Shown piece after piece: positions 1-34,109 of a stretch of 34,109 nt of DNA. Location of the stretch: positions 1 through 34,109 of the IMG/VR virus record IMGVR_UViG_3300031631_000012. One strand, 5' to 3'. Position 1 is the first letter of the stretch, and each line of letters starts with the position of its first letter. The notes under the pieces are model-generated. The model had not been told where the DNA came from. It did no database searches and saw only the letters and a list, made by a program, of their open reading frames with translations. The stretch is from a virus (taxonomy: Duplodnaviria; Caudoviricetes). Position numbers and translations under genes: made by a program.

Positions 1-215
1 TACTTATTATCAAATCCAGCGTGAACAAAGAACAAGTGTTTCATACCCTTGTAAGGAAGCTTCCAGAAAGAGAAGTTCTGTCGCCAGTCAAGCTTGCTAC
101 ATGACCCCTGAAAAGTAACAGTGATAGAAGAGTCTGTCTCCTCTATCCTGTACTGCGTGTCTAAAGCTCCATCGATCCAAGGTCCTGCTACTGTGTTATT
201 ATAAGTATTATACAT
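1..215 (-). CDS. Class-3 lipase-like (alpha/beta hydrolase) protein, N-terminal part, truncated by the window edge
   Basis: Not in the ORF track. The ATG overlaps the tail-fibre stop (TAATG). Manual translation: MYNTYNNTVAGPWIDGALDTQYRIEETDSSITVTFQGSCSKLDWRQNFSFWKLPYKGMKHLFFVHAGFDNK. This matches the Lipase_3 pattern V.F[RQ]G[ST]....DW..N...VH.GF. The GHSLG motif would lie outside the window. Confidence 0.7.
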   Translation of the reverse strand, partial: MYNTYNNTVAGPWIDGALDTQYRIEETDSSITVTFQGSCSKLDWRQNFSFWKLPYKGMKHLFFVHAGFDNK

Positions 216-3200
216 TATGCTATCTTCTCTATGAATACGGCTGTGTATATTTCTATAACACCGAAAGATGTAGCAACTCCAAAACCATTTATTGTTTTTG
301 TAGTGAGACATCGGTGCTGTATTTCAAATACTTTCGTTCCTGCAATAGTCACAAGTGCATTAATGATTTTAGCATCGGTCTGTACGTTTTCTGCTCCTGC
401 GGCTCCGTATGCGTTTATCCCAATTATATCATCTGTTGAATCTGTGATGTTGTATAACTTTATTTTGTGCCAATCAGTCTTTTGAGCTGGGGCGGAAGCT
501 ATTACTCTATATGTTCCTGCTGGGAGCGTAATCTGATTAGAAGATAAACTTGCTCCTGTTATACTATTTTCTACAACAGTATTAAGAACTCTTGTTCTCC
601 AAGCACCTGCAGTAAAAGCTCCACAAGCCGTTCCACTAGCCTTCTGATCCTGAACATGAAAAGTAAACCCATTCATATCCTTAACTTCCCACTTATCACC
701 TACAGGAAGTAAAGTAATATCACTTTCACCTTTTAGACCCCAAGAGGAAGCTGGATTGCCATTTATAGTTTGGCTTGAAACAGTTGTAAAATTAACAACT
801 CCTGCTCCTGCCCCTCTTCGCTTAATAAAATATTCTGTCAACTGAGTACTTGCATCTGGCAGAGTAAAAGTTTCATCTGTTGCAGTTGTTATGTCGTATA
901 CTTTCCTGAACCCTGTATCTGCGTATGTTGCTACTAGGTTTGGTTTGGTTATTACTACTTTGTAAAAATATGCATCACTAATTATAGATCTATCCTTACC
1001 ACTACCTTGAGTATTTGATACTATTCCATCTTCTGTTATTAAAATGCCATTTATACCTGTTTGTACAACTATTTGGTTAAGACTTCTTTGATACGGCATT
1101 AACCCTGTTTCGGTTGCCTGATCTGTAGAAAAATCAACCTCTATTACTTTATCTTCATCTTCTACAGTATCTAAAATAATATAAAACTTTACTAATAGGC
1201 CTGCTAAACTAGTATTTAGATCATGATTGACTAATAGTTTAGCATTAGTCCAATCACTATTAGCAACCCACTCAGTATCATACCTCAAAGCACTAATAGG
1301 CTCTCCACTTGTTGTAATATGTTCTGCTTTTATATAGCCGAAAGTAATAGATGTTTTAGGTCTTGTTTCGTTTGTTGTTCGTGCATCGGGTGAATCGGCA
1401 GAATCAAACGTGATAGAAGTTTGTCCCATAGCACCTGCACCAGCTGTTGCAATATTAGCTAATGCTGTTGATTTTAAAGCACCCGCAGGTCCTGTAGTTC
1501 CTCCATATACATCTATTCCACCACCAGTAATCTGTTGACCAGCATCATCAAGATAAATCCCTTCTTGTGTTAGTATCCCTACTCCGGTTACCGTAATAGC
1601 TCCGGTATTTGCAATTGCTCCTGCTTCTGAGGAGTGATATGTAACCGTTGATGCTCCTGTTCTTCTTACAAAAAGTTCTGTTCCAACAGCCTGATCAGTT
1701 CCAGATTTAACCAGAAATAAAGTTCCATTTCTAAACCCTGTAGGTAAAGTTGCAGTAGTACCACTAACTGATATATCAGGAATACCAGATCTGTTATAAG
1801 CTCCCGGAATTGGAGTAGGATAAAATAATAGTGCCTGCGATGAAAGATCAGTATCTCCTGCTGCAAAGTGCTCAGCATTATACTTATGTCCTATCTTTTC
1901 CCATAATATAGGATAATTAGCTGTACTAATTGCATTGTCAAAGGCTATTTGTTTTAAGCCTTCTGCCGATCTATCTCCCGATGTAGCTGCCTGTAGAAAA
2001 TCACCTATTGCTAATTGAGAACCTTGATTTACTGTAGGTTCTGGTAGACCAATACTTATGTCTAATTCAGTAGCTGATATAGCAACACCTACTGAAACAA
2101 TATACTCAGATGTAGTGATAGATCCCTTAACTATTAACTCTGCTGTGTTACCTAAGAAGTATTGAGTTCCAATAGTTAATCCGGTAAACTCATCAAGTGA
2201 ACCACTAGACTGTATGGTAACTGCACCATCAAGTACTGCATCGTTAGTTGCAAATCCTGATAGTATAGACTTACCAAGTTCTCTGTTATCACCCAGCATT
2301 ACTTTTCCATCTGTAAAGAAAAATACTAATTCACCAGCTGAAATAGTTTCTCCAGCTATACCAACTACTGTTCCAGATGCTCCACCTGTCTTAACTGACT
2401 CCCAATCACCACCTTTAGGTATAAGGATAATTGCTGATTCTCCAGATAGTTCAAGTAAGCTTGCTGCTTCTATATCTATAGTCTGGCTAGAAACAGTAGT
2501 GAATGTAACGAGTCCTGCACCATCGCCACGTCTTTTTATAACCTGCTGATTCTCTGTTGAATTAGAATCAGGTAGTGCATGTACTTCATCACTTGCTGTA
2601 GTGATAGTGTATACTGTTGTATCTGCTAAAATATCAAGAGAGTCTAATCCATCTAAAAGTTCCGAGTCAGCTGCTTTGGCTCCTACTAACAAAAAGTCTG
2701 TTGCCTCTAATCCATCTAAAAGTTCCGAGTCAGCTGCTTTGGCTCCTACTAACAAAAAGTCTGTTGCCTCTAATCCATCAAGCTTATCTGCATCAAAACC
2801 ATTACCTGATCCTTGCTGTATACCATGTGCAGAAACAGAACTTGTTATGTTAGTATTTCTATGCACAATATTAGCATCAACATCACTGGCTAAGTTATTC
2901 TTATACAACTCCCAAACAGTAAGCCTTCTTCTAAACTTAGCAGTTTCTTGAGCGTCTAAGTCAACATTAGTTGCTCCATCAAGAATTGTGATTATAGCAC
3001 TTGCATGTATGTTCTTAACTTCTACTTCATTACTATTGACAGCAAGAAATGTTTGAGTAAGATCGTAATTAGCATCTGTCTCTATCCTTAGAATATCATC
3101 AAAAGGTAAAGAGTTATAACCTGTTGACCCATCACCAATCTTGGTTGGATTTCTTACTGCACCAGTTATACCTGTGGCAATTACCCTTTGTCCATCACCA

Positions 3201-3274
3201 AGTATAGAGTTGTTAGTTGTTAAAGTTGAATGTGCCTCTTGTAGTGCTAGTAACACTATATCCTTATTAGCCAT
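215..3274 (-). CDS. Tail fibre / receptor-binding protein (1019 aa)
   Basis: Last large tail gene. Contains DADKLDG-type repeats, a collar-like ETRP motif, an internally duplicated ~75-aa module and a beta-rich C-terminal tip domain (QDQK..GT...W.TR.LNT...ITLPAGTY). Confidence 0.8.
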   Translation of the reverse strand: MANKDIVLLALQEAHSTLTTNNSILGDGQRVIATGITGAVRNPTKIGDGSTGYNSLPFDDILRIETDANYDLTQTFLAVNSNEVEVKNIHASAIITILDGATNVDLDAQETAKFRRRLTVWELYKNNLASDVDANIVHRNTNITSSVSAHGIQQGSGNGFDADKLDGLEATDFLLVGAKAADSELLDGLEATDFLLVGAKAADSELLDGLDSLDILADTTVYTITTASDEVHALPDSNSTENQQVIKRRGDGAGLVTFTTVSSQTIDIEAASLLELSGESAIILIPKGGDWESVKTGGASGTVVGIAGETISAGELVFFFTDGKVMLGDNRELGKSILSGFATNDAVLDGAVTIQSSGSLDEFTGLTIGTQYFLGNTAELIVKGSITTSEYIVSVGVAISATELDISIGLPEPTVNQGSQLAIGDFLQAATSGDRSAEGLKQIAFDNAISTANYPILWEKIGHKYNAEHFAAGDTDLSSQALLFYPTPIPGAYNRSGIPDISVSGTTATLPTGFRNGTLFLVKSGTDQAVGTELFVRRTGASTVTYHSSEAGAIANTGAITVTGVGILTQEGIYLDDAGQQITGGGIDVYGGTTGPAGALKSTALANIATAGAGAMGQTSITFDSADSPDARTTNETRPKTSITFGYIKAEHITTSGEPISALRYDTEWVANSDWTNAKLLVNHDLNTSLAGLLVKFYIILDTVEDEDKVIEVDFSTDQATETGLMPYQRSLNQIVVQTGINGILITEDGIVSNTQGSGKDRSIISDAYFYKVVITKPNLVATYADTGFRKVYDITTATDETFTLPDASTQLTEYFIKRRGAGAGVVNFTTVSSQTINGNPASSWGLKGESDITLLPVGDKWEVKDMNGFTFHVQDQKASGTACGAFTAGAWRTRVLNTVVENSITGASLSSNQITLPAGTYRVIASAPAQKTDWHKIKLYNITDSTDDIIGINAYGAAGAENVQTDAKIINALVTIAGTKVFEIQHRCLTTKTINGFGVATSFGVIEIYTAVFIEKIA
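2643..2779. repeat. Perfect 63-bp tandem duplication (2 units plus 11 bp) inside the tail fibre gene
   Basis: 2643-2705 is identical to 2706-2768 and encodes the DGLEATDFLLVGAKAADSELL repeat. Confidence 0.95.
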
Positions 3275-3284
3275 TTATAATCTC

Positions 3285-5207
3285 CTATGGGTATATAGAT
3301 GCAAAAACATCACTATATGCTTTTTCTCTTAATCTTATATGATTAGTCTGTAGTGTATAGTCAGGCTGTGTGCTTATCACTTGACCTCTTACTGTACCAA
3401 AATATTCATCACCAACTAATTCTGATAATACTCCGTTGAGTACTTCTTGAAATATCTGAGCTGTAGTAACAAGTTCAATTAGTTCATCAGTAGCACCAAT
3501 AGTATCTATATAAGTATCTCTATGTGTAACAACTAAAGTCTGTAATGACAGATCAAGCTCTATTACATCATAAATATTAATGTCCAAGTACTGTGCACCT
3601 AGCAATACTACATCAAACACCTTGTGTATTCTGTAATAGTCATCAGCTTGAATTAAAGCTCTCTGTGTGGCTAATGCTAAAGTATATAGACCACTTATCT
3701 TATTGTACACCTTCTCAATTTTATACTCAGCAAATGATTCATCAAAGTAGTCAATGTTCTCCACTCTTGGTGCTGTATCATTAAGCACTGATCTATTATA
3801 ACCTATATAAACTTTGTTGTAAACATCTTCCTTATTAGATTCTGCAACAACATCCTCTATGTTTTTTATTCGGATAGATGGCACAGAAAATGATAAGTCT
3901 CTGTTAGGGTTATCTACCTTAATGACTCTTTTATTATCTGCTGTATTAGTGTATCTGAACCCAACAGTAGATAAGGATTGTATCTGTCTTATCCACTCAA
4001 ACACGTCCTGTGTACTATCCATGTATAAAGAGATAGGACTTAAGTAAACTTCTTCAAGTGCCCAAGTGACTAGATCATATCCCGAAGCATCAAAGTTATA
4101 GCCAAGAAACCTTTCATTTAAGTCAACTACTATATCACTAGCATAAGTATTCTCTACACCTTTAACATTCGCTTTAACAGGAAATGCACTATAAGTACCA
4201 CCACTTACAGTCTCAGCACCATTAACAGTGACAATACCTGTTGATGAATTAACAGATACACCTGTTGTTTGCAGAATCCATACATCATCAGAGTTCTTTA
4301 TCCATACTTCAATATCCGAAGCTACTGAGTAGGATAATACCTCTAAGAATAGGAAGTCTGGTTTAGTCGTACCATCCAAGGCTAAACCATTAACAAGTAA
4401 TCCGGGAACATCATGTGTAAACTCATCAACTGGTGTGTAAGCAAAGGGTATAGTCTTACCTACTGCTGTGTCATCAAGATAGGGATAGTCAGTCACATTA
4501 AGTATCTTATTAGGTACTTGTGCTGTAAGAGTCTTTCTTATATCCTGTATGTCAACAGTAAACTCAGACGCTGAAAAGTTATAATCATCAACAAAATAAT
4601 TAGCTCTTTCAACTAAGTCTGAGTACTCATCACCTTCATTACCAGTCTTAATAGTTACCTTGTTACCATATAGAGGAACGTCCTTAAACTGATTAAAGAA
4701 GCCTGTATTATTATCAAGTATCAAAGTATCTACAATAAATGCCATTTGTCCATAATTGAACTTATCCACAAAAGTTGCTATTTGGGGAAAACTTATTAGA
4801 TATGGATAGTAAGGCCTATTCTCAAAGTATCTAATTTTATCATCTGTAAGTCCTACAGCAATACCTATATCAAAGTTAGGATCAGTGTAGTCTATATGAT
4901 GTAATTGAGCATAATGTATGTATAGTACTTGCTCTGCATTATCCCAGAAGTAACTTTGTGAGTCTACTAGACAGTCAGCTAGAGATTCTTTGTTAGAGTA
5001 GTTGAAAGCATTAGCATAAACAACACCTGTAACATAAGTTCTTAAAGTAAGAGGTTCAGTTACACCTAAGTCAGTAGTCCAGAAATCAGCTATCTCTTCA
5101 TTTGCAGCACCATAGTAAAACTTAAATGAGACAACAAATGGGTGTCCTGTTGGAGCATAGTAGTTAGAGATTGCTTTTAGTCTTGTTATTTCTGTTACAA
5201 CGTACAT
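3285..5207 (-). CDS. Baseplate hub / tail tip protein (640 aa)
   Basis: Position between the distal-tail genes and the fibre, size, and acidic beta-rich composition. Confidence 0.6.
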   Translation of the reverse strand: MYVVTEITRLKAISNYYAPTGHPFVVSFKFYYGAANEEIADFWTTDLGVTEPLTLRTYVTGVVYANAFNYSNKESLADCLVDSQSYFWDNAEQVLYIHYAQLHHIDYTDPNFDIGIAVGLTDDKIRYFENRPYYPYLISFPQIATFVDKFNYGQMAFIVDTLILDNNTGFFNQFKDVPLYGNKVTIKTGNEGDEYSDLVERANYFVDDYNFSASEFTVDIQDIRKTLTAQVPNKILNVTDYPYLDDTAVGKTIPFAYTPVDEFTHDVPGLLVNGLALDGTTKPDFLFLEVLSYSVASDIEVWIKNSDDVWILQTTGVSVNSSTGIVTVNGAETVSGGTYSAFPVKANVKGVENTYASDIVVDLNERFLGYNFDASGYDLVTWALEEVYLSPISLYMDSTQDVFEWIRQIQSLSTVGFRYTNTADNKRVIKVDNPNRDLSFSVPSIRIKNIEDVVAESNKEDVYNKVYIGYNRSVLNDTAPRVENIDYFDESFAEYKIEKVYNKISGLYTLALATQRALIQADDYYRIHKVFDVVLLGAQYLDINIYDVIELDLSLQTLVVTHRDTYIDTIGATDELIELVTTAQIFQEVLNGVLSELVGDEYFGTVRGQVISTQPDYTLQTNHIRLREKAYSDVFASIYP

Positions 5208-5208
5208 T

Positions 5209-6009
5209 CTAAGCAGTCCTTTCCCAGATCCTTATTGACATATTTACTGGTCTTGTTTCTGCATCCCCACCTGTTGATGGATTTCCAGATGTTTTTGTTC
5301 CTAAATCTGTAGATAAGACAAATCCACTGGTAGCAACTCCAACTCCTCCGGACCTATAAATAGATGGACCGGAGGTACCATAAGAGAATTCATTAAAATT
5401 GTGTGCATGTGCTCCAATGACAGTATTATGTGTATGTGCTTTTAAGTCTGTTGAAAAAGCTTGTTCTCCACTTTCAAAAGCAGCTGCATTTCCGCCCTCT
5501 GCTCTAAAGAAGTCACCTGCAAATGATGAGCTTATGTTAGTCCACACTCCGGGAAGTCCAAGGTCAGCTGGACTTAACTTTGTAGGGTACTGTGTATATG
5601 TAAAGCCTATGGGCATCAGTAAGCTAGCCAACTCACCATACTTTGTGTTCACAGAGCTAATCTTTATTTCACTAAACAAATACAGATTATCCGAAGTATC
5701 ATAGTAACCATTCCAAACTTTATTCCAATTAACACCTGTTAGTGTAGTAACAAAAGAAGGAACAAGAGTAGTTCCACTCACTGTTAATTTAACATAGTCA
5801 CTTTCTGTACCTGTTATAGCAGTGTCAGAATCAGCATAAAATACAATACCACCAACTTGAAAGGTTGCACCCTGTGGTATGTTTGTTCCCACTACCTGTA
5901 ATGGATCATTAACATTCTGAAAACTCTTAGATACAAGAGATACAATCTTTGACCAATCTCCTGCCAATGGATTTGGTACTGTTGGAAATACTACTTCATT
6001 TATGGCCAT
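5209..6009 (-). CDS. Baseplate / short tail fibre protein
   Basis: C-terminal P.G..Y...SPA.L...W...HTH...ETRPVN..IRIWERTA pattern, typical of baseplate and tail-fibre C-terminal domains. Confidence 0.65.
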   Translation of the reverse strand: MAINEVVFPTVPNPLAGDWSKIVSLVSKSFQNVNDPLQVVGTNIPQGATFQVGGIVFYADSDTAITGTESDYVKLTVSGTTLVPSFVTTLTGVNWNKVWNGYYDTSDNLYLFSEIKISSVNTKYGELASLLMPIGFTYTQYPTKLSPADLGLPGVWTNISSSFAGDFFRAEGGNAAAFESGEQAFSTDLKAHTHNTVIGAHAHNFNEFSYGTSGPSIYRSGGVGVATSGFVLSTDLGTKTSGNPSTGGDAETRPVNMSIRIWERTA

Positions 6010-6713
6010 TATTTGGCCTCCTTAACTGAAAATCTTAATAGTGTTAGTTCATTTATTCTTGTTGTTAAATAGTTAGATACAAAAGCACAGAACATTTGAT
6101 CTTCTGTATCTTCTGTTCTATCCATCCAAAATGTCTTACCCTTATGTACATAGCTAAATGCAGCTATAAACTCATCAACTTGGTCATCATCTATCTTCAT
6201 ACTCTCTACTGTAAAGGCTTGCAGAATAAATCCTGTTCTGTAAAGGAACTGCCCACCACTTGTTTGTGTGTAGGCAGACGAGTCCACATACTCTACTTCA
6301 ATAGGAAGTCTTACATTATACACTTCTGCATACTTGCCACATGATACACCGCCAATAAAAGCAAGTACTTCTGAGGATGTTAAGGTTATCTCTATAGACC
6401 TTACAGTAGTAAGCTCATCAATGTACTCTTTGGCATTGCTAGCTGGGCTAGAGAATGTCACAGTGTCCAGAACAGTGCCTACACTATTCTTAAATACAAA
6501 TACAGTACTGCTTAGGTTGTGAAAACCAAAGAACAGGCTGTCCACTATCTGATCAGATGCAAAAGCTATAGTAATCACTGAACTACCTGTAGATGCTTTA
6601 CATATAGCTTCTAAAGCATTGTCATAAATATTTTCTACAGGGTAGTTAATATCACTATTAGTCATACCTATGCCATCATGACTCTCTATAATATTGTTAG
6701 TTAATATTCTCAT
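6009..6713 (-). CDS. Distal tail (Dit-like) protein
   Basis: Immediately follows the tape measure gene with an ATGA overlap; 234 aa. Confidence 0.5.
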   Translation of the reverse strand: MRILTNNIIESHDGIGMTNSDINYPVENIYDNALEAICKASTGSSVITIAFASDQIVDSLFFGFHNLSSTVFVFKNSVGTVLDTVTFSSPASNAKEYIDELTTVRSIEITLTSSEVLAFIGGVSCGKYAEVYNVRLPIEVEYVDSSAYTQTSGGQFLYRTGFILQAFTVESMKIDDDQVDEFIAAFSYVHKGKTFWMDRTEDTEDQMFCAFVSNYLTTRINELTLLRFSVKEAK

Positions 6714-9700
6714 ATCTTCACCTGTCCATTTCTATAGTATTTTGCTGAGTTAGTAGCTACAACTCTTCCATCTAGCACAGTTTGTATAGTAATATATATA
6801 GGCTGATCATCCTGTGTCATTTGATCATACACTGTATCCTGTTGTGCTCTGTTAAGTATCAGTTCTCCTGCATTAGCAGATACATCTGTACTATCACCTT
6901 TGTAAGAAGATCCGGGAACTATACCACCATCTGCAAACTGCTCTCTTACAGGCTCAGCTTTAGTTGCTGCTGCATACTGAAAAGCTGTTACTCCAGCCAT
7001 ACCAGCTGCAATAGCCCAACCATAAGGTCCGGCTGACCAAGCCTTCATTGTTGCGACTGCACCGTTAAGTAGTATACTTAGTCTACCTAGTTCCCACTCA
7101 TTCTTGGCCTGATCATAGTTAATATCACTAATCTTGTCAGCTAGTTCGTCAGCTGCATTAGATGTGGCAGTGTCATATGCGTCCTGTGCAGCTTCCTTTC
7201 TGTCTAGGTAGTCTTGTGATATATCATAACGTGCAATTGCAGTTATTAAATCTTGTTCCTTTAAGTAGTCATTAGCGACCCTAGCTGCTTCAAGACTAGC
7301 CTCTAATTGCTCACGTTCAGTCTTTTCCTGAACACCAGCTGCAACTAGGGCAGCTTGTAACTCTTTATCAATATCTGCTAAATTAGCTGCAAGTTCATCA
7401 TCGCGTATACCTTGTGCTTTAAGAGCTTTTTTCTCTAGTATTCTAATCTCTTCATCAGCTGCTGCTCTCTGGTAATCTAGTACACTGTCTACTACATCTA
7501 TTGCTAAATTGCCATAAGTGTCAAGCATATCTGTTGACTTAACGAACCAACCAGCTTCTCTTTTTTCAAGCTCATCATAGTATGCGTCTATAGCAATAAG
7601 TGTTTCCTTATAAACCTCATCTGTTATTTTACCTCTATCACGTTGGAGTTTTAGACTATCTGTTGCATTTTTCCTTTCTGCATTGACTCTGTCCCCTGCA
7701 TCATAGTCTAGTGCTTTTAGTTTTTCTTCATATTCACCAGCTAGGTCTATCTGTGCTTGGTCTAAGTCAAGATTTGCTCTAAGTTCCTTGTTGTACGCTT
7801 TAATAGCAATAATCGCTTCTGCATCAGTGCCAGCTTTTATAATTGCTGCTGCCTCTTCTCTATCTATTTTCTCAAGTTCTGTCTCAGTTAGTTCTAATAG
7901 CTTATCTTGATACTCCTGTGTCAAAGTTAACTTTTCTTCCATCAATAAGGCTATCTCTGGATATTTATCAAGAATCTGCTGTATATCTGCACCTTCATAC
8001 TCAAACTCTTCACCAAGCAGCCCATTGATAGTATCTATTAAAGCTTGTCTATCCTCTAGTGTTTTGTTATAAACTTCACCCTTCTCCTTAGCAAATATCT
8101 CTAACTGTACATTTTCTTTTAGCCTAGAAGCTAATCTGGATTGTGCTGCAATGATCTTTTCTTTGTCAGTTAGGTCTTCTTTACTTAGGTCAATTACAAT
8201 GTTGTACTTCTCTTGCAAAGTATCGAACAGCTCTATCTGATCCAGCATACCCTTATCTTGTGATTTAACACCCTGATTTACTAACGTTTTTAGAGACTTA
8301 TTGTATATGTCCACTAGGTAAGCACTCTGATCAAACTCATCACCAAATAACTTCTGTAGCTCTACGGATCTTTTAAAGGCTGTCTCCAATCCCTCAGTTG
8401 CTTCACCTTCTGCCTTAATCTGAGCTAATCTACGTTGGTAGTATGCTGTAGACCGATTTCTACTCTCCTTCTCAAATTCAGTTAAGGCATAAGCCTGTAA
8501 CCATCTATCTCTTTCTGCCTTAGCTAATTTTTCCTCAGCTTCTACCTGCAATAGTATCTCTATTACTAAATCACCTGACGTTTTTATGAGTTCCTTGTTA
8601 GCCATAGCTAAGTCAATAACTTGTTTCTCAGTTAGTCCATACACCTCAGCTAATCTTTTTACTTCTTCTCTGAAAAGTTTAGTACTACTAACACCTAACT
8701 GTCCCATCTTAAGTAACTCAGAACTCAGATTACTAAGTCTAATAGATACCTTCTCAACCTCTGTTCCAGTTGCACCCATTTCTTCGGCAATACTACCAAA
8801 CTGATCAACAGCTTTGTCAATACCGGCATTATTTAATGCTATAAGACCAGCTGTCAGTGCAGCTACAGCTCCAACAGCAATAGTTGCTGGAAGTGCTATA
8901 GCAGCTAAAGCTGCAATAACAGGTGCAATAACAGCACTTGCCATAGCTAATTTTAAAGCAGTAAAAGCTACAGTTAATGTTGTAACTACTGCTGCTAGAG
9001 TTATAAACACACTACCAGCTGCAAGAAAAGATTCTGGAGCCTTATTAACTGCTAATAGTATACCTGTAATTGTATCAACCAGCACTCTAAGTGTAGGACT
9101 TAACTGCTTGCCAACACTAATCTCTAGTGCTTCTTCTGCATTTCTAAACTTGTCAATAGAACCCTGCAATGTATTCATCTGAATATCCATTGCTTCGAAA
9201 GCTCTAGTAGTTCCTGTCACAGATTCAGTTAACTCTATCATACCACCTTCAGCATCACTAGCCACTGATATAAGTGAAGCTAACTGTACACCTGATACTT
9301 TACCAAATATAGCTGCGGCATTTGCAGCATTTACACCATTCTCTCTAAGTGTATCAAATATGTCAGCAAGCTTATTAGTTGCAGGGTTAACATCAGCAAA
9401 AGCTATGTTAAGCTTACCTAGTTTTCTAGTAACAACGCTAGTAGAGTCAGCTAAGTCAACGAGTATACTTCTTAATCCACGACCTGCCTTTTCACCACTA
9501 AAACCTTTATTGTAAAGTAGTTCCAAAGCACCCGTAGTCTCTTCAACTGTTATACCCAGTCCAGCTGCAATCGGCCCGACATACTCAAATGACTTAGCTA
9601 GCTTATTCATTGTTGCAAGAGAATTAGTTATTGCAGCAGTAAATGTATTAGCAATATCTGTAGCTGCATCAGTCTCTAGTCCATACTGCCTAATAGTTGT

Positions 9701-10207
9701 AGCTACAGTTTCAGATGTAGAGGCTAAATCAGACTGTGTTGCAATAGCTAAAGCATTAACACCATCAAGTGCACCAATAGATTCAGTTGCACTAAAACCA
9801 GCAGATGCTAAGAAGTATAGTGCATTTGCTGCCTCACTTGCAGTTGATCTTGTAGTTGCACCAACTCTTCTAGCAGCTGCTTCCATTGCATCAAGTTCTT
9901 CTGTACTTGCTCTTGCAACTGATTGTGTATTAGCAAGTGACTGTTCAAAATCAGCATAAGTACTGACCATATCTTTGAATGTGTTAGTTACTGCTCTAGC
10001 CATCTTAATTGCAGCAACGGATATAATTAGAAACCCAGCTTTCCAAGCAGCAGCTGTAGCTTTAGCACCATCCTGGCTTTGCTTAGTGGTGTTATCAGTG
10101 AACTTCTTTATCTTAGCATTTGCATCTGCAATACCTGTATTAAGTGAGTCCAGCTTGAGTATTATCTCTGCATTTATCTTATTTTGTGCAACTGATCCTA
10201 TGGCCAT
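6710..10207 (-). CDS. Tape measure protein (TP901-type core)
   Basis: 1165 aa, Ala-rich. Core motifs include FEQSLAN...ST.SEAA.ALYFLASAGF, YVGPIAAGLGITVEET and AGRGLR. C-terminal FADGGIV...GE and LDGRVVA motifs. Confidence 0.95.
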   Translation of the reverse strand: MAIGSVAQNKINAEIILKLDSLNTGIADANAKIKKFTDNTTKQSQDGAKATAAAWKAGFLIISVAAIKMARAVTNTFKDMVSTYADFEQSLANTQSVARASTEELDAMEAAARRVGATTRSTASEAANALYFLASAGFSATESIGALDGVNALAIATQSDLASTSETVATTIRQYGLETDAATDIANTFTAAITNSLATMNKLAKSFEYVGPIAAGLGITVEETTGALELLYNKGFSGEKAGRGLRSILVDLADSTSVVTRKLGKLNIAFADVNPATNKLADIFDTLRENGVNAANAAAIFGKVSGVQLASLISVASDAEGGMIELTESVTGTTRAFEAMDIQMNTLQGSIDKFRNAEEALEISVGKQLSPTLRVLVDTITGILLAVNKAPESFLAAGSVFITLAAVVTTLTVAFTALKLAMASAVIAPVIAALAAIALPATIAVGAVAALTAGLIALNNAGIDKAVDQFGSIAEEMGATGTEVEKVSIRLSNLSSELLKMGQLGVSSTKLFREEVKRLAEVYGLTEKQVIDLAMANKELIKTSGDLVIEILLQVEAEEKLAKAERDRWLQAYALTEFEKESRNRSTAYYQRRLAQIKAEGEATEGLETAFKRSVELQKLFGDEFDQSAYLVDIYNKSLKTLVNQGVKSQDKGMLDQIELFDTLQEKYNIVIDLSKEDLTDKEKIIAAQSRLASRLKENVQLEIFAKEKGEVYNKTLEDRQALIDTINGLLGEEFEYEGADIQQILDKYPEIALLMEEKLTLTQEYQDKLLELTETELEKIDREEAAAIIKAGTDAEAIIAIKAYNKELRANLDLDQAQIDLAGEYEEKLKALDYDAGDRVNAERKNATDSLKLQRDRGKITDEVYKETLIAIDAYYDELEKREAGWFVKSTDMLDTYGNLAIDVVDSVLDYQRAAADEEIRILEKKALKAQGIRDDELAANLADIDKELQAALVAAGVQEKTEREQLEASLEAARVANDYLKEQDLITAIARYDISQDYLDRKEAAQDAYDTATSNAADELADKISDINYDQAKNEWELGRLSILLNGAVATMKAWSAGPYGWAIAAGMAGVTAFQYAAATKAEPVREQFADGGIVPGSSYKGDSTDVSANAGELILNRAQQDTVYDQMTQDDQPIYITIQTVLDGRVVATNSAKYYRNGQVKI

Positions 10208-10929
10208 TATTTTTTACCACCACGTATCCAATTCATTCCACCCTTAGACTTAACACTTTGTTGTTCTCTAAAGTCAGCTACTAAAGTAAGTGCTGTAACA
10301 TCAATGTCTACTTCTTGTTTTGGCAAGAAAGTACCTTCTATATATGATGAAGGTCTTGTATTGTATTTTTCACCTAAGAAGCCAGCCTGTAGCAATGTGT
10401 TTCTAGTAAGCTTATCTAGGTCTGTGGCTTCTCTTTGTAGCAATACTGTTACTATATATGCTGTAAAATCTTCTGGTACTAAAAAGGATATTGACAATTC
10501 TAATCTGTTAAGCACTATCCTATGTCTATTCTTATCCTCTTCACTTGTAAGAGTATCTATAAGCTTTTTAATATCTTCTATTTCTTTAACTGACTGTACA
10601 TAAAAGTCCTTTAGTTCTAGGTGTGTTGTAAGTTCATTAAACGTTGGATGAACTAGGGCTAACTTTAGCATGTTCTCATGTATGTTTTTAGTCTTTATTA
10701 CATTTTCTGTGTCATTAGTCCTAGATTTATCATCCTCATCTAATATAACACTGGATACAGTATTAAACTCACCACAAGAGGTAAGTGCAACACTATCCAA
10801 CATTCTAAGGGTAACAGGAATCGGTTTACCATTCCAAGGTGCTATTACAACAACCTCTGTGTGCATGTCTATAATATCAAATAAATCTTCATTGCTTAGT
10901 ATTTCTATTCTGTTAGTTAATTTTTTCAT
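10207..10929 (-). CDS. Tail assembly chaperone (probable start ATG 10929, 240 aa)
   Basis: Lies between the major tail and tape measure genes. The ORF-track TTG at 10974 abuts the SD and reads through a hairpin. Confidence 0.6.
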   Translation of the reverse strand: MKKLTNRIEILSNEDLFDIIDMHTEVVVIAPWNGKPIPVTLRMLDSVALTSCGEFNTVSSVILDEDDKSRTNDTENVIKTKNIHENMLKLALVHPTFNELTTHLELKDFYVQSVKEIEDIKKLIDTLTSEEDKNRHRIVLNRLELSISFLVPEDFTAYIVTVLLQREATDLDKLTRNTLLQAGFLGEKYNTRPSSYIEGTFLPKQEVDIDVTALTLVADFREQQSVKSKGGMNWIRGGKK

Positions 10930-10937
10930 ATTATAAA

Positions 10938-10973
10938 TAGAACAGGATACCCAAGAAATAGTACCCTGTTCCA
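10938..10973 (-). promoter_or_regulatory. RNA hairpin between the SD and the chaperone start codon (attenuator or SD-bridging stem)
   Basis: Minus-strand stem GAACAGGGTAC / GTATCCTGTTC; its G-U pair only forms on this strand. Confidence 0.6.
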
Positions 10974-10991
10974 ACTCCTTTTTTAACCTTT

Positions 10992-11966
10992 TTAACCTAC
11001 GGTAATGCCCAATGTATCAAACTGAGTAAGACTTAAAAAGTCTTCTGTATAACCTGAGTATTTAACACCACTAAGTGTATACTCTCTTACTCTTAAGTTA
11101 AACTGGTAAGTTGCCCATGCCTTAACATCATCGCTCATATCACCTTCAAAACCATTACAGTTGTTGAAGTTAAGCCTTTTGTAACCACTCATGTTATTAC
11201 GAAGGTTTGAACCTTTGTCATACTTAGCTTCATAAGCTTCACCTGCAAATCCTGGCAAGTAAACCTGACTTGTAGTAGGTGGTGTGTATCTGTTGCTAAC
11301 ACCTGTTACAGACTGATCATTAGATCCACCCTGAATAAGTTCTTTAAGTTCCCACAGCTCATCAGTAAGTGCCAAGGAAGGATTAAGACCTTTGAGTAAT
11401 GCAGCAGATACCATAGACAGAGTTGATCCATCACCAGACTCCACTTCAATCTCTTCAAAATCTTTAATCTCTTTAGGAAGTCCAAGTGCACCAGAGTTAT
11501 CAAAACAATCTACAAAATGTGTTCCAAAACCAGTAGTGTTACTTTTAAACGAACCAAGGCCAAGTGCACCCACAATGTCTTCTACAAGACTTGGGCCGAA
11601 CTCAAGGTAAGTTGCTGTAGCTGCTGTTTCTATAATCTTTAGTCTGCTGCTGTCTGCATCTAGCGATGCTGTGAATACTGCACTAAAGTTTGCATTTAAG
11701 TTAAGACCAGTAACTGCTTCTGCCACAGTCATAGCTGAATCATCAACAATAGTCATAGCGACAAAGTTTACGACTATCTCTGTAAATGCACCAGTAGCAC
11801 CAAGTCGATAAGACATTGTAGCTGCTGCTGTTAATGATGACACATCCGATGTGCCTAAGAAACCAATCTGTCGATCTACTGCTGGATAAGTTCCATCAGG
11901 ATTAAGCCTTCTCCATCTTGAGCCTTCAATGGAAAAGGAAGTTTTGTTGTCAAATGAATAACCCAT
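10992..11966 (-). CDS. Major tail tube protein
   Basis: 324 aa, in the position after the neck genes and before chaperone and tape measure; AAGGAG SD. Confidence 0.7.
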   Translation of the reverse strand: MGYSFDNKTSFSIEGSRWRRLNPDGTYPAVDRQIGFLGTSDVSSLTAAATMSYRLGATGAFTEIVVNFVAMTIVDDSAMTVAEAVTGLNLNANFSAVFTASLDADSSRLKIIETAATATYLEFGPSLVEDIVGALGLGSFKSNTTGFGTHFVDCFDNSGALGLPKEIKDFEEIEVESGDGSTLSMVSAALLKGLNPSLALTDELWELKELIQGGSNDQSVTGVSNRYTPPTTSQVYLPGFAGEAYEAKYDKGSNLRNNMSGYKRLNFNNCNGFEGDMSDDVKAWATYQFNLRVREYTLSGVKYSGYTEDFLSLTQFDTLGITVG

Positions 11967-12205
11967 TATTTATTCTCCTTCTTTCTCTTTTTATTAAAAG
12001 TATCCTTATGTACTTCATAATTATCTTCGGCTTCTTCAACCTCTTCTTTCTTAGGTATAGCTTTAGCCACTAACACCTCTGGTTCACTATCATCCACCTT
12101 GAGTTTTAAGTACTTCCATATTGGATACAATTCAAGATTAAATGTTATTGGTGAATCAGACTCACATAATAGTCTACCACGCTGATCGTAATACTTATAC
12201 TTCAT
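11966..12205 (-). CDS. Hypothetical protein (79 aa)
   Basis: Translationally coupled to both neighbours; AGGAGG SD. Confidence 0.7.
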   Translation of the reverse strand: MKYKYYDQRGRLLCESDSPITFNLELYPIWKYLKLKVDDSEPEVLVAKAIPKKEEVEEAEDNYEVHKDTFNKKRKKENK

Positions 12206-12633
12206 CTGCCCCTCCTAGGTACAAAGATTCTCCTATATCTACTTATAGTTCCATCATCATTACCTCCTGAGATACTTTTATCATCATTAGGTTCTGACAT
12301 AATGCCTATGTTCATTGTAACCTCTACCTGAAAGTTATACAGTCCTTCATCCAAAAGTCTCTTTCTGTGCAAAAGTCCCACAAGTTCATACTCTATATAC
12401 TGATCTAGCTCTAAAATATTACCTACCGGAAAGTGAGCTTCAACCACATATGGAGATACAGTATTATTTACCTCATAGTAAGCATTGATAGGGTAATCAT
12501 CATACACTATTACATATGGAGTAGCTAGTTCATTACTGTTAAATCCATTAAGGTATGCTAAGTAGTTACCTCTAGTAAATACAGTAGTAATAGATCCTGT
12601 CTTTAGCTGTGCTATAAGTGCCTGCTTTATCAA
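12202..12633 (-). CDS. Tail terminator / completion protein
   Basis: Synteny, size of 143 aa and a PYVIV motif. Confidence 0.55.
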   Translation of the reverse strand: MIKQALIAQLKTGSITTVFTRGNYLAYLNGFNSNELATPYVIVYDDYPINAYYEVNNTVSPYVVEAHFPVGNILELDQYIEYELVGLLHRKRLLDEGLYNFQVEVTMNIGIMSEPNDDKSISGGNDDGTISRYRRIFVPRRGR

Positions 12634-13019
12634 GATTCATCTCCATATAAAAGTTTTACATCTCTTATAATAAGAGGTGCTATTTTTGCTACAAGTGAGG
12701 GTAAAGAAGCAAATCTCCCTGAATGTCCCTCTTCAAGAAACTCTACATAGCTAGCTATTCTTTTATTAAACTCCATGTTCAAAACTAACTCATTATCTCT
12801 CTTATAAGCTTCTGCAAAAAATGCTTTTACAGCTTTAAAAGTATGATTAGTCCAGTAAGCACCTTTACTTTCTTTTGGTGCACTTCCCTGTACTGACAAG
12901 AAGTATACTACTACTTCTCCTGCATAAAACTCAAATATCTTTAAAAGTTCTTCCTCTTTACTAGCTAACTGACTTTTCAGTGCATCACCAAGATTATTAT
13001 TTATAACAAATTGTATCAT
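12630..13019 (-). CDS. Neck / tail-completion protein (HK97 gp10-like)
   Basis: WTNHT..A and Y..FLE.G..GRFA.L motifs; synteny. Confidence 0.6.
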   Translation of the reverse strand: MIQFVINNNLGDALKSQLASKEEELLKIFEFYAGEVVVYFLSVQGSAPKESKGAYWTNHTFKAVKAFFAEAYKRDNELVLNMEFNKRIASYVEFLEEGHSGRFASLPSLVAKIAPLIIRDVKLLYGDES

Positions 13020-13207
13020 TTATTAAGATCTATCTGAACAATAATATTAGCTGCCATTTGTAAAGCTTCACTTCTTGGTATGGAGACTACATTTCCATTT
13101 TGTAAGCAGTCATTTGACAATACTATACTAACATGCTTACTTGAGTCTTCTACTATGTTAATTTCTTCTTCTTCTCTGTCATTTATCATTTCAAGTATTG
13201 CTGCCAT
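13016..13207 (-). CDS. Hypothetical protein (63 aa)
   Basis: Fills the gap in the operon; AGGAG SD upstream and ATGA overlap downstream. Confidence 0.6.
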   Translation of the reverse strand: MAAILEMINDREEEEINIVEDSSKHVSIVLSNDCLQNGNVVSIPRSEALQMAANIIVQIDLNK

Positions 13208-13208
13208 A

Positions 13209-13622
13209 CTAACTACTTACACTCCTACTTGTTACTTGTTCAAGATTACATATCTTGTATATAACATCGCCAAATGCAACTCTACTTTCTACTAGAAGAG
13301 TTCTGAACTTCTCACCATTATAAGCAAACACTAAACCTTTTTTTAGCCAGTCACTATCATAAGTTGCAAGAAGATAGTAAGAGTCTAAATAGTCATAAGG
13401 CGTTCTAGCATTAGTAACTATAGGATCAGGTAATCTTCTTCTTGCTACTCTTGCTGTACCTAGTACAGTTTCTACACCTGCCTGTGTTAAATCTGGTATA
13501 GTTTCACCATAGCCATTATCAGTGGTTGGTTTTATCCACACTGTAATAACACAAGGATTCTCATTTACATATCTATTCCATGTATTTCTGAGTACACTAG
13601 ATCTACTCATTGCTGCTTCCAT
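13209..13622 (-). CDS. Head closure / stopper protein
   Basis: Synteny, a DNGYG loop and a beta-rich C-terminus. The start may be ATG 13610. Confidence 0.55.
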   Translation of the reverse strand: MEAAMSRSSVLRNTWNRYVNENPCVITVWIKPTTDNGYGETIPDLTQAGVETVLGTARVARRRLPDPIVTNARTPYDYLDSYYLLATYDSDWLKKGLVFAYNGEKFRTLLVESRVAFGDVIYKICNLEQVTSRSVSS

Positions 13623-13968
13623 AATCTTCTGATATATTACCTACTGTGGACTTACTTACTTTTATTGCGGATGATCCAGAACCAGTTTTCATATCACATC
13701 TTATGGCATAGTAGTCACCTTGTTTGTTACATGCAAGTTGCATAGTTCCAGGTTCGCTGTATACGAACTTCTCAGCACCTGTATCCATCTTCTGTAATCC
13801 ATCCATCTGTAGACCAGTCTTACCACTTAGCTCATACCACAGTACACTTGCAGCACACTCAGGATATGTATAATCAGTAATATACTCCTCTAGCAAAGTC
13901 TCATCTGCTACTTCCTGATAGTAAGGAGCCATGAAGTGTTTAAGTTTTTCTAAGTTTGTCATAGCCAT
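13603..13968 (-). CDS. Head-tail adaptor protein
   Basis: First gene after the capsid gene. The AAGGAG SD is 8 nt before ATG 13968. Confidence 0.55.
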   Translation of the reverse strand: MAMTNLEKLKHFMAPYYQEVADETLLEEYITDYTYPECAASVLWYELSGKTGLQMDGLQKMDTGAEKFVYSEPGTMQLACNKQGDYYAIRCDMKTGSGSSAIKVSKSTVGNISEDYGSSNE

Positions 13969-13997
13969 CTTCAAAACTCCTTATTTACTTTGTAAGA

Positions 13998-14025
13998 GTG
14001 AGGCACAGTGTATGCTATGCCTCAC
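13998..14025 (-). terminator. Stem-loop after the major capsid gene (partial terminator or stabiliser)
   Basis: Minus strand GTGAGGCATAG-CATACA-CTGTGCCTCAC followed by TCTT. Confidence 0.65.
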
Positions 14026-14033
14026 AGATTATT

Positions 14034-15242
14034 CTACCAAGTTGGTAATGTAACTTTCTGAACAAAACTATCAATACCAATACTGTTGTATATAGCTTCG
14101 GAGAAGTACCATGCTCTCTGTTCCTGTGCAAGAGTATTCACATTAGGTGTAGCATCCATTTCCATCACAAGATTTCTTTTTATAGGTATTTTAAAGTACC
14201 TATTAGGTTTAATCAAGTGAATAGTTCCGTCAGTACAGCCAGTGTAAGTTACTGATTCATTAGGCATATCAATTGTTTCACCCTCATAACCAATAAGCTT
14301 AGTGATCTGTGAAAGACCAGAATACTTTTCTGGAGTTGAATTACCAAGTCCACTCATAACATGTGCCAAGTGTCTCATGTCCTTGGAAGTACCAAGAGCA
14401 ACAAGACCTTCACCAACAATCTTTCTACCGGTAATAGGATCTGTTCTATCACTAATATCATCAATACTATCCATCAGAGTGTTCATCAACAGTTCCTGAC
14501 GAAGTGTACCTACAGTAGATGCAGCAGTAGCTTTCGCACCTGCATAAGTACCTGAAAGTATTGGATAAATTGCAAGATCATCTTTCTTTGCTGCAAAACC
14601 AAGTGCAACACCCTCAGTTAATCTTGACATATCATAGCTACCATCAAACAGTGCAGCAAGAAGTGTCCATATAAAACCAGCTGCATAAATCTTCATTGCA
14701 ATAGTGTCATAAGCACCACCCAGATTTGCACCTTGTCTTACTGACTGACCTTCACCATTGTTTTCTTCAAATACAACACCATAAGGATATAACTCAGAAG
14801 GTCTTATATCTTTAGTAGCATTGGGCATCTGAACTTCACTATAGATAAACTGTCTTACAGTATTGTTTGCTTCTTTCTTAATGGTAAGATCCATTCTAAG
14901 TGCATCAAACAAGTCAGACCAGTTATCATTGAGTGTATTACCACTGGATGCAAAAGCACCACTTTTGATTCTATCAATTATAGAACCTCTTTTACCGAAC
15001 ACATAATCAAGTCCATTCTCATACTTGCCTGACAATACAATACGTGCGTTATTTCCAAGAAACTTTGCACTATTGATCTGACTTAGACTAGTATCGTCTA
15101 GTATATGTCCACTCTTAGGTATAGAAGTACCGAATCTTGTATCTGCAATACTTACCGGATTCTTCACCATCAACTTATCACCATTCAACATTTTATCTTT
15201 GAATTTGGCATTAAGTATTTCTTTTGTAATTAACTCAGCCAT
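14034..15242 (-). CDS. Major capsid protein (HK97 fold expected)
   Basis: 402 aa with an EG.SV...TI.MKIYAAGF.WT segment, a strong GGAGGT SD and a downstream hairpin. Confidence 0.8.
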   Translation of the reverse strand: MAELITKEILNAKFKDKMLNGDKLMVKNPVSIADTRFGTSIPKSGHILDDTSLSQINSAKFLGNNARIVLSGKYENGLDYVFGKRGSIIDRIKSGAFASSGNTLNDNWSDLFDALRMDLTIKKEANNTVRQFIYSEVQMPNATKDIRPSELYPYGVVFEENNGEGQSVRQGANLGGAYDTIAMKIYAAGFIWTLLAALFDGSYDMSRLTEGVALGFAAKKDDLAIYPILSGTYAGAKATAASTVGTLRQELLMNTLMDSIDDISDRTDPITGRKIVGEGLVALGTSKDMRHLAHVMSGLGNSTPEKYSGLSQITKLIGYEGETIDMPNESVTYTGCTDGTIHLIKPNRYFKIPIKRNLVMEMDATPNVNTLAQEQRAWYFSEAIYNSIGIDSFVQKVTLPTW

Positions 15243-15248
15243 GCTATT

Positions 15249-15965
15249 TTACCTCCATAGTATAGTTACAATTCCACGTTCAGTGGCACTACCAGCTATA
15301 ATCTGTAAGCCGTTAGCATCAACAATGTCGTTAGTTAACAAAGTTGTTCTTGCGAGTGCATTGTCCACTGCACATATCATTGCACTTGTGATTGCCAAAG
15401 GTGTACCAGCATTTGATTTTAGTGTTACAACACCAGAAGTCTTTGCTGCTTTACACTCAACCATTACGTCTACGATCTTTGCACCAAGAGGAACAAGACC
15501 TGTGAGTACGATTGCACTTGAGGCATCAGAATCAATTTCATACACAGAAGCTTTGATATCATTAACACCACCTGTTCTCTGTGCAAAAGGCATAAACTCA
15601 ACAGAAGTACCGTTGTTGACTTTGGTGCATCTACCTACTGGCACTGCATCAGCAACATAAGCATCTCTCAGTACATCAGTTGCAAGAGTTCCCTGTGACA
15701 CCAACCAAACTATACCATTAACAACAAATGTGTCAGTAATGTTAATCTGAGTTGTGCTGATTTTTCTGTTAGAGTCAATATTTAGTAAACCTGTTGCACC
15801 ATCAGCAATATCATCAAACTCAACAACTTCACCAAAGTACCCATCGAGTGCAACGAGTTCAAGGTGCGAAATAGTTCTACCAAGATTATTGGTAACTTTA
15901 ACCTGATTTATGTCAACTTCACTTTCTTCAAAGTTGTAGTTAACCTTAGCATCAACCATAGCCAT
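15249..15965 (-). CDS. Head decoration / capsid cement protein with an extra C-terminal domain
   Basis: Lies between scaffold and capsid genes; N-terminal half resembles DUF2190-type cement proteins. Confidence 0.55.
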   Translation of the reverse strand: MAMVDAKVNYNFEESEVDINQVKVTNNLGRTISHLELVALDGYFGEVVEFDDIADGATGLLNIDSNRKISTTQINITDTFVVNGIVWLVSQGTLATDVLRDAYVADAVPVGRCTKVNNGTSVEFMPFAQRTGGVNDIKASVYEIDSDASSAIVLTGLVPLGAKIVDVMVECKAAKTSGVVTLKSNAGTPLAITSAMICAVDNALARTTLLTNDIVDANGLQIIAGSATERGIVTILWR

Positions 15966-15968
15966 ATC

Positions 15969-17093
15969 TTAACCCTCCATTACTTCGGGAATACTAGCAT
16001 TTTCTTCATCACTAGTTGCTGCTGCCGGTTTAAAACTTACTGAGCCAGCAAGCTTACCTTGAATTGTCTTGAACATCTTAAGTTCTGCAAGTCTATCTAC
16101 CTCACCAGTTATTGCTTCTGCATTGCCCTCTTTCAAAGCGAACAGTGGTGTAGCTATCTCAATAAGTTCTTCATCTTTAAACCTATCTTTGATACTTGCT
16201 TCTTTTAATGCAGTAAAAGTAGCTTCTCTGTCTGAAACAACACTTGCAACAAACTCATCAATACTTCCTACTTTACTTTCTACATCATTCAATCTCTTTA
16301 GAGCTAACTTCTGCTTTGCAGTCATCAAGTCGATACCTAGTTTTTCGGCTATTTCTGAAAACGCCAATTTACCGGAATCAAGCTGGTTCTTCAAAGATAT
16401 GAACAGCTCTACATTTGTGATTTTTTCACTCATGCGATTCTCTCCTTGTTCTTCATCCAAGTCATTACTTGACTTAAATGAGGTTATTATAATCTCTGCC
16501 TCTGAACCAGTTTGATCCGCTTCTACCAAGGCATTGGTTTGACCTTTGAGTGATTTCATTGCAAAGTATGTTTCTGTATAATCAGAATCATTTACAACAA
16601 TATCATATTCCATTACATCAGTTAATGATGTACTTAACATCTTAGCACTGATCTCTTTTAGTGTCTGGCTTATTAGTGCTTTCTGCTCTGGTGTTTCACC
16701 TTCTGGAAGTGAATTACGAAGATATAGTGTATCACCCTTAACACTTGCACCTACTAAGTATCCATCAGGTATAGCACGTTCTTTAATCCCTATGCCTGTT
16801 TCTTTGTGCCCAGGAATGAACACAGGCTTAGGAACTTTGTTTACTTGTTCAGCAAATGAAGCTGCCCATTCCTCAGTCAATACTATATCAGTCCATCTGT
16901 CAAGTTCTGCTGGGTACTTTTCACCAAGCATAGTAATGCTTATGAACTCATGCTTTATAGAATCATTACTAAACAACACATCATAAGACTTCTTATTTCC
17001 AACAGGTATATCATCAACACTCTTTATAGCAGTGCTACTTTTAAACTCTGTCACTATAGAGGACTTAAAGGTCATCTCAGTTACTTTACCCAT
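15969..17093 (-). CDS. Prohead protease / scaffold protein
   Basis: Synteny; globular N-terminal half (PVFIPGH) and a charged helical C-terminal half. Confidence 0.6.
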   Translation of the reverse strand: MGKVTEMTFKSSIVTEFKSSTAIKSVDDIPVGNKKSYDVLFSNDSIKHEFISITMLGEKYPAELDRWTDIVLTEEWAASFAEQVNKVPKPVFIPGHKETGIGIKERAIPDGYLVGASVKGDTLYLRNSLPEGETPEQKALISQTLKEISAKMLSTSLTDVMEYDIVVNDSDYTETYFAMKSLKGQTNALVEADQTGSEAEIIITSFKSSNDLDEEQGENRMSEKITNVELFISLKNQLDSGKLAFSEIAEKLGIDLMTAKQKLALKRLNDVESKVGSIDEFVASVVSDREATFTALKEASIKDRFKDEELIEIATPLFALKEGNAEAITGEVDRLAELKMFKTIQGKLAGSVSFKPAAATSDEENASIPEVMEG

Positions 17094-17427
17094 TTGTAGC
17101 TCTCCTCATTCCTTCATTCTGTGCATTTGCAATTGCTATCCTAAATATAGTAGTCCACACAACTATATTGTACTTCCATTTAATTTCATATAGCACCTTC
17201 ATATCTGTAGGCACTGTACGTTGTACTGACTTAGGCAAGTTAGCAAAACCATACTTCTTTATCCAACCCTTAAGATCTCTCTTATAGTTGTCTCTCTCAA
17301 CAAAGAAATTAACAACCTTTCTAAACTCAGTCTTCAACATCTTCGGTGTCACTCTCATCAGTTTTATCTGTTTCGGTGTCAGTATTCTCTTTTGTGCTAT
17401 CAGCAAGTTCTTTTGCCTTCTTGTCAC
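17086..17427 (-). CDS. Basic hypothetical protein overlapping the portal 3' end
   Basis: AAGGAGGT SD 8 nt upstream of GTG 17427; fills the portal-scaffold gap. Confidence 0.65.
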   Translation of the reverse strand: MTRRQKNLLIAQKRILTPKQIKLMRVTPKMLKTEFRKVVNFFVERDNYKRDLKGWIKKYGFANLPKSVQRTVPTDMKVLYEIKWKYNIVVWTTIFRIAIANAQNEGMRRATNG

Positions 17428-18784
17428 GTTCAACTACCTCCTTATCTACTTCTACTTTGTGAGATTGATACGTTTCAAATAATTCAAGTACATCCATCTC
17501 TTTCATTGAGTTATACACTTCTTCTTTTGATACCACACTAGAAGCAAGCAATTTTTCAATAGCTGTAGCAAAGCCCTTAATTATCTCTGACTGTTCCATA
17601 ACAGATGCAAAGTTAGGTGTTGGCCATGTTATAGTAATATCATTCTTCAATGATCTCAAAGTGACAAAGTTGTGTATTCTCAGTATGATATCATATACCT
17701 GTAACCAAGGTTCTGTTCGTTCATACTGCTTAGCTTCTATCTTCTTAATCCATACAGGTCTGTACTCTTTGACACTTGCTAAAGAAGTACCAAGATTAGC
17801 TCCAAAGTTAATCTCAGGCGTTTCTGATCCCTGCACTATGTTTATGAATGTAGTTTCTGCAAGTGGTGTATAGTCACCTGTTGTTTTGGTAAGATATAAA
17901 TAGGATACATCATCCTTCTCACCATTAACAAACAAATCTCTATCATCCATTGATATCTTAGACTTACCTGTTCTTATAGCCTCATAGGAGCCTTCACCAA
18001 AGTTATTCTCCACCCACTGCCTAGGATTAGCCGTAGTAACCTTCATCTTTGGATGTCCATCTCTACTCTGTGCTGCTCCAGCTTCATAGGTCAGTTCATG
18101 GTAAAATCTTAACTGTGGCTCAATAGGTTCAATCTCTGAATGTCCAAACTGTTCTAAAACATCCTTATCATTTGAAAAGTGTACCAATGGTATAATACCA
18201 AATACGTTCTTTACTCTTACTACTTCGTTTATAGCTCCTGAGATCTTTGTTACAACAACATCCTTAGTTACTATACATACTATGTCTACTTTCTGGTTTA
18301 TCTCTTCTGCTGTGTTATACTGTACCTGTTCTGTTAATTTGTATCCAGTCACTTCTTTTGTAATTGGATCAACAAACACTTCGTTCACTATGTCAACAGG
18401 AATTATTACATTTACTATCTTCCCCTGCTTGTCGTTCCACTGTGGCCAAACAAAAACACTTCCATCAATTTCTGCTGACTTGTGCACTCTTCTATAGTCT
18501 ATCTTGGTATCTTCAATAACCTTAATGTTCTTCTTGTTACCTGACAAAGTTGGTATACCAATAAAGTTAACATTATTGTTTATTATAGGTCTAACCAATT
18601 GACCTGCAAGTGCATAGTTCTTGTTTACATTGTGATAAATCTCTCTTGCTATCTTACGGTTAGCCTTTATGTTGTTTGTGTAGTCTCTATTGGCTACTTC
18701 CTGGCCAACAACATTAAGCACCACTGACCTTTCAGATGTACTCTTACCTGAAAACAGCTTATCTAGTATATCATTAAATGTCAT
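17327..18784 (-). CDS. Portal protein
   Basis: 485 aa, follows terL; IPLVHFSN...FGHSEIE motif of SPP1/A118-like portals. Confidence 0.85.
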   Translation of the reverse strand: MTFNDILDKLFSGKSTSERSVVLNVVGQEVANRDYTNNIKANRKIAREIYHNVNKNYALAGQLVRPIINNNVNFIGIPTLSGNKKNIKVIEDTKIDYRRVHKSAEIDGSVFVWPQWNDKQGKIVNVIIPVDIVNEVFVDPITKEVTGYKLTEQVQYNTAEEINQKVDIVCIVTKDVVVTKISGAINEVVRVKNVFGIIPLVHFSNDKDVLEQFGHSEIEPIEPQLRFYHELTYEAGAAQSRDGHPKMKVTTANPRQWVENNFGEGSYEAIRTGKSKISMDDRDLFVNGEKDDVSYLYLTKTTGDYTPLAETTFINIVQGSETPEINFGANLGTSLASVKEYRPVWIKKIEAKQYERTEPWLQVYDIILRIHNFVTLRSLKNDITITWPTPNFASVMEQSEIIKGFATAIEKLLASSVVSKEEVYNSMKEMDVLELFETYQSHKVEVDKEVVERDKKAKELADSTKENTDTETDKTDESDTEDVED

Positions 18785-20076
18785 CTTCTACCACCATATG
18801 CTAATATACCACCTGCTATACCACTTGCATCTATATGTCCAACTGGACTATAATAGCAAAGTCCTACACCATCTGCTCTATCAGGTGACTTGTGTAGTGC
18901 ATGTGTATGCTCAGCAAAATCCTTTTTACTTTCTATTTTCATAACCTCATAGCCACGTTTACCGTTAATGTACTCGTACTTTCTTGTATACAACTGTACA
19001 GCAAGTTCCTCATCAAGTGGCAAGTCAATCTCTTCAAGCTGATCTTTCAACTCAAAGTATATCTCAGTTGCTACGTCTTCATAATGCTCTTTATCTTTAG
19101 GAGTCCCACCAAAGTTAATCCTATTTATGGTGTAACCATCCTCTTCCAGTATATCTGCTACAGCACATCCCAAGTGGCCATTGTCTATGTTTATAATGCT
19201 ATTCTTAGTTGCAAACTCTTTCAGTGATCTTATAGTCTTATTTGCATTTTGATACTTAGCTACTTTCCAGTCAACAACCTTGTTATCAATTCTCTTGTAG
19301 AATGTTATCTCATCCCCACCTTGATGTGCTATATCTGCACCTATTACTGGAACCTTTGGTCTAGGCTTAGTAATGATACGTTGCATAGCACCTTCAACCA
19401 ACTCTGCTGGACAAACAAAACTATCATTAGCGTCTGCAAGTTCGCCTTCCCATATGTGACGTGCCATGTTCTCATCACGTGCATAGTCAGCTTCCATCTC
19501 ATCTTTCAAACTTTGTGGAAACCACCTATTGTCAGATGAAGTTAAGAACAGTGTCTTAGCTCTCTTGTCAGTGTTTCTTATGTAGTCTACATATACAGGA
19601 TCACTACTATATCTAGGATTAAAGTCCCACCAGAACACAGCATTGTCCTTTCTTATTGTTGGCCTTAGTATGTTTATTGACATACGAGATATACTTTGTG
19701 CTTCTGCTACCCAACACCTATCTGCACCTTCAAGTGACTTTATACTATCACTGTTGTGCTCGTGCAGTCCACTAAAAACAAATATTGTACCATTTGCACC
19801 AACTATCTTGTTCTTAGTTACTTTGTAGAACCACTGCCATCCAAAGTGCTTTATCGTATCAACCAACAACTTCTGCACTGACAGTTCAATACTCTTCTGA
19901 ACTTCACGTACACAAACTATAAACAATTCTTCTGTCATACCTTCCAACAACAGAATCCTTGCTATACTCCAAGAAGCACCTTTACCTCTTCCACCGTAAA
20001 CAATTCTATGTCGTGCTGTACAACCAGTAACTAACTCATCATACACCTTTTTAATTACTTCAACCTTCTGTTCCAC
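18781..20076 (-). CDS. terL: Terminase large subunit (PBSX-like N-terminus)
   Basis: Motifs YGGRG, REVQKSI..SV, SIKSLEG, LRPTIRK, FNP; nuclease motifs GADIA..G.D and KSPDRAD. Confidence 0.95.
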   Translation of the reverse strand: MEQKVEVIKKVYDELVTGCTARHRIVYGGRGKGASWSIARILLLEGMTEELFIVCVREVQKSIELSVQKLLVDTIKHFGWQWFYKVTKNKIVGANGTIFVFSGLHEHNSDSIKSLEGADRCWVAEAQSISRMSINILRPTIRKDNAVFWWDFNPRYSSDPVYVDYIRNTDKRAKTLFLTSSDNRWFPQSLKDEMEADYARDENMARHIWEGELADANDSFVCPAELVEGAMQRIITKPRPKVPVIGADIAHQGGDEITFYKRIDNKVVDWKVAKYQNANKTIRSLKEFATKNSIINIDNGHLGCAVADILEEDGYTINRINFGGTPKDKEHYEDVATEIYFELKDQLEEIDLPLDEELAVQLYTRKYEYINGKRGYEVMKIESKKDFAEHTHALHKSPDRADGVGLCYYSPVGHIDASGIAGGILAYGGRR

Positions 20077-20426
20077 TATTTGCCAACCATAACGATTGAA
20101 TCAGGAACCAAACTCTTAGCCTCTTCTTCTTGCTTACCAAATCTTTCTTTGTATATTATGTTACCAAGGTCAATTGCTGCTTTCTGAGATACAGAGGGGT
20201 TTACAGAGTCAAGGTTTCTTAGCATAGGTTTCATGATCTTCTCTTTAATGATCGCATCCTGAAACTTAACTCTAAACATGAAAGACTCACTCGACAACAT
20301 AATCTTCTGATCAAGCATCGACACGTCTGCTTTGAGCATTGCAATATCCAAGTCATAAGACTGGGTATACTGCATAATGACCTCTTCCATGAGTTCTTCA
20401 AGATTTTTTACATTAAACTTGTCCAT
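20076..20426 (-). CDS. terS: Probable terminase small subunit (start ATG 20426)
   Basis: Directly upstream of and coupled to terL; 116 aa, helical. Confidence 0.6.
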   Translation of the reverse strand: MDKFNVKNLEELMEEVIMQYTQSYDLDIAMLKADVSMLDQKIMLSSESFMFRVKFQDAIIKEKIMKPMLRNLDSVNPSVSQKAAIDLGNIIYKERFGKQEEEAKSLVPDSIVMVGK

Positions 20427-20432
20427 GTACAT

Positions 20433-20462
20433 AGTATATACACAGTATGTCTGGTATGTCAA
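20433..20462 (-). promoter_or_regulatory. sigma70-type promoter of the morphogenesis operon
   Basis: TTGACA-18 nt-TATACT on the minus strand. Confidence 0.7.
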
Positions 20463-20739
20463 GTTTTACTTATCATTTAGTATCTTATATATAACATATC
20501 TAATAGTATAACTCTGGATGTTGCTAAAAGTTCTGTGAGATGTGGCTGGCAGGGAGTCCTGAGATGCCGGAGGCCGTATCCTATGTTTTATGTGCATAAA
20601 GAATATGTGTACACATCAGAGTTCATTGACTGAGTGGTGTTTAAGTCCAAAGTGCTGCTTGGATATGACCCTATAATAATGGTCATACGCCAATGACCGC
20701 ATGATGATTAGTTGTATGTTGTGGGGTAGAGGTGTTATG

Positions 20740-20897
20740 GCATATGTGACACGTGTAATGGTAGTATTTGATATTTGACATGGAATATAGCATATGTGAC
20801 ACGTGTAATGGGGTAGAGATAGTAGAGGCTATTTGGCATGGAATATGGCATATGGCGTATGGCGTATGGCATATGGCATATGTGACACGTGTAATGG
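20740..20897. repeat. Three 22-bp direct repeats plus a heptamer array
   Basis: GCATATGTGACACGTGTAATGG at 20740, 20790 and 20876; (TATGGCR)x5 at 20844-20878. Confidence 0.95.
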
Positions 20898-21529
20898 TTG
20901 AAGTGTTGCTTGGGATATAGTGGTTAACACCTCTACATAGGGTGGGGTGTATATAGTCTTTGACATATATTGCGTACCACTTGTCAAATAACTAATCTTC
21001 TATACTTCACTAACTATTATTGTTTATTGTGTTGTGTGCATTGTATATGCTATGTACTACACTATATTATATATGTTATGTACTCCAGTATTATATATTA
21101 TGTATTATATATTGTGTAATACACTGGACTATACTACACTTCCTATATTGTGCTACTCATTACATACTACCTATTATATACTGGCCAGCTGGACACACTG
21201 ACTAACATACTACACTACTGTACTAACTGTTATAATATACATACTAATAGTATGTATGTAATAAACTGTGTAAATTATCTGATTTAATGTGGTATATACT
21301 TTTATACACAGTAATTGATAGACATACATACTGCGTCAATGTTACCCTATAAGACATAATAAGCCGATTATTAAGTATCATAATGATACAATATACATTG
21401 CTAAGTGTATATTATGTGTCAATATGATGCACTTAGCATTGTATCATATTGACTCATATTGATGTGTTACTGTGTATTAGCATTATACCATGCTTACACT
21501 GTGTTAAATTGTAGTAGTATGCTTACTAA

Positions 21530-21546
21530 TTGGCCTGATTCCTGCT
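21530..21546 (+). promoter_or_regulatory. Possible sigma54 (-24/-12) promoter upstream of the early island
   Basis: TTGGCCTGATTCCTGCT has GG-N10-GC with three mismatches to TGGCACG-N4-TTGCW. Confidence 0.4.
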
Positions 21547-21641
21547 ATATATAAGTATGGAAGTAATAAAAAACATGTTTAATTGTAACACTAACACTAT
21601 TGATCAAACTATAATCAATGTATACAATTGAATTACATAAT

Positions 21642-21847
21642 ATAGAGGAGATATAAAGATGGATGAAAAACTGTATACATATAGAATAATCTATACCGAT
21701 GATTTAAACCTAACTTACAAGAGAATGACAACAATTGCGCATAATTCAAACAATGCAAAAATTGTATGTATGGAAAGTAATAAAAAAATGGTTATTGTTG
21801 ACTGTATAAGACTAGCAAAATAGAGGAGATATAAAGATGGATGAAAA
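21642..21847 (+). repeat. 28-bp exact direct repeat spanning the RBS and first codons
   Basis: ATAGAGGAGATATAAAGATGGATGAAAA at 21642-21669 and 21820-21847. Confidence 0.95.
21659..21823 (+). CDS. Small early protein (54 aa)
   Basis: Manual ORF MDEKLYTYRIIY...CIRLAK with a GAGGAG SD. Confidence 0.75.
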   Translation: MDEKLYTYRIIYTDDLNLTYKRMTTIAHNSNNAKIVCMESNKKMVIVDCIRLAK

Positions 21848-22007
21848 GCATATGATCCAAATTGTTAACATACTTGACAGTAGTATAGACACAAGCAATC
21901 TTACTTATCAGGAACTAGAAACAATCAGCGACAGACTAATAGACCAGCATAACGATAATGTACGCAAAACAAAAACTTTTGAATCTTATTATAAAGGAGA
22001 TATATAA
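21837..22007 (+). CDS. Small early protein (56 aa)
   Basis: Manual ORF MDEKHMIQIV...YYKGDI with a GAGGAG SD. Confidence 0.75.
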   Translation: MDEKHMIQIVNILDSSIDTSNLTYQELETISDRLIDQHNDNVRKTKTFESYYKGDI

Positions 22008-22009
22008 AA

Positions 22010-22147
22010 ATGAGTGATTACACACAAGCACAAGAAATTATAAATAAACCAGTTAGCACATTAGAATTACTAATGTTACTATCAAATAATGACTTGCAAT
22101 ACTGCTTAATGGACGAAATAAAGGAGGATGAACAAAATGAATATTGA
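22010..22147 (+). CDS. Small acidic early protein (45 aa)
   Basis: Manual ORF MSDYTQAQE...EDEQNEY with an AAGGAG SD. Confidence 0.7.
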   Translation: MSDYTQAQEIINKPVSTLELLMLLSNNDLQYCLMDEIKEDEQNEY

Positions 22148-22538
22148 TGTGTACAATAGAATAAAAAAGAATAGCCTTCCACTACTGGAAGATTACAAAA
22201 CCGATTTGTTGCAACATGATTTTAAGCAAATAACAAGTATAGAATGGACTTCGTTTATACACTTTACCCGAAATAGTGGTACTCATTTATTAAAATTATC
22301 AACTGTCGGCTATCCTAAGAAAAATGAAATTGTACCCTACTTGTTTAGTCAAGCCGATAGACTACATATATTAAAAGAGTTATATACTGTATTTGAAACA
22401 TTGCAGGGAAGCGCACTAATTATTCAGTACTATGATTTTAATAATGATACTGTAAAAATAATCAGTTCGGAAAGTGCTGAAAGTTTGATTTTAAACTTTA
22501 CAAGAAATACAATAAAAAAATGGAGCGTAGAAAAATGA
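22137..22538 (+). CDS. Hypothetical early protein
   Basis: AAGGAGG SD 9 nt before ATG 22137; Y..DL..HD...F...R..GTHL pattern. Confidence 0.8.
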   Translation: MNIDVYNRIKKNSLPLLEDYKTDLLQHDFKQITSIEWTSFIHFTRNSGTHLLKLSTVGYPKKNEIVPYLFSQADRLHILKELYTVFETLQGSALIIQYYDFNNDTVKIISSESAESLILNFTRNTIKKWSVEK

Positions 22539-22861
22539 GAGATATTGAGGAAAAAATGGTAAGGGCTATACAAGATAAAAAGAGTTTTACTTTAGATAAT
22601 ACTAAAGTAATCATACAAGATGACAATACTATAGAAGTATTATTGCATAATAATCTAATTGCTAGAATTAAAATTGATGGCAGTATGCTTTTGTTTGATG
22701 GTGGATACCAAAGTAGTACTACTAAAAACAGACTTAATGCTTTGTTGTATGGTAGACCACAAAAAATATACCAGAAAAATTATTGTTGGTATGTCACAGA
22801 TACAATAAAAAATAAAACAATTCTTTTTGAGGATATAAATACATTAAACTTACAATTCTAA
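22535..22861 (+). CDS. Conserved phage hypothetical protein
   Basis: MR.IE..M..AI...NT.V...LH.N.IA...GG..S.TTK.RLNAL...YQK pattern, recognised from phage early proteins; ATGA overlap. Confidence 0.8.
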   Translation: MRDIEEKMVRAIQDKKSFTLDNTKVIIQDDNTIEVLLHNNLIARIKIDGSMLLFDGGYQSSTTKNRLNALLYGRPQKIYQKNYCWYVTDTIKNKTILFEDINTLNLQF

Positions 22862-22888
22862 TTTACAATAAAATAGGAGAATGAAAAA

Positions 22889-23188
22889 ATGAAAAATACA
22901 GTAACATTAAACGATTTTAAGGACGCTTTTAAAGATCATGATAGACAAGATAGTTTTAGTTATGAGGGATTTGAGGCATTATTTGACTCATTAGAAGAAT
23001 ATGAAAAAGATTGTGATATAGAAATTGAGCTGGATATTGTTGCTATTGATTGTGAGTATACAGAATATGAGAACTTCGAAGAATTACAAGATGTTTATGA
23101 TGATATTGAAAACATGGATGATTTGCGAGATAATACAATAGTTATAGAAATAGCAAATACTGACAGATTTATTATACAAGATTATTAG
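22889..23188 (+). CDS. Highly acidic protein, candidate DNA mimic / antirestriction factor
   Basis: 32 D/E versus 7 K/R in 99 aa (hand count); AGGAG SD. Confidence 0.55.
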   Translation: MKNTVTLNDFKDAFKDHDRQDSFSYEGFEALFDSLEEYEKDCDIEIELDIVAIDCEYTEYENFEELQDVYDDIENMDDLRDNTIVIEIANTDRFIIQDY

Positions 23189-23196
23189 TATAATTT

Positions 23197-23230
23197 GAAC
23201 ACTAGTATAATTGTATTAGTGTTCTTTGTT
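23197..23230 (+). terminator. Intrinsic terminator
   Basis: GAACACTAGTA / TATTAGTGTTC stem followed by TTTGTT. Confidence 0.6.
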
Positions 23231-23258
23231 ATCTTAATAATTAAAGGAAGGTGGAAAG

Positions 23259-23456
23259 ATGATCAAAATGGGAACAAATAGGGTTTATTGGAAAATAGAG
23301 TTTTTAACTAAGAAAGAAAATTGTGCTGTTGCATGCTTTAGCCCTAAGTTTTACGGTTCTTTTATAGACTGTAAAAAATGGGTAAACAATCAAGATTTTC
23401 TTAATTTCTATAGAAATAGTACAAAATTATATGAAAGAATAACTTTACAAGTATGA
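23259..23456 (+). CDS. Hypothetical protein (65 aa)
   Basis: ORF track; purine-rich SD region. Confidence 0.65.
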   Translation: MIKMGTNRVYWKIEFLTKKENCAVACFSPKFYGSFIDCKKWVNNQDFLNFYRNSTKLYERITLQV

Positions 23457-23486
23457 GTATATTAAAACTACAATTACAATATTCTT

Positions 23487-23516
23487 ATAGTCCAGTGTTA
23501 ACACTGGACTATTTTT
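23487..23516 (+). terminator. 26-bp perfect palindrome with T tail (terminator)
   Basis: ATAGTCCAGTGTT|AACACTGGACTAT followed by TTTT. Confidence 0.7.
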
Positions 23517-23539
23517 CATGTTCAAAGGAGTAAACAAAA

Positions 23540-23614
23540 ATGATTGAAATAATAAAGGGCTTTTTATTTTTTATGGGCTTGTGTCTGGTGTTGATTATAT
23601 TCTTTCTATTATGA
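23540..23614 (+). CDS. 24-aa single-pass membrane peptide
   Basis: AAGGAG SD; MIEIIKGFLFFMGLCLVLIIFFLL. Confidence 0.55.
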   Translation: MIEIIKGFLFFMGLCLVLIIFFLL

Positions 23615-23643
23615 AAGAAGTGTTAAATAAACTTGTCAGACTA

Positions 23644-23672
23644 TTGACTATTATTAGTTAGTATGATACACT
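23644..23672 (+). promoter_or_regulatory. sigma70 promoter with extended -10
   Basis: TTGACT-17 nt-TACACT with TGn. Confidence 0.75.
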
Positions 23673-23730
23673 CATATTAAGTTCAAGGTTGGTGTATGCC
23701 AAACCTAATAAAAACCAAGAGGGTAGAAAA

Positions 23731-24150
23731 ATGACAGAAGATAACAAAGCAGTAGAAGCACCAAAAGTATCAAAGTTTACAGAAAAAAGAAATGCAGCAA
23801 AAGCAACATTGAAAAAATACTTAGACACCAAACCAACCCTAACTCCAGAAGTTATGGACGCAATTAAATATATGGCTGGTTTGGGTGCAAGAAGTCAAGG
23901 TATGGTTGTTTCAAGTGCACTTCATGACTTGCTTGTAATTGGAAAACCTGTGCCACTTGTTGACATATTCACAAAGTTTGAATATGGTCGACCAACAATG
24001 GAGAAAAAGGTAAGAGACTTTATCAAAGCTTCTCCAGAAAATAGAATATGGGTTGCTTTTGAAAATGGTGCATATGTACTTAAAGGTAAAGGTGCTGATG
24101 CTCCAAGAGGTTGGACAGGATATCTCCCAACTGTTAAAGAAGAACTATAG
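23731..24150 (+). CDS. Hypothetical basic protein in its own transcription unit (139 aa)
   Basis: GAGGG SD before ATG 23731; flanked by a promoter and a terminator. Confidence 0.8.
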   Translation: MTEDNKAVEAPKVSKFTEKRNAAKATLKKYLDTKPTLTPEVMDAIKYMAGLGARSQGMVVSSALHDLLVIGKPVPLVDIFTKFEYGRPTMEKKVRDFIKASPENRIWVAFENGAYVLKGKGADAPRGWTGYLPTVKEEL

Positions 24151-24174
24151 AATATTAGTTCTTACATACTAACC

Positions 24175-24208
24175 AAGCCCTTCCAGTTAACTCTGGAAGG
24201 GCTTTTTT
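24175..24208 (+). terminator. Intrinsic terminator
   Basis: AAGCCCTTCCAG-TTAACT-CTGGAAGGGCTT-TTTT. Confidence 0.9.
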
Positions 24209-24213
24209 ATGCA

Positions 24214-24323
24214 CAGAGAGAGAGAGACACACACACATACATTCACACCTGCTATGTGCAGAGAGGCAGAGAGAGAGAGACACACAGACATGATCCAGAG
24301 AGGCAGAGAGAGAGAGACACACA
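24214..24323. repeat. Three GA/CA-rich direct repeats
   Basis: CAGAGAGGCAGAGAGAGAGAGACACACA is identical at 24259-24286 and 24296-24323. Its 20-nt core is also at 24214-24233, and a partial copy is at 25403-25421. Confidence 0.95.
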
Positions 24324-24329
24324 TCCCTT

Positions 24330-24346
24330 AGCAAGAAGCGTGCCAA
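24330..24346 (-). promoter_or_regulatory. Consensus sigma54 promoter
   Basis: Minus strand TTGGCACGCTTCTTGCT is an exact TGGCACG-N4-TTGCW match. Confidence 0.7.
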
Positions 24347-24589
24347 CTCTCTAAAATGGCCATACCTCCAATATCTCCAAATCGAAAATTTTTTGCCCTT
24401 AGCTAGCTTGAGAGTGCAATACAGATTTACAACACACTAAAGTAACAAAGAAGTGAAATAAATAACTTTAAATGGTAAATGGGAGTCAATAAATGGTCAA
24501 ATGTAACCACAGATGACCAATTGGCACGGACAAAATAGCGAAAAAAGTTCAAAATAAATTTCATAAATATCAATGTTTGTCAATAGCAC

Positions 24590-25270
24590 TTAGTGTGATC
24601 GTTTTACCCTCCAAATGATCGTTTCTGATCGTAAATAGCCCTTTTTGTGATCAAAAACGATCAAATAAGCCCCTTTCATTAGATACGTCACTCTGATACA
24701 TTATATACACAATCAGCGATATGGAGGAAATGGAGTTAAAATCCGCATTTTTATCTTCACGTGTTTTATAGAGTTACTGGAGATAACATATGCAAATGGA
24801 CATTTTTGGTGTATACTTTGTAACATGTTTGTCCCAAACGTGTATCAATGGATTTAACACATATAAGGGGCTGTACCAATATATAAACGTACTACACCAC
24901 CAAATATAAAATAAGAAGTGTAGAATACGGTGCGTTGTTACAAAGATGACAAAATATCTGTAGATTTTCAAAAAAAAAAAACGTAAAATCTCAAAAAATA
25001 TATTGCCTGTATATTTGTATATTTTGTATCACACTCGAGTAACTCTATACAGCATATAGACTTACAGCATCCACTTTGGGACAAACGTGTTACAAACTTT
25101 TTCAAATATCGCCATAACACGCAGCAAACGGCAAATACGGCTCAACATACTAAACTTAACTCTATACCCTGTAACGACTTATACACCTAATATACACTGT
25201 GACAAACTTCTCTTATGTTTGTCACAAAATTATTTTTCGTCAACATTCTTCAAAATGATCGTTTGGGGTC
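24590..25270. other. Non-coding block with iterated and inverted motifs; candidate replication origin
   Basis: Multiple TGATCGTTT copies, 16-bp and 22-bp inverted repeats, and an A12 tract. Confidence 0.4.
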
Positions 25271-25533
25271 ATAATTATTTTCAATTATTTTCATTAACCT
25301 CCAGCACGTATCAAGTCCTCCACAATCCTTCTCACCCGACATAATCCCCCACAATCCTCCAAAATTAGATCCATAACCCTCATAACACACCCGAATCTCC
25401 AACAGAGAGGCAGAGAGAGACGCATACCAATTAGTGATAGCAATACAGCATTTATCCATCAACAACGTCTCACAAGTCCACCAGTGAAGAGGTTTTATTG
25501 GTATCCGAATATCTGAAAATAGTTCTACCTCCC

Positions 25534-25562
25534 TTGACATTTAAATAGATATCTGATATATT
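25534..25562 (+). promoter_or_regulatory. sigma70 promoter with extended -10 for the right-arm operon
   Basis: TTGACA-17 nt-TATATT with TGn. Confidence 0.8.
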
Positions 25563-25614
25563 GATTTATGAGCAAATGAGTACAGAACGTAATAAATAAT
25601 AAGGAGGTGATAAA

Positions 25615-25917
25615 TTGGAAGAGCTACTAAGCAGAAAGATATCAGTTGATGGAGTTGAATACTACAAAGTATCAACATTTGCAAAATTAACAAAGAGATC
25701 TGAGCAATCAGTTAGATTGTTGGTCAATTCTGGAAATAGACTTCGCAAACTAAAGCATATAAAAATCGCTAGATCATTGTTAATTCCAGCAACAGAGTTG
25801 ACAGATTATCCTTTCTGCTTGGTAGGCATTTCAAGAAGGATAGTAAGATTTGATGCAAAGGGAGTTGAATATATTGAGTCATTAGACAACTACACAAAGA
25901 AGCAGAAAAAGAAATAA
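25615..25917 (+). CDS. Excisionase/MerR-like winged-HTH DNA-binding protein
   Basis: Y.V..FA....RS...VR.L...G..L...KI.RS.LIP pattern; AAGGAGGTG SD and TTG start. Confidence 0.65.
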   Translation: MEELLSRKISVDGVEYYKVSTFAKLTKRSEQSVRLLVNSGNRLRKLKHIKIARSLLIPATELTDYPFCLVGISRRIVRFDAKGVEYIESLDNYTKKQKKK

Positions 25918-25943
25918 TCAGTTAGATAAAGAGGTAAAAGATA

Positions 25944-26087
25944 ATGAAGAGCAAGGGCACAGTAACACAGCAGATTACAGCACTTAAAACTTCTATACGC
26001 AAGTTTGGTACGACCAGTGACAAACAAATAGCACTTAAAGACCTACAAAGTAAACTCAAGCAACAAAACTCAAAGAAAGAGGTGTAG
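25944..26087 (+). CDS. Small basic protein (47 aa)
   Basis: Manual ORF MKSKGTVTQQ...SKKEV with a GAGGT SD. Confidence 0.65.
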   Translation: MKSKGTVTQQITALKTSIRKFGTTSDKQIALKDLQSKLKQQNSKKEV

Positions 26088-26088
26088 T

Positions 26089-26379
26089 ATGACAGTATAC
26101 TACGCAAAGAGTGACAAAACAAAGAAGAAGTTTTTGTATGTGGAGCTTAGCAAAGAGCAGGCTGAAAGTTTGGAAGGTAACATAATAAGAGAGGAAGATG
26201 GACACAGAGTGCAGGCTAGAAGACAATTGCATGATCATGGTTGTCAATTTCATCTAACTACTGATGGTTCATTTGAGTTGTATTGTCATAAACGTAAAGA
26301 GACACCTAGAAAGGTATACATACTGGACACACAAAAACAACTTGATAAAGTACTTACAGTGTTAGGCTTCATCCTATAA
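26089..26379 (+). CDS. Hypothetical protein
   Basis: ORF track; GAGGTG SD. Confidence 0.75.
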   Translation: MTVYYAKSDKTKKKFLYVELSKEQAESLEGNIIREEDGHRVQARRQLHDHGCQFHLTTDGSFELYCHKRKETPRKVYILDTQKQLDKVLTVLGFIL

Positions 26380-26419
26380 AGCATGACATGCAGACACATA
26401 TAATGTAAGAGGTAAAGAA

Positions 26420-26644
26420 ATGAAAGATTTAATTGAAGACATAGCAAGTGCTATTGATGAGGGTGCACTCGAAGATGATGCTAAGGCAGAATTGCTTGAA
26501 GAGGCATGTAGAGAGTGGTTGTTACAGATTGCAGAGAGAGAGACAGATGAAGATGAGGTGTTGTGCAGTCATTGTAATGGATCAGGTGAAGGTATGTACG
26601 ATGGAACTAGGTGTACATCTTGTAAGGGTTCAGGAGTAGAATAA
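26420..26644 (+). CDS. Small protein with a DnaJ-type zinc finger
   Basis: CSHCNGSG and CTSCKGSG motifs. Confidence 0.75.
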   Translation: MKDLIEDIASAIDEGALEDDAKAELLEEACREWLLQIAERETDEDEVLCSHCNGSGEGMYDGTRCTSCKGSGVE

Positions 26645-26901
26645 TGTTTATAAAACTAAAGCTTAAGTCACAAGGGGCAAAGGTCGTATACATTAACACA
26701 GATCATATTGAAGCCTTTAGCTTAGTAAACAATCACACATACGTAGCTACTAGAGATCAGGATGCACACTATGATGTGCAAGAAACACCAGAAGAGATTG
26801 TAAGGATGATTAAAGCAACAGAGTCCGACAAAAGGTATGATACAATGGAAGCACTTAAAGATATACTACAACAGGTAACCATTTACACACAAACCAGTTA
26901 G
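26644..26901 (+). CDS. FlbD/SwrD-like small protein
   Basis: MFIKL...VYIN.D.IE...T.V...V.ET.EEIV pattern. Confidence 0.55.
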   Translation: MFIKLKLKSQGAKVVYINTDHIEAFSLVNNHTYVATRDQDAHYDVQETPEEIVRMIKATESDKRYDTMEALKDILQQVTIYTQTS

Positions 26902-26912
26902 GGAGTAAACAA

Positions 26913-27533
26913 GTGAAAAGTGAAGTAATACTAATACTTACTATAATGTTGTTAGCACAATTCAGTAACAGTATAACTGTGGACAAAGAACACAAAGTGG
27001 AGATTGCTCAAGTAAAGAGTGGTATAAGCTTAATGAGTAACTATCTGATAGTACAAAAGAACAAAGTATATAAGTATACTAAGCCTTTCAACATAGTTAA
27101 ACCAACTTCACCCTTTGGGTATAGAGAGTTGTTAAACCCTTTCACAGGTGGTGTTACAACAGGTAGTCACATGGGTATAGACATTGTTGGTAACTGGCAT
27201 TGTGAAGTTAGTTCAATTGCAGATGGTGTGGTACTTGATGTATGGCCAGTGCCTAACTGGTACTACAAGGGGCATGAATTATTTGGTGGATATATTAGAA
27301 TTGAACATGCAGATGGGTGGATTAGTGGATATGGCCACTTATCATCTATATATGTGAAAGAGGGTGATGTACTTAAAGATGGTTTGTTTTATCGCAATGG
27401 AAAGTTGTTACCTAGCAAGGGAGTCATGGGAAGACAAGGTAACACAGGTATGTCAACAGGTGAACATCTGCACCTGTCAATACAAGATGCAGAAGGTGAG
27501 TTTGTTGATCCTTTAGAATATTTGGAGTTGTAA
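26913..27533 (+). CDS. M23 family zinc metallopeptidase with a hydrophobic N-terminus
   Basis: HMGID (HxxxD), YGHL, GNTG.STG.HLH and VDP motifs. Confidence 0.9.
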   Translation: MKSEVILILTIMLLAQFSNSITVDKEHKVEIAQVKSGISLMSNYLIVQKNKVYKYTKPFNIVKPTSPFGYRELLNPFTGGVTTGSHMGIDIVGNWHCEVSSIADGVVLDVWPVPNWYYKGHELFGGYIRIEHADGWISGYGHLSSIYVKEGDVLKDGLFYRNGKLLPSKGVMGRQGNTGMSTGEHLHLSIQDAEGEFVDPLEYLEL

Positions 27534-27534
27534 T

Positions 27535-28191
27535 ATGAAAGTATCAAAACAAGCCACAGTCAGAGGGTATGTGTATAGTATGATAGAGCACTATAAAGTC
27601 AAGGATACAGAATACGGCATACAAGATCTTGTAACAGAGGTATTAAGGAGGGCTAGGTTAAGACACAGCCAAGTACTTAAGTCATACTTAATAATGGCCA
27701 TTGCAGAGTTGATGTATGGAGTAGATCCCAATGCAGACTTTAGTAGTGATGCTGCAAAGTTCTTTTATGACAAAATAGACCATGTTATACTAAACATGGA
27801 CACACTTGAAAGATATGAACGTGGTAAACCACTTAAATTGAAAGTAAAACAAGTAAGCAGTAAGTCTTATCCTGCTAAGGTGATCACTACTATGTGCCCT
27901 GAGTGTAGAGGCACAGGCAGAGTGAGAGATAGAATGATGTACACTGAGTGTAGAGTATGTCAAGGGCAAGGGTCAATCCAGCAAGCAGCACCAGACTACT
28001 CAGAGGGTGGTATAGTATATTCTAATACACCACTAGCAGAAGATTGGTTTGCACTAGAAGTATCACATGCCAAGTCAAGAAGAAAAAAGTATCCAGTACA
28101 CAATGAGGAGGTAAGACTTAAAGTAAGTGTGCCAAACAAGAAGAGAAGGGTAGTGTTACTACTTAACAAAATAAATCAAGAAGAGGTATAA
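27535..28191 (+). CDS. Hypothetical protein with a DnaJ-type zinc finger
   Basis: CPECRGTG and CRVCQGQG motifs. Confidence 0.7.
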   Translation: MKVSKQATVRGYVYSMIEHYKVKDTEYGIQDLVTEVLRRARLRHSQVLKSYLIMAIAELMYGVDPNADFSSDAAKFFYDKIDHVILNMDTLERYERGKPLKLKVKQVSSKSYPAKVITTMCPECRGTGRVRDRMMYTECRVCQGQGSIQQAAPDYSEGGIVYSNTPLAEDWFALEVSHAKSRRKKYPVHNEEVRLKVSVPNKKRRVVLLLNKINQEEV

Positions 28192-28193
28192 AA

Positions 28194-28487
28194 ATGAATA
28201 TTTTTAATAAGTACTACAATAAAGGTGAAGCAGAATTGAAAGCAGGAAGAGAGCCTATTGTGTTTAAGAAAGTTGGTAGAGGATTTGAGTCTGCAATTGA
28301 CCAGATGGAAGAAGAGAAGCTAAGTGTAGAGGAAGAGACTGAGAGAAGAAGAATAATGGTTGCTAATGGTGATGTTAGTGCTATCATAGGCATTGCAGAA
28401 AAGTTAGTAGAGCTTGAAGATATCAGGATGATTATGAAAGTACTCAGAGCTGAGAAAGTAAGCTTTGTGGGAGGGGATGTTAAATAG
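28194..28487 (+). CDS. Hypothetical helical protein
   Basis: ORF track; GAGGT SD. Confidence 0.75.
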   Translation: MNIFNKYYNKGEAELKAGREPIVFKKVGRGFESAIDQMEEEKLSVEEETERRRIMVANGDVSAIIGIAEKLVELEDIRMIMKVLRAEKVSFVGGDVK

Positions 28488-28533
28488 ACTGCTGAGTAGA
28501 GGCAGTTTAAATATACTTAAAGAGGAGATCATT

Positions 28534-28851
28534 ATGAGACACTCAGGTATAGGACTACTGTTAGTACTTACTTTTCTGGTAGGAATAGTGTTAGCAGTGA
28601 ATAGTCAAGAACTATTTGATACAAGCAGAATGTTTGTACTCTTTAATGAAACCAAGACAACCATCCAAGCACAGGTTACTACTGGTAGTCTAGTACTTGA
28701 CAGGGAGGTGGTAGTAGTTAGTTCTGCTATTAGTAAACAGGAAGTAGCCTTGTTAGTACTTACTATTATGTATTTACCAATTGCTTTGGTCACTATTAAC
28801 ATTATAATAACGAAAAGGAGAAAGGACTTGCTTGATGCAAGCTACTCTTAA
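28534..28851 (+). CDS. Two-TM membrane protein (start ATG 28534)
   Basis: GAGGAG SD; two hydrophobic segments and a basic C-terminal tail. Confidence 0.7.
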   Translation: MRHSGIGLLLVLTFLVGIVLAVNSQELFDTSRMFVLFNETKTTIQAQVTTGSLVLDREVVVVSSAISKQEVALLVLTIMYLPIALVTINIIITKRRKDLLDASYS

Positions 28852-28927
28852 CCAGTCTGATGAGTCCTTAAGGACGAAACCTGCACACCATAGTTTACAA
28901 GACCATGACCGGTGTGTGGGTCACTGG
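28852..28927 (+). ncRNA. Type I hammerhead ribozyme
   Basis: Stem I CCAGU/ACUGG; core CUGAUGA; stem II GUCC-UUAA-GGAC; GAAA; stem III CCUGCACACC/GGUGUGUGGG; GUC cleavage triplet at 28920-28922. Confidence 0.93.
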
Positions 28928-28953
28928 ATAATAAACAGTAAGGAGATAAAGAG

Positions 28954-29163
28954 ATGAGGACTAAACAAATGATGAAAGCTGTACAGACAAGAAAACCTAG
29001 TACTAAGATTAGTAAGGGTGAAGAGTTTGCTAAAGTAAGTAATATTGAAAGGAGGTTGGAGGCTAGAGGTAAGCTAATAGATGTGGTAAGTACACACAAA
29101 GTACGTATGTCAAAGAAAGCAAGAAGGAGGGCAAGAAGTGAAAGAGTTGAAGACAATAGCTGA
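28954..29163 (+). CDS. Small very basic protein (69 aa)
   Basis: AAGGAG SD; K/R-rich. Confidence 0.7.
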   Translation: MRTKQMMKAVQTRKPSTKISKGEEFAKVSNIERRLEARGKLIDVVSTHKVRMSKKARRRARSERVEDNS

Positions 29164-29437
29164 ATCGGGCATAGCAGACATATTTCATGTAACAAGTGAA
29201 CCTGGAGATGCAACAAGGTATGACTATTTTGGTTACATAGCTGGCAATAGTAACTTTAACTTCATGCCATGTGACAATACATTTAAGTATCCACAGCAAA
29301 TCAACTACTATAATGTGGCAGATCTAAACTTAGTAGATGATAAGGCTACTCTTATACTTATGGCAAGAGAGACAAACTGTAATATATTCACCTTGTTGGA
29401 GTGCATAAGAACAGTTAAAGAATTATCAGGGAGGTAA
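29138..29437 (+). CDS. Hypothetical protein
   Basis: AAGGAGG SD before the GTG start; EPGDATRY motif. Confidence 0.75.
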   Translation: MKELKTIAESGIADIFHVTSEPGDATRYDYFGYIAGNSNFNFMPCDNTFKYPQQINYYNVADLNLVDDKATLILMARETNCNIFTLLECIRTVKELSGR

Positions 29438-29441
29438 AGAA

Positions 29442-30584
29442 ATGAAAGATGAGAAAATAGTATTAACACTAAGTGTTAATTATGTAAGTCACTGGACAAT
29501 ATATGATGCTCTAAGAGAGTTGTATCAGAACATATTTGATAGATATGCAGAGGATAGTAATGCAGAATGGAATAGCACAGATTGGGATATGGACGATGAA
29601 AATAAGATTGTTTTGTCACTAAGCAATCGGAATACAGTACTTGACAAGCGAACTCTAATACTTGGAGAAACAACAAAATCAGATAACAAAGATGCTATAG
29701 GTAACTTTGGAGAAGGATACAAGTTGGCTATACTTGTGCTATTAAGGAATGACATTGATGTATCAATAATAACAGAAGGTGGCACATGGACATTTAAGCT
29801 TGAACACAATGAACAATTTGACACTAAGATGTTAACTGTTTACATTGAAGATGTAATAAATACAGATGACTTAATCTTTATAATTAAAGGTATACCAAAA
29901 AAAGTATGGAATAGTTACAGTCAGCTCAACTTAAAGTTACAGAACGACTACAAGTTCATTCAAGCAGACAATTGTGAGATACTTACAGACCAAAGAAACT
30001 TGAACAAAGTATTTGTAGGTGGTTTGTTTGTTAATGATTATGAAGGTTCCTCACTTTATGGCTATAACTTTGCACCTCACATATTCCAGTTAGGCAGAGA
30101 CAGAAAGATCATTGCAGGATGGGATGCTAACTGGCAAGCATCGAAGGCCCTTGTACAGGCTACAATGGAACATGCCGAAGTACTGAGTAAGCTTATAGAA
30201 GATAAGTTCAACACTTCTGATGCTTCACATGTACATAGGTTTGTACAGACATCAGATGTACTACTTGATGCTGTGTGGAATGAGTTTGATCGAGAATACC
30301 CTGAATCATTACCCATTGACTACAACTATGAAAGAACAAACTTAATGACTAATTACTTAGACATAAAGACAGCTACAGTGTCAACTACTGTATGCGACAT
30401 ACTTAAGCTATCATCAAAGTACACAGATAGGTTAAACAGTTTTGAAGAGAGAGAGCCACAGTTACAACCTCTTGAGGTGCTTAACAACTTCTTTGAGAAG
30501 TATTCAGATAAGTTTACTAAGGAACTTGAAGGTTTGTTTGTTACAGAGATCATGTCTAAAGCTGAGAATTGGGAGACTGTATAA
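29442..30584 (+). CDS. GHKL (HATPase_c-like) ATPase-domain protein
   Basis: ALRELYQN..D (N box) and LG.T.K....IG.FGEG.KLA (G box) motifs. Confidence 0.8.
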   Translation: MKDEKIVLTLSVNYVSHWTIYDALRELYQNIFDRYAEDSNAEWNSTDWDMDDENKIVLSLSNRNTVLDKRTLILGETTKSDNKDAIGNFGEGYKLAILVLLRNDIDVSIITEGGTWTFKLEHNEQFDTKMLTVYIEDVINTDDLIFIIKGIPKKVWNSYSQLNLKLQNDYKFIQADNCEILTDQRNLNKVFVGGLFVNDYEGSSLYGYNFAPHIFQLGRDRKIIAGWDANWQASKALVQATMEHAEVLSKLIEDKFNTSDASHVHRFVQTSDVLLDAVWNEFDREYPESLPIDYNYERTNLMTNYLDIKTATVSTTVCDILKLSSKYTDRLNSFEEREPQLQPLEVLNNFFEKYSDKFTKELEGLFVTEIMSKAENWETV

Positions 30585-30586
30585 AT

Positions 30587-30670
30587 ATGGATTTATCAGT
30601 GTATCTACTACTCTTTGTAGTAGTTGGATGTATCATTATGATACTTAATGATAAGGATGACACACTTTAA
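30587..30670 (+). CDS. 27-aa single-pass membrane peptide
   Basis: Manual ORF MDLSVYLLLFVVVGCIIMILNDKDDTL, which exactly fills the gap between its neighbours. Confidence 0.6.
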   Translation: MDLSVYLLLFVVVGCIIMILNDKDDTL

Positions 30671-30952
30671 ATGAAGTGGGAAGAGAGTGAGCTTAGAGTT
30701 GTGTTATCAAGAAGAAGGTCTAAGCTCAATACAGTGCAGGAGTGTAAAGTATGCCATGCACAGCTAGACAAAGGGACACATGTAACATCTTTCAGTGTTG
30801 TAGATAGAAAGTCTGGTACACTTGAAAGATGGTATATGTGTGAGGATCATGAGTATATGTTAAATTACAATTCAGTAGAAGATTGTGAGGTATACTTACA
30901 GCAATACTTGTTAGATAGTAGATTTACTAATGAAGTATGGTTTGAGGAATAG
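30671..30952 (+). CDS. Zinc-finger-like protein
   Basis: CKVC...CEDH motif. Confidence 0.65.
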   Translation: MKWEESELRVVLSRRRSKLNTVQECKVCHAQLDKGTHVTSFSVVDRKSGTLERWYMCEDHEYMLNYNSVEDCEVYLQQYLLDSRFTNEVWFEE

Positions 30953-30962
30953 GAGTTATATC

Positions 30963-31160
30963 ATGTTAAAAAACTTTTTAGAAGAATATGCACCAGTTGT
31001 AGGTGCTGTGACAGGTTTGGCTATCTCAAGTATATCCTACATGTGGGTTACTGCACCTTTAGACCTAACAGGTGGTGGTTTAGCAGGGGCAAGACTTTTA
31101 TTTGTTATAGTAGCACTTGCAGTAACAGCTATAGGCTATTATATAGGGGATGGTATATAA
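30963..31160 (+). CDS. Small two-TM membrane protein
   Basis: AGGAG SD before ATG 30963; two hydrophobic helices. Confidence 0.7.
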   Translation: MLKNFLEEYAPVVGAVTGLAISSISYMWVTAPLDLTGGGLAGARLLFVIVALAVTAIGYYIGDGI

Positions 31161-32791
31161 TGACAGAATTAAAAAATTATCAACATCAAGAAGAAGCCAT
31201 TGAAATGTGCAAAGATTTGGAATATTCTGCTTTGTTCATGGAAATGGGGACGGGTAAGACTAGAGTGGTTATAAAAATAGCAGAGCATAAATACTTAAAG
31301 GGTGATATAGATGCTATACTACTCATAGCACCTAACCATGTGCATACGCAGTTTGTAACTGAACAGATGCCTACTCATTGCAGTGTGCCTTATACTTCCT
31401 TGATATGGAGTTCACAGAAAAAGAATAATGTGTCATATGTCAATAGGATGGATGACTTATTTACACCTAAGATGGATAAACTCAAAGTATTTGCAGTTAA
31501 TGTAGAAGCCTTTCAGTCCGATTCTATTGTACCATTTATTGCAACCTATGTTAAGCACAACAAAGTCTTTACAATAATTGATGAGGCCACAAGAATCAAA
31601 ACTCCAAAGGCTAAGAGGTCAAAGACTATACACAAGTTAGAGAAGTATGGTCAAAGGTGTATACTTACAGGTACTCCAGTTACGAAGAGTCCATTCGGTC
31701 TGTGGTCAATGTTTGAGTTTTTAAAGCACAATTATTTTGGTGTGAACTTCTTCATATTTCAAGCAAGGCATGGTGTAATGATGCAGGGTGTCAATGAACA
31801 CACAGGTGGACGATACAAGACACTTATTGATGAGAAAACATGGAATATCACACTTAACAAAATTAAAGCTTATGAGGAAGGCAGAGGTGAAGCAGGTTTG
31901 ATGTTCACTGACTTTGAGGATGTTGCTTCGGAGATGAGCTTATCTGTAAAGAATGTACTGTTCATACACAAGCAGAAGGCATTTATTAAGTACAAAAGAC
32001 TTGATGAGCTAAAGGAGGCTATTGACTCTATCACATTTTATGCAAAGAAGAAGGATTGTTTAGACTTGCCAGACAAAATATATGAAACTGTGTTCTTAGA
32101 GATGGGTAAAGAACATAGAAGAGTGTACAACACATTAAAGAGTAAAATGCTTGTAGAGTATGAAGGAAAGGATTTAACTGTGCTTAACAAGGTGGCACTC
32201 ACAACAAGACTCATGCAGATATGTGGTGGATACTTTCCATATGTAGAAGAAAAAGATATTGAGATAGGAAGTAATCTTATTACTATAGAGAAGAAGCAAG
32301 GTATGTTGATAGGCACGAAGAATATTAAGCTTGAAAGGATTAAGGAAGAGTTTGATGAAATGTCCAGCTTCCCTGTTATCATTTGGGCTAAGTTTGTACT
32401 AGAGCTTGAGAACATATATAAGGAGTTGAAGAAAGACTACAAGTGTGCTTTGTATTATGGTAAGACCAGAACAGCAGAAAGAGAAACTATAATAGAAGAT
32501 TTTAAAGCAGGGGAATATGACATACTCATCATAAACCCCTCAGTGGGTGCATTTGGACTGAACCTACAAAATGCTACAACTCAATTTTACTACTCTAATG
32601 GGTTCAATGTAGAGGAAAGGTTGCAGTCAGAGGATCGATCACATAGAATTGGAGTAAAGGGCAACTGTCTATACAAAGACTTTGCTTTTAAAGATAGTAT
32701 TGATGAGAAGATAACAAGAGCAATAACCACAGGTAGAGACATGAACGAGTTCTTTAGTGGTAACACATTAAGAGAGATATTGGAGGATTAG
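31160..32791 (+). CDS. SNF2-family helicase-like ATPase (start ATG 31160)
   Basis: MEMGTGKT, IIDEAT, LTGTP, GLNLQ.A and QSEDRSHRIG motifs. Confidence 0.93.
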   Translation: MTELKNYQHQEEAIEMCKDLEYSALFMEMGTGKTRVVIKIAEHKYLKGDIDAILLIAPNHVHTQFVTEQMPTHCSVPYTSLIWSSQKKNNVSYVNRMDDLFTPKMDKLKVFAVNVEAFQSDSIVPFIATYVKHNKVFTIIDEATRIKTPKAKRSKTIHKLEKYGQRCILTGTPVTKSPFGLWSMFEFLKHNYFGVNFFIFQARHGVMMQGVNEHTGGRYKTLIDEKTWNITLNKIKAYEEGRGEAGLMFTDFEDVASEMSLSVKNVLFIHKQKAFIKYKRLDELKEAIDSITFYAKKKDCLDLPDKIYETVFLEMGKEHRRVYNTLKSKMLVEYEGKDLTVLNKVALTTRLMQICGGYFPYVEEKDIEIGSNLITIEKKQGMLIGTKNIKLERIKEEFDEMSSFPVIIWAKFVLELENIYKELKKDYKCALYYGKTRTAERETIIEDFKAGEYDILIINPSVGAFGLNLQNATTQFYYSNGFNVEERLQSEDRSHRIGVKGNCLYKDFAFKDSIDEKITRAITTGRDMNEFFSGNTLREILED

Positions 32792-32962
32792 ATGAAGTTT
32801 AATGTACCAGCCATATTGTATCCTGATCCACCAGAAAGGGAGTCTTATCCATGCCCTGAGTGTAATGGAAGAATGACAAGTGGAACAATGTCGGAGGACA
32901 GGTACTTATGGGTGTGTAATAAGTGTAGCTATTCTTGGAATGAATTGGGTAAGGAGGATTAG
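32792..32962 (+). CDS. Small zinc-ribbon protein (56 aa)
   Basis: Manual ORF with CPEC...CNKC; GGAGG SD. Confidence 0.75.
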   Translation: MKFNVPAILYPDPPERESYPCPECNGRMTSGTMSEDRYLWVCNKCSYSWNELGKED

Positions 32963-33229
32963 ATGGAGGTGTGGAAATATCAGCTTGAACTTAAAGATAA
33001 GCAGGTTTTATCAATGCCAGTAAAAGCAAAGATTTTGAATGTGCAAACCATACGTAATAGACCTTGGTTGTTAGCACTGGTTAACCCTACAACAGATACT
33101 ACAGATAGGATAGTTAGGGTATATGAGACTGGAGATACAATAAAAGGTGGTAAGTATGCTGGCTCGCATCAGGATGATACTGGCACTTTCTTGTATCATA
33201 TTTTTGACGATGGTGAAAAGGAAGGATAG
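32963..33229 (+). CDS. Conserved phage hypothetical protein
   Basis: WKY.L...MP..A.IL.VQ...ALV.P...TG...Y.GS.Q...H.F pattern, recognised from phage proteins. Confidence 0.75.
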   Translation: MEVWKYQLELKDKQVLSMPVKAKILNVQTIRNRPWLLALVNPTTDTTDRIVRVYETGDTIKGGKYAGSHQDDTGTFLYHIFDDGEKEG

Positions 33230-33230
33230 A

Positions 33231-33515
33231 ATGGAACAACTAATAATAACTAGACACTTAGCACTTGTACAGTACTTGAGAGAATCGGGCTTAGTAAGAC
33301 CAGATGCAAAGCATGTGTCATACGCTAAGATATCGGATGTAGTTGGAAAGCATATATTTGGTATACTTCCTTTGCATGTAGCCTGTCATGCCGAGAAGAT
33401 GACAGAGCTACAGTTAAGACTACCAGTAAACAAAAGAGGTGTGGAGCTTACTGTTGAGGAAGTAAAGACTTTCTGTTTGGAGCCTAAGACTTATTCTATA
33501 AGAGAGGTGGACTAA
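33231..33515 (+). CDS. csx16: Csx16 (Cas_VVA1548)-like protein, putative ring nuclease (start ATG 33231, 94 aa)
   Basis: ITRH.A...L...G, G.LP.H.A and L.LP...RG.EL..EE...Y.I motifs, with Csx16-like spacing and length. Confidence 0.75.
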   Translation: MEQLIITRHLALVQYLRESGLVRPDAKHVSYAKISDVVGKHIFGILPLHVACHAEKMTELQLRLPVNKRGVELTVEEVKTFCLEPKTYSIREVD

Positions 33516-33733
33516 TGAAGGATAAGAAGTATACTCTAACTGTGTCCCTACTTTGGAATAGTGAAAAAGGCAAGCAAGACCTAGGAGTATCACGTATCAA
33601 TGATGGTTTTAATGCGTATGAGGTACTAGGTATCTTAGCAGAAGCACAGGATGATATACTGAACCAGATGAAGGGGCATATTAAGCCGGATGTAGTAACA
33701 AGACAAGTAATAGTAGATAAGGAGATGAACTAA
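33515..33733 (+). CDS. Hypothetical protein (72 aa)
   Basis: TAATG coupling on both sides. Confidence 0.7.
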   Translation: MKDKKYTLTVSLLWNSEKGKQDLGVSRINDGFNAYEVLGILAEAQDDILNQMKGHIKPDVVTRQVIVDKEMN

Positions 33734-34109
33734 TGAAAGAGACACCAGATTTCTTAAAAAATCAGAAAGATGAGGGTATGACTGAAAAGGAGATGCAAAG
33801 TCTTGAAGATCTAATAAAGGGTTATGACGAAGCACAAGCAGAGGTGAAACGTATTGAGAAACTTCTTAAACTTGCTAAAGATAACTTTAATCATATTGCA
33901 CTAAAGCTAGTGCCAGACCTTCTTTTAACACATGGAATGTCCAAAATAAGTCTTACTGATGGTAGAGAAGTAAAAGTTAAAGAGGATATATCTGCAACAG
34001 TAACAGATGATATTGCCTTTAGACAATGGCTTAGAGACAGAAAGGAAGAGAGTATCATCAAGGTTAAGTACCAGTTTACAGACTTACAGACTGAGCAAAT
34101 GTCTGGTCT
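33733..34109 (+). CDS. Conserved phage replication-region protein, truncated by the window edge
   Basis: Open frame MKETPDFLK...; a coiled coil followed by P.L....G......DG..V.V...F..WLR.....IIK. Confidence 0.7.
   Translation, partial: MKETPDFLKNQKDEGMTEKEMQSLEDLIKGYDEAQAEVKRIEKLLKLAKDNFNHIALKLVPDLLLTHGMSKISLTDGREVKVKEDISATVTDDIAFRQWLRDRKEESIIKVKYQFTDLQTEQMSG

Follow-up and report, generated by a model that had tools for sequence, protein, structure and literature searches.

A gap of 102 nt between two phage genes raises the question of whether the RNA copied from it can cut itself and, if so, what the cut would mean for the genes on either side. The gap lies in a tailed-phage contig, here called the window (the whole stretch of DNA analysed, 34,109 nt), which carries terminase, portal, tape measure and tail fibre genes on its minus strand and small genes together with replication genes on its plus strand. 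A 48,904-bp record, IMGVR_UViG_3300031603_000008 (rated 100% complete), represents the same phage, with 0 mismatches over the 10,141 nt compared. An earlier note had described the element occupying the gap (28848-28956) as a type I hammerhead ribozyme, and by every testable feature that is what the motif is, the cleavage itself being predicted.

The anatomy can be read directly from the sequence and was recovered by a descriptor scan (Table 1). Its core bases, CTGATGA, GAAA and the GTC at 28920-28922, satisfy the consensus C3 U4 G5 A6 N7 G8 A9, G12 A13 A14 A15 and U16 H17, which was taken for comparison from the methods section of PMC3088659. Three helices of 5, 4 and 10(+1) bp close the core, and no mispair adjoins it; the additional pair of stem III is A28879-U28921, and the stem contains two G-U pairs, 28882-28918 and 28883-28917. 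Stem I is open-ended, which makes the hammerhead a type I, and the rest of the type I topology is present as well, with stems II and III each closed by a loop. Core nucleotides, stem lengths and both G-U pairs thus lie exactly where the earlier note had placed them. Stem III is long for the class, its inner length of 41 nt being attained by 10 of 174 type I clusters among the matches listed from the viral scans described below. The sixth pair of stem I is an A-A mismatch in this copy (A28851 facing A28928), where a sixth pair is present in 137 of the 174 other type I clusters among the matches listed; beyond the mismatch the stem can be extended by pairing 28848-28850 with 28929-28931. Stem-loop II (window 28864-28875) is also a perfect 12-nt palindrome, through which two transcripts could pair.

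Table 1. Features of the hammerhead and of its surroundings (positions in the window)
Feature	Position	Strand	Basis
Top sigma-70-like promoter match; the long early/replication transcript likely starts here (predicted)	25534..25562	+	11/12 consensus + TG
105-aa upstream ORF, both ends hydrophobic; stop TAA 28849-28851	28534..28851	+	AGGAG before ATG
Stem I 5' arm (5 bp, with 28923-28927)	28852..28856	+	descriptor, folding, covariance model
Catalytic core C3 U4 G5 A6 U7 G8 A9 (CTGATGA)	28857..28863	+	sequence, descriptor
Stem II (4 bp, 28864-28867 with 28872-28875) with UUAA tetraloop (TTAA, 28868-28871); A28871 = predicted docking base	28864..28875	+	descriptor, folding, covariation
Core G12 A13 A14 A15.1 (GAAA)	28876..28879	+	sequence, descriptor
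Stem III, 10 bp (28880-28889 with 28911-28920), and 21-nt inner region	28880..28920	+	pair probabilities 0.96-1.0 in all contexts folded
U16.1 and C17; predicted cut after 28922	28921..28922	+	hammerhead consensus, descriptor, covariance model
Stem I 3' arm (28923-28927), A1.6, U1.7 (28929); predicted 5'-OH end at 28923	28923..28929	+	descriptor, covariation
4-bp hairpin predicted to open the downstream product; alternative to stem I as long as the RNA is uncut	28923..28939	+	folding, paired 0.96
Shine-Dalgarno AAGGAG, 8 nt before ATG	28940..28945	+	sequence; unpaired 0.97-0.98 after cleavage (predicted)
Basic 69-aa ORF, ATG 28954, first gene of the predicted downstream product	28954..29163	+	sequence
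Downstream block	29138..34107	+	99-aa ORF, 380-aa PHROG 6077 protein, SNF2 helicase, DUF7352, Csx16-like, DUF7307

A single hammerhead was found by the descriptor scan of the window, and 300 block-shuffled windows, searched on both strands, gave one relaxed match and none with stems this long. A covariance model trained on 60 type I hammerheads from other viral contigs, picked at random from 146 eligible ones with the window excluded, scores 28848-28931 at 50.2 bits (E 2.5e-11, by rough calibration), and the next-best match in the 52.5 kb searched reaches 13.6 bits. With core and stems complete, stems beyond those of the shuffled windows and this score from an independent model, the type I assignment of the earlier note holds. 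The search with hammerhead models that it had proposed came out in two ways, in that our own type I model finds the motif, whereas RF00163 (Hammerhead_1; gathering threshold 34 bits) has no match at E<=10. The Rfam scan of the window had no match at the gathering threshold; positions 20000-34109 gave only sub-threshold chance matches, including Hammerhead_3 at 25.1 bits (E 0.12), as did the rest of the phage record. The miss is probably a matter of the short type I model in Rfam against the long stem III here, and the missing RF00163 match bears on membership of the Rfam family, not on identity as a hammerhead. The parts of the record scanned with Rfam held no other ribozyme families, and pattern and covariance-model scans found just this one hammerhead in the 48.9 kb; a second ribozyme flanking a gene was looked for over the same length and is absent.

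The class to which the element belongs was sampled by three pattern scans of IMG/VR, which covered 19, 31 and 55 of the 64 collection parts and returned at least 127, at least 121 and at least 124 loci, with an estimated ~420, 250 and 140 matching stretches in the collection; the patterns fix the core and stem II, so the sample is biased. At least 348 distinct cores fell into 268 clusters by flank similarity, 174 of type I, 63 of type III and 31 untyped (33 of the 348 cores could not be typed by the descriptor). Since the patterns dictate core and stem II and the classifier dictates stems I and III, conservation of these parts is not evidence, and it is gene position and the docking bases that both left free. 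Around the type I elements, the ATG of an ORF of at least 40 aa lies 15-40 nt past the cut in 98 of 149 cases, against 11 of 146 in an antisense control, and a Shine-Dalgarno motif stands in 56 of the 103 leaders preceding such ATGs, all among the matches listed. On the upstream side, for which the 115 of 174 clusters with at least 900 nt of upstream sequence were counted, the end of an ORF of at least 60 aa falls within the 0-15 nt that precede the core in 47 of 115 (the mean over 23 upstream windows is 3.7) and within a span from 15 nt ahead of the core to 7 nt inside it in 72 of 115, among the matches listed. By position, 28 of these stops abut stem I, 12 lie inside it, 25 are the UGA of the core and 7 end 2-9 nt upstream, and 43 of the 115 loci among the matches listed have no nearby stop. 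The stop in this copy ends 5 nt before the core, and the commonest positions outside the core are -5 (13/115) and -6 (11/115), again among the matches listed. A stop codon directly before the ribozyme is therefore the class norm and not a special feature of this locus. Counted alone, the U4-G5-A6 of the core terminates the upstream ORF in 26 of 115 type I clusters among the matches listed, against 7.4 expected. Around type III hammerheads the upstream stops peak 20-35 nt before the ribozyme (23 of 42, among the matches listed); in some of them, for example L022, L047 and L096, an upstream ACAC-like stretch looks, by eye, complementary to a GUGU-like loop I, a possible 5' pseudoknot.

The earlier note had speculated that the UUAA of loop II pairs with the UUAA containing the upstream stop (28848-28851); a 4-nt match of this kind occurs in 2 of 64 relatives among the matches listed, one of the two being this copy itself, against 3.2 expected, and the 4-bp helix was rejected. 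It was also the sole candidate for a pseudoknot, one that finds no support in the relatives. The last base of loop II, on the other hand, is complementary to position 1.7 in 136 of the 174 type I clusters among the matches listed, against 60.7 expected from shuffles that ignore relatedness (50/64 against 22.2 in the first scan and 78/103 against 35.8 in the later two). Read as loop-1.7, the pair is U-A in 71 and A-U in 56 of the 174 clusters among the matches listed. This copy, with A28871 and U28929, fits the A-U pair, and A28871 is predicted to dock on U28929 in the known loop II-U1.7 contact, which would be the kind of tertiary contact between loop II and the stem I region that marks an extended (fast) hammerhead; U28929 is also able to pair with A28850 (predicted probability 0.57-0.63). 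An A/U1.7 Hoogsteen contact is described for the Schistosoma and sTRSV hammerheads (O'Rourke et al. as described in PMC11875169; PMC6155905), with which this copy shares an A as the last base of the tetraloop and a U at position 1.7, but its loop is UUAA rather than GNRA and its U1.7 has the second possible partner just named. In the constructs that PMC11875169 describes, U1.7 was not essential. Covariation between the first loop II base and position 2.7 is weaker (119/174 against 84.3 expected, among the matches listed); in this copy the middle A of the stop codon occupies position 2.7, so that one base of the stop may also belong to the docking platform. The reversed U-A pair goes together with a 5-nt loop and a 6-bp stem I in 60 of 71 cases among the matches listed, and because the docking classes differ in loop length, A-U and U-A may represent two lineages rather than many swaps.

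Stem I begins on the base directly after the upstream stop TAA, and the predicted cut leaves a 31-nt leader (28923-28953) with an intact AAGGAG ahead of the 69-aa ORF, as the earlier note had it. A homologue search with the upstream ORF recovered only itself, and neither its 128-aa long form nor its 105-aa form has a family match; the 69-aa ORF has one relative (P0002, 61 aa, 88% identical) and no family match in PHROG, Pfam and NCBIfam-type profile searches. The block that follows runs past the window into genes for a primase, a second helicase, a DNA polymerase and SSB. Of the labels ATPase, helicase and Csx16 given earlier to the downstream message, the SNF2 helicase and the Csx16-like domain pass the Pfam cut-offs, and the ATPase label is weak: the 380-aa protein belongs to a PHROG of unknown function, its NCBIfam ATPase match (E 0.035) is below cut-off, and a PDB search gave enolase only (E 0.022). 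We take this protein to have a GHKL-like look. The Csx16-like gene stands alone at window positions 33147-33515 (PF09652, E 5e-15), and farther along the replication block, at L379:1744-2391, a CRISPR-associated PHROG is matched weakly (E 6e-6).

As for the transcript, the promoter match in Table 1 is the best of 74 promoter-like sites, a number of sites near chance (58.8 +/- 7.4). On the plus strand, the stretch from 24204 to the end of the window showed no terminator-like site; past the window, the first strong one is at L379:12382-12409, preceded by two weak ones inside the operon. These ends, which are consensus matches only, suggest a plus-strand transcript of ~20 kb in which the ribozyme lies 3.3 kb from the 5' end. 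A promoter-like site within the ribozyme (28905-28932) matches 9/12 of the consensus, which is at chance level, and was rejected. A listing of RNA evidence for 27500-30600 was empty, which counts neither for nor against expression. Gaps between genes of the operon are short (13 of 18 are <=11 nt, for hand-picked ORFs). Upstream of the operon, three strong plus-strand terminator-like hairpins stand at 23197, 23487 and 24175, and gene-poor low-complexity stretches at 20400-21600 and 24180-24330 lie between divergent gene blocks. The parts of the record scanned contain no tRNA genes. Searches for diverged copies of the locus by exact-flank pattern, by the 380-aa protein in viral contigs and by P0002 in metagenome contigs returned the same phage only, and the nearest cultured phages have ~30% identity in the helicase.

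Folding depends strongly on how much RNA is present. Taken alone, 28848-28932 has the hammerhead as its minimum-energy fold (-26.4 kcal/mol), and the antisense strand adopts a different fold (-23.9 kcal/mol); the wider region 28840-28960 is not unusually stable (z -1.21). Nascent RNA ending anywhere from 28927 to 28940 folds as a hammerhead in the model, with stem I probabilities of 0.94-0.99 for four of five pairs, and by 28946-28956 competing helices win. These are the hairpin 28923-28926/28936-28939, which takes the 3' arm of stem I, a pairing of 28845-28849 with the Shine-Dalgarno region, and a helix of 8 bp (28863-28870/28955-28962) that covers the start codon. With leader and start codon included, stem I has a probability of 0.00-0.09 in all 25 contexts (ViennaRNA, which leaves out tertiary contacts and Mg2+). 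Such a low predicted probability is typical of the whole class and not exceptional here, the family median being 0.22, with 51 of 129 as low as this copy and 89 of 129 below 0.5, among the matches listed. None of 200 leader shuffles matched the hairpin with which the downstream product of this copy would begin; as a class feature this hairpin was rejected (49 against 47.4 of 173, among the matches listed).

How might the element act? We think it probable that the type I hammerhead cuts after C28922, likely during transcription or soon after it and perhaps incompletely, and thereby splits the predicted 20-kb message without host RNases. The order of folding, the cleavage and its purpose would then be as follows. 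The hammerhead fold would form once 28929 has been made, with A28871 docking on U28929, and self-cleavage after C28922 would probably come soon after transcription, with no need of host RNases; it would probably be incomplete, because the competing folds appear 11-17 nt later. The upstream piece of 3.3 kb would keep its complete last gene and would end in the stem III hairpin with a 2',3'-cyclic phosphate, and the downstream piece of ~17 kb would carry a 5'-OH, followed by a small hairpin and then by an open Shine-Dalgarno sequence. As the type I topology leaves the upstream gene complete and gives the downstream one a fresh Shine-Dalgarno and a 5'-OH, the two halves could meet separate fates, being translated and degraded independently. 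Splitting of a polycistron by a ribozyme is plausible, is the best reading of this locus and is also the standing hypothesis for phage hammerheads. Stabilisation of the downstream message, which the earlier note had thought possible, would depend on the host. In E. coli 5'-hydroxylated RNA is a poor substrate for RNase E, and the bacterium seems to have no RNA 5' kinase (PMC4191395, the latter cited there as unpublished); glmS self-cleavage leads to mRNA decay (PMC6765202).

It is also conceivable, though in our judgement unlikely, that the element is a switch gated by ribosomes. A ribosome terminating at 28849-28851, given the footprint length assumed for it, would shield the core together with the stem I 5' arm and so block cleavage; in this blocked state 28863-28870 would pair with 28955-28962 in the downstream start region and mask the start, and under poor upstream translation the ribozyme would fold, cut and free the start codon. 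The tight placement of stops described above (ORF ends from -15 to +7 of the core in 72/115, core UGA in 26/115 against 7.4, among the matches listed) is in keeping with such gating, but 43 of the 115 loci among the matches listed have no nearby stop. Moreover, the stop abuts the ribozyme mainly because the operon has almost no spacer DNA, and tight gene packing is a sufficient cause of the abutting stops, type III ribozymes having a stop peak of their own. The start codon is predicted to be unpaired at 0.40 when the 5' arm of stem I is removed and at 0.90-0.99 after the cut, and 5 of 200 shuffles of the first codons mask the AUG as well, a figure that overstates the case, the masking helix having been picked post hoc. 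As a class feature, release of the start codon was rejected, as it appears in only 4 of 129 relatives among the matches listed, and the proposed helix between loop and stop is absent. Were gating true, cleavage would read out upstream translation and switch on the phage replication genes, stops in or against stem I (72/115, among the matches listed) would reflect a widespread undescribed layer of phage gene control, and, if shown, this would be a natural ribozyme under ribosome control.

Nor do we find it likely that the ribozyme is a neutral or decaying passenger, which arrived with its leader as a module together with the small gene, mostly misfolds and has little effect on expression. That the record has just one copy, that the flanking genes have almost no relatives, that pair 6 is A-A and that competing folds prevail at equilibrium would all suit a passenger; yet no core base is missing, both the 10-bp stem III and the A-U docking pair are intact, and low stem I probability is found class-wide (89/129 below 0.5, among the matches listed). 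We give a little less credit to a role as decay trigger, in which the cut would expose the downstream replication message to a host 5' exonuclease such as RNase J, which degrades the glmS message once it is cut, and would limit or time its expression rather than stabilise it. The glmS precedent of cleavage followed by degradation (PMC6765202) speaks for the idea, as does the distance of the nearest cultured phages, only ~30% identical in the helicase. The class, however, keeps a leader and a start codon just past the cut, and a hairpin (paired at 0.96) is predicted to open the product, which would suit a translated, protected message. That the motif is a chance match to the hammerhead consensus is hardly credible in spite of the empty Rfam result, given 0 of 300 shuffled windows with such stems, 50.2 bits from an independent model and an intergenic, sense-strand position typical of the class.

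Message splitting by a type I hammerhead, the reading we prefer, has precedents. Perreault et al. (2011; PMC3088659) describe hammerheads between phage and prophage genes and propose that they process transcripts into shorter mRNAs; in the same article, tandem phage hammerheads cleave within 2-kb native transcripts and a halovirus transcript has its 5' end within 3 nt of a hammerhead cut. A 2019 review restates the processing hypothesis and calls the role of phage hammerheads undefined (PMC6765202; see also PMC6155905 on role). The present copy shares with the phage hammerheads of PMC3088659 a canonical core, an intergenic sense-strand site in a phage polycistron and a proposed part in mRNA processing. 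It differs in being one copy in the 48.9-kb record rather than a cluster of at least two ribozymes close together and flanking genes, in having no pseudoknot, in its long stem III and in that its cleavage is predicted. HHphage of haloviruses HF1/HF2 likewise lies in the early region and directly precedes a start codon, with a polycistron that includes a helicase gene behind it, and there the mapped transcript 5' end agrees with the cut (PMC3088659). It is a core variant from an archaeal virus, 13 nt before the helicase gene (PMC3088659), whereas here the core is canonical, the leader 31 nt long and the first gene a 69-aa ORF with no assigned function. The glmS ribozyme also cuts itself upstream of a coding region and yields a 5'-OH mRNA, as is predicted here, but it needs a metabolite cofactor and triggers decay (PMC6765202), and the hammerhead has no sign of a ligand module. 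Type I ribozymes of eukaryotic RNA viruses also span a short intergenic region just before a start codon, and their cleavage in vivo is partial; they are associated with cap-independent initiation, unlike the Shine-Dalgarno sequence of this DNA phage. The motif is real but ordinary, of a kind described in phages since 2011 and with a typical layout, and one more copy from an uncultured phage adds little by itself. The class-level numbers are more useful, namely the tight placement of stops, the use of the core UGA as a stop and the swap between A-U and U-A docking pairs, and they make the idea of termination coupling testable.

In other phages of the scans, some type I hammerheads are predicted to cut precisely at the mature 5' end of a tRNA. 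Five distinct tRNA-Tyr(GUA) have the predicted cut at +1 and one tRNA-His has it at G-1 (loci L061:2545, L065:2543, L165:1245, L251 on the minus strand at 282, L390 on the minus strand, L386, which is the same sequence as L165 on another contig, and L151:1266). The 5' arm of stem I varies in step with the acceptor strand of the tRNA. Such arrangements make up 5 of 315 typed cores among the matches listed; a targeted scan gave 8 loci, of which 6 are of this kind, four being on the same contigs as before. They probably represent two lineages only. The predicted cut would replace RNase P and leave a tRNA with a 5'-OH, the mirror image of the theta ribozymes that PMC10879173 places at tRNA 3' ends. 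The mostly open-access literature searched held no hammerheads at phage tRNA 5' ends, no termination-coupled phage hammerheads and no reversed docking pair, subjects that the supplements of PMC3088659 (alignments, and Figure S5 on tertiary contacts) may cover. These tRNA-end hammerheads are likely of more interest than the intergenic copy and could matter more.

Two cultured N4-like phages also carry unannotated hammerhead cores, Xanthomonas phage RiverRider (MG983743.2, L381:1501-1529) and Agrobacterium phage OLIVR1 (MT234338.1, L382:1501-1526). One of the two cores lies ahead of a tRNA cluster and the other between small early genes, and at both sites infected cells would permit 5'-end mapping.
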